In this document: piece by piece, positions 1 to 64,000 of the stretch
Numbering within the stretch: the stretch's first letter is position 1
Layout of the letters: each line of letters starts with the position of its first letter
Source: an uncultured Solirubrobacterales bacterium
Lineage (GTDB): Bacteria > Actinomycetota > Thermoleophilia > Solirubrobacterales > Solirubrobacteraceae
Direction of reading: 5' to 3'
NCBI GenBank assembly: GCA_963770805.1
Contig: CAVYQU010000011.1
Location: 574,221 to 638,220, forward strand
Length of the DNA stretch: 64,000 nt
Program-made: the position numbers and the translations under genes
The notes under the pieces: generated by a model
The model's database searches: none
Seen by the model: only the letters and a program-made list of their open reading frames with translations
What the model was told of the DNA's origin: nothing

Positions 1-99
1 CTGGTCCTGCAGCTCGGGTTGGCGGCGGTGATGCTTGCCTCCGGCGGGCTGCTTCGGGGCCGGACGCCGCGGCCCGAGTAGGCGCCCACTCTCGCGCTC

Positions 100-522
100 A
101 TGCCGCGCGTGCAGGAGACGACCGGACCGGCGGAGACCGAGGCGATCGCCGGCGAGCTCGCCGAGGGCCTGCGGCCAGGTGACGTGGTGCTCGTCGAGGG
201 CGAGCTGGGGGCGGGGAAGACGACGTTCATCCGCGGCGCCTGCGGCGCGCTCGGCGTCACGGCGCAGGTGACAAGTCCCACCTTCACGATCGGGCAGCGC
301 TATCGAGGGCCGGTCCCCGTCTCTCATCTCGACCTGTACCGGATCGCCGACCTCGGCGCCGAGGATCCGGATCTGCTCGCCGACTACCTGCGGCCGGAGG
401 CGATCGTCTTCGTTGAATGGCCTGGCGGGGCGGAGCGGGAGATCGCCGCGCTCGCCCGGATCGCCCTCCGCGTCAAGCTCGAGCATGCCGGCGGCGACCG
501 CCGCCGGGTGGAGATCCGGTGA
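100..522 (+). CDS. tsaE: tRNA t6A biosynthesis ATPase TsaE
   Basis: Walker A GELGAGKTT, VTSPTF and HLDLYR motifs; first gene of the tsaE-tsaB-rimI-tsaD cluster. Confidence 0.95.
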   Translation: MPRVQETTGPAETEAIAGELAEGLRPGDVVLVEGELGAGKTTFIRGACGALGVTAQVTSPTFTIGQRYRGPVPVSHLDLYRIADLGAEDPDLLADYLRPEAIVFVEWPGGAEREIAALARIALRVKLEHAGGDRRRVEIR

Positions 523-1271
523 GGATCCTCGCCTTCGACACCGCCACGCCGGCCACCGTGACCGCGCTATGCGACTTCTCCGCGGGCGGGATCCTCGCCG
601 AGGCCCGACACGATCGGGCGGCTTGTGAGCGTCCCGCGCACGTCACCGAGTTGATGGCACAGATCGTCGACCTGCTGGAGCGAACCGGCACGTCCTGGAC
701 GGCGCTCGATCGCATTGCCGTCGGGGTGGGCCCTGGCACGTTCACCGGCCTGCGAATCGGAATCGCCACGGCGCGGGCGCTCGCGCAGGCCCATGGACTT
801 CCGCTCGTCGCGGTCTCCACGCTCGAGTCGCTGGCCCTCGAGGCTCGCCGCAGCGGACCGAAGCGCGATGCCGTCGTCGCCGTGCTCGATGCCCGCCGCG
901 GCGAGGCCTTCGCCGCCGCGTGGGCCTCGCCGTGGGACCTGCGAGGCCACGACGCCGCGCCGACAGTCGACGCCACGCCGGTTCTCGGCAAGCAACTCTG
1001 GCCGCCGGAGGCGCTGACCCCCGAGCGACTCGCGGCGCGCATTCCCCCGGGCTCGCTGGCGATCGGTGACGGCGCGGTAAAATTCCGGGACGTTCTCGAG
1101 GGCTCGGGGGCCTCCGTACCGCCGCCCGATTCGCAGCTCCACAGGGTCACCGCGGTCAGCCACTGCCGCCTCGCTCAGAGCCTGCCCGCGAGCACCCCGG
1201 ACGAGGTCCTTCCGCACTACCTCCGCCTTCCTGACGCCGAGATCACCCGCCGCACCGCTCGAGACTCATGA
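519..1271 (+). CDS. tsaB: tRNA t6A biosynthesis protein TsaB
   Basis: GTG at 519 overlaps tsaE stop; ILAFDTAT, GVGPGTFTGLRIG and DARRGE motifs. Confidence 0.93.
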   Translation: MRILAFDTATPATVTALCDFSAGGILAEARHDRAACERPAHVTELMAQIVDLLERTGTSWTALDRIAVGVGPGTFTGLRIGIATARALAQAHGLPLVAVSTLESLALEARRSGPKRDAVVAVLDARRGEAFAAAWASPWDLRGHDAAPTVDATPVLGKQLWPPEALTPERLAARIPPGSLAIGDGAVKFRDVLEGSGASVPPPDSQLHRVTAVSHCRLAQSLPASTPDEVLPHYLRLPDAEITRRTARDS

Positions 1272-1798
1272 CCACCAAGAACGCCACGATCCGCTCGCTG
1301 TCCTACTCGGACCTCCCCCAGGTCATCGCGATCGAGCGTCGCTCGTTCCCGACTCCGTGGTCGCTGGCGATGTTCGTGCTCGAGCTCTCCAAGCCCTCGG
1401 GCGTCTGCCTGACCGCGGTCGAGCGCGCTGAGCCGGCGAGGGCCGTGGCCGGGGATGGCAACCGGCCCGCCCGCGCGCGGCGTGAGAAGGTGGTCGGATA
1501 CCTGGTCTGCTCTCGCTACGACCAGGTCTTTCACCTGATGAACATCGCAGTGGACCCCTCGACGCGGCGCCGCGGCCTTGGCGCGGCGCTGCTCCAGGCG
1601 ATGATCGCGCGGGCTGGGGAGGACGAGGCGTACACGCTCGAGGTTCGCACCTCGAATGCTCCGGCGATCGCCCTCTACGAACGGTTCGGCTTCCGCTCGG
1701 TCGGCACGCGGCCGCGCTACTACGTGGACACCGGCGAGGACGCGATGATCATGTGGCGGACCACCGAGATCGCCTCGGACTCCGGAGCGCACGGCTGA
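1268..1798 (+). CDS. rimI: Ribosomal protein alanine N-acetyltransferase RimI
   Basis: GNAT motifs NIAVDP..RRRGLG, LEVRTSN, RPRYY..GEDAMIM; canonical position. Confidence 0.92.
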   Translation: MTTKNATIRSLSYSDLPQVIAIERRSFPTPWSLAMFVLELSKPSGVCLTAVERAEPARAVAGDGNRPARARREKVVGYLVCSRYDQVFHLMNIAVDPSTRRRGLGAALLQAMIARAGEDEAYTLEVRTSNAPAIALYERFGFRSVGTRPRYYVDTGEDAMIMWRTTEIASDSGAHG

Positions 1799-2808
1799 TG
1801 GCGCAGGACGCCGTGATCCTGGCGCTGGAGACGAGCTGCGACGACACGTGCGCCGCGGTGGTGGGCGCCTCCGGCGAGATCCGTTCCAACGTGATCTCCT
1901 CTCAGGGGATCCACGACCGGTACGGCGGTGTCGTGCCGGAGGTCGCCTCCCGTCACCACCTGGAGCTGATCGGAGCCGTGCTCGACGAGGCTCTCAGGCA
2001 GGCCGGCACCTCGCTGCCGGAGGTGAGCTTGGTTGCCGTGACGAGCGGGCCGGGCCTCGTCGGCGCGCTGCTCGTCGGCGTGTCCACGGCCAAGGCGCTC
2101 GCGGCGGCCCACCGGTTGCCGCTCGCCGCGGTGGACCACCTCCATGGCCATGTCGCCGCCAGCTTCCTTTCCCCCGAGCCGTTCGAGCCGCCGTTCGTCA
2201 GCCTGATCGCCAGCGGCGGTCACACACTGCTGGCCCGGGTCCGCGACCACGGTCCCGCCTTCGAGGTGCTCGGCCAGACGCTCGACGATGCCGCCGGCGA
2301 GGCGTTCGACAAGGGAGCGCGGATGCTCGGCCTCGGCTATCCGGGCGGCGCCGCGCTCGAGCGCCTGGCCTCCGAGGGCGATGCCGAGGCATTCTCGTTC
2401 CCGGTCGCCGCTCGCTTGCCCGGCCTCGATTTCTCCTTCGCCGGGCTCAAGACCGCGCTGCTCTACCGCACGCGAGAGCTCGGGCCCGAGGAGAGCGAGC
2501 GCCGAGCCGCCGACCTGGCCGCCTCCTATCAGCACGCGATCGTCGAATCGCTCGCCCTGCGTGTCGAGCGGGCCTTGCTGCAGACCGGGCTCGAGCGCCT
2601 GGCCATCGGCGGCGGCGTGGCCGCGAACTCGCCGCTGCGTGAGCGACTGAGCCGGATCGGGGTCGAGGTCGACATCCCCCCGCGCGAGCTATGCACCGAC
2701 AACGCCGCGATGATCGCCAGCGCCGCTCGCTACGTCCGGGCGCAGGCGTTCCCGGAGTATCTCAGGCTCGATGTCTACGCGAGCGGGGAACGGGCGCTGG
2801 CCGCGTGA
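1798..2808 (+). CDS. tsaD: tRNA t6A carbamoyltransferase TsaD
   Basis: LALETSCDDT, GGVVPEVASRHH, HLHGH, DDAAGEAFDK, CTDNAAMI; ATG at 1798. Confidence 0.96.
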   Translation: MAQDAVILALETSCDDTCAAVVGASGEIRSNVISSQGIHDRYGGVVPEVASRHHLELIGAVLDEALRQAGTSLPEVSLVAVTSGPGLVGALLVGVSTAKALAAAHRLPLAAVDHLHGHVAASFLSPEPFEPPFVSLIASGGHTLLARVRDHGPAFEVLGQTLDDAAGEAFDKGARMLGLGYPGGAALERLASEGDAEAFSFPVAARLPGLDFSFAGLKTALLYRTRELGPEESERRAADLAASYQHAIVESLALRVERALLQTGLERLAIGGGVAANSPLRERLSRIGVEVDIPPRELCTDNAAMIASAARYVRAQAFPEYLRLDVYASGERALAA

Positions 2809-3068
2809 GCGCCGTCGTGACGCTGTACGGCCGGCCCGGCTGCTGCTTGTGCGACGACGCGCGCGAGCTGCTGCTCCGTGTCCGTGACCGTCGTCCGTTC
2901 ACCCTCGTCGAACTGGACATCGAGCAGGACCCCGAGCTCCATCGCCGGTATCTCGAGCGGATTCCCGTGGTCGAGGTGGATGGGGTGCCGGAGTTCGAGT
3001 TCTTCGTCGACGAGGCCCGCCTCGAGGCGATGCTCTCCAAGTCCCGGCCTTCAAAGGCCCACCTGTAG
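2805..3068 (+). CDS. Glutaredoxin-like protein (DUF836 type)
   Basis: TLYGRPGCCLCDDA CxxC and IPVVEVDG; GTG overlapping tsaD stop. Confidence 0.85.
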   Translation: MSAVVTLYGRPGCCLCDDARELLLRVRDRRPFTLVELDIEQDPELHRRYLERIPVVEVDGVPEFEFFVDEARLEAMLSKSRPSKAHL

Positions 3069-3081
3069 AGTTGCGCGTCGG

Positions 3082-3756
3082 ATGAGCTACACGGTCGGCC
3101 GCGGTACCGAAAGCGCTCAGCTGGACGTCGATAAGCCTGGGGAGAAGCTCTCGCTCGGCGTGGCGGCCCGTCTGTCGCGCTACCTGCAGGTTCTCACGCA
3201 GGCCCGCAAGATGGGCAAGGAGACCATCTCCTCTCAGGAGCTGGCCGACTACACGCACGTGAACTCGACCCAGATCCGTCGCGACCTGTCCGGATTCGGC
3301 AAGTTCGGCAAGCGGGGCGTGGGCTACAACGTCGAGTCGCTGGTGACACAGATCCGCAAGATCCTGCGCACCTCCGGGCAGCACAACATCGCGCTGTTCG
3401 GCGCCGGCCATCTCGGCATCGCCATCGCCACATCGGACATCTTCGGCGACCACGGCTTCCGTGTCGTGGCCGTGTTCGACGTCGATGAGGACAAGGTCGG
3501 CACCGAGATCGGCAGCCTGACCGTTCGCCACAACAGCGAGCTGCGCGAGGTGATCGAGGACCAGGACATCGTCGTGGCCGTACTCGCGGTGCCCTCGGGC
3601 GCCGCCCAGCGTGTGGCCAACGATCTCGTCGACGCCGGAGTGAAGATCATCTTCAACTACTCCGACGCGCTGCTCCAGGTCCCGCCAGAGGTCACCGTCC
3701 ACACCTCGAGCCCCGCTGTCGACCTGCTCTACGCGCTCTACTTCTACCTGACCTAA
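3082..3756 (+). CDS. rex: Redox-sensing transcriptional repressor Rex
   Basis: RLSRYL..ISSQELA..QIRRDLS.FG.FGKRGVGY winged helix plus GAGHLG Rossmann motif. Confidence 0.95.
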   Translation: MSYTVGRGTESAQLDVDKPGEKLSLGVAARLSRYLQVLTQARKMGKETISSQELADYTHVNSTQIRRDLSGFGKFGKRGVGYNVESLVTQIRKILRTSGQHNIALFGAGHLGIAIATSDIFGDHGFRVVAVFDVDEDKVGTEIGSLTVRHNSELREVIEDQDIVVAVLAVPSGAAQRVANDLVDAGVKIIFNYSDALLQVPPEVTVHTSSPAVDLLYALYFYLT

Positions 3757-3768
3757 GGTTCCGCGACC

Positions 3769-4932
3769 GTGGACCTCGACCTCACAGCCGCGCACGCGGC
3801 CTTCGAAGCTTCGACCGACTTCACCGTCGGCCTCGAGGAGGAGTTCGCCCTGCTCGATCCGGCCGACCTCGGCCTCACCCCCCGGTTCGAGGAGGTCATC
3901 GCTGCCGCCGCCGATGACGAGGTGCTGTCCGGCTCGATCGCCGGAGAGCTGATCTCCTCGGAAATCGAGATCCGCTCGGGGCGCGGCGATGACTTCGCCG
4001 CGGCCGTGCTGGCGCAGCGCGATCATCGCCGCCGCCTGTTCGCACTGGCCGATCGACTCGGGGTCGGTCTCGGCTCCACGGCAACGCACCCGTGGTCGGA
4101 CTACCGCGAGCAGAAGATCATCCAGACCGAGCACTATCGCCGGGTCGAAGAGGGTCTCAAGTACGTGGCCTGGCGCAACAACACCTTCTCGCTGCACGTC
4201 CACGTCGGGATACGGGGCGCCGACCGAGCCGTGCTGATCTGCGACCGGCTCCGACCGGTGCTGCCGCTGCTGCTGGCGATCTCCGCCGACTCGCCCTTCC
4301 TCGACGGTCGTGACTCGGGCCTGCACAGCGCACGCACCCAGACGTTCACCCGGAGCTTCCCCCGCTGCGGGATCCCCGATCCGTTCGGCAGCTGGGACGC
4401 CCTCGCCCAGTACATCGATTTCCTCATCCGGACCCGCTCAATCGTCGAATACACGCAGGTGTGGTGGTCGGTGCGACCCCATTTCTACTTCGGCACCGTC
4501 GAGGTGCGGATCTGCGATGCCCAGGCCACGGCCGCCGAATCCGAGGGGGTGGCCGGGCTGATCGTGGCCTGCGTGGCCCAGGCCGCGCGTGACCTCGACG
4601 AGGGGGTCCCGTTCACCGACCTTCCCGGCCGCCTGATCGAGGAGAACATGTGGCGGGCGATCCGCTACGGCCTCGACGGTGAGATGCTCGACCTCGAGAC
4701 CGGCGAGCCGTTGCCCGCGGCCGCGGGACTCGAGCGGCTTCTGCAATGGTCGGCACCCGTCCGGGCCGAGCTGGGGATCGAGGTCTCGCTGCCGGACCTC
4801 AATGGGGCCCAGCGCCAGCGCCGGATGGTGGAGGCGGGGCTGCCGATCAGCGAGATCTACGCCACCGTGGTCGATGACACTCGCGAAACGTATTCTGCAA
4901 GCTCTCAGCGAGGTGCGGAGGTAAGAAGATGA
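3769..4932 (+). CDS. Glutamate--cysteine ligase family 2 (YbdK-like carboxylate-amine ligase)
   Basis: TVGLEEEF, SEIEIRS, SLHVHVG, SPF, WWSVRPH..FGTVEVRICD, ENMWRAIRYG. Confidence 0.9.
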   Translation: MDLDLTAAHAAFEASTDFTVGLEEEFALLDPADLGLTPRFEEVIAAAADDEVLSGSIAGELISSEIEIRSGRGDDFAAAVLAQRDHRRRLFALADRLGVGLGSTATHPWSDYREQKIIQTEHYRRVEEGLKYVAWRNNTFSLHVHVGIRGADRAVLICDRLRPVLPLLLAISADSPFLDGRDSGLHSARTQTFTRSFPRCGIPDPFGSWDALAQYIDFLIRTRSIVEYTQVWWSVRPHFYFGTVEVRICDAQATAAESEGVAGLIVACVAQAARDLDEGVPFTDLPGRLIEENMWRAIRYGLDGEMLDLETGEPLPAAAGLERLLQWSAPVRAELGIEVSLPDLNGAQRQRRMVEAGLPISEIYATVVDDTRETYSASSQRGAEVRR

Positions 4933-5486
4933 GCAGTCCGGGAGACCCGTCGGCCGCCGGCGGCCAGCCCACCGAGGAGGAGCTGCGCGCTGCCTATGAG
5001 GCCGAGATCAAGAAGATCCGAGTCGAACAGGTGCTGCTCGAGCACGTGGTGACGCTGATCAACCTTGGCATGCGGCGCACGGGCCTGACCCCGGGCACCG
5101 AGAGCGAGCGCGACCTCGAGCAGGTCCGGCTCGCGATCGAGGGCGTGCGTGGTCTCCTGCCGGTCGTCGAGCAGGCCGCGCCGGCGCAGGCGCGGCCGAT
5201 CCGCGACGCCCTGTCGCAGCTACAGATGGCGTTTGTGAGGATCGGTGGCAGCGGGCGGGCCGGCGAGGCCCAGCCGGCAGCGGCCGGTGCCCCGCCGCCG
5301 CCGGGCAGTCCGGGTGCCCCGCCACGGCCGGGCCCGGGTGGCCCGCACCCCGGGGACCCGGGCGCCGCGTCACCCGGTGGGACGCACCCCGGCGGCGAGC
5401 CGCAGCCAGGTGGCGAGACCCAGCCTGGCGAGGGTCAGCCGGGACCGGCGCAGCGCAGCGGGCGTCTCTGGGTCCCGGGGCAGTAA
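4929..5486 (+). CDS. DUF1844-like protein with Pro/Gly-rich tail
   Basis: RDLEQVRLAIE..RDALSQLQMAFV helical core; start overlaps the upstream stop. Confidence 0.6.
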   Translation: MSSPGDPSAAGGQPTEEELRAAYEAEIKKIRVEQVLLEHVVTLINLGMRRTGLTPGTESERDLEQVRLAIEGVRGLLPVVEQAAPAQARPIRDALSQLQMAFVRIGGSGRAGEAQPAAAGAPPPPGSPGAPPRPGPGGPHPGDPGAASPGGTHPGGEPQPGGETQPGEGQPGPAQRSGRLWVPGQ

Positions 5487-5641
5487 AGCCCCGCCGCAGA
5501 GCGTTTCGCCGCCGCTCCCGCTAGACTCGGCTCGTCAATTCATGGGCCTCCGCTCGATGCACCGGGTGGCGGCCCATTGCCGTTGTTTGGCTGCGCGTCG
5601 CGCGCCTCCTTTCGATTCCCAGAGCTTCCGGAGGATCCTTC

Positions 5642-7759
5642 TTGACTAGCTTTCTGACGCAACACGGCGTCCTTGTTGCGCTCGTGTGCGCGGGCTGCGC
5701 GCTCGTGTACGGGGCCGTCACCTCGAGGGCGCTGCTCGCGCTGCCCGCCGGCAACGAGCGCATGCGCGCGATCTCGGCCGCCGTCCAGGAGGGCGCCACC
5801 GCCTACCTCAACCGGCAGTACACGACGATCGCGGGGGTCGGCGTGATCCTGTTCATCGTTCTGATCCCGCTGCAGAACATCCGGGTGGCGATCGGCTTCC
5901 TGATCGGCGGTGTCCTCTCGGCCTCCGCCGGCTACATCGGCATGAACGTTTCGGTGCGCGCCAACGCGCGCGTGGCCGAGTCCGCCCGTGGCGGTATCTC
6001 TCCCGCCCTCGCCGTGGCCTTCCGCGGCGGCGCGGTTACCGGTCTGCTGGTGGTCGGCCTCGCCCTGCTCGGCGTTGCCGGCTACTACGGCATCCTCACC
6101 TGGATCCTCGGCGAGAGCTCTCGCCATGCGGTCGACGCCCTGATCGGCCTCGGCTTCGGTGGCTCGCTGATCTCGGTCTTCGCCCGACTGGGCGGCGGCA
6201 TCTTCACCAAGGCGGCCGACGTGGGCGCCGACCTGGTCGGCAAGATCGAGGCCGGCATCCCCGAGGACGATCCGCGCAACCCGGCGGTGATCGCGGACAA
6301 CGTCGGCGACAACGTCGGCGACTGCGCCGGCATGGCCGCGGACCTGTTCGAGACCTACGCGGTCACCGCGGTGGCCGTGATGCTGCTCGGCGTGCTTCTG
6401 TTCCGCCAGCAGTCCGCGGTCGCCCTCTACCCCCTCGTGCTCGGTGCCGTGTCGATCATCGCCTCGATCATCGGCACCTTCGCCGTCCGGTCCAAGAGCG
6501 GCAACGTCGAGCGCGCGCTCTACCAGGGCCTGGTCCTGTCCGGAGGCCTGGCCGCGCTGGCCTTCCTCCCGATCACCTACTGGATGATGAAGAACCTCAC
6601 CCTGAAGGCCGTCACGGTGCACGCCGCGTCGGTGACCGGCGGCCAGGGGTCGATCACGGCGGTGGCCGTCCATCCGACGGCCGCCCCGCACTGGTGGAAG
6701 TTCTACCTGTGCGCGCTGATCGGAATCGCCGTCACGGCGTTCCTGTTCGTGATCACCGACTACTTCACCTCGACGCGGTTCGCGCCGGTGAAGAGCACCG
6801 CGCGCGCGTCACAGACCGGCCACGCCACGAACATCATCCAGGGCCTCGCCCAGGGCTTTCAGTCGACGGCGCCGCCGGCGATCGTGATCGCCCTCGGCAT
6901 CCTCGGCGCCTGGAAGCTGGCCGGCGGCGGCAGCGACGGGATCTACGGCATCGGCGTGGCGGTGATGGCGCAGCTGTCGCTGACCGGGCTGATCGTCGCT
7001 CTCGACGCCTTCGGCCCGATCACCGACAATGCCGGCGGCATCGCCGAGATGGCGGACCTGCCGGAAGAGGTGCGCAACGTCACCGATCCGCTCGACGCGG
7101 TCGGCAACACCACCAAGGCCGTGACGAAGGGATACGCGATCGGCTCGGCCGCACTCGCCGCACTGGTCCTCTTCAATGCGTTCCAGCGCGAGTTGCCGAA
7201 GGCGTACGACTTCGCCATCGGTTACCCGCCCGTGCTGATCGGGCTGCTGCTCGGCGGCATGATGGTCTACCTGTTCGCGTCACTGGCCATGGAGGCCGTC
7301 GGGCGCGCCGGCGGTGCCGTGGTCGAGGAGGTCCGGCGCCAGTTCCGCGAGAAGCCGGGGATCATGGAGGGAACCGATCAGCCCGAGTACGGTGCCGCGG
7401 TCGCCCTGGTGACCCGAGCCGCCCAGCGCGAGATGATCCTCCCGTCGCTGATCCCGATCCTCATCCCGCTGATCGTCGGCCTGATCAGTGTCGAGGCCCT
7501 TGGCGGTCTGCTGATGGGCGTGATCGTGGTCGGCCTGTTCATGGCCATCTCGATGACCTCGGGCGGCGGTGCCTGGGACAACGCCAAGAAGCTGATCGAG
7601 GACGGCGCCTTCGGCGGCAAGGGCTCCGAGGCCCACGCCGCTGCCGTCACCGGCGACACGGTCGGCGATCCGTACAAGGACACCGCCGGCCCAGCGATCA
7701 ACCCGATGATCAAGGTCGCCAACATCGTGGCCTTGTTGATCATCCCGCTCATCACGTAG
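5642..7759 (+). CDS. hppA: Membrane pyrophosphatase, K+-independent H+-translocating type
   Basis: [49 protein letters not shown] (Lys marks the K+-independent type), [11 protein letters not shown]; TTG start after GGAGG. Confidence 0.95.
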
Positions 7760-7936
7760 CTCCGTTTGGCACCCCATCTGGGGGACGGGCTCACAATGGG
7801 TGGATGAGCTGCCTGCGCGGCCCGCGCGAGTCCCCCGGACGGCGCACCCAACTCCGCGGTCCTCGTGCGCGATCGGGCCACGGGCCCAGGGCGGCCACGC
7901 CTGCACACGAGCGCGCAGCCGTCTAGAGTCCAGCCC

Positions 7937-8356
7937 ATGTTCATCCTGATCGTTGGTTCAGGTCGAGTCGGGTCGGCGGTCGCCAAGCGAGCGCTCGACG
8001 CAGGACATGAGGTTTCCGTCATGGACAGCGACCCGCTGTCCCATGAGCGGCTCGACAAGGACCAGACCGTGACGTGGGAGGACTCCGGCGGAAGGTTCAC
8101 AGTCGGCACCGCCCTGGAGATCGACGGGCTGATCGAGGCCGGGATCGAGCAGGCCGACGTATTCCTGGCCGCCACCAGCGGCGACAACACCAACCTGGTG
8201 ATCGCGCAGATCGCCCAGCGGCGCTTCAACGTCCCGCGCGTCGTCGTCCGGGTGGCCGATCCCGGACGGGCGGCGTGGTACGCGGAGCAGGGGCTGCTCA
8301 CCATCTGTCCGACTCAGCAGGCGATCGATCAGGCCGAGCGCCTGGTGCTGGCATAG
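7937..8356 (+). CDS. TrkA-N (RCK_N) domain protein, short
   Basis: ILIVGSGRVG, LIEAGIEQAD.FLAAT.GDNTN; lacks RCK_C; ATG at 7937. Confidence 0.85.
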   Translation: MFILIVGSGRVGSAVAKRALDAGHEVSVMDSDPLSHERLDKDQTVTWEDSGGRFTVGTALEIDGLIEAGIEQADVFLAATSGDNTNLVIAQIAQRRFNVPRVVVRVADPGRAAWYAEQGLLTICPTQQAIDQAERLVLA

Positions 8357-8358
8357 CC

Positions 8359-9045
8359 ATGTCTGCCGAAGCCGTCTACGTGATCATCGCCGGCGCCGGC
8401 AAGGTGGGCTGGAACCTCGCGCGCGAGCTGATCGCCAAGGATCGCGAGGTGACGCTGATCGAGTCCGACCACGGCCGCTACCGCGTCGTGGCCGAGGAGC
8501 TCGAGCACGCCGTCCAGTACGGCGACGCAACCGAGCTGTGGGTGCTCGAGCGCGCCGGCATCCAGCGCGCAGACCTCGTCATCGCGGTCACCGGCGACGA
8601 CGAGGACAACATCCTCATCTGCCAGGTGGCCAAGGAGCGCTACGGCTGCCAGCGCATCGTCGCCCGCGTCAACAATCCGCGCAACCTCCAGCACTTCAAG
8701 CTGCTGGGGATCCAGCCGGCCGTGTCCGCCACCGACCTGATCCTCCGGCTGATCGAGCATGAGGTGCCCGAGTACGGGCTCATCCAGCTGCTCGCGCTCG
8801 AGGAGGAGCACCTTGAGATCATCGAGCTCGAGGTGGGGCATGGGGCGCCTGCCGCCGGCTGCCGGGTGCAGGACGTCAACCTTCCGGACGGCTCACTGAT
8901 CATCTCGGTGCTGCGCGGCGGCGCCGGCTTCGTCCCCAAGGCCGACTCGGTGATCCAGGCCGGCGACCAGGTGCTGCTGATCCTCGACCCCGGCCTCGAG
9001 GGCGATATCACCCCGCAGTTCGCCCCGAACGGTGCCGGCGGCTGA
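8359..9045 (+). CDS. trkA: TrkA/KtrA family potassium-uptake regulatory subunit (RCK_N+RCK_C)
   Basis: IIAGAGKVG, GDATE..LERAGI..AD, TGDDEDN, C-terminal RCK_C domain. Confidence 0.88.
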   Translation: MSAEAVYVIIAGAGKVGWNLARELIAKDREVTLIESDHGRYRVVAEELEHAVQYGDATELWVLERAGIQRADLVIAVTGDDEDNILICQVAKERYGCQRIVARVNNPRNLQHFKLLGIQPAVSATDLILRLIEHEVPEYGLIQLLALEEEHLEIIELEVGHGAPAAGCRVQDVNLPDGSLIISVLRGGAGFVPKADSVIQAGDQVLLILDPGLEGDITPQFAPNGAGG

Positions 9046-9052
9046 GCCCCCG

Positions 9053-10291
9053 GTGGCCGACCGTCACGTCGACTTCCTGCTGATCGGCGGCGGACTGGCC
9101 GCGGGAAACTGCGCCCGCTGGCTGCGGGAATCGGGCGCCGAAGGGTCGATCCTGCTCGTGGGCAGAGAGCCCGATCTGCCCTACAACCGGCCGCCGTGCT
9201 CGAAGGGCTACCTGCAGGGCAAGGAGTCGCGCGGAGAGACGCTGTTCCGCCCCGCCGAGTTCTTCCTCGAGCAGCAGATCGATGTGCTCACGCGCGTCTC
9301 GGCGATGAAGCTCGACACCGAAGACCGGACGGCCACGCTGTCGAACAAGCAGGTCATCAGCTTCTCCAAGGCACTGCTGGCGACGGGCGCCAACGTGAGC
9401 CGGCTGAACGTGCCGGGCTGCGAGCTCGACGGGATCCACTACCTACGGACGCTCGGCAACAGCGACACCATCCGCTCCGACGCGGCCGGGAAGCGGGTGG
9501 TGCTGATCGGCGGCTCCTACATCGCCAGTGAGGTCGCGGCGTCGCTCACCGAGCTCGGCTCCACCTGCACGATGGTCATGATCGAGCCGGTCGTTCTCAG
9601 CCGCGGCTTCGGCGAGCAGGCTGGCCGCTTCTTCCAGGACCGACTCGGGGAGCATGGGATCACCGTCCACGGCGGCCAGGAGCTCGACCGCTTCGAGGGG
9701 GCTGACGGGCGGGTCACCAAGGTGGTGACCAAGTCCGGGCTCGAGCTGGAGGCCGACGCCGTGGTGCTCGGCACCGGGGCGAAGCCCGATGTGATGCTCG
9801 CCCGCGCCGCCGGACTGAAGCTGGGGGAGAGCGGCGGGATCAAGGTCAGCTCCCGCCTCGAAACCTCGGTGCCGGGGATCTTCGCCGCCGGCGACGTGGC
9901 GGAGTACGACAGCGTCGTCCACGGCGGGTGCCCGCTGCGCATCGAGCACTGGGACGTGGCGTTCAGCCAGGGAAAGTACGCGGCGCTGAACATGGTCGGC
10001 CGCGACGCGCGCTACGACGTTGTGCCCTACTTCTTCTCCGACCTCTCCGACTGGGCCTCGCTCGAGTACGTCGGCCCGGCGGCGGACTGGGACCGCGAGC
10101 TCGTCCGCGGGTCGTTGCCCGAGGGAAGGTTCAGCATCTGGTACCTCAAGGACGGCCGCGTCGCCGCCGCGCTGTCGGTCGACCGGTCGTCTGATCTCGC
10201 GCATGCCCGCCGGCTGATCTCCGATGGCACCGAGCTCGGCGGCCGGGCTGACATGCTCGCCGATCTCTCGACCGACCTGGCCGAGCTCTAG
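9053..10291 (+). CDS. FAD/NAD(P)-dependent ferredoxin reductase-like oxidoreductase
   Basis: LIGGGLAAG, PYNRPPCSK, LLATGA, IGGSYIASE, IFAAGDVA, RIEHW, VPYFFSD. Confidence 0.88.
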   Translation: MADRHVDFLLIGGGLAAGNCARWLRESGAEGSILLVGREPDLPYNRPPCSKGYLQGKESRGETLFRPAEFFLEQQIDVLTRVSAMKLDTEDRTATLSNKQVISFSKALLATGANVSRLNVPGCELDGIHYLRTLGNSDTIRSDAAGKRVVLIGGSYIASEVAASLTELGSTCTMVMIEPVVLSRGFGEQAGRFFQDRLGEHGITVHGGQELDRFEGADGRVTKVVTKSGLELEADAVVLGTGAKPDVMLARAAGLKLGESGGIKVSSRLETSVPGIFAAGDVAEYDSVVHGGCPLRIEHWDVAFSQGKYAALNMVGRDARYDVVPYFFSDLSDWASLEYVGPAADWDRELVRGSLPEGRFSIWYLKDGRVAAALSVDRSSDLAHARRLISDGTELGGRADMLADLSTDLAEL

Positions 10292-10863
10292 TTGCGTTCG
10301 TCGGGCGGGCGCGGCTCCGGCCGCGGTGGCGCCCCGAACGCCCCCGACGGACGAGGTGGCGGCTCGGCGGGGCGTGGTGACCCGTCCGAGGGTTGTGGCG
10401 GCGCATCGGACGCCGGGTCGGGCGCCCCGGACCGTGTCCGCCGCGTACCGCCCCCGCCCGGCAGCCGGTCCACCAGCCGGCCGAAGCGGTCGATCGCGCC
10501 CTCCAGCGGCGTCGCCATCTCGAGCGCCCGCTCGAACGTCGGCATCACCGCGATCAGCTCCGCGCCGGTCTCGATCACCTCGCCCGCCCGGTCGACGATC
10601 TCGCCACCGCGATAATCGATCCGCCCGCCGAGGTCGCGCATCTCGAGACCGAGCTCGACCAGCTCCGCCGCGCGACGATCCAGCCGCTCGCCGAGGGTCA
10701 TGAACGCCTGCGCCCGCATATCGAGCCGCTCGGCGATCTCGAGCACCTGTCGTCCGATCGCCGCGATCTCCTCGCCGAGCTCGAGGATCCGATCGAGCTG
10801 TGCCGGCGCCGAGCGGGCTACCCGCGCCACCGCGCCGAGGTCGGTGACGATCCGGTTCACCAC
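10288..10863 (-). CDS. Hypothetical coiled-coil protein
   Basis: Heptad-like helical segments, Pro-rich tail, GC3-biased codons. Confidence 0.6.
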   Translation of the reverse strand: MVNRIVTDLGAVARVARSAPAQLDRILELGEEIAAIGRQVLEIAERLDMRAQAFMTLGERLDRRAAELVELGLEMRDLGGRIDYRGGEIVDRAGEVIETGAELIAVMPTFERALEMATPLEGAIDRFGRLVDRLPGGGGTRRTRSGAPDPASDAPPQPSDGSPRPAEPPPRPSGAFGAPPRPEPRPPDERN

Positions 10864-10925
10864 GACGTGGGGGGCTTCGATGGGGAGGCCGAGGAGGCGC
10901 AGTGCCAGAGCACACTAGCTCAGCT

Positions 10926-11290
10926 CTACTCGTTGCGTCCGCGGCCATTCCGACCCGCGAAGTTGTCGGTCTGGCTGTGGCAGTTCCGGCACAGGAGCTG
11001 AAGGTTCTCCAGACGATTGTCGTGCCGGTCACCGTTGATGTGGTGCAGGGCGACGGTCAGTGGCCGGCCGCGCCACTCAGCGAGCCCGCACCGCTCGCAA
11101 CGGCTCTCCTTGAGCCGCGGACTGACCTCCTCGGTTGGTAGCGGACCCGGCTCGGCCGGAGCGACGGCGAGGCGGGCGACGTGGTAGCTGACGGTCGTCA
11201 CTGCGAGGTCCAACCGGCGGGCAATCTCAGGTTGCCGATACCTGCCTCATGCAGCCTACGGATGGCTTCACGCGTTGATGACACGAACAT
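10926..11290 (-). pseudogene. HTH + HNH endonuclease, frameshifted and probably internally shortened
   Basis: MFVSSTREAIRRLHEAG, then a frameshift to YRQPEIARRLDLAVTTVSYH (HTH), then CERCG..LHHINGDRHDNRLENLQLLCRNCH (HNH with zinc fingers). Confidence 0.75.
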
Positions 11291-11297
11291 ATGTTCG
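11284..11297. promoter_or_regulatory. LexA/SOS-box-like palindrome CGAACATATGTTCG
   Basis: Perfect match to the Gram-positive/actinobacterial CGAAC-N4-GTTCG consensus; overlaps the start of the HNH relic. Confidence 0.7.
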
Positions 11298-11359
11298 CAT
11301 TCGGTGCGGACGGAACTGACCTATACTCAGGCACCGATCAGAGGTCTACCTCGAGTCTC

Positions 11360-11430
11360 TGGGGAATGGTGTAATGGCAGCACGCGACGCTCTGGACGTC
11401 GAAGTTGGGGTTCGAGTCCCTGTTCCCCAG
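11360..11430 (+). tRNA. tRNA-Gln(CTG)
   Basis: Acceptor TGGGGAA/TTCCCCA, anticodon arm CGACG-CTCTGGA-CGTCG, T-loop TTCGAGT; CCA not encoded. Confidence 0.95.
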
Positions 11431-11468
11431 TTGCACGTCGACTCGGCCTGAGCCGCCCTCGCCCGGCC

Positions 11469-12266
11469 TCAGCTCGGGTCGACGAACTCGGCCGGCTGCT
11501 TCGTGACCCCGGCGGTCACAGCGGCAATCTGGTTGGGCGAGCCGATCAGCCCGAGCTGCAGCTTTGCCTCAAGCGCCAGCGTCTCCTGGGCATCGCCCGT
11601 CCACGCCTCGTCGAACAGCCGCTTGGCGCCTCGCACCGCGTCGGGCGACTTGCCGGCGATCTCGGCGGCAAGCGCTCGCGCCGCGGCAAGTGGGTCGGCC
11701 TCGACCCGGGTGACGACGTCGAGCTCGTCGGCCTCGACGCCGCTCAGCACGCGGCCGGTGTAGGTCAGCTCCTTGGCCACATCGATACCGACGAGCCGGG
11801 GGAGGGTCCGAGTGATCGACATGTCCGGGATCAGTCCCCACTTGATCTCCATCACCGAGAGGCGCGCGTCGGCGGTGGCCAGCCGGATGTCGGCGGCGAG
11901 TGCGATCTGTAGCCCGCCGCCAAGGCAGTTGCCGTGGATCGCCGCGATCACCGGCACCGGCACGCGGACCCAGTCGTAGGCGGCGCGCTGGAACCAGTTG
12001 GGCACCTCGCCGCGGAGCGGGTCGGTGAGGCCGTTGGTCCCCTGCTCGGAGCCCAACACGCCCATGACGTCGAGACCGGAGCAGAAGCTCGGACCGGCGC
12101 CATGAAGCACGACGGCACGGACGCCAGGCTCGCCCATCAGCCGCTCGGCCGCCTCGATGATGCCCTCGAACATCGGCACGTCGAGGGCGTTGTGCTTCTC
12201 GGGCCGGGTGAGGGTGACCACGGCGACGTGGTCGTCGACCTCGATCTGGACGCGCTGCTCGCTCAC
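11469..12266 (-). CDS. Crotonase/enoyl-CoA hydratase family protein
   Basis: LTRPEKHNALD, SFCSGLD, GNCLGGGLQIALAADIR, MEIKWGLIPD; GTG at 12266. Confidence 0.92.
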   Translation of the reverse strand: MSEQRVQIEVDDHVAVVTLTRPEKHNALDVPMFEGIIEAAERLMGEPGVRAVVLHGAGPSFCSGLDVMGVLGSEQGTNGLTDPLRGEVPNWFQRAAYDWVRVPVPVIAAIHGNCLGGGLQIALAADIRLATADARLSVMEIKWGLIPDMSITRTLPRLVGIDVAKELTYTGRVLSGVEADELDVVTRVEADPLAAARALAAEIAGKSPDAVRGAKRLFDEAWTGDAQETLALEAKLQLGLIGSPNQIAAVTAGVTKQPAEFVDPS

Positions 12267-12279
12267 GTGGAGCGGAAGC

Positions 12280-13065
12280 CTAGCCGCCGCCCGGCGCCTG
12301 CGCGGGCTCGACCCGGTCGCCGACGCGGACGCGGCCTTCCCGAACCACCTCGCCGTGGACGCCGAACGGAAGCGGCTCGGTCGTGCCGAGGTTGCGCCGG
12401 TAAGCACCGAGGATGTCGAGCGTCGGCAGGTCGATCTCGCCGGTGTCCGGGTCGCGGCTCGTGATCAGGCACCGTCCGACGTGGCCGTGGAAGCGCAACG
12501 AGGCCTCGCCGACGCTCACGGTCCGCCCGACCCAACCGTCCTCCTCATGCGGGCCGATGCCGTCGACCTCGATCGTCATCCGGAAACGCCGCGGGTCGAC
12601 GTCGTCCTCCCCTGCCTCCTGGGCGAGGCGCGACAGCGACGCACGGGAGATCAGCGTGGCGGCGCCGTGCTCCCCGCGGTCGATCGCGCCGGGCGACTCG
12701 AGCAGTCGCAGCGGCTGGCCCACGAAGTCGCTCAGGGCCCGCGCGAACGGTCCATCGACCAGACGACCCTCGCGCGTGGCGGAGGAGAACCGCGCGGTGA
12801 GCGGCTTACCGAGCTCGGCCTCGGCATCGACGACGGTTCCGTCGGGGAAGCTCAGGGCCAGCCGCCGTGAGTCGGGCGAGAACTCGGCCCTCACGGTGTT
12901 GAGCTCGCCGAGCAGCTTGCTGTTGAGCGTGCGGTTGCGCTCGTCGATGATGATGAAGCGACGGTCGCCCTCCGCGCCGGCGCGACGAAGGTCGAGCTCC
13001 TCCACCTCGTGCAGGTGCGTTCCCTTTACGGGCGTCGTCGTCAAACGTGTGACGGTGATCGACAT
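12280..13065 (-). CDS. MOSC domain-containing protein
   Basis: TTPVKG, GDRRF, RRFRMTI, RCLITSRDPDTG, FGV.GEVVREG.VRVGD. Confidence 0.88.
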   Translation of the reverse strand: MSITVTRLTTTPVKGTHLHEVEELDLRRAGAEGDRRFIIIDERNRTLNSKLLGELNTVRAEFSPDSRRLALSFPDGTVVDAEAELGKPLTARFSSATREGRLVDGPFARALSDFVGQPLRLLESPGAIDRGEHGAATLISRASLSRLAQEAGEDDVDPRRFRMTIEVDGIGPHEEDGWVGRTVSVGEASLRFHGHVGRCLITSRDPDTGEIDLPTLDILGAYRRNLGTTEPLPFGVHGEVVREGRVRVGDRVEPAQAPGGG

Positions 13066-14868
13066 CTAGGCGGCGGCCTGCTCGGCCCAGTCGCGATACA
13101 GCTGCCAGTAGCGGCCGTGCTCCTCGAGCAGCTCATCGTGCGTGCCCTGCTCGATCACCCGTCCGTGCTCGAGCACGATGATTCGCCCGGCGTGGCGGAT
13201 CGTTGACAGCCGGTGGGCGATAACGATCGCGGTGCGGCCCGCGACGAGCCGGCGCAGGCCCTCCTCGATCAGGGTCTCGGTGTGCACGTCGACGTTCGAG
13301 GTCGCCTCGTCGAGGACGAGGATCCGCGGGTCCGCGACGAGCGCTCGGGCGAAGGCCAACAGCTGTCGCTGGCCAGCCGAGAGCTGCACCCCGCGCTCAC
13401 CGACCTGGGTGTCGTAGCCGTGCTCGAGCGCCTCGATGAAAGCGGCGGCGCCGACCGCGCGGGACGCGGCGGCGATTTCCTCGTCGCTGGCGTCGGGCCG
13501 GCCGAAGGCGATGTTCTCGCGCACCGTCCCGCTGAACAGGAAGCCCTCCTGGGGCACGATCCCCATCTGCGAGCGCAGCGACCTGGCTGCCACGTGCCGA
13601 AGGTCGTGACCGTCTACGAGCACACTGCCATCGGTGGGGTCGTAGAACCGGGCCACGAGCTTGGCGAACGTCGACTTGCCGGCTCCTGTCGAGCCGACAA
13701 GGGCCACCGTCTGCCCCGGCGGGATCACCAGGTCAAGGTCGCGCAGCGCCCAGGCGTCGTCCTCCTCGTTGCCGTAGCGGAAGGAGACCTCGTCAAAGCG
13801 CAGCTCGCCCCGGATCTGCGACAGCTCGACGGCGTCGGGCGCGTCCACGAGGTCGGGCTTCTCGTCCAGCAGCTCAAAGATCTTGTCGAGCGCCGCCATG
13901 CCCGACTGGTAGGTGGTGTAAAGCTGCGAGAGCTGCTGGATCGGGTCGAAGAAGTTGTTGAGCGCGGCGATGAACGCGAACACGATGCCCGTCGACGTGT
14001 GACCGTTGATTGCCTCGATGCCACCCACGACAAGGATCTCGACCGTGACGAGGGCGGACAGCAACTCCACGGCGGGGAAGTAGGCCGCGTTCAGGCGCAC
14101 CGTCTTCATGTTCGCCTCGCGGTTGTCCTCGTTGAGCTCGTGGAAGCGCGCCAGATGGCGTGGCTCCTGACCGAACGCCCGGACGACCCGAATCCCGGAC
14201 AGCGTCTCCTGCAGGTAGCCGGTGATCGACGCGATCTTCTCGCGGGTCAGGCGATAGGCGTCCGCCGAGGCGATCCGGAAGAGCACGCCGCCGATTGCCA
14301 GCAGTGGCAGGGCGAGGAAGGTGAGCAGCGCGAGGTGGGGGTCCATCACGAACAGGATCACGACCACGCCGATAAGGGTCAGCCCGGACTGGAACAGCGT
14401 CGCCATCCCGTCCTCGACGAGCTGGTCGAGCGCCTCGACGTCGTTGGTGAGCCGCGAGATGATCACGCCCGCGCGGTTGCGGGAGTAGAAGCTGATCGAC
14501 AGCGACTGCAGGTGTGCGAACAGTCGCGCGCGCAGGTCCTGCAGCGCCCGTTGGCCGACCCAGCCGACGAGGTATGTCTGCGCCCAGGAGGCAACTGCGT
14601 ACAGCACCGCCGAGGCCAGGAACGCGGCGACGACGAGGTTCAGGGTCTGGACGTCGTGACGCTTGATGCCCTGGTCGATGGCCAGCGCCGCGAGCGGAGC
14701 CGGGGCGAGCGCCGCCGCGGTGGCCAGCACGAGTGAGATGAACATCGCCAGTACGCGCCAGCGGTAGGGGGCGAGCAGCTCGGCGAGACCGCGGAGCTTG
14801 CGGCCGCGCCCGCTGGTCTCGGCCAGGCGGCGGCGGATGTCGCTTGAGCGGGCGCTGATCGCGCTCAT
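13066..14868 (-). CDS. ABC transporter permease/ATP-binding half transporter
   Basis: TM domain plus GSTGAGKST, LSAGQRQ, LDEATS. Confidence 0.93.
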   Translation of the reverse strand: MSAISARSSDIRRRLAETSGRGRKLRGLAELLAPYRWRVLAMFISLVLATAAALAPAPLAALAIDQGIKRHDVQTLNLVVAAFLASAVLYAVASWAQTYLVGWVGQRALQDLRARLFAHLQSLSISFYSRNRAGVIISRLTNDVEALDQLVEDGMATLFQSGLTLIGVVVILFVMDPHLALLTFLALPLLAIGGVLFRIASADAYRLTREKIASITGYLQETLSGIRVVRAFGQEPRHLARFHELNEDNREANMKTVRLNAAYFPAVELLSALVTVEILVVGGIEAINGHTSTGIVFAFIAALNNFFDPIQQLSQLYTTYQSGMAALDKIFELLDEKPDLVDAPDAVELSQIRGELRFDEVSFRYGNEEDDAWALRDLDLVIPPGQTVALVGSTGAGKSTFAKLVARFYDPTDGSVLVDGHDLRHVAARSLRSQMGIVPQEGFLFSGTVRENIAFGRPDASDEEIAAASRAVGAAAFIEALEHGYDTQVGERGVQLSAGQRQLLAFARALVADPRILVLDEATSNVDVHTETLIEEGLRRLVAGRTAIVIAHRLSTIRHAGRIIVLEHGRVIEQGTHDELLEEHGRYWQLYRDWAEQAAA

Positions 14869-16634
14869 AGTCCCGCCACCTCCCGCTCGAGCGGTGCCTC
14901 GGTCAAGAACACCTGATCGGGCATGCCCTTCTCGACGATCTCGCGATACAGGTCCGATTCGCTCAGCAGCTGCTCATGCGTGCCCTGCGCCGCGACGCGG
15001 CCGTCCTCGAGCACGAGGATCTCGTCGGCCAGCGCGATCGTCGAGAGGCGGTGGGCGATGATGATCGTGGTGCGCCCGGCCATCACTTCGCGCAGGGCCA
15101 GCTTGATCTCCTGCTCCGTGGACGCGTCGACCGAGGAGGTCGCGTCGTCGAGGATGAGAATCCGCGGGTCGGCCAGGATCGCCCGGGCGATCGCGATCCG
15201 CTGCCGCTGGCCGCCGGAGACGGTGAGCCCGCGCTCCCCGATCCGCGTGTCGTAGCCCTGCGGCAGGTCCTCGATGAAGCTCGCGGCCTGAGCGGCACGC
15301 GCGGCCCGTTCGACCTCGGCGCGGGTGGCGTCCGGCCGCGCATAGGCGATGTTGTCGTGGACGGTGGCAGAGAACAGGAAGGGGTCGTCATTGACGACGG
15401 CGATCGCGTGCCGGAGGCTGACGAGGTCGACCGACCGGACGTCGGCGCCGTCGATCGAGACGCTGCCCGTGTTGACGTCGTAGAGCCTGGGCAGCAGCGA
15501 CACGAGCGCGCTCTTGCCCGATCCCATGGCGCCGACCAGCGCGAGGGTCCGCCCGGCCTCGACCTCGAAATTGATGTCGCTGAGCGCCGGCCGCGGCGAA
15601 CCCTCGAAGGTCAGACCGGCGTCGTGGAGCACGACCCGGCCGGGACCGTCGGGTAGGGCGGGGGCGTCGTGCGGACTGGTGATCCTCGGGGCGCGGTCGA
15701 GCACCTGGAAGATCCGCGCGCCCGATGCGGTGGCCCGCTGAGCGGCGCCCAGCATGTAGCCGAGCGTCCGCATCGGCGAGATCAGCATCAGCAGGTACGC
15801 GTAGAACGCCGTGAACGCGCCGAGCGTGAGCGTGTGATCGATCACCTGGCGGCCGCCGACGAGCAGGATGAGCGCCAGCCCGAGGTTCGGCAGGAACGAG
15901 ATCATCGGCCCGTAGAAGGCCTGGATCCGGGTCGCGACCATCTGCTGGTCGAAGACGCGCTGGATCGAGTGACGGAAGCGATCGAGCTGCCGCTCCTCCT
16001 GGGCGAACGCCTTGACGACGCGGACGCCGCCGATGTTCTCGTCCGCGTCGGCGGTGAGCTCGGCGATCCGCTGCTGCGCCTCCTGCAAGGCCGGCCGTGA
16101 GCGCTTGCCGTAGCGCTGCGCGATCAGCACCACGAACGGGACCGGAGCGAGCGCCAGCGCCGCCAGGCCCGGCTGCAGGGCGAACATGGCGATCCCGGCC
16201 AGCACGATCGTCAGGAGTGACTGGGCGATGAAGATCAGCCCGTAGCCCAGGAAGAAGCGGACGGCCTGCAGATCGACCGTTGCCCGCGACATCAGCTGGC
16301 CGGTCTGCTGGCGGTCGAAGAACGACAGCTCGAGCTCCTGTAGGCGGCCGTAGAGCATGTTGCGCAGGTCGAACTCGACGCCCAGCGAAACCCTGCCGGC
16401 GACCAGGCGGCGAGCTACGCTGAAGACGAGGCGTCCCAGGCCGGCGATCCCGATCGCGATCGCCCACATCACCAGGGTGTGCTGGTGATGGATGCGGATC
16501 GAGTCGATCGCGCGGCCGGTGAGGTAGGGGATGAGAACGGTCATCCCCATCGCGCCGAACGCCAGCCCGAACGAGGCGGCAACCGGCAGGCGATACGGTC
16601 GGAGGAAGCCGAGCAGTCGCCTGAAAGTCGTCAT
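14865..16634 (-). CDS. ABC transporter permease/ATP-binding half transporter (heterodimer partner)
   Basis: TM domain plus GAMGSGKS, VSGGQRQ, degenerate Walker B LDDATS. Confidence 0.93.
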   Translation of the reverse strand: MTTFRRLLGFLRPYRLPVAASFGLAFGAMGMTVLIPYLTGRAIDSIRIHHQHTLVMWAIAIGIAGLGRLVFSVARRLVAGRVSLGVEFDLRNMLYGRLQELELSFFDRQQTGQLMSRATVDLQAVRFFLGYGLIFIAQSLLTIVLAGIAMFALQPGLAALALAPVPFVVLIAQRYGKRSRPALQEAQQRIAELTADADENIGGVRVVKAFAQEERQLDRFRHSIQRVFDQQMVATRIQAFYGPMISFLPNLGLALILLVGGRQVIDHTLTLGAFTAFYAYLLMLISPMRTLGYMLGAAQRATASGARIFQVLDRAPRITSPHDAPALPDGPGRVVLHDAGLTFEGSPRPALSDINFEVEAGRTLALVGAMGSGKSALVSLLPRLYDVNTGSVSIDGADVRSVDLVSLRHAIAVVNDDPFLFSATVHDNIAYARPDATRAEVERAARAAQAASFIEDLPQGYDTRIGERGLTVSGGQRQRIAIARAILADPRILILDDATSSVDASTEQEIKLALREVMAGRTTIIIAHRLSTIALADEILVLEDGRVAAQGTHEQLLSESDLYREIVEKGMPDQVFLTEAPLEREVAGL

Positions 16635-16872
16635 GCTTCATAAAGTATAGTGCCCCCGGCGTTTCGGTGCGTCGCCGGCCCTCGCCTCCCGGCGCCCACC
16701 GCCGGGGGGGGACCCGAGGCCCGCCTCCTCCGGGCCCTTGTTAGCACTCTGCCAACAGATTGCTACGATCCGCCCAGGCCCACGGGCGGCATGCCGCTGG
16801 CCGCACGGGCCACGCTGGCGGCCTCGCCCGGCCTGCGGGCGAGGTGTATCCCCATTTCTGAGGAGCGCGAGC

Positions 16873-18090
16873 ATGAGCAACAGCGAAGCACTGATATTCG
16901 ATGCGATTCGTACGCCCAGGGGCAAGGGCAAGGTCAACGGTTCGCTCCACACGGTCAAGCCCGTCGATCTGGTCGTCGGGCTGATGCACGAGATGCTCGT
17001 GCGCAACGAGTCGCTTGACCCCCAGAAGGTCGACGACGTCGTCCTCGGCTGCGTCTCCCCGGTCGGTGACCAGGGCGCGGACATCGCCAAGACGGCCGCG
17101 ATCAAGGCCGGCCTGCCCGACACCGTCGCCGGCGTCCAGCTCAACCGTTTCTGCGCTTCCGGCCTCGAGGCCGTGAACATCGCCGCCCAGAAGGTCGCCT
17201 CCGGCTGGGAGGACCTTGTCCTTGCCGGCGGTGTCGAGTCCATGTCCCGCGTCCCGATGGGCTCCGACGGCGGCGCCTGGGCGATGGACCCCGAGACCAA
17301 CTACGACACCTCCTTCATCCCGCAGGGCATCAGCGCCGACCTGATCGCCACCGTCGAGGAGTTCAGCCGCGAGGACGTCGACGCCTACGCCGCGCAGTCA
17401 CAGTCACGTGCGGCGGCTGCTCAGGAGCAGGGTCGCTTCAGCAGTTCGGTGATTCCAGTGCTCGACATCAACGAGAACGTCGTCCTCGATCAAGACGAGT
17501 TCATCCGCCCCGGCACGACGGTCGAGACGCTGTCCGGCCTCAAGCCCTCCTTCCAGGTGATGGGCGAGATGGGCGGCTTCGACGCCGTCGCACTCCAGAA
17601 GTACCACTGGGTCGAGAAGATCAACCACGTGCACACGCCCGGCAACTCGAGCGGCATCGTCGACGGTGCCTCGCTGATGCTGATCGGCAACGAGCACACC
17701 GGCAGCGAGCTCGGCCTCGCGGCCCGCGGCCGCGTCCTCGCCACGGCGGTGTCCGGCGCAGATCCCACGATCATGCTCACCGGCCCGGCGCCGGCCAGCC
17801 GCAAGGCACTGGCCAAGGCCGGCCTCACCGTCGATGACCTCGACCTCGTCGAGATCAACGAGGCCTTCGCCGCGGTCGTGCTGCGCTTCGTGAAGGACAT
17901 GGGCCTCTCGATGGACAAGGTCAATGTCAACGGCGGCGCGATCGCCATGGGCCATCCCCTCGGCGCCACCGGAGCGATGATCCTTGGGACGCTGATCGAC
18001 GAACTGCACCGCACTGGTGGCAGGTACGGCCTCGCGACGCTTTGCGTCGGCGGCGGCATGGGCATCGCGACTGTCGTGGAGGCGATCTGA
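16873..18090 (+). CDS. fadA: Acetyl-CoA C-acyltransferase (thiolase, FadA-like)
   Basis: [48 protein letters not shown]. Confidence 0.93.
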
Positions 18091-18092
18091 GC

Positions 18093-20309
18093 ATGGCTGA
18101 CACCCCCAACACGATTCGCTGGGAGGAGGACGAGGACGGCATCGTCGTCCTCACCCTGGACGATCCCAGCCAGTCCGCGAACACCATGAACGCGGCCTAT
18201 AAGGCTTCGATGGCGGCCGCCGTGGATCGCCTCGAGGCCGAGAACGACGAGATCACCGGCGTCGTCATCACCTCGGGCAAGAAGACCTTCTTCGCCGGGG
18301 GTGACCTCAACGATCTGCGGCTGGCCACCAAGGAGCACGCCGCTCAGATCAGCGAGGAGATCCGGGACATCAAGCGCCAGCTGCGCCGGCTCGAGCAGCT
18401 CGGCAAGCCGGTCGCTGCCGCCATCAACGGCGCGGCGCTCGGCGGCGGCCTCGAGATCTGCCTGGCCTGCCATCACCGCGTCGCGCTCGACAGCCCCAAG
18501 GTCCAACTCGGCTTCCCCGAGGTCCAGCTCGGACTGCTCCCCGGGGCCGGCGGCGTCGTGCGTACGGTGCGGATGCTCGGCATCGTCGACGCGCTCATGC
18601 AGTTGCTGCTGCAGGGCCAGCGTCTGCGGCCTGACAAAGCCAAGGAGCTCGGCATCGTCGACGAGGTGGTCGCCACTCCGGAGGAGCTTGTCCCCGCCGC
18701 CAAGGCTTGGATCAAATCCAACCCCGAGGCCGTCCAGCCCTGGGACGTCAAGGGCTACAAGATCCCCGGCGGCGTGCCGTCGAACCCGAAGCTGGCGCAG
18801 AACCTGCCCGCGTTCCCGGCCAACCTGCGCAAGCAGCTGAAGGGCGCCAACTACCCTGCCCCGCACCACATCATGGCCGCGGCGGTCGAGGGGGCCCAGG
18901 TCGACTTCGACAACGCGATCGAGATCGAGGGCCGGTACTTCGTGGACCTGGTCACCGGACAGGTGTCCAAGAACATGATCCAGGCGTTCTTCTTCGACAT
19001 GCAGCGGGTCAGCGGCGATCGTGGCCGGCCCGAGGGCATCGAGCCGTTCCAGCCCAAGAAGATGGTCGTTCTCGGCGCCGGCATGATGGGCGCAGCGATC
19101 GCCTACGTGTGCGCCAAGGCGGGCATCGAGGTCGTGCTCAAGGACGTCTCGTTGGAGGCGGCCCAGCGCGGCAAGACCTACTCGGAGAAGCTGCTCGAGA
19201 AGGCCATCAGCCGTGGCCGCTCCACCCAGGAGAAGGCCGACGCGCTGCTGGCGCTGATCAAGCCGAGCGTCGACCCGGCCGACGCCGCCGGCGCCGAGCT
19301 GGTGATCGAGGCGGTGTTCGAGGACCCGAACGTCAAGGCTCAGGTGTTCGGCGAGATCGAGCCGCACCTGGCGCCCGATGCGCTGCTGGGCTCGAACACC
19401 TCGACGCTGCCGATCACCGGGCTGTCGGAGCACGTGAGCCGCCCGGCGGACTTCATCGGCCTGCACTTCTTCAGCCCGGTGGACAAGATGCCGCTGCTGG
19501 AGATCATCAAGGGCGAGAAGACCTCCGACGAGACGCTGTATCGCGCGCTCGACGTGGCCAAGCTGATCAAGAAGACGCCGATCGTCGTCAATGACAGCCG
19601 CGGCTTCTTCACCAGCCGCGTGATCGGCACGTTCATCAACGAGGGCATCGCCATGCTCGTCGAGGGCGTTCCCGCTCCCACGATCGAACAGGCGTCCTCG
19701 CAGGCGGGGTATCCAGCGCCGGTACTGCAGCTCTCCGACGAGCTGAACCTCAAGCTCATGCGCAAGATCCGCAACGCGGCCAAGGAGGCCGCCGACTCCG
19801 CTTCGAGCGGCTGGGACGGCCACCCGTCCGAGCAGGTGATCGATCGCATGCTCGACGAGTTCGACCGGCCGGGCAAGCTCGAGGGGCGTGGCTTCTACGA
19901 GTACGCAGACGGCAAGCGCGTCGGGCTGTGGACGGGTCTGCGTGACGCCTTCCCGCCCGTCGATGATCCGTCGCAGATCTCGCTGCCGGACCTCGAGGAG
20001 CGGATGCTGTTCGCCGAGGCGATCGAGTCCGTCAAGTGCCTCGACGAGGGCGTGATCGAGTCCTCCGCTGACGCCAACATCGGCTCGATCCTGGGAATCG
20101 GCTTCCCGGGCTGGACCGGTGGCGTACTGCAGTACATCAACGGCTACCAGCACCCCGAGCACGGTGGCGGCCCGTCTGCGTTTGCCGCCCGCGCCCGCGA
20201 GCTGGCCGACCGCTACGGCGAGCGCTTCGACCCGCCCGCGTCGCTGGTCGAGAAGGCCGAGCGCGGCGAGACGTACTCCGACGAGGCGCCTGTCGCCGCC
20301 GTCGCCTGA
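18093..20309 (+). CDS. fadB: Fatty-acid beta-oxidation multifunctional subunit (enoyl-CoA hydratase/3-hydroxyacyl-CoA dehydrogenase)
   Basis: ALGGGLEI, GFPEVQLGLLPGAGG, LGAGMMG, EAVFED, SNTSTL, GLHFFSPV. Confidence 0.93.
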   Translation: MADTPNTIRWEEDEDGIVVLTLDDPSQSANTMNAAYKASMAAAVDRLEAENDEITGVVITSGKKTFFAGGDLNDLRLATKEHAAQISEEIRDIKRQLRRLEQLGKPVAAAINGAALGGGLEICLACHHRVALDSPKVQLGFPEVQLGLLPGAGGVVRTVRMLGIVDALMQLLLQGQRLRPDKAKELGIVDEVVATPEELVPAAKAWIKSNPEAVQPWDVKGYKIPGGVPSNPKLAQNLPAFPANLRKQLKGANYPAPHHIMAAAVEGAQVDFDNAIEIEGRYFVDLVTGQVSKNMIQAFFFDMQRVSGDRGRPEGIEPFQPKKMVVLGAGMMGAAIAYVCAKAGIEVVLKDVSLEAAQRGKTYSEKLLEKAISRGRSTQEKADALLALIKPSVDPADAAGAELVIEAVFEDPNVKAQVFGEIEPHLAPDALLGSNTSTLPITGLSEHVSRPADFIGLHFFSPVDKMPLLEIIKGEKTSDETLYRALDVAKLIKKTPIVVNDSRGFFTSRVIGTFINEGIAMLVEGVPAPTIEQASSQAGYPAPVLQLSDELNLKLMRKIRNAAKEAADSASSGWDGHPSEQVIDRMLDEFDRPGKLEGRGFYEYADGKRVGLWTGLRDAFPPVDDPSQISLPDLEERMLFAEAIESVKCLDEGVIESSADANIGSILGIGFPGWTGGVLQYINGYQHPEHGGGPSAFAARARELADRYGERFDPPASLVEKAERGETYSDEAPVAAVA

Positions 20310-20324
20310 CGCCGCCGCAGAAGG

Positions 20325-20990
20325 GTGACCAATCCCTCTGAGGCCCGCGAGGTACTCGACGAGCAGCGACACGACGTGGCTGCGGCCGCGCGGAAACTGG
20401 CTGGCGGGGGGCTGGTGCCGGGGACATCGGGCAACATCTCGGTCCGGGCCGGGGAGCTGGTGGCGATCTCCGCCGCCGGCTCAGCGCTGGACGGGCTCGA
20501 GCCCGATCAGGTCACCGTTGTCGACCTCGATGGCCGAGTGCGCGAGGGCGCCGGGGCGCCGAGCTCGGAGCTCGCCTTGCACCTCGGCATCTACCGCCGC
20601 TTCTCGTCCGGAGCGGTGGTGCATTGCCATCCCCCGTACGCCACGGCGGTGGCGTGCGTGCTCGATGAGCTTCCGGTCGTCCACTACACGCAGGTTCGGC
20701 TCGGCGGAGCGATCCGTGTCGCTCCGTATGCCAGGTTCGGCTCAGACGAGCTCGCCGCCCTCACCGTCGATGCGCTCGTCGACCGCGACGCGGCGCTGAT
20801 GGCCAACCACGGAGCGGTCACCCACGGTGAGGACCTCGACGCGGGCGTGGAGTCCGCGTACCTGCTCGAGTGGCTGTGCGCGCTGCACTGGCGCGCGGTG
20901 GCGCTGGGCACCCCGCGAAATCTCGACCCCGACCAGCAGGCCCAGCTGACCCAGCGGTTCCGAGGCCCGGCCTCGAGCGCCCACAGGTAG
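20325..20990 (+). CDS. Class II aldolase/adducin family protein
   Basis: GTSGNISVR, PSSELALHL, VHCH, LMANHG metal-binding motifs. Confidence 0.88.
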   Translation: MTNPSEAREVLDEQRHDVAAAARKLAGGGLVPGTSGNISVRAGELVAISAAGSALDGLEPDQVTVVDLDGRVREGAGAPSSELALHLGIYRRFSSGAVVHCHPPYATAVACVLDELPVVHYTQVRLGGAIRVAPYARFGSDELAALTVDALVDRDAALMANHGAVTHGEDLDAGVESAYLLEWLCALHWRAVALGTPRNLDPDQQAQLTQRFRGPASSAHR

Positions 20991-21032
20991 CGTTCACCCC
21001 GCTCGCCCCCGACTCCGAGGAGACCCCGCCCG

Positions 21033-22634
21033 ATGCCAACCGTCCGTGAAGCGACCTTCGAGCTGTTCCGCGCCCACGGGATGACCACGATCTTCGGGAA
21101 TCCCGGCTCCACCGAGTTGCCGATGCTGGCCGACTTCCCCGAGGACTTCAACTACGTCCTCGGCCTTCAGGAGTTAGTGGTGATGGGCATGGCCGACGGC
21201 TTTGCCCAGGCCAGCGGTCACCCCACCCACGTCAACCTCCACACCGCGCCCGGGGTCGGCAATGCAGTCGGGGGCATCTCCAACGCCCAGGCGAACAAGT
21301 CTCCGCTCGTCATCACCGCGGGGCAGCAGGTCCGGGCGCAGGTGACCATGGAGGCCAACCTCACCAACCGTGACGCGACCTACGGCCCGCAGCCCTACGT
21401 CAAATGGAGCCACGAGCCACCCCGGGCCCAGGATGTGCCCGCGGCGATCGCCCGGGCCATTCATCACGCCACGCTGCCGCCCAACGGCCCGGCGTTCGTC
21501 TCCATCCCGATGGACGACTGGAACGCCGAGGCCGACGAGGACCGGACGCTGCAAGCCACCCGCCGGCAGACCAACGGACGCAGCGTCCCCGACCCCTCAG
21601 AGCTCTCGCAGCTCGCCTCGCTGCTGCGCTCTGCCCGTCACCCCGTGATGGTGGCCGGCCCCGACATCGACGCCTCCGGCGGCTGGCCCGACGCGATCAC
21701 GCTCGCTGAGAAGCAGCGCCTCCCGGTGTGGGCGACCCCGGCGCCCGGCGGCGGGCGGATCGGGTTCCCGGAGAACCACCCCAATTTCATCGGCGTGCTG
21801 CCGCCGGCCATCGCTGCCGTCTCGGAGACGCTTGAGGGACACGACCTGATCCTTGTGGTCGGCTCCTCGGTGTTCCCCTACTACCCCTACATTCCCGGGG
21901 CCCTCCTGCCGGCCGGAGCCTCGCTGATCCAGATCACCAGCGACCCCAACGAGGCCGCTCGCGCGCCGATGGGCGACGCGATCGTCGGCGACGTCGCCCT
22001 CGCCCTGAAGGAACTCGCCGCGATGGTCGGCGAGTCCGAGCGCCACGCGCCCCACCCGCGCCCCGCGCCCGAGGAGCCGGCCGCCACCGAACCGATCAGC
22101 GGCTCGCAGGCGATGGCAGCGCTGGCCGACGCCTGGCCCGCTGACGGCGTCGCGGTGGTCGAGACCCCCTCGAGTACGTTGGCGCTTCGCAACCGGCTCC
22201 GGCTCTCGCGGCCCGGCAGCTACTTCTTCGGCGCCAGCGGCGGCCTCGGCTTCGGGATCTCCGCGGCGGTGGGAGTGCAGCTCGCCCAGCCCGAGCGTCC
22301 CGTCGTCTGCATCCTCGGCGAGGGCTCGGCGCAGTACGGGATCACCGCGCTGTGGAGTGCGGTCACCTACAAGGTCCCGGTCACCTTCCTCGTGCTCCGC
22401 AACGAGGAGTACATGATCCTCAAGTGGTTCTCGATGCTCGAGAACGTCACCGGGGCACCAGGGCTCGAGCTGCCGGGTCTCGACGTCGCCGCGATCGCCC
22501 GGGGCTACGGCATGACGGCGCGCGACGTCGACGGCCGCGACGAGCTCACCGCGGCGCTGCGCGATGACATCCCCGTCGACGACGGCCCACGGCTGATTCA
22601 GGCCCGGGTGTCCTCGGGAATGTGGCTGGACTAG
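21033..22634 (+). CDS. mdlC: ThDP-dependent 2-keto-acid decarboxylase, benzoylformate decarboxylase-like
   Basis: FGNPGSTELP, NLHTAPG, EAARAPMGDAI, GEGSAQY..N ThDP motif. Confidence 0.88.
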   Translation: MPTVREATFELFRAHGMTTIFGNPGSTELPMLADFPEDFNYVLGLQELVVMGMADGFAQASGHPTHVNLHTAPGVGNAVGGISNAQANKSPLVITAGQQVRAQVTMEANLTNRDATYGPQPYVKWSHEPPRAQDVPAAIARAIHHATLPPNGPAFVSIPMDDWNAEADEDRTLQATRRQTNGRSVPDPSELSQLASLLRSARHPVMVAGPDIDASGGWPDAITLAEKQRLPVWATPAPGGGRIGFPENHPNFIGVLPPAIAAVSETLEGHDLILVVGSSVFPYYPYIPGALLPAGASLIQITSDPNEAARAPMGDAIVGDVALALKELAAMVGESERHAPHPRPAPEEPAATEPISGSQAMAALADAWPADGVAVVETPSSTLALRNRLRLSRPGSYFFGASGGLGFGISAAVGVQLAQPERPVVCILGEGSAQYGITALWSAVTYKVPVTFLVLRNEEYMILKWFSMLENVTGAPGLELPGLDVAAIARGYGMTARDVDGRDELTAALRDDIPVDDGPRLIQARVSSGMWLD

Positions 22635-22648
22635 GAACGGGAACCCCG

Positions 22649-25450
22649 ATGCGCCTGATCACACCCGATGTCAGCCGCCTCGCCCCGGCTGAGCCTCAGC
22701 CGAGCGACGACCGGGCCCCCGACTGGGTGGCTGGAGGCACCCCCGAGCCGCTGCTCGAGGATCTGACCGCTGCGCTCGGCGCCGACCGCGTGCTCTCGCG
22801 CGCCCTCGACCTCGTCAGCTACGCCTCCGACGCCAGCCCCTACCGGCTGATCCCCCAGGCCGTCGTCATGCCCCGCGACGTGGGCGACCTGGTCAAGCTG
22901 CTGGCCGCGGCCCGGGCCGGCGGTACGCCGCTGGTGTTCCGCGCCGGGGGCACCTCGCTGAACGGCCAGTCGCAGACGGACTCGATCCTCGTCGACGTCC
23001 GCCGCCACTGGCAGCGCGCTCGGATCGAGGACGGCGGGGCCCGCGTGCGTGTCCAGCCCGGCATGGTGCTCGGGCACGTGAACCGGATGCTCGCGCGCCA
23101 TGGGCGCAAGCTCGGCCCCGATCCGGCCAGCACCGACATCGCCTGCGTCGGCGGGGTGATCGCCAACAACTCGGGCGGGATGCGCTGCGGCGTGTGGGCC
23201 GACTCCTACCGGACGGTGCGCTCGATGACGCTCGTGTTGGCTACGGGCGCCGTGATCGACACCGCCGCGGCGGACGCCGAGGCCAGGTTCGCGGCGGCGG
23301 CGCCGAAGCTGGCCGCCGGCCTCGAGGCGCTGCGCGACGAGCTCCGCGGCGACGCGGCCCTGGCCGAACGGGTCGCGCGCAAGTTCGAGATCAAGAACAC
23401 GACCGGCTACCGCCTGTGCGCGCTGCTCGACGCCGACACGCCACTGGAGATCTTCCGCCGGCTCGTCGTCGGCTCCGAGGGCACGCTCGCCTTCGTGGCC
23501 GAGGCCGTGTTCGAGACCGTGCCGCTCGGGCGCCACCCCTCGGTCTCCCTCGTCCTGTTCGAGAACATCGACGCCGCCGCGGCAGCCGTGCCCGAGCTCG
23601 TGCAGGCTGGGGCCACGGCCACCGAGCTGATGGTCGCCCCGACGTTGATCGCCGCGGCATTCAACATGCCCGGCACGCCGGAGCGCTGGAAGACGCTACC
23701 GCCCGAGTCGGCCGCGCTGCTGGTGGAGTTCCGGGCCGAGGACCCGGCCGAGCTCGATGATCCCGAACGTGCCGCGCTGAGGATCCTCGAGGGTCGGCCG
23801 CTCCTCGATCCTCCCAGCTTCTCGCGCAAGCCCGAGCAGATCGAGATGCTGTGGCGCGTGCGCGAGGGGATGCAGGGACTGCTGGCGGCGCTGCGCCCGC
23901 CCGGCGTCTCGCTGATCATCGAGGACGTCTGCGTGCCGCCCGAGCGGGTGGCCGAGGCGGTCAAGGACCTCCAGGCGCTGCTGGGCAAGCACGGCTTCTT
24001 GCAGGGGCTGGCCGGTCACGCCTCGGCCGGCAACCTCCACTTCCTGCTCACCCCAAACTTCGGCGAGCCGGCCGACCTCGAACGCTACGACGCCTTCATG
24101 CACGAGCTTGTCGAGCTGATCGTCGATCAGTACGACGGCTCGCTGAAGGCCGAGCACGGCACCGGTACCAACATGGCGCCGTTCGTCGAGCGCGAGTGGG
24201 GGAGCAAGGCGACCGAGATGATGTGGCGCATCAAGGCGCTGGCCGATCCCGACGGGATCCTCGCTCCCGGAGTGGTGCTCAACCGCGACCCAGGCGTGCA
24301 CCTGCGACATCTCAAGTCGACGCCCGAGATCGAGGAGGCGGTCACCAAGTGCATCGAGTGCGGCTTCTGCGAGCCGGTCTGCCCGTCGCGCAACACCACG
24401 ACGACGCCGCGCCAGCGCATCGCGCTGCGGCGCGAGATGGCCCGCCAGCCCGCGGGCTCGACGGTGCTCGAGACGCTGCTCGCGCAGTACCAGCACGATG
24501 GAATCGACACCTGCGCCGCCGACGGCTCGTGCCGGCACGCCTGCCCGGTGGGCATCGACACCGGCACGCTGATCAAGCAGTTCCGCCAGCGCGAGCACGG
24601 CGCACGCGCCGAGCGGCTCGGCGCCACCGTGGCCCGCCACGCCGGACTGGCCGAGCGAGCCGCCTGGGCCGGCGCCCACCTGCCGCTGCGTCCCGGCCTG
24701 CCGAAGGCGGCCCCGGCCGAGCTCCCGTTCACCGTCCGCGAGGGGGCCGCCGCGGTGTACATGCCGGCCTGCATCAATCGCATCTTCGGTGGCGACCGCG
24801 GCACTCAGGCTCCGACCGTGCCCGAGGCGCTGGTGGCGATCTCCCGCCGGGCGGGGCTGCCGGTCTGGATCCCACCGGACGTGCGGGGTCAGTGCTGCGG
24901 GACGCCATGGAGCTCGAAGGGCTTCGCCAGCGGTCATCGCCTCGTGGCGCAGCAGGCCGCCGCGGCGCTGCGGCGCTGGAGCGGGGATGGGGCGCTCCCG
25001 GTGGTCATCGACGCGAGCTCGTGCACCCACGGCCTCATCTCCGAGGTGGTGCCCGAGGGCGTTCGGATCATGGACTCGATCGAGTGGGTTCACGACCATC
25101 TGCTCGAGCGGCTCTCGCTGCGGCGCCGGGTGGACCGCGCCGTCGTGCACCAGACCTGCTCCGTGCGTCACCTGGGGCTGTCGGCGAAACTTGTGGCCAT
25201 CGCCGAGGCGATCGCCGAGGACGTGACCGTGCCCGCATCGACCGGCTGTTGCGGGATGGCTGGTGATCGCGGCTGGCTTCACCCTGAGCTGCCGGCCTCG
25301 GCGCTGCGGGACTTGGCGCACGAGCTCGGCGGCCAGCGCTTCGACGCCTGCCTCTCGAGCAACCGCACCTGTGAGGTTGCGCTTGGCGAAGTGACCGGGC
25401 ACCCGTTTGCTTCGATGGTCCAGAAGGTGGAAGAATTGACGCGGGAATGA
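22649..25450 (+). CDS. FAD-binding + 4Fe-4S (GlcD/GlcF-like fusion) 2-hydroxyacid dehydrogenase family
   Basis: YASDASPY, FRAGGTSLNGQ, GSEGTLAF, KAEHGTG, CIECGFCEPVCP, CAADGSC..ACP, CCG motifs. Confidence 0.88.
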   Translation: MRLITPDVSRLAPAEPQPSDDRAPDWVAGGTPEPLLEDLTAALGADRVLSRALDLVSYASDASPYRLIPQAVVMPRDVGDLVKLLAAARAGGTPLVFRAGGTSLNGQSQTDSILVDVRRHWQRARIEDGGARVRVQPGMVLGHVNRMLARHGRKLGPDPASTDIACVGGVIANNSGGMRCGVWADSYRTVRSMTLVLATGAVIDTAAADAEARFAAAAPKLAAGLEALRDELRGDAALAERVARKFEIKNTTGYRLCALLDADTPLEIFRRLVVGSEGTLAFVAEAVFETVPLGRHPSVSLVLFENIDAAAAAVPELVQAGATATELMVAPTLIAAAFNMPGTPERWKTLPPESAALLVEFRAEDPAELDDPERAALRILEGRPLLDPPSFSRKPEQIEMLWRVREGMQGLLAALRPPGVSLIIEDVCVPPERVAEAVKDLQALLGKHGFLQGLAGHASAGNLHFLLTPNFGEPADLERYDAFMHELVELIVDQYDGSLKAEHGTGTNMAPFVEREWGSKATEMMWRIKALADPDGILAPGVVLNRDPGVHLRHLKSTPEIEEAVTKCIECGFCEPVCPSRNTTTTPRQRIALRREMARQPAGSTVLETLLAQYQHDGIDTCAADGSCRHACPVGIDTGTLIKQFRQREHGARAERLGATVARHAGLAERAAWAGAHLPLRPGLPKAAPAELPFTVREGAAAVYMPACINRIFGGDRGTQAPTVPEALVAISRRAGLPVWIPPDVRGQCCGTPWSSKGFASGHRLVAQQAAAALRRWSGDGALPVVIDASSCTHGLISEVVPEGVRIMDSIEWVHDHLLERLSLRRRVDRAVVHQTCSVRHLGLSAKLVAIAEAIAEDVTVPASTGCCGMAGDRGWLHPELPASALRDLAHELGGQRFDACLSSNRTCEVALGEVTGHPFASMVQKVEELTRE

Positions 25451-25704
25451 GAACACGCGCCGGTTGGGGGGCAGGAGCAGCGCCTGAGCGGCCCCTCGCC
25501 GGCCTCTGCGACCGCTGCGCCCACCAGCAGCTGGTCCCGACGACCCGCGGCTCGGTGTTCTCGCTGTGCCGCCGCTCGCGCGACGAGCCCGAGCGTTTCC
25601 CGCGCTACCCGCGGCTGCCCGTGCTCCGCTGCCCGGGCTTCGAGCCCCGGCCCGAGGCCTTCGAGCCCCGGCCCGAGGGCTTCGAGCCCCGGTCAGACGG
25701 CTGA
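25447..25704 (+). CDS. Small Cys-rich hypothetical protein
   Basis: GLCDRCAH..FSLCRRS..FPRYPRLPV..C; start overlaps the upstream stop. Confidence 0.6.
   Translation: MRTRAGWGAGAAPERPLAGLCDRCAHQQLVPTTRGSVFSLCRRSRDEPERFPRYPRLPVLRCPGFEPRPEAFEPRPEGFEPRSDG
25636..25692 (+). repeat. 21-bp tandem repeat (~2.7 copies)
   Basis: G(G/C)CTTCGAGCCCCGGCCCGAG units encoding (G/A)FEPRPE. Confidence 0.9.
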
Positions 25705-25705
25705 G

Positions 25706-26671
25706 CTACTGCGGCGGCTGCGGGTCGAGGACGATCAGGTTGCTGCCGTCCTGAGCCTGGACCAGATGCTCGGCGAACAGCCCGCGCGAGGTGATCTGTG
25801 CCACCAGGCTGGCCTCGGGGGTCTGCTTCCACACGCTCAGCTGGGGCACGGTGGGCGGGAACTGCTCCGGGAAGGTGCTACTGAGCGGCTGGGAGAGCCA
25901 CGGCTTCAGCTCGTCGTGGACGAACAGCAGCGCCAGGTTGACCGGCTTGCTGGCCACCTTCGCGTGCGGCTTGGGGCAGATCCCGCTGCAGCCCTGCATC
26001 GTGTGTCCGGGGGGTAGGATGGCCACGACGTTCTGCACCCCGCCGATGTACTTGAACGTGTACAGGGCGAGCTCCAGGGCCTCGCGGCGCAGCAGCAGAA
26101 GGCGGTCGGGGCTCGGGGTCCCGGTGCCGATCGCGCAGTTGGTCGTGCCGATCCCACACAGGTTGTAGGCGATCGTGTTGCCACTGAGCAGCGAGACCGA
26201 GCTCGTGGAGGGATCGGTGCGCACCGCGACCTGGAGCCCGCCGCCGCTCGAGGACGACGAGGATGTTGTCCCGGACGACGCCGCCGCGCTCGTGGCCGCG
26301 TTGTTGTTGACGTTGACCAGCGTGACGATGTCGAGCTGATCGACCCCGGAGATGCGGTAGAGCGGCGCGAGGTGGTCGGCGATCTCCCGCGCCCCGAGCG
26401 TCCCGCCGTCCGTGGGCGACCAGCTCGACCACTTGGCGCCGACGCCACTGGAACGCCCGGCGGCGAGCGCCGCGACGGCGATGACGACCGCCGCGACGGC
26501 GATCCCCACGAGCGCGCCGGTAACCACGTGGAACTTGTGCGCGTGCGGGGAGCTCTCAGGACGCGCGGAGTGCTCGGACGCGCGGACCGCCGGTGCGCGG
26601 ATACCCGCCTTGGCCGCATGCTCCTCGCTGGCCTTCACGATCTGACGCTCACCGTTCATACGTTCGGCCAC
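25706..26671 (-). CDS. Hypothetical single-pass membrane protein
   Basis: N-terminal TM VVTGALVGIAVAAVVIAVAAL, Ser linker, Cys-containing outer domain; overlaps the upstream protease stop. Confidence 0.7.
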   Translation of the reverse strand: MAERMNGERQIVKASEEHAAKAGIRAPAVRASEHSARPESSPHAHKFHVVTGALVGIAVAAVVIAVAALAAGRSSGVGAKWSSWSPTDGGTLGAREIADHLAPLYRISGVDQLDIVTLVNVNNNAATSAAASSGTTSSSSSSGGGLQVAVRTDPSTSSVSLLSGNTIAYNLCGIGTTNCAIGTGTPSPDRLLLLRREALELALYTFKYIGGVQNVVAILPPGHTMQGCSGICPKPHAKVASKPVNLALLFVHDELKPWLSQPLSSTFPEQFPPTVPQLSVWKQTPEASLVAQITSRGLFAEHLVQAQDGSNLIVLDPQPPQ

Positions 26672-29070
26672 GTGCGGTCATCCATCAGGTCGATGTCGGG
26701 CCGTTGCAGCCCAACGCCGGCGAGCAGGTCGGTCACCTCGTCGCCGTGCAGCTCCTTGCGGTCGATCAGGCTCTCGGCGATTTGCTGCACCCCGGCCTGG
26801 TTCTCGGACATGAGCGCGTACGCGGTCACATAGGCCTGGCCGAGGATCTGCGCTGCGGCGCGCCGCTTGGTCGCGTCGCCGAGGACGGCCGCCACCGGGT
26901 CTTGAACCATCGGGCCGCCGCCGGCCCGGTTCATGATCGTGGAGCCGATCCGCTCGAGGCGCTTCAGCACATGCTCGAGGTCCTCGGTCGGCTGGGCGCT
27001 TCCGCCGATGTGCACAGGGTCGGCGCCCATGCCCCACATCCCGACCATCGCGGCCGCGGTGGCCGTGGCGCTCTGGACGTCGCCGCTGACGCCCTGCGAG
27101 TTCTCGCCGTAGAAGACGTGCTCAGCCGCCATCGCGCCGAGGATCATGATCAGGCTGCCCATCACCCGGCTGCGGAAGTGCGAGAAGCGCTCGTCCTTCT
27201 CCATCCCTTGGTAGTGGCCCAGCGAGCTGCCGCGCTTGCGGATCGACAGCCGTGTGGAGAGGATGTCCTCGCCCAGGTACACGTGGCCGGCGGCGGCGTG
27301 CCCGGCCTCGTGGATCGCCACGGCGCGCGTCTCATCGGGCACGTACTCGATGTTCTGGGCCGTGCCCGCCTCGACCGTGGTCATCGCCTCGACGATGTCC
27401 GGCCAGCCGAACACGCGCCGGCCCTCAGCGTGGGCGATGGTCAGCGCCATCGAGCAGCACTGCTCGATCATCGAGGGGGAGTAGCCGTTGGTGATCCGGG
27501 CCAACTCGTCCCGGCGATGATCGGTGTCGAGGTCGGGCTCGTGGTCGACCTTCTCCAGGTAGAGATCGAAGATGTCCTTGCGGTCGTCCTTGGTCGGCGT
27601 GCGGAACCAGATGTGGCGGCCCATCCGTCCCGGGCGGGTGAGCGCCGGATCGAGCACCTGGATCGGGACGTTGCACGCCCCAATGAAATAGATCTGCTCG
27701 CTGCGGGGCGGGGGCGTCGGCAGCCGCAGCGACAGCTTGCCGATTCGCCGCGGGACGATGAAGATCGCGTCGAGGAAGGTGTTCAAGCGATTGGTCATGA
27801 ACTTCCGCACCACGGGTGGTTCGTCGATGCCGTCCATCACCACCAGCAGCTGATTGAGGGCTTGGCCGCTGTAGCCCATGCCGCCCATGCCGGGGAGGTA
27901 GCGCTCGAGCCGCCCCCGGACCGCCTGGGCGAAGGTCCCGTAGCCCGAGGGCAGCGGTTGCTCGCGTTGGGCGAACAGCTGCTCGCGCCAGGCTCGGCTC
28001 TCGATCACCAGATCGCCGGTAGGAGTGAGCGAGCCGTTTGGGCCGTAGAAGTTGAAGTCGTGGATCGTGGCCGGCATCGCGCCCCTCATGCCACCGGCCT
28101 CGCCCTGCAGCGCCTGCCGCCGCATCCCCACCGCGTCGATCTCGTCGATGAAGACGATGCACTGGCCGCCCCACTTGCGAGCCAGCTTGCGGGCCTTGTG
28201 GGCCATGTACTGGACGACGAGCGCGTCCATTCCGATGAACATCTGGGCGAACCCCGAGCCCGGAATGGTCACGAACGGGCAGTTGAAGCCGGTGGCGATG
28301 GCCTTTGAGATCATCGTCTTGCCCGTGCCGGGGGCTCCCAAGAACAGCAGGCCGCGCTCCCGCTTGCCGCCGGCCTGCTCGAACTCCTCGCCCGACTGCC
28401 ACAACGTGATCACGCGGGTGATCTCCTGCTTGGCCTCGGCCTGCCCGCGCACATCGTCGATCTTCACGCCCCAGCTGGCATCGCCGGGCTCGTAGCTGCG
28501 GATCCCGCGGACGGCCATGAACAGGAACGGTCCGAACAGGATGAAGACATTGATGAACAGCAGCAGCGGCAGCTGGATGAACACCAGCGCCAGCTGCGGC
28601 AGGGTGTCCGGGGGGAAAATCTCTCGCAGGCCCTCGAACGGGTGGAAGAACGGCGCACTGACGCCAGCGAAGGCGAACAGCAACTGACACAGGCACAGCA
28701 GCAGGAAGATGATCCCGATCAGGACCGGCAACCGGCGGAACTTGGTCCGCCAATACCAGTAGCGCCGCCGGCCGACCAGGTCGTCCTCCTTGAGGCTCGC
28801 GTTGGCCCCGTACAGGCTCGGCCACGGGATCAGCTTCCGAACGATCACCTCGACCAATCCGCGGAAGCCGATCACGGCGATGAAGGTGATGATCAGCGAC
28901 CACCAAAAACTGAGGCGGTTGCTCTCGTAGAGGACGAGGAAGAAGGCGGGCGCGGTGAGCAGCGCCACGGCCGTGGCAGCGCGAGTCAGGCGCCGCCACT
29001 CATAGGCGAGAGCGGACGCGTGCTCGTTGATGGGTCCCCTCATCCGCGGGCTCTGCTCAGCGTAGGCCAT
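26656..29070 (-). CDS. Divergent FtsH-like membrane AAA+ ATPase / M41 metalloprotease
   Basis: N-terminal TMs, GAPGTGKT, IVFIDEIDA, LDPALTRPGR, HEAGH, VSGD. Confidence 0.85.
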   Translation of the reverse strand: MAYAEQSPRMRGPINEHASALAYEWRRLTRAATAVALLTAPAFFLVLYESNRLSFWWSLIITFIAVIGFRGLVEVIVRKLIPWPSLYGANASLKEDDLVGRRRYWYWRTKFRRLPVLIGIIFLLLCLCQLLFAFAGVSAPFFHPFEGLREIFPPDTLPQLALVFIQLPLLLFINVFILFGPFLFMAVRGIRSYEPGDASWGVKIDDVRGQAEAKQEITRVITLWQSGEEFEQAGGKRERGLLFLGAPGTGKTMISKAIATGFNCPFVTIPGSGFAQMFIGMDALVVQYMAHKARKLARKWGGQCIVFIDEIDAVGMRRQALQGEAGGMRGAMPATIHDFNFYGPNGSLTPTGDLVIESRAWREQLFAQREQPLPSGYGTFAQAVRGRLERYLPGMGGMGYSGQALNQLLVVMDGIDEPPVVRKFMTNRLNTFLDAIFIVPRRIGKLSLRLPTPPPRSEQIYFIGACNVPIQVLDPALTRPGRMGRHIWFRTPTKDDRKDIFDLYLEKVDHEPDLDTDHRRDELARITNGYSPSMIEQCCSMALTIAHAEGRRVFGWPDIVEAMTTVEAGTAQNIEYVPDETRAVAIHEAGHAAAGHVYLGEDILSTRLSIRKRGSSLGHYQGMEKDERFSHFRSRVMGSLIMILGAMAAEHVFYGENSQGVSGDVQSATATAAAMVGMWGMGADPVHIGGSAQPTEDLEHVLKRLERIGSTIMNRAGGGPMVQDPVAAVLGDATKRRAAAQILGQAYVTAYALMSENQAGVQQIAESLIDRKELHGDEVTDLLAGVGLQRPDIDLMDDRTWPNV

Positions 29071-29099
29071 TCGCTGCCAGTCAGGGTACAGCGCCCGCG

Positions 29100-29160
29100 C
29101 ACGGGTTCAACATCCACACTGTCGGAGTAATCCTGATGATCGTGGGCATCGTTGGGCCTG
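29100..29160 (+). pseudogene. Fragment of a small membrane protein (DUF6458-like)
   Basis: Reads HGFNIHTVGVILMIVGIVG without a start or upstream part. Confidence 0.45.
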
Positions 29161-29235
29161 TCGGGCTCTGTGCTCTCGGCGGCCGGGCGCCTTCACGTGC
29201 TGCCGGCGCACATCCACTGAGGGCCCGCGCGACCT

Positions 29236-30210
29236 TCAGGGAAGCGGCTGCCAGCTCAGGCTGTTCGTGAATCCGCCGTTGAAGTCGCTCGACCTCGAGT
29301 AGATCTGTTTTGGGCGACCGCCGGTGACCGGGAGCGTCAGCAACCTGAGAGTCTCCGCCGAGTCGTTCGAGAGCAATCCGACCGCGAGTCGCTTGCCATC
29401 GGGCGAGAACGCCACCGACTGGACAAGTCTGCAGCAGTTCCCCGTGGTCGACACGCTGTGGCGATGGCTGCCATCGGCGCGGGCGAGGTAGATGCTGCCA
29501 AACGTCTGGATGAACCCACCGTTGTTGAGGTAGACGATCTCGCGGCCATTTGGCGAGATGTCCGGATCCTGACCGCCGCGGATCAGTCGCCTCAGCCCGC
29601 GGCCGTCGACGCCGATCGTCCAGATGTCCGTGTTGTGCACGAATACGATCTTCTGTCCGTTCGGAGTCCACACCGGGCTGAAGCCGGTGATCGTCGTGGT
29701 GACGACGTGGACATCGCCACCGGCGAGGTTGCTGGTGACGATCTGCCCCTCGGAGCCGATCGCGCCACGCACGTAGACGATCCGGTGGCCGTTCGGAGAG
29801 AAGGTCGGCTGGAAATCACTCTCGGACGGGCCGTGATCGATGACATGGGGAGCCCCGCCGCTGGCATTGGCGAGCACGATCACCTCGTTCCCCGCCCTCG
29901 CGGTCATATCCCACATAAGCCGCCGTCCGTCGGGCGAGTAGCTGATGCGGTCCCAGTCTTGACAGTAGATCGGATCCCCGAAGCTGTCGACGTCGCTGCA
30001 GGAGTTGATCCGATGAATCCCGCCACCTCTCGCCGAGAAGGTAGCGATCGCAGCCACGCCACCCGACTTCCCGTCACTGACGAACGACGACCAAGCGATC
30101 CGGCCGTTGCGCCCGTGAAAACTCGCGCCGGCGAGTTTCGGCAGAAGCACCCCTGACCCCAGCACACAGGCCCAGAATGCGATCGTGATCCGAGCTAGCC
30201 CCCTCCTCAC
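29236..30210 (-). CDS. Secreted TolB-like/PD40 beta-propeller protein
   Basis: Signal peptide from GTG 30210; repeated (Y/F/W)SP(D/N)G motifs. Confidence 0.8.
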   Translation of the reverse strand: MRRGLARITIAFWACVLGSGVLLPKLAGASFHGRNGRIAWSSFVSDGKSGGVAAIATFSARGGGIHRINSCSDVDSFGDPIYCQDWDRISYSPDGRRLMWDMTARAGNEVIVLANASGGAPHVIDHGPSESDFQPTFSPNGHRIVYVRGAIGSEGQIVTSNLAGGDVHVVTTTITGFSPVWTPNGQKIVFVHNTDIWTIGVDGRGLRRLIRGGQDPDISPNGREIVYLNNGGFIQTFGSIYLARADGSHRHSVSTTGNCCRLVQSVAFSPDGKRLAVGLLSNDSAETLRLLTLPVTGGRPKQIYSRSSDFNGGFTNSLSWQPLP

Positions 30211-30282
30211 CCGACGGACGTTACCGCAGCGTTCAACCGACCCGGTGATTCCTTCCACTGCCAGGCGCCTATATTTCTCCCG

Positions 30283-30387
30283 ATGCCGCTCTACGACTTC
30301 CACTGCGAGGCGTGCGGCGAGCGCTTCGAGGCGGTGACCGTGACGGGTGAGCTCCCGTCCTGTGCGGCGCGGGGGCCGCGAGGTTAG
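30283..30387 (+). pseudogene. Truncated FmdB-family zinc-ribbon protein
   Basis: MPLYDFHCEACGERFE.. then stop after 34 codons; second CxxC incomplete. Confidence 0.6.
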
Positions 30388-31127
30388 GTGGGAAGCGAAG
30401 CCGGACTGATCTGAACCACGCGCTCGAGCCAGGCCGCGAACAGCCGCCGTGCGAGGCCGGTCATCTCCTGCTCGCGTGAGCGGATCCGTTCCAGAAGGGT
30501 CGGGAGCGCGCCTGGCCCCATCAGCTCCTCGAGGCTTGCGGCGTAAGCGGGGACCGCGCCCCACTCGGTGGCCAGCGGCACGCCCACCTCGAGGTGGAAC
30601 TGCAGCCCGTACGCCCGCCCCACGCGGAAGGCCTGCTGTTCGTAAGCCTCGGAACGGGCCAACTGCACCGCGCCCGCCGGCAGCGCGAACGTGTCCCCGT
30701 GCCACTGCAGCGCGTGAAACTCGTCGGGGGCGAGCGAGAACACCGGATCCTCCGCCCCGGCGGGGGTCCGTTGGACGCTGAGCACGCCGACCTCGGCCTC
30801 GGGGCCCGGGCCGACCTCCGCCCCGAGGCTCGTCGCCAGCAGCTGTGAGCCGAGGCACACGCCCCAGAGCGGCATGTCTTCCTCGACGGCCTGCGCGATC
30901 AGCCGCTTCTCGTCCGTCAGCCAGGACAGCCGGTCGTCCTCGTAGGCGCCCATCGGGCCGCCCATGACGATGATCCCGGCGAACCGGCGATGGTCGGGCA
31001 GGGGCTCGCCGGCGTCGATCTCAACCCGTTCGAGCTCGCACCCCCAGGCCAGCAGCTCGTCCTCGAACGCCCCGGGGGGCTCGCAGGCGATGTGCTGGAG
31101 GGCGAGGAATCGGGGTGCGTGGGCCAC
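30384..31127 (-). CDS. Class I glutamine amidotransferase (GMP synthase-like)
   Basis: MGGPMGAYE, GVCLGSQLLA nucleophile elbow, WHGD, GLQFHLE. Confidence 0.9.
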   Translation of the reverse strand: MAHAPRFLALQHIACEPPGAFEDELLAWGCELERVEIDAGEPLPDHRRFAGIIVMGGPMGAYEDDRLSWLTDEKRLIAQAVEEDMPLWGVCLGSQLLATSLGAEVGPGPEAEVGVLSVQRTPAGAEDPVFSLAPDEFHALQWHGDTFALPAGAVQLARSEAYEQQAFRVGRAYGLQFHLEVGVPLATEWGAVPAYAASLEELMGPGALPTLLERIRSREQEMTGLARRLFAAWLERVVQISPASLPT

Positions 31128-31243
31128 GGGTTTAGCTGGCTGCGTGAGTGCAGGTGGCCGGCTGTGGTGCTGGGCGGGTGCGGATCCGCTGAGCGTGAGC
31201 GGAGAGAAGCCGAATGCGGCTTGCGCGGACGAGCCGGCCGGCG

Positions 31244-31690
31244 TTAGTCGGTGCAGTCGTCACAGGCGCCATGGAGGACGATTTCGTGTTCGGCGACGCG
31301 CATCGGGACCCGGCGGCTCAAGTTCTGGATGGTGGTCTCGAGCTCGGGGTCGGTGAAGGGCGTGACCGTCCCGCAAGTGTCGCAGACGAGGTGGTGGTGG
31401 TGTCCGTCGCCGGTGCGGATCGGTTCGTAGCGGGCCATCGCCTGTCCGATTTGGAGTTTCTGGACGAGGTGCAGGCGTTCGAGTTCGTCGAGTATGCGGT
31501 AGATGCTGGCGCGGCCGATCGGCCGCTGGCGTTTGCGGAGCGCGTCTTCGATCTCGATGGCTGAGAGGGCGCAGGCTTGGGTGTCGAGCAGGTCGAGCAG
31601 CGCTTGCCGGGCGGCGCCGGTGTGGTGTTTGGCGTGGGCGACGACGGTTTGCGCGTGCTCAGCCCAGGTCTGGGTGTCCTTGTGAGCCAT
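31244..31690 (-). CDS. Fur family transcriptional regulator (Zur-like)
   Basis: ASIYRIL, HHHHLVCDTCG, C-terminal CDDC; terminal gene of the metal ABC operon. Confidence 0.9.
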   Translation of the reverse strand: MAHKDTQTWAEHAQTVVAHAKHHTGAARQALLDLLDTQACALSAIEIEDALRKRQRPIGRASIYRILDELERLHLVQKLQIGQAMARYEPIRTGDGHHHHLVCDTCGTVTPFTDPELETTIQNLSRRVPMRVAEHEIVLHGACDDCTD

Positions 31691-31699
31691 GGTCTCAGT

Positions 31700-32557
31700 C
31701 TAATTCTCGGTCTCGCGGATCGCGGTCAGGAGTCCGCGCGTCCTTGCGTGGCGCAGATCGCTGGTGGTCAGGAATGCGAGGAGGTAAATGCCGGTGGCGA
31801 CGGCGATGATCGCCGAGCTCGGCGGCAGATTCGGGATCTCGTAGCTGAGCGTCAGCCCGGTCCAGGTGGAGAGCACGGCGATGGCGGCGGACAGTCCGAG
31901 CGCGTGGTAGGGGTTGGCGGTGATCCGCTGGGCGGCGCCGGCGGGTGCGGCGAGCAGGCCGAGCAGCAGCAGCGCGCCGATCGCCTGGGTCGCCTCGGCG
32001 GTGGTAGCGCCGAGGAGCGCAAGGAGCAGCAGCCCGAGCGCGCGGACGGGCACGCCGCGGGCGGCGGCGACGGCTGGGTCGACGCTCGCGAACAGCAGCG
32101 GCCGCGCGATCGCGAGTAGGACGGCGATGATGCCGGCGGCGATCAGGGCGGCGATCAGCGCGTCGGTGGCGCCGAGCCCGAAGATCGATCCGAACAGGGT
32201 GCGGGCCCCGAGCAGGCCGTTGCCGCCGCCGGATCCGGAGCTGAACAGAGCGAGGAAGTACACGCCGAGCCCGAGGATCGCGGCGAACGTAATTCCGATC
32301 GTGACGTCGTCAGCGTGCGAGCGATCGCCGAGCGACCCGAGCAGCAGAGCGATCAGGATCGTGGCGGCGAACAGCCCGATGCGAATGTCGACACCGGCGG
32401 CGGCCGCTGCGAGCGCGCCGGTGAACGCTACGTGGGCGAGCGCGTCGCCGGCGAATACCTGAGCGCGGAGCACAACAAAGTAGCCGATCAGTCCGCTTGC
32501 GAGCGCGATCGCGGTGCCGGCCAGGAACGCGTTGCGGACGAACTCGTGCGCGAACAT
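31700..32557 (-). CDS. Metal (Zn/Mn) ABC transporter permease
   Basis: FAGDALAHVAFTG, LFGSI, LLAAPAGAA. Confidence 0.9.
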   Translation of the reverse strand: MFAHEFVRNAFLAGTAIALASGLIGYFVVLRAQVFAGDALAHVAFTGALAAAAAGVDIRIGLFAATILIALLLGSLGDRSHADDVTIGITFAAILGLGVYFLALFSSGSGGGNGLLGARTLFGSIFGLGATDALIAALIAAGIIAVLLAIARPLLFASVDPAVAAARGVPVRALGLLLLALLGATTAEATQAIGALLLLGLLAAPAGAAQRITANPYHALGLSAAIAVLSTWTGLTLSYEIPNLPPSSAIIAVATGIYLLAFLTTSDLRHARTRGLLTAIRETEN

Positions 32558-33465
32558 CAGACGGGTGCCGCCGCGTGGGGGCGGCCGTGCAGCAGGGTGG
32601 GATGATCGATCGCCGCGCGAGCGAGCCGGGCGACGAGGTAGACGGAGAACGCGATCGCCGTGATGTAGAACCCGACGGGATAGTTGTAGAAGTAGGCGAG
32701 CGCCAGCCCGACCCAGGTGATCGCCGCACCGAGCAGCACCGTCAGGACGAGACTCGCACCGATCCGCGGGGTGATCAGCTGCGCGGTCGCGGCCGGTGCG
32801 ACGAGCAGCGCGAACACCAGCAGCGCGCCGGTGATCTGCGCAGTCGCCGCGACGGTCAGTCCGAGCGCGAGCATGAACGCGAGCGAGAGCACGCGGACCG
32901 GGACACCACTGGCGCGCGCGACCGGCCCGTCGACGGAGGCGAACAGCAGAGGGCGTCCGACGACTCCGAAGAACCCCAGGATGAGGACGCAGACGATCGC
33001 GAGCGTGAGGATCTGCCCGCGTGTGATCCCGAGGAAGTCGCCGAACAGCAGGTTCTCATAGCCGGCCAGGACTCCCTGGTAGAGGCTGAGGAACAGGAAG
33101 CCGCAGGCCAGCCCGAACGCCTGGACGGCTCCGGTGACGGCGGATTCATCGCCGCGATGTCGCGTGCCGGCGCCGGCGGCCGCGGCGATCACCAGTGCGC
33201 AGGCGCCGCAGAACGTGTAGTAGCCGACGGCTGCGGACAGCCCGAGCAGCAGCGCAAAGGTCGCTCCGGGGAACGCCATTACCGACAGAGTGTGCCCTGC
33301 GAAGCTCTCGCGCCGGAGCACCATGAACCAGCCGACCACGCCGGCCATGATCGCCACGATTGTCCCGGCCTCAAGCGCATTGACCATGAATGGGTAGGCG
33401 GTCAGCTGCCGGAAGTCCGAGATCAGATCGACCGACAGCGCGGCGATCGGTAGGTGGCTAGCCAT
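32557..33465 (-). CDS. Metal (Zn/Mn) ABC transporter permease
   Basis: FAGHTLSVMAFPG, LLFGDFLG, LVAPAATA. Confidence 0.9.
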   Translation of the reverse strand: MASHLPIAALSVDLISDFRQLTAYPFMVNALEAGTIVAIMAGVVGWFMVLRRESFAGHTLSVMAFPGATFALLLGLSAAVGYYTFCGACALVIAAAAGAGTRHRGDESAVTGAVQAFGLACGFLFLSLYQGVLAGYENLLFGDFLGITRGQILTLAIVCVLILGFFGVVGRPLLFASVDGPVARASGVPVRVLSLAFMLALGLTVAATAQITGALLVFALLVAPAATAQLITPRIGASLVLTVLLGAAITWVGLALAYFYNYPVGFYITAIAFSVYLVARLARAAIDHPTLLHGRPHAAAPV

Positions 33466-34336
33466 GTTCGTGGTGCTCGTGCCGGTCGCTGTGATACGCG
33501 GGCGCCTCCGGCAGGCCGACCACAACGAGGCGTCCGTCGGCGGCTTGCAGCACCTCGATCGGGACCCCGTAGAGGCGGCTCAACGTGTTTGCGGTGATCA
33601 CCTCGCGCGGTGTTCCGACGGCTGCGTGCCCGGCTCCGAGGTAGACGACGCGGTCGAGGTAGGTGAGCAGCGGGTTGACATCGTGGGCGACCAGCAGCAC
33701 GGTGACGCGCTGCTGGCGGGAGATGCGCGCCAGCAGCGCCGCCACCGCGGTCTGGTTGGGTAGGTCGAGGCTGTCCAGCGGCTCATCGAGGATCAACACT
33801 CTTGGGTGGCTGATCAGCGCTTGCGCGATCAGCAGCCGCTGTTGCTCGCCGCCGGACAGCCGGCCGATCGGGCGGCTCGCGTACTCGCCGGCGCCGACCA
33901 GCGCGATCACCTCCTCGACCCGTTCTCGCCAGGAGCTCCGTACCGGCAGTCCCCAGCGGGCGCCGTCCAGTCCGAGCCTCACCAGGTCGATGCCGCGGAT
34001 CCTGGTGCTCGCGTCGAAGTGGCGGCGTTGGGGCAGGTAGCCGATCTGCCGGCTGGCCTCGCCTGGTGCGCGTCCGAGTATCGACGCGGTGCCGGACGCG
34101 AGCGGGAGCTCGCCGAGCAGCACTCGGAGCAGGGTCGTCTTTCCTGAACCGTTCGGTCCGAGGATCGCGGCGAACTCTCCTTCCTCGATCGCGAAGTCCA
34201 CATCGCTCCAGACCGTGTGTCCACCGATCCGGGCCTGCGCACCCTGCAGGCGCACCACCGGCACAGGGGGCCTCGGTGGGCCGGGTTTCCCCTCTTGGGA
34301 GACGGGCGCCGCGTCGATCGTGGGCGGGGGGCTCAC
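33458..34336 (-). CDS. Metal ABC transporter ATP-binding protein
   Basis: GPNGSGKTT, LSGGEQQR, LDEP; GTG overlapping the binding-protein stop. Confidence 0.9.
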   Translation of the reverse strand: MSPPPTIDAAPVSQEGKPGPPRPPVPVVRLQGAQARIGGHTVWSDVDFAIEEGEFAAILGPNGSGKTTLLRVLLGELPLASGTASILGRAPGEASRQIGYLPQRRHFDASTRIRGIDLVRLGLDGARWGLPVRSSWRERVEEVIALVGAGEYASRPIGRLSGGEQQRLLIAQALISHPRVLILDEPLDSLDLPNQTAVAALLARISRQQRVTVLLVAHDVNPLLTYLDRVVYLGAGHAAVGTPREVITANTLSRLYGVPIEVLQAADGRLVVVGLPEAPAYHSDRHEHHEHG

Positions 34337-35274
34337 TTGCCGGTCGCCTGGTGAAGCGCCTGCTGGAGGTTCTGCAGCTCCGCGACTTGCCATTGCTCGA
34401 AGGTAGCCGAGGCCGGTGAGAGCGTTTCGGTGATCGTCGTGATCGGAATATGTGCTGCCCGGGCGAGCTGGTTGACACGCTGGACGTCCGGGGTCGCGTT
34501 CTGGCTGTTATAGACCCACGCCTTGATCAGACGGTCCTGCGCCTGGGTGTCGACCGTCTGCTTGTCGGTCGCGCTCACCTCGGTGCCCTCAGCGATCGCC
34601 TTCGCAAAGCTGTACGGCGTCAGCAGCTTCAGACCAAGCGCCTGACCGAGCGGCTGGAAGATGCTCTCGCTGTAGCCCACCGGCACTCCGGCGTAGCTCG
34701 CGCGGATCGCCGCGATCAACCGGTCATACTCGCCCAGGCTCTGGGTCTCGAACAGAGAGCGCTGATGGTCGAAATACGCGCTGTCCTTCGGGTCGAGCTG
34801 TTTGTAGTCGGCGACGATCTGATCGATCACCCGGCGCACGGACGACGGCGAGTACCACTGATGCGGGTTATCGCCCTCCACCAGCCCGAGCAGATCCCCG
34901 ACGTTGAGGACCTTCCGCGAGCTCGAGGGGTTCGCGGCGACCAGCTTTGACGCCCACGCGTCATACCCGATCCCGTTCACGATCGCCAGCTGAGACTTCG
35001 CCAACGCGACTCCGTCCGACGCCGTAGGCTCATACGAATGCGGATCGGTGTTCGGGTTCACGATGATGCTCTGCACCGCCACCTTCTCACCCCCTAGTTG
35101 CGCGGCGATGCTGCCCCAGAAGTTCTCCGCGGCGACCACCTGCAGCTTCCGCGACGACGAACCGCCGGCCGAACCCGCAGCCCCGCCACCACAAGCCGTG
35201 AGGAGAACGGCGGACCAGACAAGCAGCGGCACAACACGCAACGGCACTCGAAGCACGACGCGCCCTCCTGGCAT
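34333..35274 (-). CDS. Metal ABC substrate-binding lipoprotein (ZnuA/TroA family)
   Basis: Lipobox LLTAC, DPHSYEP, NPHQWY. Confidence 0.92.
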   Translation of the reverse strand: MPGGRVVLRVPLRVVPLLVWSAVLLTACGGGAAGSAGGSSSRKLQVVAAENFWGSIAAQLGGEKVAVQSIIVNPNTDPHSYEPTASDGVALAKSQLAIVNGIGYDAWASKLVAANPSSSRKVLNVGDLLGLVEGDNPHQWYSPSSVRRVIDQIVADYKQLDPKDSAYFDHQRSLFETQSLGEYDRLIAAIRASYAGVPVGYSESIFQPLGQALGLKLLTPYSFAKAIAEGTEVSATDKQTVDTQAQDRLIKAWVYNSQNATPDVQRVNQLARAAHIPITTITETLSPASATFEQWQVAELQNLQQALHQATGK

Positions 35275-35323
35275 ATCAAGGCTGGTTAGGCGAGCGACGA
35301 CCTCGCAGATCCAACGATATCAC

Positions 35324-35348
35324 GGGAATGAGATTTAGTCTCGTTCCC
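35324..35348. promoter_or_regulatory. Fur/Zur-type operator GGGAATGAGA-TTTAG-TCTCGTTCCC
   Basis: AT-rich inverted repeat (9/10 arms) 50 bp upstream of the metal ABC operon. Confidence 0.7.
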
Positions 35349-35414
35349 AGCAGTCCCGGTTCCCGCCGCGGATCAGTCGAGCCGTGGAGCGGGTGGCCGA
35401 GATGTCACCGGCGA

Positions 35415-35960
35415 CTAGCCGCAGTTCTGGTGCGCCCAGGCCGAGAGATGCTGCTCGGCTGCTTGGAGCTTGGCCTGGTTGAAGAGCTGACCTGCGGCCT
35501 CGATGCCGGCAATCTGCGACGCCGTTGGGACCTGGCCCGGCGTGTAGCCCACCTTCGAGAGGGCGGAGGCGAAGCTCGAGAACGTCTGCGCCAAGAGCTG
35601 GAGGTCGGGACGGATCGCCGAGGGGGCCGCGCTGGCCAGGGACTGATACGCGCTGACAGCCGTCTGCAGGTTGAGCTTGCCGCCACTGGTGCTGGCCTGA
35701 ATTGCCTGGGCGAACTTGGCTCCGATGCCGGCGAGCTGCTGGCAGTTCCCGGTGTTGGCGAACGTTGGCGACGCACCCGCCGCCGACGCTGCGTTGCTCG
35801 AGGCGTTCGACACCGCGCTGCTCACGGCGCTCGACACCGAGTTGCTGATTGACGACGCGCTTGAAGAAGCGGCGGACGTTGCCGACGAGCTCGAACTGCC
35901 GCAGCCCGCGGCGAGCGCGGCCACAGCGACAACGGCGATTGTGACAACACTGAGTCTCAT
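35415..35960 (-). CDS. Ser/Ala-rich lipoprotein, hypothetical
   Basis: Lipobox ALAAGC, Ser-rich linker, small Cys-containing domain. Confidence 0.8.
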   Translation of the reverse strand: MRLSVVTIAVVAVAALAAGCGSSSSSATSAASSSASSISNSVSSAVSSAVSNASSNAASAAGASPTFANTGNCQQLAGIGAKFAQAIQASTSGGKLNLQTAVSAYQSLASAAPSAIRPDLQLLAQTFSSFASALSKVGYTPGQVPTASQIAGIEAAGQLFNQAKLQAAEQHLSAWAHQNCG

Positions 35961-36167
35961 GGTGCCCCCGTTTCTTCCCGCCCACGTACGGAGCGATTGG
36001 TCCGGGGCGATGTTACCCCCGGATCGCGAGTAATGCGGACGTTTTGGACGGATTGTCTCTTCGACGACGGTTGCGGTCTTCCTCCGTCAGCTCGCCCCCG
36101 CTCGGTCACCGCGAGCATCCAGGCATCAGGCGGAGTCCGGCGCAGCCCGTCCGTCGTGGCGAACAGC

Positions 36168-36734
36168 CGGCAGGGCGAAATGCTTGAGGAGCAGACCGGG
36201 CGGCGAGCCCGCGTGGTGGTTGACCTCCCCGGGCCGAAGCTCCGTACCGGGCCGCTGGCACCCCAGCCGACCCGGGACAACAAGGGCGACTATCTGCGGC
36301 TGATGATCCTGAAGATCGAGACTCGGCGCGCGTTTGAGCACCTGCCCGGGATGCTGCTCGCGGCGCTTGGAGGCGACCGGGCTGCAGGCGTGATGATCGC
36401 TCGGGGCGATCTCGCGGTCGAGTGCGGCTACCAGCGCCTCGCCGAGGTCCAGGAGGAGATTCTGTGGCTGTGTCAAGCGGCGCATCTCCCCGTGATCTGG
36501 GCCACGCAGGTGCTCGATCGTCTGGCCAAGACCGGCCGGCCGTCACGGGCGGAGATCACGGACGCGGCGATGGGCGTGCAGGCCGAGTGCGTGATGCTGA
36601 ACAAGGGGCCTCGGATCCTGGAGGCGATCGCGGTGCTCGATGACATCCTGCGGCGCATGGAACGGCATCACGACAAGAAACGACCGCTGCTGCCACGGCT
36701 CCGAGCTTCGGACTATGTCCACACGAAACGCTAG
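36168..36734 (+). pseudogene. Pyruvate kinase relic (N-terminus and middle deleted)
   Basis: VVVDLPGPKLRTG joined directly to ILKIE..VMIARGDL..WATQVL..RAEITDA..ECVMLNKG. Confidence 0.8.
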
Positions 36735-36739
36735 CTCGC

Positions 36740-37335
36740 CCGCCAGTGAGCCTCCCTCGCTGACCGAACGCTTCCTTGCCGCGGTTTCGCTCGCCGAGCA
36801 CGTCCACGGTCACGAGCGCCGCAGGAGTAGCTGGGCGCGCACGGCGGGTATGAACGCCATCGATATGAGCGCGTCGGCCATCACGATTATGGCCGCGGCA
36901 CTCAACCACGGGAACAGCCACATGCGCAGCTTGAGCCGCTCGGACGCCTCGCGACTCAACCCCAACCGAAAGCGCGAACAGCATCCGCGATCCGGTGTAG
37001 AGCCCGGAGTTGAGGCACGAGAGGACGGCGGTGAGGATGACTGCAGCCATGACGTCGCCCGACCCTGGAATGCCGACCCGGTCGAGTGCCACCGAGAATG
37101 GCGACACGCCGACCTTCACGCTCGTCCACGGAACGATCGCCACGATCAGGGCGATCGAGGCGACGTAGAAGACCAGTACACGTGCGACGACGCTGTTGAC
37201 CGCCCTGGCCACCGCATTGCCGGGGTCGGCCGATTCCGCTGCGGCGATCGTCACGATCTTCCCCCCCTGCGAAAGCGAAGATCACCACCACCACGCCGGC
37301 GAACGTGCTGACCGAACCCCGTGGAGCGAAGCCGC
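36740..37335 (-). pseudogene. Amino-acid permease (GabP-like) relic
   Basis: VIFAFAGG / IVTIAAAES.DP..VLVFYV..SPF..SCLNSGLY..SRMLF; frameshift in a 7-base homopolymer at 37261; both ends missing. Confidence 0.8.
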
Positions 37336-37475
37336 CAACGCCCGATCGTATGGTCCCAGGCAAGCTGGATCGCCACCGTCGCCGCTCCCGCGTCATCGCC
37401 ACGCGTCCGCCGCAGCCGGAACAGTTGCTCACGAGCCTCAACCGATGCCTCGACGTCGTCAAGCCACCAAGACAA
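37335..37475 (-). pseudogene. Fragment of a TPR/LuxR-type regulator
   Basis: WWLDD.EA..EAREQLFRL.RTRGDDAGAA..A..LAWD resembles helical sensor domains of LuxR-family regulators (recall only). Confidence 0.4.
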
Positions 37476-37599
37476 CCACGGTGGTGATCACGGTGGCTCC
37501 TCAGGCCGTGCCGGTACAGCAGGCCGGTGAGGCTCGCTCAGAGGAGAGGCCTCTGATCTTTTCGACCACTGATCCCCTGAAACGGCTTAGGATGCAGCG

Positions 37600-39219
37600 A
37601 TGGTCCGTATGCGGCGGTGTTTGAGGCTCATCGCCACGGTCGGGGTGCTGTCCGCCTTGCTGGGTACCGCCACCGCTGCTCCACGCACTACGGCCGCCCG
37701 CATGCGCAGCCCAGCCGCAGACCCACACCCCACGCCCGCCGGGCTGGGGACCACGGGCGCGTCTGTCGCGCCTGTGCAGCTGCGCGTGGGGCAGCTCAAC
37801 TGCGATATCGCGGATGAGTACCCAAAGATTCGGGCCGCGTACGTGGCGTCCGCGATCCGCCGAAGCAATGCCGACGTGGTCGGGATCGAGGAGGGCGGTG
37901 GCGAGATCCCGCAGATCGCAAAGGCGCTCGGCTGGCGCTACTACGACGTCCGGATGCAGATCGTTTCCCGATTTCCGTTGATTGACCCGCCTGGCGGCAA
38001 CGGCGTGTACACGTTCGTTCAGTTACGGTCGGGAGGCGTCGTGGCGATGGAGAATGTCCACCTGCCGTCGGATCCGTATGGGCCTTACTGGGTGCGGGAC
38101 GGCAAATCGCTTTCGCGGGTGCTGGCGCTCGAGAACCGGCTCCGCGTACCGCCGCTGCGCCCCTCGCTCGCGGCAGCGCGGACTCTGCTCTCGCACCGCA
38201 TCCCGGTGTTCCTAACGGGTGACTTCAACTCGCCCTCGTGGCGGGATTGGACGCCGACGATGGTGCACGCGCGCTTCCAGATCAGATATGCAGTGCCCTG
38301 GCCGGCGTCACTTGTCGTCGAGCACGCCGGCTTCGTCGACTCGTTCCGCGCCATATACCCGGATATCGCCTCGGTGCCGGGCCTGACGTGGCCGACCAGG
38401 CGCACGATCCCGGGCGTCTGGAACCCCGGTCCGAAAGAGCCGGCCGACCGGATCGACTTTGTCTACGCGGCTGGCGCGGCCCGCGCTACGGCCAGCGCGA
38501 TCATTGGCGAGCCCGGCGCCCCTGGCATCCACGCCGCCTTCGCGCCCTGGCCTTCTGACCACCGGCTCGTGGTATCCACCTTTGACGTGCAGCCGGGGGC
38601 GCCACCGACGCTGGTCACGGTCAATAGTCGCGCGATCACCATAAACCGGCCAGTGACGATCCGCTTCCACCGCGCCACGGGGCAGGCCGGCCGTCTCGTT
38701 ATCGTGCGCGGCAGCTTCGCTGCGCCCCGCGCTGCAATCGTGGTGGAACCGATCCCGAGACGGGTATCCGACGGCATCCACCGTTTCCCTACGCGCGGGT
38801 TGAGACCGGGAGGGTACGCAGCCCTTCTCGTAGACGGCGCGGGACGCGTCCTTGCGCGCTATCCCTTCTGGCTGCTCGAACCGGGGGTGCCGCCGACGAT
38901 CGTGACGTCGAAGCTGGTTTACCGAGTGGGCGAGCCGATCGTGGCCCGCATCGAGAACGCGCCGGGAGAGCGCTGGGACTGGATCGCCATCTACAAGCGT
39001 GGGGCCGACCCTGCCGTCGCCGGGTATGGGGCCTGGACGTACACGCATGCCATCGTCGACGGCCGAGTGACCCTAGACGCGAAGACGGCCCAGGCCGGCT
39101 CGGTCGGCACATGGCCTGTCCGGCCCGGCATCTACAGCCTTTACCTGCTCAAAGATGACCTCTACGTGAAGATCGCCGGGGCGGCCATCAGGATCGTCTC
39201 TCGAGCGCGACCGGCTTGA
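37600..39219 (+). CDS. Secreted endonuclease/exonuclease/phosphatase (EEP) family protein with Ig-like C-terminal domains
   Basis: Signal peptide; GIEE, NVHLP, LTGDFNSPS, DSFR, RIDFV, WPSDHR. Confidence 0.85.
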   Translation: MVRMRRCLRLIATVGVLSALLGTATAAPRTTAARMRSPAADPHPTPAGLGTTGASVAPVQLRVGQLNCDIADEYPKIRAAYVASAIRRSNADVVGIEEGGGEIPQIAKALGWRYYDVRMQIVSRFPLIDPPGGNGVYTFVQLRSGGVVAMENVHLPSDPYGPYWVRDGKSLSRVLALENRLRVPPLRPSLAAARTLLSHRIPVFLTGDFNSPSWRDWTPTMVHARFQIRYAVPWPASLVVEHAGFVDSFRAIYPDIASVPGLTWPTRRTIPGVWNPGPKEPADRIDFVYAAGAARATASAIIGEPGAPGIHAAFAPWPSDHRLVVSTFDVQPGAPPTLVTVNSRAITINRPVTIRFHRATGQAGRLVIVRGSFAAPRAAIVVEPIPRRVSDGIHRFPTRGLRPGGYAALLVDGAGRVLARYPFWLLEPGVPPTIVTSKLVYRVGEPIVARIENAPGERWDWIAIYKRGADPAVAGYGAWTYTHAIVDGRVTLDAKTAQAGSVGTWPVRPGIYSLYLLKDDLYVKIAGAAIRIVSRARPA

Positions 39220-39254
39220 GCACGATCACGACCGGCGTTCCCGCGGGAACGTCT

Positions 39255-39404
39255 CACCAGCGGCGGCCGCGTCATGCGGTGGGCAACTCGGACGCACCGC
39301 ACCTTCACTTCGCGGTTCTGAACGGCCCTGGTCCGCTGAGCTCCGATGGGCTGCCGTTCGAGTTTCGTTCGTTCGTTTCCGAAGGCCATAGACGTTCGAC
39401 GTGA
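39255..39404 (+). pseudogene. M23 peptidase C-terminal fragment
   Basis: VGNSDAPHLHF..DGLPFEF motif with no upstream domain. Confidence 0.6.
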
Positions 39405-39460
39405 GCCGAGGAGATAGGTCTCGCCTCGGACGAGCGACCGCGCACTAGAGTCCGCACGCG

Positions 39461-40021
39461 ATGAGCTCGACAGCCGATCCGAGGCTCCGTGGCGGCGACA
39501 TCGCCATCCGCCTCCGATCGGTTCAGGAACTGTTCGAGCCGCATGGATACGATCCGCTGGAAAGCTCGCCGCTGCGCCTCCGCTCCGGGATCGACGAGCT
39601 TCTCAACGAGCTTGGCGCGAGGAGGCTCGGCACCGTGACCAGTGCCTCGATCATGTTGCCGGCGTCCGAGCTTGAGCCCGGCCTCGAACAACAGCTCAGG
39701 CGGGCAATCACGGCCTACTGCGAACTGCGGCTCCGCGAGACCGACAACGATCTGCGTGCTTTCCGCCACGATGCGTGGCGGGCGCTCGGCCTCGGCACGA
39801 TCCTCTTCGTCGTCGGACTCTCGGTGTCCGCCATCGTGACGCAGAGCTCGGCGCCTCAACTCATCAAGATCTTCGGTGATGGCCTAGCCGTGGTGATCGC
39901 CTGGGTCGGGGCCTGGTATCCACTCGACACCCTCATCCACTACACCCGCCCCTACCGCCGCGTCAGGAAAGTGCTGCAGGCGCTCAGCAGGATGGAGGTA
40001 GTGGTCCGGCGGGCACCCTGA
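39461..40021 (+). CDS. Hypothetical membrane protein (two C-terminal TMs)
   Basis: LFEPHGYDP N-terminal part; TMs ending WVGAWYPLD. Confidence 0.7.
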   Translation: MSSTADPRLRGGDIAIRLRSVQELFEPHGYDPLESSPLRLRSGIDELLNELGARRLGTVTSASIMLPASELEPGLEQQLRRAITAYCELRLRETDNDLRAFRHDAWRALGLGTILFVVGLSVSAIVTQSSAPQLIKIFGDGLAVVIAWVGAWYPLDTLIHYTRPYRRVRKVLQALSRMEVVVRRAP

Positions 40022-40229
40022 GGACGGTGCCGGCCCCCGCCGGGACTTCCGATTCGCCCTCGCTCGGCGTGCGCCAGCCCGGCCCTATGGTGCCCGCGCA
40101 CATTTAGGGTCGCGTATCGCGCTAGCTGGCGAGCGCGATCGCCAGCGTACTGACGCGCACTCCGTACTCCGTACCGATGCGCGGCGCGGGCCCCGGCCGT
40201 AGGGTCGGAGGCGACCAAGGAGGCGTTCC

Positions 40230-41213
40230 ATGCCACAGACCACGGAAAGGCACGAGCAGCGTCGCGTGCTTCCCGTCGTCGTGCGCGATCGCCGTGGCAG
40301 CGGGCTGCGCCGGATGCTGGGCGCCGTCCCCGCGGACGCGCGGATGCTCCGCGCCATATCGGTCGACGTCGCTCACGCCGCCGATCCGCGCCATCTCGCG
40401 CGCCGGCCACCGGCGGCCGACCCGTTCGAGCTGCGTGACCCCGAGTACATCGCGCGCACGCTCCCCGCGCTGCGCGTCATGGCGGACGTCTGGTTCCGCG
40501 CCGAAGTGCGCGGGCTGGAGAACATCCCGCCGCGCGGGCCGGTGCTGCTCGTCGGCAACCACTCGGGCGGCACGCTCATCGCCGACACGTTCATCTTCTC
40601 GCAGGCGTTTTACGACCATTTCGGCCCCGAGCGCGAGTTCTTCCAGCTCGCGCACGACCTCGTGTTCAAGGTGCCTGGCATCCGGGCCATGCTCACGCCG
40701 TACGGGACGGTGCCGGCTTCGCCGGAGAACATGCGGCGCGCGCTCGCGCGCGGCGCCGCGCTGCTCGTCTATCCGGGCGGCGACCACGAGACCTACCGGG
40801 CCAGTTGGCATTCCGCCGAGATCGACTTCGCCCACCGGACCGGCTTCGTGCGGCTCGCGCTCAAGCACGGTGTGCGAATCGTCCCGGTCGTTTCGATCGG
40901 CGGCCAGGAGACGGCGCTGTTCCTCGGCCAGGGCGAGCACATCGCGCGACTGCTGCACCTCCACCGGCTGCTGCGGCTCGACGTCGCGCCGGTCCAGATC
41001 GCCCCGCCGTGGGGCGTCACGGTGCTCGACCTCCCGGGACGCCTTCCGCTGCCGGCGAAGATCTCGATCGAGGTGCTCCCGCCGATCGACCTGCGCGAGA
41101 AGCTCGGCGGCGCCTGCGGCGATCCCGACGAGGGCTACGAGCTCGTCACGGGGCGGATGCAGGACGCGCTGCGCGAGCTCGACGAGGCGCGCGCGCTGCC
41201 GCTGATCGGCTGA
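40230..41213 (+). CDS. Lysophospholipid/diacylglycerol acyltransferase family
   Basis: GNHSGG (HxxxxD region), VYPGG, GFVRLA, IVPV. Confidence 0.88.
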   Translation: MPQTTERHEQRRVLPVVVRDRRGSGLRRMLGAVPADARMLRAISVDVAHAADPRHLARRPPAADPFELRDPEYIARTLPALRVMADVWFRAEVRGLENIPPRGPVLLVGNHSGGTLIADTFIFSQAFYDHFGPEREFFQLAHDLVFKVPGIRAMLTPYGTVPASPENMRRALARGAALLVYPGGDHETYRASWHSAEIDFAHRTGFVRLALKHGVRIVPVVSIGGQETALFLGQGEHIARLLHLHRLLRLDVAPVQIAPPWGVTVLDLPGRLPLPAKISIEVLPPIDLREKLGGACGDPDEGYELVTGRMQDALRELDEARALPLIG

Positions 41214-41409
41214 GCGGGTGCTCATCGCAGCCCGGGCGCGATGGCGAGCATGCCGTGAGCACGAGCTCCACGGCGATGGCGAGGATGAGGAAGACGAGGA
41301 TCCGCGTGAGGGCGCCGACGCCCGTCGCTCCGAGCGCCCAGATGAGCGGCTCGCCCAGTCAGATCAAGGCGGCCTAGCGTGCTGGGCTCGGATCTCACGA
41401 GTGTGGGCT

Positions 41410-41690
41410 TTGGGGTCAGCGGAGGATTAGCCGCGGATGCGGCCGGGCGGAGCGGGCGGGCGTGTGTGCTGACCTTCTCAAGGGCGCGGGTCAGGACTTT
41501 GATCTCGTTGTCGGTGAGGTGCTGGAAGAAGTGTCGTTCGATTCCGTCTCGGTGGTAGCGGCGGGCGCGGTGCATCGCTTCGGTGCCCTGGGCGGTGAGG
41601 ACGATGAGGATCGAGCGCCGGTCATGCTCGCGGCGGACCCGCGCGCTAACGGACCCGTACCCGGCGGCGGGGTATGTGAGATCGTGTCCT
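41410..41690 (-). pseudogene. MarR-family C-terminal fragment
   Basis: VRREHDRRSILIVLTAQG..HRDGIERHF; HTH and start missing. Confidence 0.6.
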
Positions 41691-41727
41691 CTGTGAGCGT
41701 CGAGTTGCGAGGGGCTGATCGTCGCGG

Positions 41728-42261
41728 ATGAGCGAACCGCCGGATCAGGCCGGGTCGGAGCCACGCTTCACGACCGCAGTTCGCACGGCGCTCGCCTGGA
41801 TCGAAGAGGCGCTCTACATCATCGTTGGCCTGCTGCTGCTTGCTGCGGCCGTGCTGGTCGTGGTGGGAACCATCAGTGGGCTTATCACCTCGATCCGTAC
41901 GCATCAGAGCGCGGTGAATATCGGGGTCGTTCTGCTCGATCGCATTCTGCTGACGCTGATCGTGGCCGAGCTGCTGCACACCCTGCGCTTTGTTGTGCTG
42001 CGCGGGGAGATCGTGGTCGAGCCCTTCTTGTTCGTCGGTCTCATTGCCGTCGTACGGCGGATCCTGATCGTCACGGCCGAGTTGGAGCGCCAGACACCCG
42101 GCGGCCGTGCGCTCACCAACCAGCTACTTGAGCTCGGACTTCTAGGCGTCCTTGCACTTGCGCTCGCCGTAGCGATCTACCTGGTGCGACGAAGCGGCCC
42201 GGCCGGCTACGACCCCGCGCAACCGCCCCGGCGCGAGTCGCCAGGCCTTTCACCAACCTGA
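41728..42261 (+). CDS. PsiE-family membrane protein
   Basis: LLTLIVAELLHT..EPFLFVGLIAVVRRILI. Confidence 0.85.
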   Translation: MSEPPDQAGSEPRFTTAVRTALAWIEEALYIIVGLLLLAAAVLVVVGTISGLITSIRTHQSAVNIGVVLLDRILLTLIVAELLHTLRFVVLRGEIVVEPFLFVGLIAVVRRILIVTAELERQTPGGRALTNQLLELGLLGVLALALAVAIYLVRRSGPAGYDPAQPPRRESPGLSPT

Positions 42262-42418
42262 GCCGTTCTGAGCGGCCTGTCTTCAAGAGCGGGCGGCTCG
42301 GGGTGAGTGCCGGATTGCGGGGGTGCAGGAGCAGTCAGGCGGCTGATCCGTGCGTTTGCCACTCATCCGGATCAGGCGACTCGCAGCCCATGGACGCGTT
42401 CGCAGTCGAGCGGGAGGG

Positions 42419-42667
42419 CTAACGATCTCGATCGTTTTGCTGCTGAGCCTGCTCTTCCGCGATGTCTCGATCCCGTTCTGCGCGCGCTGCCCGCTCGTTG
42501 GCCCCAGCTAGTTCTTGCCGGTCTTCAGCACGCCGCGTCGCCCCTCGCTTCTGACGGCCGCGCATCGACACGGCGACGATCAGCACCACGAGCACGACTG
42601 CGATCGCGACGACGATTACGACGACTCCCGTTGCTACGGCCGCTGGTATGAGTACGGCGTCGCCCAT
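42419..42667 (-). CDS. Small single-TM hypothetical protein
   Basis: Hydrophobic N-terminus and charged helical tail. Confidence 0.55.
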   Translation of the reverse strand: MGDAVLIPAAVATGVVVIVVAIAVVLVVLIVAVSMRGRQKRGATRRAEDRQELAGANERAARAERDRDIAEEQAQQQNDRDR

Positions 42668-42827
42668 TAGATCCGCCTTTCCCGGACGCTGCAGGGCCGA
42701 CGGCTCCGATGGTGCGATCGCGGAACCTGCGGGACCGCGGTGCGCCCAGCGCAAGGCTGCGCGAGCGATCGCCGCTGACAGCCCGTCACAGGGCCGACAG
42801 CGCTCCCCGCGAGCACGCACGGTCGTT

Positions 42828-43019
42828 TCACTTCCTGTCGACCTTGTGCCTCAGGTCCTTGAGCGCATGCTGCGCCTTGTCGAAGGCTGAGTCGAGCTTG
42901 CCCTTGAGCTTGCCCTTGTCCTCTTGGCGCTGCCCTTCGCGCTTGATCTCCTCATCGCCGGTCACGGCGCCGACGGCCTGCTTTGCGCGGCCGACGGTCT
43001 GATCGGTCTTTGCGCCCAT
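42828..43019 (-). CDS. CsbD-family stress protein
   Basis: GRAKQAVGAVTGDEE..EG..Q..KGK; AGGAGG RBS. Confidence 0.85.
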   Translation of the reverse strand: MGAKTDQTVGRAKQAVGAVTGDEEIKREGQRQEDKGKLKGKLDSAFDKAQHALKDLRHKVDRK

Positions 43020-43385
43020 GACGTGGCCTCCTGGTTCTGAGTGGTTCGGTGCGAGCTTACGCCCGAGCTGCGCCACGATCATCCGTGTCGCCCACTGAGG
43101 AGTAGCCGGGAAACCCCGAGTGGCGAGGGGAGCGGACTGGCGGCCGCTTCAGCCAAAGACCTGCATCGACCCGAGTCGGGCCTCCTGGCGTTTCCACTCG
43201 CGCACCCGGATTGCGCGGAAGAGGAGGGGTCTCAGGCACCGGGACGGGTCGTCAGTGCTGCTTTCGCGCGTGAGGGAACCAGCCGCCGGTCCTCGCGCAT
43301 GGTGGAAGCGGGTCCGTTGGCCTTGACCGGGCTCGGACGACGGGCGTAGGCTCGCTCCAACAATCACGACGGAAGGTGGGCAGAC

Positions 43386-43937
43386 ATGTCCAGCGATCTC
43401 ACGACCGGTGCCGGCGAGGCTGCGGCGACCACGGGCCCAGGCGACCTCTCCGCCGCTTCACGCCGGCTTTTTGAGGAGAGCTTCAACGAGGGCAAATTCG
43501 ACCTGCTCGATCAGCTCGTCGCGGCGGACGCGGTTGACCATGACCCGTCAAGGCCGGCTCAGATGCGTGGCCTCCGAGGGCCCGAGGTGCTCAGGCGCAC
43601 GGCGAGCATGTACCGCGCGGCATTCCCCGACGTGAGGGTCACCGTCGACGACGTGATCGCGGCGGGCGACAAGGTCGTGCTGCGCTGGCACAGCGAGGGG
43701 ACACACCGCGGCAAGCTCGAGGGCCTCGCGCCGACTGGCGCCCGGGCGTCGGTGACCGGTATCAGCATCGACCGGTGGCAGGATGGCAAGGTAGTCGAGG
43801 CCTGGACCGAGTGGGACAACCTCGGTCTCGCCCGCCAGCTCGGCGCCGCGCCCCCGGAAGGCAGTGTCGGCGAGAAGATCGGAATGGGTCTGCAGCGCCT
43901 GATGGCTCGCTGGATGCGCAAGAAGAACCAGGGCTGA
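43386..43937 (+). CDS. SnoaL-like ester cyclase
   Basis: AFPDV..DDVIA.GDKVV.RW..GTH.G..PTG..VEAW. Confidence 0.88.
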   Translation: MSSDLTTGAGEAAATTGPGDLSAASRRLFEESFNEGKFDLLDQLVAADAVDHDPSRPAQMRGLRGPEVLRRTASMYRAAFPDVRVTVDDVIAAGDKVVLRWHSEGTHRGKLEGLAPTGARASVTGISIDRWQDGKVVEAWTEWDNLGLARQLGAAPPEGSVGEKIGMGLQRLMARWMRKKNQG

Positions 43938-44394
43938 CCGGCGCTCAGCTGTCCTGAGCCGGCCCGCCGCTCTCGCTCCGCGTGAACGGAGCCGTCGGTC
44001 GCAGCACGGGCCATGCGACTGCGTGCGTTCCGCAGACCTGCTGCGATAGCGCAAGACGGTTGTCCGGGTTGAGAGCGCTGTGGTTGGTAGTGCCCAATCA
44101 GCAGGAGCGCTGCGATCGTCTCGTGGGAGCCACGCGCGTCCCGTCGGCTGGCTGGGCAGCGCTTGAGCTGCGCGGACGCGCCCAAAGCCCAGCGAACGGT
44201 TGGATTCGTGGTTCCCGGCAATTACTGCGGGTTCATACCGATGGAACGGCTCTTGGCCGGAGGGACAATCGGGCTGAGTCAATGGGCGACGCGCCTGTCC
44301 GTGCCTCGAGGAGAGCCATCAAGAATGACCAAGTCCCGCATCGGCCGTCGTTGTGGCGTTGCTGGTTGAGGTCGCGTCTGGAAGGGGTGCAACG

Positions 44395-46044
44395 GTGCAC
44401 AACGATCACTTTGACTACGACTGGCTGGTGATCGGCTCTGGGTTTGGGGGGAGCGTCTCGGCTTTGCGGTTGGCGGAGCGGGGCTACCGCGTCGGCGTGC
44501 TCGAGTGTGGCCGGCGTTATCGCGATGAGGACTTCGCGAAGACGACGTGGGAGTTGGCGCGCTACTACTGGATGCCCAAGCTGGGGTTGAAGGGGATTCT
44601 GCGGCTCACGATCTTCAGGGACAGCTTCGTCGCTTCTGGCTGTGGGGTGGGGGGTGGCTCGCTGGGGTATGCGAATACGTTGTATCGCGCGCGGCCGGCG
44701 TTCTACCGCGACCGGCAGTGGGTCGACCTGGGTGACTGGGAGACCGAGCTGCGCCCGCATTACGACGAGGCCGAGCGGATGCTGGGTGTGACGACCTACG
44801 ACGAGGACTCGGCAGCGGATCTGCTGCTCAAGGAGTACGCGCAGGAGCGGGGGTTCGGCGACACCTACGCCAAGACGCGGGTGGGGGTGCTCCTTGGCGA
44901 GCCTGGCGCGACGGTGCCCGACCCCTATTTCGGCGGGGAGGGCCCCGAGCGGGCGGGCTGCATGCGGTGTGGCTCGTGCATGGTGGGGTGCCGTTACAAC
45001 GCCAAGAACACGCTGGTCAAGAACTATCTCTACTTCGCCGAGCGCCGGGGCGTCGAGATCCTGCCGGAGCGCACCGTCGTCGACATCCGCCCGCGGGGCG
45101 CGCTCGACGGCTCGGGCGGCTACGCGGTCACGCACGAGCGCTCGGGGGCCTGGGGGCTTCGCGACCGGCAGCAGTTGAGCGCCCGCGGGGTCGTGGTCGC
45201 GGCCGGACCTCTGGGCACGAACAGGCTCCTGTTCAGCTGCAAGCTGCGCGGGTCGCTGCCGCGCGTCTCAGATCGCCTCGGGTACCTGGTGCGTACGAAC
45301 AGCGAGTCGATCCTTGCTGTTACCGCTCCCGATGACGCGCGCGATTTCACAGCCGGGGTGGCGATCACGTCAAGCATCTATCCCGACCGCGACACGCACA
45401 TCGAGCCGGTCACCTACGGCGAGGGTGCGGATTCCCAGTCGCTGCTGTTCTCATTGATGACCGAGGCCGGAACGCGCCGGGACCAGCCGCTGCAACTCGT
45501 GCTCAACATGCTGCGCCACCCGCGACGGGCGCTGGGGGCGATGCGGGTGCGCGCCTGGTCGGGCCGGACGGTGATCCTGCTGGTGATGCAGACGCTCGAT
45601 AACGCGATGCGCTTGAAGGTCAAGCGCCGCTGGCCCAATGGCAACGTCGTGCTCACCACGGAGCAGGATCCCGATCATCCCAACCCCGACAAGATCCCCG
45701 CCGCCTACCGCGCCGCTGAGTGGATGCAGGCCAAGCTCGGCGGGACGGCCCAGGCGGTGTTCACCGAGGCGATCTTCTCGATCCCGCTGACCGCCCACAT
45801 CCTCGGTGGGGCCGTCATCGGCACCGACCCGCAGACCGGTGTGGTCGACGACCACCACCGAGTATTTGGCTACGAGAACCTGCTCGTCTGCGACGGCGCC
45901 GCCATCCCGGCCAACGTCGGCGCCAACCCAGCGCTCACGATCACCGCGATGGCCGAGCGCGCCATGACCCACATCCCGCCCAACGGCAGCCCGGCTGAGC
46001 TGGCGGCCACCGACGGCCAGCGCGGCGTAGCCGCGAAGACGTGA
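44395..46044 (+). CDS. GMC oxidoreductase, ChoD/cholesterol oxidase-like
   Basis: VIGSGFGGSVSALRL, GVGGGSL.YAN, CMRCGSCMVGC, AHILGG, GANPALTI. Confidence 0.88.
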   Translation: MHNDHFDYDWLVIGSGFGGSVSALRLAERGYRVGVLECGRRYRDEDFAKTTWELARYYWMPKLGLKGILRLTIFRDSFVASGCGVGGGSLGYANTLYRARPAFYRDRQWVDLGDWETELRPHYDEAERMLGVTTYDEDSAADLLLKEYAQERGFGDTYAKTRVGVLLGEPGATVPDPYFGGEGPERAGCMRCGSCMVGCRYNAKNTLVKNYLYFAERRGVEILPERTVVDIRPRGALDGSGGYAVTHERSGAWGLRDRQQLSARGVVVAAGPLGTNRLLFSCKLRGSLPRVSDRLGYLVRTNSESILAVTAPDDARDFTAGVAITSSIYPDRDTHIEPVTYGEGADSQSLLFSLMTEAGTRRDQPLQLVLNMLRHPRRALGAMRVRAWSGRTVILLVMQTLDNAMRLKVKRRWPNGNVVLTTEQDPDHPNPDKIPAAYRAAEWMQAKLGGTAQAVFTEAIFSIPLTAHILGGAVIGTDPQTGVVDDHHRVFGYENLLVCDGAAIPANVGANPALTITAMAERAMTHIPPNGSPAELAATDGQRGVAAKT

Positions 46045-46101
46045 CCCGAGTCATCGTCGTGCGCTCAGAGCGACCAGACCAGAAACGAAGGAGAACCGAC
46101 G

Positions 46102-47661
46102 ATGGCCACGACTGACGAGAAGGCGGTCAACACGCCCGCCGCCACCGGCACCGAGGAGCGGGAGATTCCCGTCGAGAACCCGGCAACCGGCGAGACCATC
46201 GGCCACGTTCCGGCGATGAAGGCTGCGGACGTAGCCGAGGTGGCACGACGCGGGCGGACGGCCCAGCCGGCGTGGGAGGAACTTGGCTACGACGGCCGAG
46301 GCCGCGTGTTGGAACGGATGCAGAAGTGGATCATGGACAACGCTGATCGTGTGATCGAGACCATCTGCTCGGAGACCGGCAAGGCGTACGAGGACGCGCA
46401 GCTCGCGGAGCTCAGCTACGGGGCGACGTCGCTCGGTTTCTGGGCCAAGAACGCGCCGAAGTACCTCGCCGACGAGCGGGTCCGCTCCTCGTCAGTGTTC
46501 GTGCTCGGGAAGCGGCTCGTGCTGCGCTACCGGCCGTTCGGCCTTGTGGGGGTGATCGGACCGTGGAACTACCCGTTGACGAACTGCTTCGGCGACTGCA
46601 TCCCCGCGCTGGCCGCCGGCAACAGCGTCCTGCTCAAGCCCGCCACCGTGACCCCGCTGACGTCACTGCTGCTGGCCGAAGGGTTGGCCGCGTGTGGCCT
46701 GCCCGATCACGTCTTCCAGGTCGTCACTGGCCACGGCGGAGAGGTCGGTGATGCGCTGATCGACGCCGTCGACATGGTGATGTTCACCGGCTCGACCGAG
46801 ACCGGCCGCAGGGTCGCGATCCGGGCCGCAGAGCGGCTGATCCCCGCCTCGCTCGAGCTCGGCGGCAAGGACCCGATGATCGTGCTCGCCGACGCCGACA
46901 TCGACAGGGCGGCGAACCACGCCGCCTACTACTCAATGTTCAACGGCGGCCAGACATGCATCTCGCTCGAGCGCTGCTACGTCGAGGCACCCGTGTACGA
47001 CGCGTTCGTCAACAAGGTGGTCGAGCACGTGAACGCCATCCGCCAGGGACCGCCCGCCGGACCCGGAAGCGTGGACGTCGGGTCGCTGACCCTCCCCTCC
47101 CAGGTCGAGACCGTCGAACGCCACATCAAGGACGCTCAGGCCAAGGGCGCGAGGGTTCTCGTCGGCGGGCACCGCGGCCACGCCGGCGAGGCCGGCTACT
47201 GGTACGAGCCGACCGTGCTCGTCGACGTCACCCACGAGATGGATTGCATGCGCGAGGAGACCTTTGGACCAACACTCCCGATCATGAAGGTCGCCGACGC
47301 CGAGGAAGCCATTCGCCTCGCCAACGACTCCGATTACGGGCTCGGCGCCGCTGTCTTCTCACGCGACATCGAGCACGGCGAAGCAGTCGCCCGCCGCGTG
47401 AACGCCGGTGCCGTCACCATCAACGACGCGGTCGTGAACTACACCGCACTCGAGCTGCCGATGGGCGGCGCAAAGCCCGGTTCAGGCGTCGGCTACCGCC
47501 ACGGCCCCGGCGGCATCCGCAAATACTGCCGCCAACAATCGCTGCTCATCTCCCGCGTGCACCTCAGCCACGACATCCACACCTACCCCTACCGAGCGCG
47601 GACGACCCGGCTGTTAGCACGGACGCTCAAGGTACTCTACGGACGCCGCCGGCACGGCTGA
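46102..47661 (+). CDS. Aldehyde dehydrogenase family protein
   Basis: PWNYP, FTGS, LELGGKDP, GQTCIS, EETFGP. Confidence 0.92.
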   Translation: MATTDEKAVNTPAATGTEEREIPVENPATGETIGHVPAMKAADVAEVARRGRTAQPAWEELGYDGRGRVLERMQKWIMDNADRVIETICSETGKAYEDAQLAELSYGATSLGFWAKNAPKYLADERVRSSSVFVLGKRLVLRYRPFGLVGVIGPWNYPLTNCFGDCIPALAAGNSVLLKPATVTPLTSLLLAEGLAACGLPDHVFQVVTGHGGEVGDALIDAVDMVMFTGSTETGRRVAIRAAERLIPASLELGGKDPMIVLADADIDRAANHAAYYSMFNGGQTCISLERCYVEAPVYDAFVNKVVEHVNAIRQGPPAGPGSVDVGSLTLPSQVETVERHIKDAQAKGARVLVGGHRGHAGEAGYWYEPTVLVDVTHEMDCMREETFGPTLPIMKVADAEEAIRLANDSDYGLGAAVFSRDIEHGEAVARRVNAGAVTINDAVVNYTALELPMGGAKPGSGVGYRHGPGGIRKYCRQQSLLISRVHLSHDIHTYPYRARTTRLLARTLKVLYGRRRHG

Positions 47662-47690
47662 CAAATCCGCGGCCGCGTGTCGATCGGACG

Positions 47691-50039
47691 TCATTCGCGG
47701 GCGAGCATCGCCGCGGCTTCGCGTTCGAGGTCGATGTACGGCTCGCCGCTGACGTCGACCGCGACGCGGTTGATGGTGCCGCCGGTGAACTCGTGCGGGT
47801 GAGGGCCTGGGTAGTCTGAGGTGACCGGTTCGCTGCTGTCGCGTCCGACGCAGAGGCCTTCGCCGGCGATCGAGAACTTGCCGGGCTGGGTCTTGATCCG
47901 CTCCTCGCCGACCTTCGTCTCCCCGTGGTAGAGGGTTAGGATCCCGGTAGAGACGCCGGGCGGGTCCTCGCCGTCCTTGACGAAGTTGGCGGCCAGGATC
48001 AGGTTCTTGCCGACCGGCACGTCTTCACTGCCGACGATCTTCTGATCGAAGTGCCCGACCCAGTTGTAGTCGTAATGCAGGCGGTTGTTCTTGATGTAAA
48101 GAGCGTGCCCGCCGAACCGGGAGCCGTGGGCGAACAGCACGCCCTCAGCGCCCGGGGCCGGAATGTCGACGAGCGCGCCGATCCCGTAGGAACGGTTGCG
48201 GACGTTGACCGCTTGTGACTCCGGCACCTCTGCCAAGTCCGGGTAGTAGACGTAGCGGTTGCGCGCCGGGGTCAGAAGCGGACGTGGGGTCGTCAGGATT
48301 TCGAGGGCTGAGCGGTCATCGAGCGGGAACGCCCCGTTGCGACCGGCTTCGGCGTACCACAGGCTGATCATCTCGTTGAGCCGTTCGGGTTCCTGATCGG
48401 CGAGGTTGTGCAGCTCGGAGCGGTCGACGTCGGTGTGGTACAGCTCCCATGTGTCGCTGCCGAAGTGGCTCCAGCCGCTGATCGTGGGGTGCTTAGTGAC
48501 GGCCTTCCAGCCATCGTGCCAGATCGCCCGCGAGCCGAGCATCGAGTAGAACTGCGTCGCGCGCGCGGTCGGAAGCGACCCCTGGTCGAAGCTGTAGCGC
48601 ATGCTGACGCCGTCGAAGGCGCTCTGGACATGACCGCCGATCGTCTCAGGCGGCTCGACGCCCAGACAATCGAGGATCGTCGGGACGAGATCGATCGCGT
48701 GGTGGTACTGCTCGCGGATCTCGCCCTTCGCCTTCATCCCCTTCGGCCACGAGATGATGCACGGGTCACTTGTGCCGCCGTTGAATTCGTAGCGCTTCCA
48801 CATCTTGAACGGCGTGTTGAACGCCATCGCCCAGCCGTTCGGGTAGTGGTTGTAGGTCTTGGTTCCGCCGAGCTCGTCGAGCATCGCGAGGTTCTGCTCC
48901 ATCGAGTCCGGGATGCCGTTCGCGATGTTGTTCTCGTTCACCGACCCGTTCGGTCCGCCCTCGCCGCTCGCGCCGTTGTCGGAGATCAACAAGATCAGCG
49001 TGTTCTCGCGCTGCTCGGTCTCCTCCAGATAGTCCAGCAGCCGGCCGATCTGGTCATCGGCGTGCGCCATGAACCCGGCATACACCTCGGCCATCCGGCA
49101 GAACAGCCGCTGCTCGTCGGCTGTCAGCGAGTCCCACGGCCTCGTCAGGTCCAACGGCGGGAACGGTTGCCCGTCCGGCCCGGTCTGGTCGGCGATCGGG
49201 TTGATCGGCGGCAGCTCGGTGTCAGGCGGGACGATCCCCAGCTCCTTCTGGCGGGCGAGCGTCTGCTCGCGGATCGCCTCATAGCCCATGTCGAACTGGC
49301 CCTTGAACTTCTCGATCCACTCCCTCGGAACGTGATGAGGCGCATGACACGCACCCGGCGCGTAATACAGGAAGAACGGCTTCTCCGGCGCGACCACCTT
49401 CGCGTCCTTGATGAACTCCAACGCCTTGTCGGTCAAATCCACCGTCAAGTGGTAGCCCTCGGCAGGTGAGCGCGGCGGATCGACGAGATGGCTGTCGTAG
49501 ACAAGGTCCGGATACCACTGGTTCGTCTCCGCCCCGAGGAACCCGTAGAAGCGCTCAAAGCCGCGGCCGGTCGGCCAGTTCCGCCGCGAGGACGCGAGGT
49601 TCATCTCCGACTCCGGGCACAGATGCCACTTCCCGACCATGTACGTGTTCCAGCCCGCCTCCCCGAGGATCTCCTGGATCTGCCCATTCTCCGGCGGGAT
49701 CACCCCGCTCGCGCACGGGAACCCGATCGCCGCCTCAGTGATGCACGCCATGCTATTGCGCGTGTGATTGCGACCCGTCAGCAGGCACGAGCGCGTCGGC
49801 GAGCACAACGCAGTCGTGTGCATCTGCGTATAGCGCACCCCGTCCGCGACGATCCGGTCGATGTTCGGCGTCGGCACCGGACCGCCGTAGCTGCTCAACA
49901 CCGAGAAGCCCACGTCGTCGAGCACGATGTACAGAACGTTCGGCGCCCCCTCGGGAGCCTTCGGCGCCTCGAACGGGGCCCAGTCCGGTACCGAGTCGCG
50001 GATGTCGATGTTGATAACACCCTTGAATGGGATGCCCAT
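47691..50039 (-). CDS. Arylsulfatase (Cys-type, cytoplasmic)
   Basis: DDVG, LCSPTRSCLLTGR (CxPxR), VGKWH, HAPH, SDNG; no signal peptide. Confidence 0.92.
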   Translation of the reverse strand: MGIPFKGVINIDIRDSVPDWAPFEAPKAPEGAPNVLYIVLDDVGFSVLSSYGGPVPTPNIDRIVADGVRYTQMHTTALCSPTRSCLLTGRNHTRNSMACITEAAIGFPCASGVIPPENGQIQEILGEAGWNTYMVGKWHLCPESEMNLASSRRNWPTGRGFERFYGFLGAETNQWYPDLVYDSHLVDPPRSPAEGYHLTVDLTDKALEFIKDAKVVAPEKPFFLYYAPGACHAPHHVPREWIEKFKGQFDMGYEAIREQTLARQKELGIVPPDTELPPINPIADQTGPDGQPFPPLDLTRPWDSLTADEQRLFCRMAEVYAGFMAHADDQIGRLLDYLEETEQRENTLILLISDNGASGEGGPNGSVNENNIANGIPDSMEQNLAMLDELGGTKTYNHYPNGWAMAFNTPFKMWKRYEFNGGTSDPCIISWPKGMKAKGEIREQYHHAIDLVPTILDCLGVEPPETIGGHVQSAFDGVSMRYSFDQGSLPTARATQFYSMLGSRAIWHDGWKAVTKHPTISGWSHFGSDTWELYHTDVDRSELHNLADQEPERLNEMISLWYAEAGRNGAFPLDDRSALEILTTPRPLLTPARNRYVYYPDLAEVPESQAVNVRNRSYGIGALVDIPAPGAEGVLFAHGSRFGGHALYIKNNRLHYDYNWVGHFDQKIVGSEDVPVGKNLILAANFVKDGEDPPGVSTGILTLYHGETKVGEERIKTQPGKFSIAGEGLCVGRDSSEPVTSDYPGPHPHEFTGGTINRVAVDVSGEPYIDLEREAAAMLARE

Positions 50040-50299
50040 TACGTCCTCCTAAGATCACAGGTCCAAACGTGCCGACGGGAGCACTCTGAGGGTCGCTTGA
50101 GCCCCCGTCTGATGCATCACCCGTTCCGGATGAGATGTTCGGATCGTGACCGGCGAGGATGCGGTGCTCGACGAGGCCGGACGTCTCTTGACCGCGCTCA
50201 GACACGCGCACTGGCGTTCGATTTCACGCCGCTGTCGGCGCCTCACTCGGCGCGGCTGAAGTCTCAACGCTTCGATTCGCCACGCGTTTGCGCGGTGGC

Positions 50300-50752
50300 T
50301 CACTCCGCTTGGCGTGAGGCGAGTGCCCGCAGGAGCGCGTCGAGGGTCTGGGCGGCCGCCTCGAAGCGCTCACCCCCGACGAGCTGGGCGTAGTTCGTTT
50401 CGATCTCGGCGATGACGTGGCGGGCTGTACGCATTGCCTCCCAGCCAGCGTCGGTGAGGCAGACGAGCTTCGCCCGCCCGTCGCTGGGGTCCGGGCGCCG
50501 CTCGACGATCCCGAGCCGTTGCAGGTCGTCGACGAGCTCGGACATGGCCGGGAGGGTCATTCGTGCCTCTGCGGCGAGCTCAGTGAGACGTGATCCCTCA
50601 GCCTTGATGTAGGCGGTCACATGGGTGTGCGGCACCCGCGCGTCCGCGAGACCGGCGGCGACCAGGCCGGTGAACAGCTCAGTCTGGAACAGACGGGTGA
50701 GCTGCGTCAGCAGCTGACCGATGTGGAGGCGGTGCGGTGGGGAAGTTGACAA
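50300..50752 (-). CDS. MarR family transcriptional regulator
   Basis: LTELAAEARMTLPAMSELVDDL..GIVERRPDPSDGRAKLV.LT..G; TTG start inferred. Confidence 0.88.
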   Translation of the reverse strand: MSTSPPHRLHIGQLLTQLTRLFQTELFTGLVAAGLADARVPHTHVTAYIKAEGSRLTELAAEARMTLPAMSELVDDLQRLGIVERRPDPSDGRAKLVCLTDAGWEAMRTARHVIAEIETNYAQLVGGERFEAAAQTLDALLRALASRQAE

Positions 50753-50765
50753 GAAGCTTCGGTAG

Positions 50766-50785
50766 CCTAAGCTTAGGTAGCCTAA
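50766..50785. promoter_or_regulatory. Overlapping palindromes CCTAAGCTTAGG / TTAGGTAGCCTAA, probable MarR operator
   Basis: AT-rich double inverted repeat between divergent marR and cupin genes. Confidence 0.65.
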
Positions 50786-50820
50786 CTTTCTACTCCAGCC
50801 TAGCCGATCAAGGAGCAATA

Positions 50821-51120
50821 ATGGGACGAGCCGAAGAGGAGATCCGCAATCCGCGCACCGGCCAGCGCATGCGCTTCCTCCAGACGAGCACCGATACGGA
50901 CGGGGCGCTCCTGCAGATCGAAACCGTCAACCCGCCGACCGGCGTAGAGGAGCCTGAGCACGTCCACCCCCGCCAGGAGAGCCGAGCCGAGGTAGTCACG
51001 GGCACGCTGCGCTTCTCCGTGAATGGTCGGGAGCAGCGGCTCGGTCCGGGCGAGGCGATCACGATCCCCGCCGGCACGCCTCACTACTTCGTCAACGATG
51101 GCGAAGAGGACGCAGTGCGG
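50821..51120 (+). pseudogene. Cupin-domain protein, 3'-truncated
   Basis: PEHVHPRQE..G.LRF..PAGTPHYF.N after an AGGAG RBS; downstream sequence loses family character. Confidence 0.65.
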
Positions 51121-51621
51121 CACCGGCCACACCACAAGGGAACTCCGCGTCGCTCCTGCTGGTGCGAAGCAGCGCACCCGTTGGCGCGGCGGCAGAGTGT
51201 CGACTCGATTCGAGAGGGAGCCGTTCGAGGTAATTGGGGTGGCGGCTCGTCGCGCACCCAGAGACACTCTCGAACGATCGCTCAGGCTCGGGGAGATCGA
51301 CGGGTTCTTGGGAGGGCTTGTAATTGGTCAGGATCGGAGTAGGGTCGAATCTGTGGCGTCCGGCTACTCCGCCCGCAGGTGGCGCAGCCAGGCAGCCTGC
51401 GCAGAGCCATAGCGCTTGCAACGGCCGATTGGTCGCACTCGGCGGGGGTAAAGCAGCAACGTTTGCCCGTCACAGAGTTGTCGTGCCGCATAACGCGCGC
51501 GCCGATCCGAGTCACGCCTCATAAGGCCGGGGTTGATTACCAGAAAGTCGGACAAGGTCAGCCTAGGCGCCAGCCCAGGGTCGTTTCTGGGGGCGGTTCC
51601 CGTCCGCTGGGCTTCGATCGG

Positions 51622-51665
51622 GAGCGACAACAGCACACAACACGAGCGACAACAGCGCACAACAC
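51622..51665 (+). repeat. 22-bp tandem duplication just upstream of an RBS
   Basis: GAGCGACAACAGC(A/G)CACAACAC x2, one mismatch. Confidence 0.9.
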
Positions 51666-51677
51666 AGGAGAATACGA

Positions 51678-52094
51678 ATGACCTCCACCGATGTAGCCCG
51701 CGCAAATATTGAAGCGTTCAACGCCGGCGACTGGAAACGGTTGGCAGCAACGTTCGCCGACAAGTGCGTATATGACGAACTGGCGACCCATCGCCATCTG
51801 GAAGGCCAGGAAGCGATCGTGGAAGCCAACCGCGGTTGGAAGGAAGCGTTCCCAGATGCCACGGGGCGGATCGAGCGGGCGATGGCGGACAACGGCACCG
51901 TCATGCTGGAAATCACGTGGGAGGGCACCCAGTCGGGGCCGCTCCACATGCCCACCGGCGACATCGCACCTTCCAATCGTCGGATCAACCTCAAAGCCGC
52001 CCAGGTGTTCGAGATCGAAGGGGAGCGCATCCGCGAGGCGCATCACTACTTCGACCTGACGAGCTTGCTGCAGCAGATCGGCGCCGTCGGCTAG
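51678..52094 (+). CDS. SnoaL-like ester cyclase / NTF2-fold protein
   Basis: AFNAGD, WKEAFPD, W.GT.SG..PSNRR..HYFD; AGGAG RBS. Confidence 0.88.
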   Translation: MTSTDVARANIEAFNAGDWKRLAATFADKCVYDELATHRHLEGQEAIVEANRGWKEAFPDATGRIERAMADNGTVMLEITWEGTQSGPLHMPTGDIAPSNRRINLKAAQVFEIEGERIREAHHYFDLTSLLQQIGAVG

Positions 52095-52119
52095 CAACGT
52101 TGGCTCGAGCGCAATCGAC

Positions 52120-52149
52120 CCGGCTCCGGATCCCCTCGTCCGGAGCCGG
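52120..52149 (+). terminator. 11-bp GC-rich hairpin after the ester cyclase
   Basis: CCGGCTCCGGA-N8-TCCGGAGCCGG; no U-tract. Confidence 0.45.
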
Positions 52150-52837
52150 TGCGTACCCATCAAACGACCCGCCGCTCGCCGAACGAATAGACCTGGCGTG
52201 GCTTTCCGGACATGCGTTTACGAGCCGCTCTGCGTTTACCTGGATCCGGACGCATCCAGGTCGGCCGGGTACTGGCGCTGCTTTGAAGCTCGCCAACCTC
52301 CGGGCGAGGCTGCGGCGCCGCGCCTAGGCACCTCCTCCGGACAAGTACTGTGCGAGACGGCTGTGCGCCGGGACGCGGCCGTCACGCACTCGGACAGTTC
52401 GAGCGCCTCAACGCGCATGACTTGGACGCCAGCGCGGACGGGGACCGGGCGGCGTGAGCGTGTTCGGCCGCGGCTCTTGAACCCTCGTAGGTTCCCTGGA
52501 TGGGAGGATCGTTGGCGCACATCGCCCCGTCATCACGGTTCCGTAGTGCTCCCCGACATCCAACGGGCTGTCGCCGATGCTGGCGACGGCCGGCATGGCG
52601 AAGATGCCTAACGACTCCGCGTCGGCGCGTCGGTGGCCGCCAGCTGCAAGCCCCAAATGGATTCAAGGGATTCAGCGTCTACCAGCGCTGTGACGCGGTA
52701 GGGTTGTGCTCTCTGCGGGTAAGTCGCGCAAATCGCTTCTCGGGCAGCCACGCGCTTGTGGCCTTGCGACGCTAAGCCTTCTTTCCTCGCCGGGGCAGCG
52801 CGTTGCTGCACCCAACGCACGAGTGAAAGGCGCCAGC

Positions 52838-53209
52838 ATGTCGCACGTGGGAGAGTCGCACCTCATCATCATGTTTACGGTCGGGCCTGATGAAGTGGCC
52901 GAAGGTGATCGCATCTTCGCGAGCCATGGTGAGTTTATGAAGGGACATCCCCGCGAGGGCGACGTCGCGCTGCTGGACTACAGCGTCTCCAAGGGCCCGG
53001 AACTGTCGAACCCGATGGACCCGAGCTCCGAGCCGACCGGCAACACGACCTTCGTGATCGATGAGCGCTACGCGTCACCAGCCGGGATCGCCAGGCATTG
53101 GCAGGACACGACAGACAACTGGCCGGAGATGTCCTCCGCCGCGCCGGCGTGGTTCGCCACGGCCACGATCGTGACGCTGCACAACGGCTCAGTCGTCCGA
53201 GCACTCTGA
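52838..53209 (+). CDS. Hypothetical protein, possible dimeric alpha/beta barrel
   Basis: GAAAGG RBS; pattern ..DERY..GIARHW resembles ABM-like folds (inference). Confidence 0.65.
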   Translation: MSHVGESHLIIMFTVGPDEVAEGDRIFASHGEFMKGHPREGDVALLDYSVSKGPELSNPMDPSSEPTGNTTFVIDERYASPAGIARHWQDTTDNWPEMSSAAPAWFATATIVTLHNGSVVRAL

Positions 53210-53548
53210 GCGGGTCGACCCCTGCACCGGGACTGCGACTCGGCAAGTCGCCGCAGCCCAGGCGTGCCGGTGAGGCGCGCGCCCTCGAGCTCGTCGAGGA
53301 ATCGGCGCGAGTCTCGGCGCTTCCGCCCGGGATGACTTGCGGCCGTCTCCATCAGCCGACACCGATAGGTCCCTCGGGCTATTTGCGGCAGTATCGGCCG
53401 ACCGGATCGGGCCTTCCGAAGCTGGTGGTCCGGAACGCCTGCCGGACTGTTGCTGAGTCCACTGAACTCCCATGCGCCGCATACGCATGCAGCGCGCGGG
53501 TGGGCGCCCGAAGTCCGGAGCGGGGTCTGGAGTGGTAGCGTCAGCCCA

Positions 53549-54796
53549 ATGATGGGGCCCACCCGTTCCGGTGCCGTTCGGTGGTTGACCGGATTCAGCG
53601 TGGCGCTGCTTGCCGCGGTGTTCGCTCCGAGTGCTGCGCTGGCCAACGGGGTCGTTGGCTATCAGTACCTCACGGCGTACAAGGGTAGCTATCAGTTCAC
53701 CGACACGTTCGTGGCCGCGCCGGGCAAGCCCGATGGTCTCGAAGAGACGCAGCGGTACGCGTGGGTGACATACGACTACGAGACGATCATGGTGCATCCT
53801 GATCATTCGTTCACCCGCACGCTGACGCGGTACATCCTCGCGCGCGGAACCAAGCGGTCGGTAGACGTGCAGGGATCCGGCGTTACGGGTGGGCCGTTCA
53901 GGGCAACGACGTCGTGTGCGATCTACTCGGATTCGACGCCGGTCGAGGCCGTGTCCGGCGGGGCGTACATCGAGCCGGTGCTCGTCAAGCACAACCCGCA
54001 GATCATCGTGTCCTGGTCGCTGCCGGACTACGGATCCCAGCCGAGCAACGACGCGCCGCCCTTTCACGTGAGCGGAACGGCCGACTGTCGGTCGGCCTAC
54101 CACGGCAGCTTCCTCGACTGGACGATCACCGATCCGAGCGCCACGGTCTTCGCGCTGCTCAAACCGACGCGGAAGATCATCGACGCCTTCGGTGCGTCTG
54201 CGGCCATCCGCTACTCGACGATCAGCAAGAAGCCGTGGACTCGGCGCTTCGAGAACGCGACGGTCGCCGCTCGCGCAAGCCGGCCCGGGTTCACCGGCCC
54301 CGCGGTCGACGACGCAAGGGTCACGGTCGATTCAACCGTCACGTTCGACCGGATCTACAGCACGACCCTGCCCGACTCCACGCCGGGCGAGCGCAACAAG
54401 CTCGTCTCGCTACTGGCCAGCGAGGGCTTTTTCGGCCTCGAGGCTCAGGGGCCACCCGGCGGGCCGCCGGTCGGCGCCAGCGGCGACCCTCAGACCGTGG
54501 TTGTCCCGGGCCTCGGACCCGGCGAGCTCAGCCTCGATGTGAGCGGCACGGTCATTCAGCCCCAGAAGGCCCACATCGCGGCCGTCCCGAGCGTTCTGCT
54601 TGCCCGCGCCACAGCACACGTCACGCGGAGCGGGCGACCGGTCACATTGACGATCGTGCCGACCCGAGCGGGCCACCAACTCCTCAGCGGCCCACACGGA
54701 GCGATCGACGGCCGCTACATCCTGGGCTTCAAGCCGCGCGGGTCGACCAGGACCTACCACGCGGTCGAGTCGTTCACGATCCCGGCAATGCCCTGA
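53549..54796 (+). CDS. Secreted hypothetical protein
   Basis: Signal peptide ending SAALA; beta-rich; basic C-terminal module. Confidence 0.75.
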   Translation: MMGPTRSGAVRWLTGFSVALLAAVFAPSAALANGVVGYQYLTAYKGSYQFTDTFVAAPGKPDGLEETQRYAWVTYDYETIMVHPDHSFTRTLTRYILARGTKRSVDVQGSGVTGGPFRATTSCAIYSDSTPVEAVSGGAYIEPVLVKHNPQIIVSWSLPDYGSQPSNDAPPFHVSGTADCRSAYHGSFLDWTITDPSATVFALLKPTRKIIDAFGASAAIRYSTISKKPWTRRFENATVAARASRPGFTGPAVDDARVTVDSTVTFDRIYSTTLPDSTPGERNKLVSLLASEGFFGLEAQGPPGGPPVGASGDPQTVVVPGLGPGELSLDVSGTVIQPQKAHIAAVPSVLLARATAHVTRSGRPVTLTIVPTRAGHQLLSGPHGAIDGRYILGFKPRGSTRTYHAVESFTIPAMP

Positions 54797-55011
54797 CCCA
54801 CGCAATGCAGGTTCATGATCGGTGCGGCTCTACGTGCCCGATCCTGCAGGAGCAAGGAGCGCCGACACCCGGCTGCCTCGACTGCTGCGCAATCAGCGCC
54901 ACGGCGCTGCCTGTCCGTGGGTGCTGATCCCCTTCGTAGCCGGTGCTCACCCGTTGTGGGTGAGGAGATGGGACCCTGCAATGCTCGAACGTACGATTTG
55001 GTATGCGAAAT

Positions 55012-55530
55012 ATGGCGGCAAAATCCCGGTACCGGCCAAGTCCGGAGACGCCTCCCCTGCTGGTCGAGGCCAAGCTTGCGGTGCCAAGCGTGCGTCACGG
55101 CGTGGTGGATCGACCGCGCACTGGCCGCGCGTTCGACGCCGGCCGCACAGCCTCAGTGACACTTGTCGCGGCTCCGCCCGGGTCGGCATCGACGAGCTTA
55201 TGAACGGCGCCGCCGCGCTGGGGAGCGAGTTGGTCGTCGTGCTCGACAACCTGGAATCGGTGACGAGCAACGAAGCCCTGTCGTCGATCGACTCTGCCAT
55301 CGCGCGCCTTCCCCCGAACGCGCGCATAGTCCTGCTCGCACGGGTGGATCCGGCGCTGAGGCTCGCGCGGCTGCGGGCCCGGCGAACTCGTCGAGGTCCG
55401 TGGAGCGGACCTCGCGTTTACCACTGCCGAGGCGCACGAGCTGCTCGTGGTTCTCGGCTGTCTCGAGCTCGGCGCGGAGGAACTCGACTTGCTCGTACCA
55501 AGACGCCATTACGGCTGGCCTGGCGCTAAG
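55012..55530 (+). pseudogene. MalT-like LuxR/AAA regulator relic
   Basis: LVEAKLAVP..VDRPR..LVAAPPG; VVVLDNLE; frameshift into GELVEVRGADLAFTTAEA.ELL; C-terminus absent. Confidence 0.75.
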
Positions 55531-55595
55531 GTCGGAAACGAATCTGAGTTGGGCCTCGGCTCGGCATCCGCGGCGGCCCACGGAAAGGAGTAGTC

Positions 55596-55985
55596 ATGAC
55601 TACGACTGCGGCGGAACTGGTCGCCAAGGCCAACGCCACCATCGACATCCTCACCCCCCAGCAGGCTCAAGAGGAACTGATGGGCGGCAATCCCGTGCTC
55701 CTCGACGTGCGCGAGCCCGTCGAGTGGGAGCATCACATCGAAGGGGCCGTCCAGGTTCCGCGAGGACTGTTGGAGTTCGTCGCCGACCCTGCCAGCCCCA
55801 AGCACAGGCCCGAACTCGACCCCGCACGCAGGGTAATCGTCTACTGCAACTCAGGCTCACGCGCCGCGCTCGCCGCCGCAACGCTGAAGAGCCTCGGCTT
55901 CGGGAATGTCGCGAACATGAAGGGCGGGTTCACCGCCTGGAAGGACGCCGGACTGCCGACCACCGAACACCATGCCGGCATTTAG
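55596..55985 (+). CDS. Rhodanese-like domain protein
   Basis: LLDVREPVEW..HIEGA..RG.LE, YCNSGSRA, MKGGF.AW. Confidence 0.9.
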   Translation: MTTTAAELVAKANATIDILTPQQAQEELMGGNPVLLDVREPVEWEHHIEGAVQVPRGLLEFVADPASPKHRPELDPARRVIVYCNSGSRAALAAATLKSLGFGNVANMKGGFTAWKDAGLPTTEHHAGI

Positions 55986-56285
55986 GTTCGCATCAAGGAC
56001 GCTGCGGCACCCGGGACCTCCGGCGCTCCCGGGTGCCGAGCTACTGCATCACAAGCGCCGCGGGGTTTCGGGTGGGGTACCGGTGGCTGAGCCGGGGCCG
56101 TTGGCCAAATCCTCGGATCCGTTCGGAAGCACCAGCGTGTCGTTCGTCAGTTGAGCCGCCTGGTTTCTCGTCCGGAGCATCAGCGACGCTGCCAGCGAGA
56201 CTGTGGGTGCGGCTGTTGCTGCCGAGTCGGGTGTGCGGCGCCGCGGTGTTGGCCGCGCTGCTGCGGGCGTAATCGGTGCGGCTGC

Positions 56286-58355
56286 TTAGTGCAGCCAGGT
56301 GGCGGGTACGCTGGTGGTCTGTTGCCCTGGTGTGCTGGCGAGTGTGGCGGTAGCGTGGGCGGTTCCGCCGCTGCCGGTGAGTATGCCGGTGCGGGTGGTG
56401 AGGCGGATGACGCCGGTGCGGGCTGGAAGGTTGGTGATCCGGATGGTGTGGCGGGTGATGCTCACGGTGACGTTGTTGGCGGTGGTGTGAGCGCCGACGA
56501 TGTCGAAGGTGCGCGCGGGGTACCCGGCCTGTCGGTAGCTGAACTGTCCGAGCTTGCGTGCGGTGACGTGTAGGTAGAGGCCGCTGGGTAGGGTGATGGT
56601 GGCGGTGTTCATTGCGGTGCGGGAGGCGAGCGAGATCAGTGCGCTCTGGCCGGGGCCGCCGTCGACGCGGACGGCGAGCGGGCAAGTGGCGAGCATCAGC
56701 GGCGTCTGGTGACTGTGTCCGTGGGTCGTGACCGTGAGCGTGTGCGCGCCGTCGGTGTAGCCGTCGAGGGTGCGGGGGCTGATTGTGACTCGGTGGCCGC
56801 TGCCGACGGCTTGCCCGTCGATGCTGGCCTCGAGTGTGTGTCGTGCGGTCAGGGTCAGGGGCGCCCATAGGAGGCTGGGCCGTGGGTAGCTCACGATGAC
56901 CAGATTGCTACCGGCGTGGAACTGCCGGGCGGTGTTGATCGTTCGGCACGTGCCCCTGTCGACGAATGACCCCGCGAGGCGACTGAGATCCATCGCCGCG
57001 ATCGGTCCCGTCGGCGGGCTGGTGACCGTCTGGGCGCCCACAGTGTTCGTGGCGGTCAACCGGCATGCGAGCTGGAAGCCCACGTCTCCGTCGCTCGGCG
57101 TATACGTCGCCGCTTTGGCGGCGGGGAGTGGTTGACCGTTGCGCAGCCATTGGTAGGAGTAGACGGTCGCGCTCGGGTAGCCGACCGGGTTGCAGGTCAA
57201 CCTGCTGGCAGCGGCCGGATTGCCGGTGATGACGGCGGTGCCGTTCGGGCTGGGCACGCCCGTGCCGGTGAATCCGATCGGCATCACCGGACCGGGCGTG
57301 TTGGTGATGATGATGACCGAGCCGTCGCGAGAGCCATCGGTGCTCGGCTGAAAGTGCACGGTGAACTGGCAGAAGGAGCCCTGGTTGACGACTTGCCCGG
57401 AGCACCCGTCGGCGGTGATCGGGAAGACCAAGGGGGTGCCGGTGACCATAAAGGCCTCTTGGATCTGCAGTGGCGAGTCCCCGTTGTTTGCGACGGTGAT
57501 CGTCTGAGAGGCGCTCTTGCCGATGGCGATGTCGCCGAAGTCGGTCTGCGAGGGGCTGATGACAGCGTGCGGGCCGCTCAGTGCTGTGGCGTCCAGCGGG
57601 ATGATGAGCGGGCTGCTGAGGCTGTCGCTGCTGATTTCCAGTTGGGCGTGGAAGGTGCCCGGACCATTGGGAGGGTTGAACCCGACGCCCATCCCGCACC
57701 CATTGCCGGGCCCGTACTGCTGGTTGGTGCAGTTCTGGCCCCAGGCGATGTAGAAGCGGGAGGCGTCGGGGCCCGTGATCGTCGCCGACGTGGTCTGAGT
57801 GCCAGCGTCGTTGGAGTTCTGGATGTTGATGCCCTGCTGCTGGCCACCGTTGAAGTACGGCTGGGGCGCGAAGGTCAGCGGGTTCGGAGTGGCCGTGAGG
57901 GTCCCCGTGATGCCCGTCCCCGTGAGCGGAACATCGAGCGTGCCGGAGTCGTCGTTGAGCTCCAACGATGCGGTCTTCGGGCCCGTGCCGGTCGCGTTGA
58001 AGGTCACCTGAACACTGCAGGCACTCGTTGGCGGCAGGAATGCCCCGGGGCACGTGTTGAAGTTCAGTTGAAAGTCTGTGGCGTCGGGGCCGACAACTGT
58101 GAGACCGGCGATGTTCACGTTGCCGGCAGTGTTGTTGGTGAACGTGAAGGTCTGGTTGGGGCCGCCGCCGCTGTGAACGTCATCGTTACCGAAGTCCCAC
58201 GAGACCGGCGAAGGCGACAACACCGACGTGCTGGCTCGCGCCGACGCCGGCGCACCGAGCAGCCCGGCCAGCGCGAGCGCGACCGCACAGACGGAGACAA
58301 GAAATTGAGCGTGGAGGTGCCGGGCGGTGGGCATGGGCCGAGTGGCCGAGAACAT
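56286..58355 (-). CDS. Secreted protein with tandem choice-of-anchor D/ASH-type Ig-like domains
   Basis: Signal peptide; three repeats with (W/T)DFG..T.TN.G..C..C.V.F.P pattern; start 58355 or 58334. Confidence 0.78.
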   Translation of the reverse strand: MFSATRPMPTARHLHAQFLVSVCAVALALAGLLGAPASARASTSVLSPSPVSWDFGNDDVHSGGGPNQTFTFTNNTAGNVNIAGLTVVGPDATDFQLNFNTCPGAFLPPTSACSVQVTFNATGTGPKTASLELNDDSGTLDVPLTGTGITGTLTATPNPLTFAPQPYFNGGQQQGINIQNSNDAGTQTTSATITGPDASRFYIAWGQNCTNQQYGPGNGCGMGVGFNPPNGPGTFHAQLEISSDSLSSPLIIPLDATALSGPHAVISPSQTDFGDIAIGKSASQTITVANNGDSPLQIQEAFMVTGTPLVFPITADGCSGQVVNQGSFCQFTVHFQPSTDGSRDGSVIIITNTPGPVMPIGFTGTGVPSPNGTAVITGNPAAASRLTCNPVGYPSATVYSYQWLRNGQPLPAAKAATYTPSDGDVGFQLACRLTATNTVGAQTVTSPPTGPIAAMDLSRLAGSFVDRGTCRTINTARQFHAGSNLVIVSYPRPSLLWAPLTLTARHTLEASIDGQAVGSGHRVTISPRTLDGYTDGAHTLTVTTHGHSHQTPLMLATCPLAVRVDGGPGQSALISLASRTAMNTATITLPSGLYLHVTARKLGQFSYRQAGYPARTFDIVGAHTTANNVTVSITRHTIRITNLPARTGVIRLTTRTGILTGSGGTAHATATLASTPGQQTTSVPATWLH

Positions 58356-58606
58356 GGCTGCCTTGCGGGAGCGCTGCCTCGGGCGGATTCTCGAGCGCTG
58401 AGAAGGCGCCTGCAACCGAGGCATCGGCAGCCACACCAGATCTCACGACACCTGCACCCTCCCGTGCACACAAAGGCCCACGCCCCGCCGCACGACGACT
58501 GCACGGGATCACCACCGGAACCCGCGCATCCGCGTGAACTCGGCTCTGCGTAAGAAGCGCCGGCCGCCAGAAGCCAGCGTCGCCCTAAGCCGCGGCGCCG
58601 CGTGTC

Positions 58607-59494
58607 CAGTGCATCGCCGACGGTGCCGATCGACGCGAGCACCTCGTGGTCGTCAAGAACCTGCGTGTAGTCAATACTGGTGTATTGCGAGCCGGCGTCG
58701 GTATGGGCCACCAGCTGAAAGTCAGCGCCGGGAGCGCGGAGCCCGAGCGCCATCCGCAGCGCGTCGAGCACCAGCGTGGTGCGCATGTTCTGAGCCAGCT
58801 GCCAGCCGACGATCATCCGGCTGAACACGTCGATGACGAAGCTGAAGTACAGCACCCCCTCCCAGCAGCGCAGATACGTGAAATCGCCCACCCAGAGCCG
58901 GTTCGGGGCGCTGGCGGCGAAGTCGCGCCTGACGAGATCATCAGCCCTCGAGGCGCTCGGGTCTGCCCGAGTGGTCCGCCACGGCTTCCCACGCCGCTTC
59001 GCACCGACGATCCCGTTCACGGCCATCAACCGCTGCACCTGACAGCGCGCGACTGGCTCACCGGCACGCCCCAGCGCCTTCCACATCCGCCGATACCCGT
59101 ACGCGAAGTAGTTCTCCGCGTGCGTGTGGCGGATCACGCCGAGCAGCCGCTCGTCCTCCACCGTGCGAGCGGACCGCTCGCCGCTGGCACGCTCGTAGTA
59201 CGCAGACGCCGACACGCCCAAGGTCTCACAGATGGGCTCGACCCCGAAGCGGTCGCGATGGGAATCGACATACGCGCTCACCTCGTTCGGTCCTGGTCGA
59301 GCTCCTTGGCAAAAAACACCGAGGCCGATTTGAGGATCTCGTTCGCGCGACGCAGATCGTGCACCTCACGACGCAGCTTGCGGATCTCCTCACGCTCCTC
59401 GGTGCTCAACATGTTCGGGCGCGATCCGTTATCGGCCTCCGCCTGACGCACGCGCTTACGCAGCGCCTCATGGTGGACGCCCAGATCAGCGGCG
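58607..59494 (-). mobile_element. IS3-family element, truncated at both ends
   Basis: orfA tail DLGVHHEALR..ANEILKSASVFFAKELD; orfB YGYRRMW, WVGDFTY, HTDAGSQYTS, stops at GDALD before the catalytic Glu; no terminal IRs seen. Confidence 0.88.
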
Positions 59495-59642
59495 CTGCGA
59501 CGGTGGCAGCGTTCGCCGAAAGCGACACTCGCCGAGAATGCCGTCGCTTCCTCCCGTCCGTCGATGAGCAAGCACGCTCAGTTTCGCATTCGGCTCGCAG
59601 AGACAGTCCCCGCCGCCGGGCGTCCCCGGCTTCATGTCATGG

Positions 59643-60148
59643 CTATTCCCAAGACTCCTCCACCTCCGGAGCAGCGTCTTCGGGAAACGAAGCCAGGAAC
59701 AGCAGGCTCTGCACATCCAACGCGTCCCTCACCGGGACACCCTCCGCACGTAGCCGATCCTCGGTCTCGCGCTCGAACGCCAGATGGTGCCGATAATCCT
59801 CTGTCGCAGATTCATAATGCTCGGCCGGCGTCCCGACAGCGCGCTCGGCCCTTTCAAACACACGCGTCCGCACGAGCGGCAGAGCCAGCGGATCTACCGC
59901 GCAATTGAAGAGCGAACCGAATGCAAGGACCGCCGCTCGATTGCGTGGGACCACCCCAGATCGTTCCGCGTCCTCCGCTGGGCTGCAAATACGTCAAATC
60001 GAGACTGGGCATCCCGATCATCATCCAAGGACCCTGAAAGAACGGCGCGGACCCGATCCTCATCCTCGCGCGCCCAGTTCAACAGCCACTCGTTCTGACG
60101 TGCCGTTAGCAGCTTGGCGGGTTGGCGAGCCCGACCCGCGCGGATCAA
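59643..60148 (-). pseudogene. Frameshifted hypothetical gene relic
   Basis: Two consecutive frames give protein-like sequence ending RDALDVQSLLF. Confidence 0.4.
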
Positions 60149-60830
60149 GCGGTCGAGTATCCCCCTCGAACGCGCGCTTTAAGACTGGATCGTGGAGGAC
60201 CCGGAACTTGCCTTCGACGGTGTCGTGATCGTCGGGAGGCAGGTAGGGATCGCTGGAGGCAGGCTGGATCTGTTGGGGCTTGATCCGAGCGGCAGGTGGA
60301 TAGTCGTCGAGATCAAGGCCGGCAAGCTCTACCGGGACGTGATTGCCCAGGCGCTCGATTACGTGGCCTCAGTGCGCAGGCTGCCAACGGAGTGCCTGAG
60401 GTCAGTCGCCGAGGCATATCTCGCAGAGCATCCCAATCCTCATGCGTCTGAGCGGCTCGGCGCGGCCGTATCCAGCGATGACGACGCCTCCCCTCGGGAG
60501 GTCGCTGGCCTCGTCGTCGGTACCGCCCGCGATCCAGGACTTGAGCGGCTGATCGACTTCCTGGCCACCGAGAACGGCATCGCGATCGACGCCGTCACCT
60601 TCGAGGTGTTCGGGCTGTTCACGATCTTCTCCGCCTCCGAGAGGCATGGGAGCAGGATTTACTCGTCGGGGGAGGCCTTCGAGGAGTTCTTCCCAAACAT
60701 CTCCGCAGACGAAGCACGACGCCAGCTCGGCCCAGACGGCCTCCGCGAGCTCAGCCGGACGACAGCCAACGAGTTCATCTCAGACCACCTGTTCGGTGAG
60801 ATGCCGGCCGATGCGGACGGAGATACGTAA
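60100..60830 (+). pseudogene. NucS/DUF91-like PD-(D/E)XK endonuclease, disrupted
   Basis: GRLDLLGLD..VVEIK..VIAQALDY; in-frame TAA at 60180 (LERAL*DWIVEDP) and an upstream frameshift. Confidence 0.75.
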
Positions 60831-61019
60831 ACCAGCGCGTGGCAATCCTGTTCGGCTTGAGTCGGTGTCCGCCGCCCCCCAATCTCCCTTCCGGAGCGGT
60901 GGTTTGACCACCACGCAGCTGCGCACTTAGACCCTTGTGCATGATTCTGCCGTCGACCTCGTACCCGTTAGCTGGAACGCCGACCATAGGAGTGCTTACT
61001 GAGAAAGTTCTGGGTGCGG

Positions 61020-61200
61020 TGACGTCCGACCGCTCCGGTTGGTTCCCGGGCTGGCGGCGGGCTGACTCATTGACTTTCTGTCGACCAGTGGTCTGACCTA
61101 CCGGATGTCGTGTCGCCCGTCGCCGCCCGAGGACCACCGGCGTGACCTGATAGGAGCCTGGCAGCTGCCCGGAGTGAGACGTGTCCGCCGGAAGTCCGCT
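61020..61200 (+). ncRNA. Putative IS110 bridge RNA
   Basis: 17-bp stem 61048-61066/61112-61128 plus a second stem-loop module 61131-61186; contains short matches to donor and target; ends approximate. Confidence 0.6.
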
Positions 61201-61229
61201 TCGTCAACTCAACCGAAGGGACGGCCTGC

Positions 61230-64000: not shown

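Follow-up and report, generated by a model that had tools for sequence, protein, structure and literature searches.

The oxidation of a 2-hydroxy acid to a 2-oxo acid, followed by its decarboxylation to an aldehyde, is known from the MdlB and MdlC steps of the mandelate pathway in Pseudomonas putida, and the same two-step logic takes lactate through pyruvate to acetaldehyde in Acetobacter pasteurianus. The locus described here, from a soil Solirubrobacterales actinobacterium (genome 70% GC, 96% complete), appears to follow this logic with different enzymes. Its dehydrogenase is of the FAD/Fe-S D-type rather than the FMN L-type of MdlB, which would imply the opposite stereochemistry, and its decarboxylase belongs to the benzoylformate decarboxylase (BFD) family rather than to the PDC family used in A. 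pasteurianus. Compared with P. putida MdlC (1bfd), this decarboxylase has the same family and fold, with three ThDP-enzyme domains and the expected non-oxidative decarboxylation of a 2-oxo acid; however, it carries Tyr281, Pro282, Pro279, Pro377, Ile460, Met459, Asn109 and a GEG metal motif, and lacks the mdlA, mdlB and mdlD context.

The dehydrogenase resembles E. coli YdiJ, GlcDEF and the Fe-S D-lactate dehydrogenase of P. putida KT2440 that was reportedly described by Jiang and colleagues in 2017, in that a GlcD-type FAD part, a 4Fe-4S dicluster and CCG are combined, here in one chain of the ~940-1020 aa type, but it is coupled to a ThDP decarboxylase and not to a lactate permease and L-LDH. 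A third gene encodes an aldolase which shares the Aldolase_II fold and the Zn-ligand and phosphate-site motifs with FucA, DrdA and the haloarchaeal ribulose-1-phosphate aldolase, yet scores below every equivalog cut-off; its partner kinase in related loci is PfkB-type, and an isomerase is absent. On the sequence comparisons below, we consider it somewhat probable (roughly 0.55) that the decarboxylase and the dehydrogenase form a module that converts a D-2-hydroxy acid through the 2-oxo acid to an aldehyde, with a non-aromatic substrate.

The gene run and its dehydrogenase

Three intact, co-directional ORFs encode the class II aldolase, the BFD-family ThDP enzyme and a 942-aa FAD/4Fe-4S/CCG dehydrogenase (Table 1), and their GC content by codon position is what genuine genes of this genome show. 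The tight linkage of the three genes, first noticed in a sequence-only reading, holds at exactly the positions tabulated. The same reading had reported neither an MdlB-type FMN dehydrogenase nor a mandelate racemase in the window (the whole stretch of 64,000 nucleotides analysed), and indeed no match to FMN_dh (PF01070) or MR_MLE_C (PF13378) lies inside it, the genome's own matches being on other contigs or ~190 kb away.

Table 1. Features of the co-directional gene run (window positions)
Feature	Coordinates	Strand	Evidence and remarks
fadA-type thiolase	16738..18090	+	Thiolase_N 3.5e-53, Thiolase_C 1.1e-45; opens the co-directional run
fadB-type enoyl-CoA hydratase / 3-hydroxyacyl-CoA dehydrogenase	18042..20309	+	ECH_1, 3HCDH_N and 3HCDH domains
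Class II (FucA/DrdA/ribulose-1-phosphate-aldolase-like) DHAP-type aldolase	20325..20990	+	Aldolase_II 1.6e-46
BFD-family ThDP-dependent 2-oxo-acid decarboxylase, Tyr281-Pro282/Pro377/Ile460 class	21033..22634	+	TPP_enzyme_N/M/C; NCBIfam PRK07092
GlcD-like FAD D-2-hydroxyacid dehydrogenase fused to GlcF/GlpC-like 4Fe-4S + CCG module	22622..25450	+	Pfam, NCBIfam
Small Cys-rich ORF (CxxC...C...C)	25447..25704	+	Overlaps the dehydrogenase stop by 4 nt (ATGA)

The aldolase, decarboxylase and dehydrogenase genes extend a run begun by fadA and fadB, from which the aldolase gene is separated by 15 nt, and the dehydrogenase start overlaps the decarboxylase stop by 13 nt. No terminator-like site was found on the + strand between 16400 and 26000. 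We take the translationally coupled pair at 21033-25450 to be the functional core of a probable operon; counting against the reading proposed here, the run contains no aldehyde dehydrogenase gene. The true start of fadA probably lies ~40 codons downstream of the ORF start, since orthologue alignments begin at residue 39-42, and only 5 of 67 relatives have fadAB upstream of the cluster. The small Cys-rich ORF at the other end gave no Pfam or NCBIfam match; its residues 16-62 are kept downstream of the cluster in most relatives, even in those that lack the dehydrogenase.

Within the dehydrogenase, FAD_binding_4, FAD-oxidase_C, Fer4_8 and CCG (Pfam) occupy residues 78-214, 307-551, 574-645 and 722-803, so that FAD domains, a 4Fe-4S dicluster and CCG are fused in one chain, with a GlcD-like FAD part (~40-555) followed by a GlcF/GlpC-like part (~560-940); NCBIfam gives partial matches to GlcD, GlpC and GlcF, the last two spanning 562-939. 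The protein lies far below the equivalog cut-off of YdiJ, a D-2-hydroxyglutarate dehydrogenase (196.9 bits vs 1350), and the N-terminal half alone aligns. Its PDB matches include chains of glycolate oxidase, LctD, D-LDH and D2HGDH. Elsewhere in the phylum, homologues with 38-54% identity lie behind a lactate permease, beside a MurQ-like etherase and an RpiR regulator, or beside a GntR-FCD regulator, all of them D-lactate-type contexts. No linkage of the fused dehydrogenase to a BFD homologue was found outside the order Solirubrobacterales.

Active site and ancestry of the decarboxylase

The decarboxylase scores 669.6 bits against the NCBIfam 'benzoylformate decarboxylase' model PRK07092 (cut-off 493) and aligns over its full length with wild-type P. 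putida BFD (HMMER, 1bfd, E 1.4e-151, ~50% identity). Residues are compared and numbered by HMMER alignment to P. putida BFD chains, which reproduced what had been read by eye: FRYHQY becomes FPYYPY (His281 to Tyr, Arg279 and Gln282 to Pro), YGALRWF becomes YMILKWF (Ala460 to Ile, Gly459 to Met) and EALLTN becomes EANLTN (Leu109 to Asn), with Ser26 and His70 retained here and invariant in 96 orthologues. Glu28, Glu47, Leu110, Phe397 and Phe464 are retained as well, the activating Glu47 in 96/96 orthologues. Beyond the changes already noticed, position 377 has Pro in place of Thr and the ThDP/Mg motif is GEG...RN instead of GDG...NN; Asn455 is retained and GEG (Asp428 to Glu) is found in 95/96 orthologues. 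The ThDP machinery is thus present, with the caveat that its metal motif is a conservative variant.

Tyr281, Pro282, Pro377 and Ile460 are invariant in all 96 orthologues. The catalytic His281 of MdlC is therefore Tyr throughout, and its aryl pocket of Ala460, Thr377 and Leu109 is represented by Ile460, Pro377 and Asn109. The best-scoring P. putida chain is not the wild type but the engineered 4mpp, which differs from the other P. putida chains by Tyr281, Pro377, Thr397 and Ile460. Three of these four are shared by the natural enzyme, which keeps Phe397 and adds Asn109 and Met459, all of them natural, clade-wide residues. The effect attributed to A460I, a shift of BFD toward aliphatic keto acids, agrees with PMC9063327, in which A460I is cited as allowing P. 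putida BFD to use pyruvate. Among the orthologues, those with Asn109/Thr380/Phe397/Met459 are the ones found in a dehydrogenase or oxidase context, which is absent around the Leu109/Ala380/Gln397 orthologues.

The sequence-only reading had framed these residues as 'H281Y/A460I-type substitutions', and here the likely direction of change is the reverse. The Tyr281-Pro282/Pro377/Ile460 branch, in which Tyr, Pro and Ile are fixed, is large and spans several phyla, and in our tree the classical P. putida His/Ala type is nested inside it; Tyr/Pro/Ile is not a set of local substitutions. The decarboxylase itself falls in a separate, well-supported clade that groups with an alpha-dioxygenase-linked Streptomyces clade and not with the classical one. 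Other members of the class adjoin a D-isomer 2-hydroxyacid dehydrogenase, a malate:quinone oxidoreductase or an aldo/keto reductase, and no biochemically characterised member of the decarboxylase clade was found in the literature.

The family assignment could also be taken to indicate an aromatic variant of the mandelate route, in which a FAD/Fe-S D-mandelate-type dehydrogenase yields benzoylformate or a substituted aryl-glyoxylate, the BFD homologue yields the benzaldehyde, and a benzylamine-type amine oxidase and a mandelamide-type amidase of relatives lead to that same aldehyde. We regard this as unlikely, although several features speak for it. The enzyme passes the BFD equivalog cut-off at about half identity and retains Ser26, His70, Phe397 and Phe464, of which the two Phe residues pack against the phenyl ring in BFD and so run counter to a non-aromatic substrate. 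Saturation mutagenesis has indicated that P. putida BFD can decarboxylate benzoylformate when residue 281 is Tyr or Phe, in which case the pocket argument would not exclude aromatic substrates. Moreover, relatives have an amine oxidase of the MAO/cyclohexylamine-oxidase type, 12 loci encode an amidase-signature enzyme, and in P. putida an amidase-signature mandelamide hydrolase adjoins mdlC. Against this, His281, Ala460, Thr377 and Leu109 are replaced, invariantly or nearly so, the tree places the enzyme outside the classical clade, and the dehydrogenase homologues lie in lactate-type contexts. The mandelate-pathway neighbourhood is missing as well: no racemase, FMN (S)-mandelate dehydrogenase or benzaldehyde dehydrogenase lies nearby, and the query set applied to 95 related loci detected neither a racemase nor an FMN dehydrogenase in them.

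Conservation of the pair and the place of the aldolase

Synteny was counted in 67 Solirubrobacterales loci from species-level relatives, among them members of other genera and families of the order. The decarboxylase and dehydrogenase genes are adjacent in 46 of them, and in the remaining 21 the decarboxylase has no neighbouring dehydrogenase. The aldolase lies within 6 kb of the decarboxylase in 29/67 loci, abuts it directly in only 2, and co-occurs with the dehydrogenase in 17/60. Conservation of the three-gene linkage had been set in advance as a test of the original proposal, and it did not hold up: the conserved unit is the decarboxylase-dehydrogenase pair, not the three genes. In relatives the aldolase and the decarboxylase are usually separated by a MAO-like amine oxidase, often accompanied by a PfkB kinase or an amidase. 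The decarboxylase is not strictly dependent on the dehydrogenase, as loci with an amidase mostly lack the latter (8 of the 11 having enough downstream sequence).

The aldolase has the motifs of a class II DHAP aldolase (GNIS, SSE, HCH and NHG in the translation), which we take to correspond to FucA residues, namely the Zn ligands HxH/NHG, the catalytic Glu of SSE and the phosphate site GNxS. A named specificity could not be assigned, the best NCBIfam match being ribulose-1-phosphate aldolase (191 bits, cut-off 300), with FucA also below its threshold (141.3 bits, cut-off 264); the best PDB match is 6btd (1.1e-37), presumably the 5-deoxyribulose-1-phosphate aldolase DrdA. In relatives, we infer, it belongs to an upstream block of aldolase, PfkB kinase and MAO-like amine oxidase in the same operon, and it would stand beside the decarboxylase here because the kinase and oxidase genes between them were lost.

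The pairing is not confined to Solirubrobacterales. In a sister clade from Streptomyces, Kitasatospora, Nonomuraea, Actinomadura, Salininema and others, the gene after the decarboxylase encodes a separate GlcD-like FAD oxidase, which has only 25-29% identity to the dehydrogenase here, is non-orthologous to it and occupies the same position in ~55 loci. This suggests that the pairing of the decarboxylase with a 2-hydroxyacid oxidase recurred independently in another order.

Also unlikely, and slightly more so than an aromatic substrate, is that there is no shared three-gene pathway and that the locus is a variable insertion spot, in which case the aldolase would serve an unrelated process and the decarboxylase and dehydrogenase might do so too. 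The backbone genes flanking the spot encode ABC exporters and FadAB at one end and, at the other, the small Cys protein, a 321-aa protein and an FtsH-like protease. Across 80 relatives, gene content between them varies widely, the decarboxylase stands alone in several loci, the aldolase rarely abuts it, and the aldolase evolves faster (dN/dS 0.2-0.3 vs its closest orthologues; comparison 0.08-0.12). However, the decarboxylase-dehydrogenase adjacency is too frequent and too tight, with overlapping or near-abutting ORFs, for chance; another order shows the pairing again, with an oxidase that is not orthologous, and the pocket signature follows gene context.

A role for the aldolase would be regained if the ThDP enzyme acted mainly as a carboligase or lyase, joining aldehydes, such as those produced by the amine oxidase, into 2-hydroxy-ketones or splitting the latter, which in relatives PfkB would phosphorylate and the aldolase would cleave to DHAP and an aldehyde. 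Enzymes of the BFD family perform well as carboligases, and formaldehyde is turned into glycolaldehyde by engineered BFD variants; relatives show a tight, same-strand run of aldolase, PfkB, amine oxidase, decarboxylase and dehydrogenase, and several loci that lost the oxidase have kept the aldolase with the pair (the present locus, L028, L054 and L069). We nevertheless hold this to be improbable, as it assigns no function to the 2-hydroxy-acid dehydrogenase, which is the most conserved partner, the locus of this genome has neither kinase nor oxidase, and we know of no natural pathway of this kind.

Very improbable, finally, is a C2/C3 organosulfonate route from sulfolactate through sulfopyruvate to sulfoacetaldehyde, with a taurine-type amine oxidase, an N-acyl-taurine amidase and a sulfo-ketose kinase and aldolase of relatives feeding the pool: the enzyme types at the loci, namely PfkB kinase, aldolase, 2-hydroxy-acid dehydrogenase, ThDP decarboxylase, amine oxidase and amidase, map formally onto sulfoquinovose, sulfolactate and taurine steps and Asn109 is a polar pocket residue, but the best genomic match to sulfoacetaldehyde acetyltransferase is below its cut-off (337.7 vs 676.4 bits), the surroundings of the locus showed neither a sulfite exporter nor a sulfonate transporter, and the known sulfopyruvate decarboxylases come from another ThDP family.

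Proposed reaction sequence and chain length

The preferred reading thus remains the conversion of a D-2-hydroxy acid to an aldehyde by the pair. Judging from their families, the 942-aa flavo-iron-sulfur enzyme would oxidise a D-(R)-2-hydroxy acid to the 2-oxo acid, electrons passing through the 4Fe-4S/CCG module, probably to quinone, and the ThDP enzyme would decarboxylate the 2-oxo acid non-oxidatively to an aldehyde one carbon shorter. The pocket formed by Tyr281, Pro377, Met459-Ile460 and Asn109 points to a non-aromatic substrate. The 2-hydroxy acid, 2-keto acid and aldehyde sequence outside the mandelate pathway, as originally proposed for all three genes, is consistent with the coupling of the pair in most Solirubrobacterales loci, the oxidase at the sister loci and the pocket residues; a part for the aldolase in it is not supported.

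The evidence on chain length conflicts, with the dehydrogenase homologues pointing to D-lactate and the sister clade, fadAB and Mce neighbours pointing to fatty acids. Besides the oxidase, the sister-clade clusters encode a P450, an alpha/beta hydrolase and a protein homologous over its full length to plant fatty-acid alpha-dioxygenase (4kvj, 5e-110), an enzyme whose products are (R)-2-hydroperoxy and (R)-2-hydroxy fatty acids (PMC8720084). At the locus studied here, the combination of PF03098, P450 and hydrolase does not occur, and no alpha-dioxygenase was found in the Solirubrobacterales loci. The genome likewise has no PF03098 match at 96% completeness, which is weak evidence of absence because 14 control genomes were also negative. 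For this clade we lean slightly towards a short, D-lactate/pyruvate-like or hydroxylated substrate; a medium or long 2-hydroxy fatty acid is the main alternative, in which case the pair would represent a CoA-independent alpha-oxidation feeding FadAB.

In summary, the branch of the benzoylformate decarboxylase family used here is little studied yet widespread. In this organism and its relatives, it would serve a variant of the known two-step logic, one that resembles MdlB-MdlC but employs another type of dehydrogenase.

Gene run and its conservation in the Solirubrobacterales

The aldolase, decarboxylase and dehydrogenase genes belong to a longer run of closely spaced genes, in which every function was assigned from homology and context. 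The window has a GC content of about 70%, and the codon-position GC of all three ORFs is that of real genes. The trio is preceded on the same strand by a thiolase gene and then a FadB-type gene, which the sequence-only reading had missed, with a gap of 15 nt between the FadB-type and aldolase genes. The decarboxylase and dehydrogenase ORFs overlap by 13 nt, and this pair is translationally coupled and conserved. A simple promoter/terminator scan of the run found no terminator-like site on the + strand and was otherwise uninformative; we infer that the run is an operon.

Positions of the genes in the window and of features in related loci (prefixed by locus)
Feature	Position	Strand	Evidence or remark
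Thiolase	16738-18090	+	Opens the run
FadB-type hydratase/dehydrogenase	18042-20309	+	Second in the run
Class II aldolase	20325-20990	+	Aldolase_II 1.6e-46; FucA-type aldolase PDB matches, best 6btd 1.1e-37
Decarboxylase	21033-22634	+	Three ThDP-enzyme domains; NCBIfam benzoylformate decarboxylase equivalog 669.6 bits, cut-off 493
Dehydrogenase, 942-aa fusion	22622-25450	+	FAD_binding_4, FAD-oxidase_C, 4Fe-4S dicluster and CCG domains
Small Cys-rich ORF (CxxC...C...C), 85 aa	25447-25704		Overlaps dehydrogenase stop
321-aa protein	25706-26671	-	No family match
FtsH-like AAA/M41 protease, divergent	26656-29070	-	Overlaps gene of 321-aa protein
Mce/MlaD-type lipid-uptake genes	L015:8010-9473; L016:11106-14280		Directly upstream of decarboxylase
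Protein of ~780-840 aa	L016:4013-6526	-	Equivalents in ~15 related loci
Five-gene cluster, Streptomyces sp. NBC_00158	L128:8001-15744		Conserved in ~55 further loci among L112-L183

We compared 80 species-level loci and 15 from the genome set, with the relatives' genes called by tblastn and GC3-filtered ORFs. In counts that come from one order, whose members are not independent, the dehydrogenase lies directly downstream of the decarboxylase in 46 of the 67 loci with enough flank, and a PF01593 amine oxidase lies within about 2 kb upstream of it in 45 of 75. An aldolase is found within 6 kb upstream in 29/67 loci and abuts the decarboxylase in 2/67, aldolase and dehydrogenase are both present in 17/60, and fadAB is upstream in 5/67. 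The commonest full order, closely packed on a single strand, is aldolase, (PfkB kinase), amine oxidase, (amidase), decarboxylase, dehydrogenase, (837-aa protein) and small Cys ORF, where brackets mark genes not always present. The protein of about 780-840 aa encoded between the dehydrogenase and the small ORF in relatives is absent from the window and had no Pfam or NCBIfam match. Mce/MlaD-type genes occupy, in two relatives, the position held in others by the amine oxidase. The FtsH-like and 321-aa genes form a conserved backbone pair that converges on the cluster in nearly all relatives. Nearly all also keep the small Cys-rich ORF at the cluster end, those without a dehydrogenase included; it may belong to the cluster or to the convergent pair, and its window copy has short Pro/Glu-rich repeats at the C-terminus.

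By its top PDB matches (1.7e-103 to ~1e-63), the relatives' amine oxidase belongs with monoamine, cyclohexylamine and putrescine oxidases; L-amino-acid oxidases, which would be a direct source of 2-oxo acid, align partially only. Of the two closest relatives, L029 (decarboxylase 90% identical) has the order fadA-fadB-aldolase-amine oxidase-decarboxylase-dehydrogenase, and L028 (89% identical) has lost the oxidase, as has the window. Because L028 and L029 are mutually closer than either is to the window, the two losses look independent. The amine oxidases of the window's own genome are paralogues located elsewhere, at most 49% identical. The dehydrogenase is usually missing (8/11) where the amine oxidase and decarboxylase genes are separated by one with an amidase signature (NCBIfam PRK06061, 703.6 bits), as in L032, L033, L041, L042, L047, L062, L068, L076 and L086; amidase and dehydrogenase may supply the decarboxylase as alternatives to each other.

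The aldolase, predicted to be a DHAP-type class II enzyme, has an intact ORF and intact motifs, and its dN/dS of 0.2-0.3 indicates purifying selection, weaker than on its neighbours, which does not support a decaying relic. The window locus lacks the kinase and the amine oxidase that usually accompany it, and its tie to the decarboxylase-dehydrogenase pair is tentative.

Active-site residues and phylogeny of the decarboxylase

Pseudomonas putida benzoylformate decarboxylase (BFD) matches the decarboxylase at 1.4e-151 in the PDB search. HMMER alignment to the P. putida chains agreed fully with the earlier by-eye reading: Tyr replaces His281, Ile replaces Ala460 and Asn replaces Leu109, with Ser26 and His70 kept. 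It further showed Pro in place of Arg279, Gln282 and Thr377, and Met in place of Gly459; Glu47, Leu110, Phe397 and Phe464 are kept. The top-scoring chain was the variant 4mpp, which has Tyr281, Pro377, Thr397 and Ile460 relative to the other P. putida chains, such that the natural decarboxylase holds three of the four variant residues (Tyr281, Pro377 and Ile460). The A460I substitution reportedly makes pyruvate usable by BFD (PMC9063327).

The sequence-only reading spoke of H281Y/A460I-type substitutions; these are not local changes, as Tyr281, Pro377 and Ile460 are fixed across 96 orthologues and define a large class. Pro282, Leu461 and Phe464 are likewise invariant in these orthologues from the order (n=96), and Asn109 is present in 86. 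The ThDP/Mg2+ motif GDG...NN is GEG...RN in the decarboxylase (residues 429-431, with Asp428 to Glu). Among the Solirubrobacterales orthologues, 95/96 have GEG, as do 10 of the 72 family sequences aligned (71 representatives and the window); it is a clade-wide variant of a metal motif usually treated as invariant. Within the order, an Asn109/Thr380/Phe397/Met459 pocket tracks the dehydrogenase and oxidase contexts, and Leu109/Ala380/Gln397 orthologues are without these partners.

We gathered the family with an exhaustive HMMER search across 1.84 billion cluster representatives and read residue classes from 71 full-length representatives. Three stand out: the classical class (His281-Gln282/Thr377/Phe397/Gly459-Ala460), a large class that includes the window (Tyr281-Pro282/Pro377/Ile460, hereafter Tyr/Pro/Ile), and a third (Thr279-His281/Pro377-Arg380/Ala460). 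The Tyr/Pro/Ile class was found in Actinomycetota, Armatimonadota, Alphaproteobacteria and Acidobacteriota. In a single midpoint-rooted FastTree run on 64 of the representative sequences, a clade with a Streptomyces protein comes out as sister to the window clade (support 0.946), the two are jointly sister to the classical clade (0.887), and all three are nested among further Tyr/Pro/Ile members (0.993). On that tree, the Tyr/Pro/Ile state would be the older and the P. putida state derived, a polarity that hinges on root placement and on a single method of tree building.

Flavoenzyme partners within and beyond the order

In the PDB search, the N-terminal half of the dehydrogenase matched chains of glycolate oxidase, LctD, D-LDH and D2HGDH. 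Fused homologues from other actinobacterial families (38-54% identity) occur in 17 of 301 sampled genomes, the window's own included, and none of those from other families has a BFD homologue beside it. One lies behind a lactate permease, another has an RpiR regulator and a MurQ-like etherase beside it, and a third adjoins a GntR-FCD regulator, contexts that would fit D-lactate oxidation by analogy with the Fe-S D-lactate dehydrogenase of P. putida.

A survey of the sister clade, started from its Streptomyces representative (P0004), yielded 80 further loci. In about 55 of these, a separate GlcD-like FAD oxidase (about 490 aa) comes after the decarboxylase and shares only 25-29% identity with the N-terminal half of the window dehydrogenase; the loci belong to Streptomyces, Kitasatospora, Nonomuraea, Actinomadura, Rhizohabitans, Actinorhabdospora and Salininema. 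The next genes, in varying order, encode a P450, an alpha/beta hydrolase and a PF03098 protein and complete a conserved five-gene cluster. Over its full length, the PF03098 protein is homologous to plant fatty-acid alpha-dioxygenase (4kvj, 5e-110; 4hhr, 1e-100). Alpha-dioxygenases generate (R)-2-hydroperoxy fatty acids, which give an aldehyde shortened by one carbon as well as the (R)-2-hydroxy acid, and their actinobacterial homologues have been noted, though not characterised (PMC8720084). That (R)-2-hydroxy acid would be turned into the same aldehyde by a D-specific flavoenzyme acting first and a 2-oxo-acid decarboxylase next, and the cluster has the look of an uncharacterised alpha-oxidation or oxylipin cluster of bacteria. 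Incomplete literature coverage yielded no papers on the pairing or the Streptomyces cluster, nor relevant work on 2-oxo fatty acid decarboxylases or such cluster types. No alpha-dioxygenase was found in the window's own genome, and control genomes gave no match either. Other Tyr/Pro/Ile members adjoin a D-isomer 2-hydroxyacid dehydrogenase, malate:quinone oxidoreductase, aldo/keto reductase or epoxide hydrolase.

Proposed reaction, alternatives and significance

Most likely, the pair converts a D-2-hydroxy acid to the 2-oxo acid and then to an aldehyde and CO2, a role well supported by the genomic evidence. Its strongest argument is that the decarboxylase class has been paired independently, twice, with GlcD-superfamily flavoenzymes. 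The pair would work like the MdlB-MdlC steps of the mandelate pathway, and an aromatic variant of that route is an alternative; however, the pocket, the tree position and the absence of mandelate genes make benzoylformate an improbable substrate. Other alternatives are a carboligase role of the decarboxylase and a mere neighbourhood of genes that share no common route. An organosulfonate route is not supported, since the genome has no sulfoacetaldehyde acetyltransferase (Xsc) above the cut-off.

Two kinds of substrate can be considered. The dehydrogenase relatives and the residues shared with 4mpp point to short acids, with D-lactate converted via pyruvate to acetaldehyde, for which Acetobacter provides a precedent. 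The sister-clade alpha-dioxygenase, the fadAB genes upstream in the window and, in two relatives, the upstream Mce-type genes speak for fatty acids. Asn109 and Met459, the additional polar and bulky residues of the clade, tip the balance slightly towards short or hydroxylated substrates.

A more specific proposal, which we consider a long shot, is that Tyr/Pro/Ile enzymes and D-2-hydroxyacid flavoenzymes together constitute a CoA-independent alpha-oxidation of fatty acids in bacteria, taking an (R)-2-hydroxy fatty acid via the 2-oxo fatty acid to an aldehyde one carbon shorter, and that the Solirubrobacterales pair sits within an operon for ceramide- or sphingoid-like N-(2-hydroxyacyl) amino-diols. 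The 2-hydroxy acid and amino-diol would be freed by the amidase, the MAO/cyclohexylamine-oxidase-like enzyme would convert the 2-amino-1,3-diol to a 1,3-dihydroxy-2-ketone, the PfkB kinase would phosphorylate C1, and the class II aldolase would cleave the product to DHAP and a fatty aldehyde. Both aldehydes could then enter beta-oxidation via FadAB, and the window would hold a reduced version with the hydroxy-acid branch and the aldolase only.

"Benzoylformate decarboxylase" is an automatic label on thousands of genes, and the NCBIfam equivalog model passes the decarboxylase despite one changed catalytic histidine and three changed pocket residues. The enzyme is a BFD family member in the broad sense, but it should not be filed as a benzoylformate decarboxylase, because the defining residues of the characterised enzyme (His281, Ala460, Thr377 and Leu109) and the mandelate context are missing. 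Our results indicate that a large, multi-phylum branch of the BFD family has a fixed, different pocket and is repeatedly coupled to flavoenzymes that oxidise D-2-hydroxy acids, and in Streptomyces and its allies also to a fatty-acid alpha-dioxygenase homologue. If the pair does turn hydroxy acids via oxo acids into aldehydes with aliphatic substrates, a systematic mis-annotation would be corrected and natural "aliphatic BFDs", which are of biocatalytic interest for aldehyde and acyloin synthesis, would gain a physiological role; enzymes of bacterial CoA-independent alpha-oxidation might also be identified. The finding is chiefly useful as a lead towards the physiological function of this large, mis-annotated class of enzymes.
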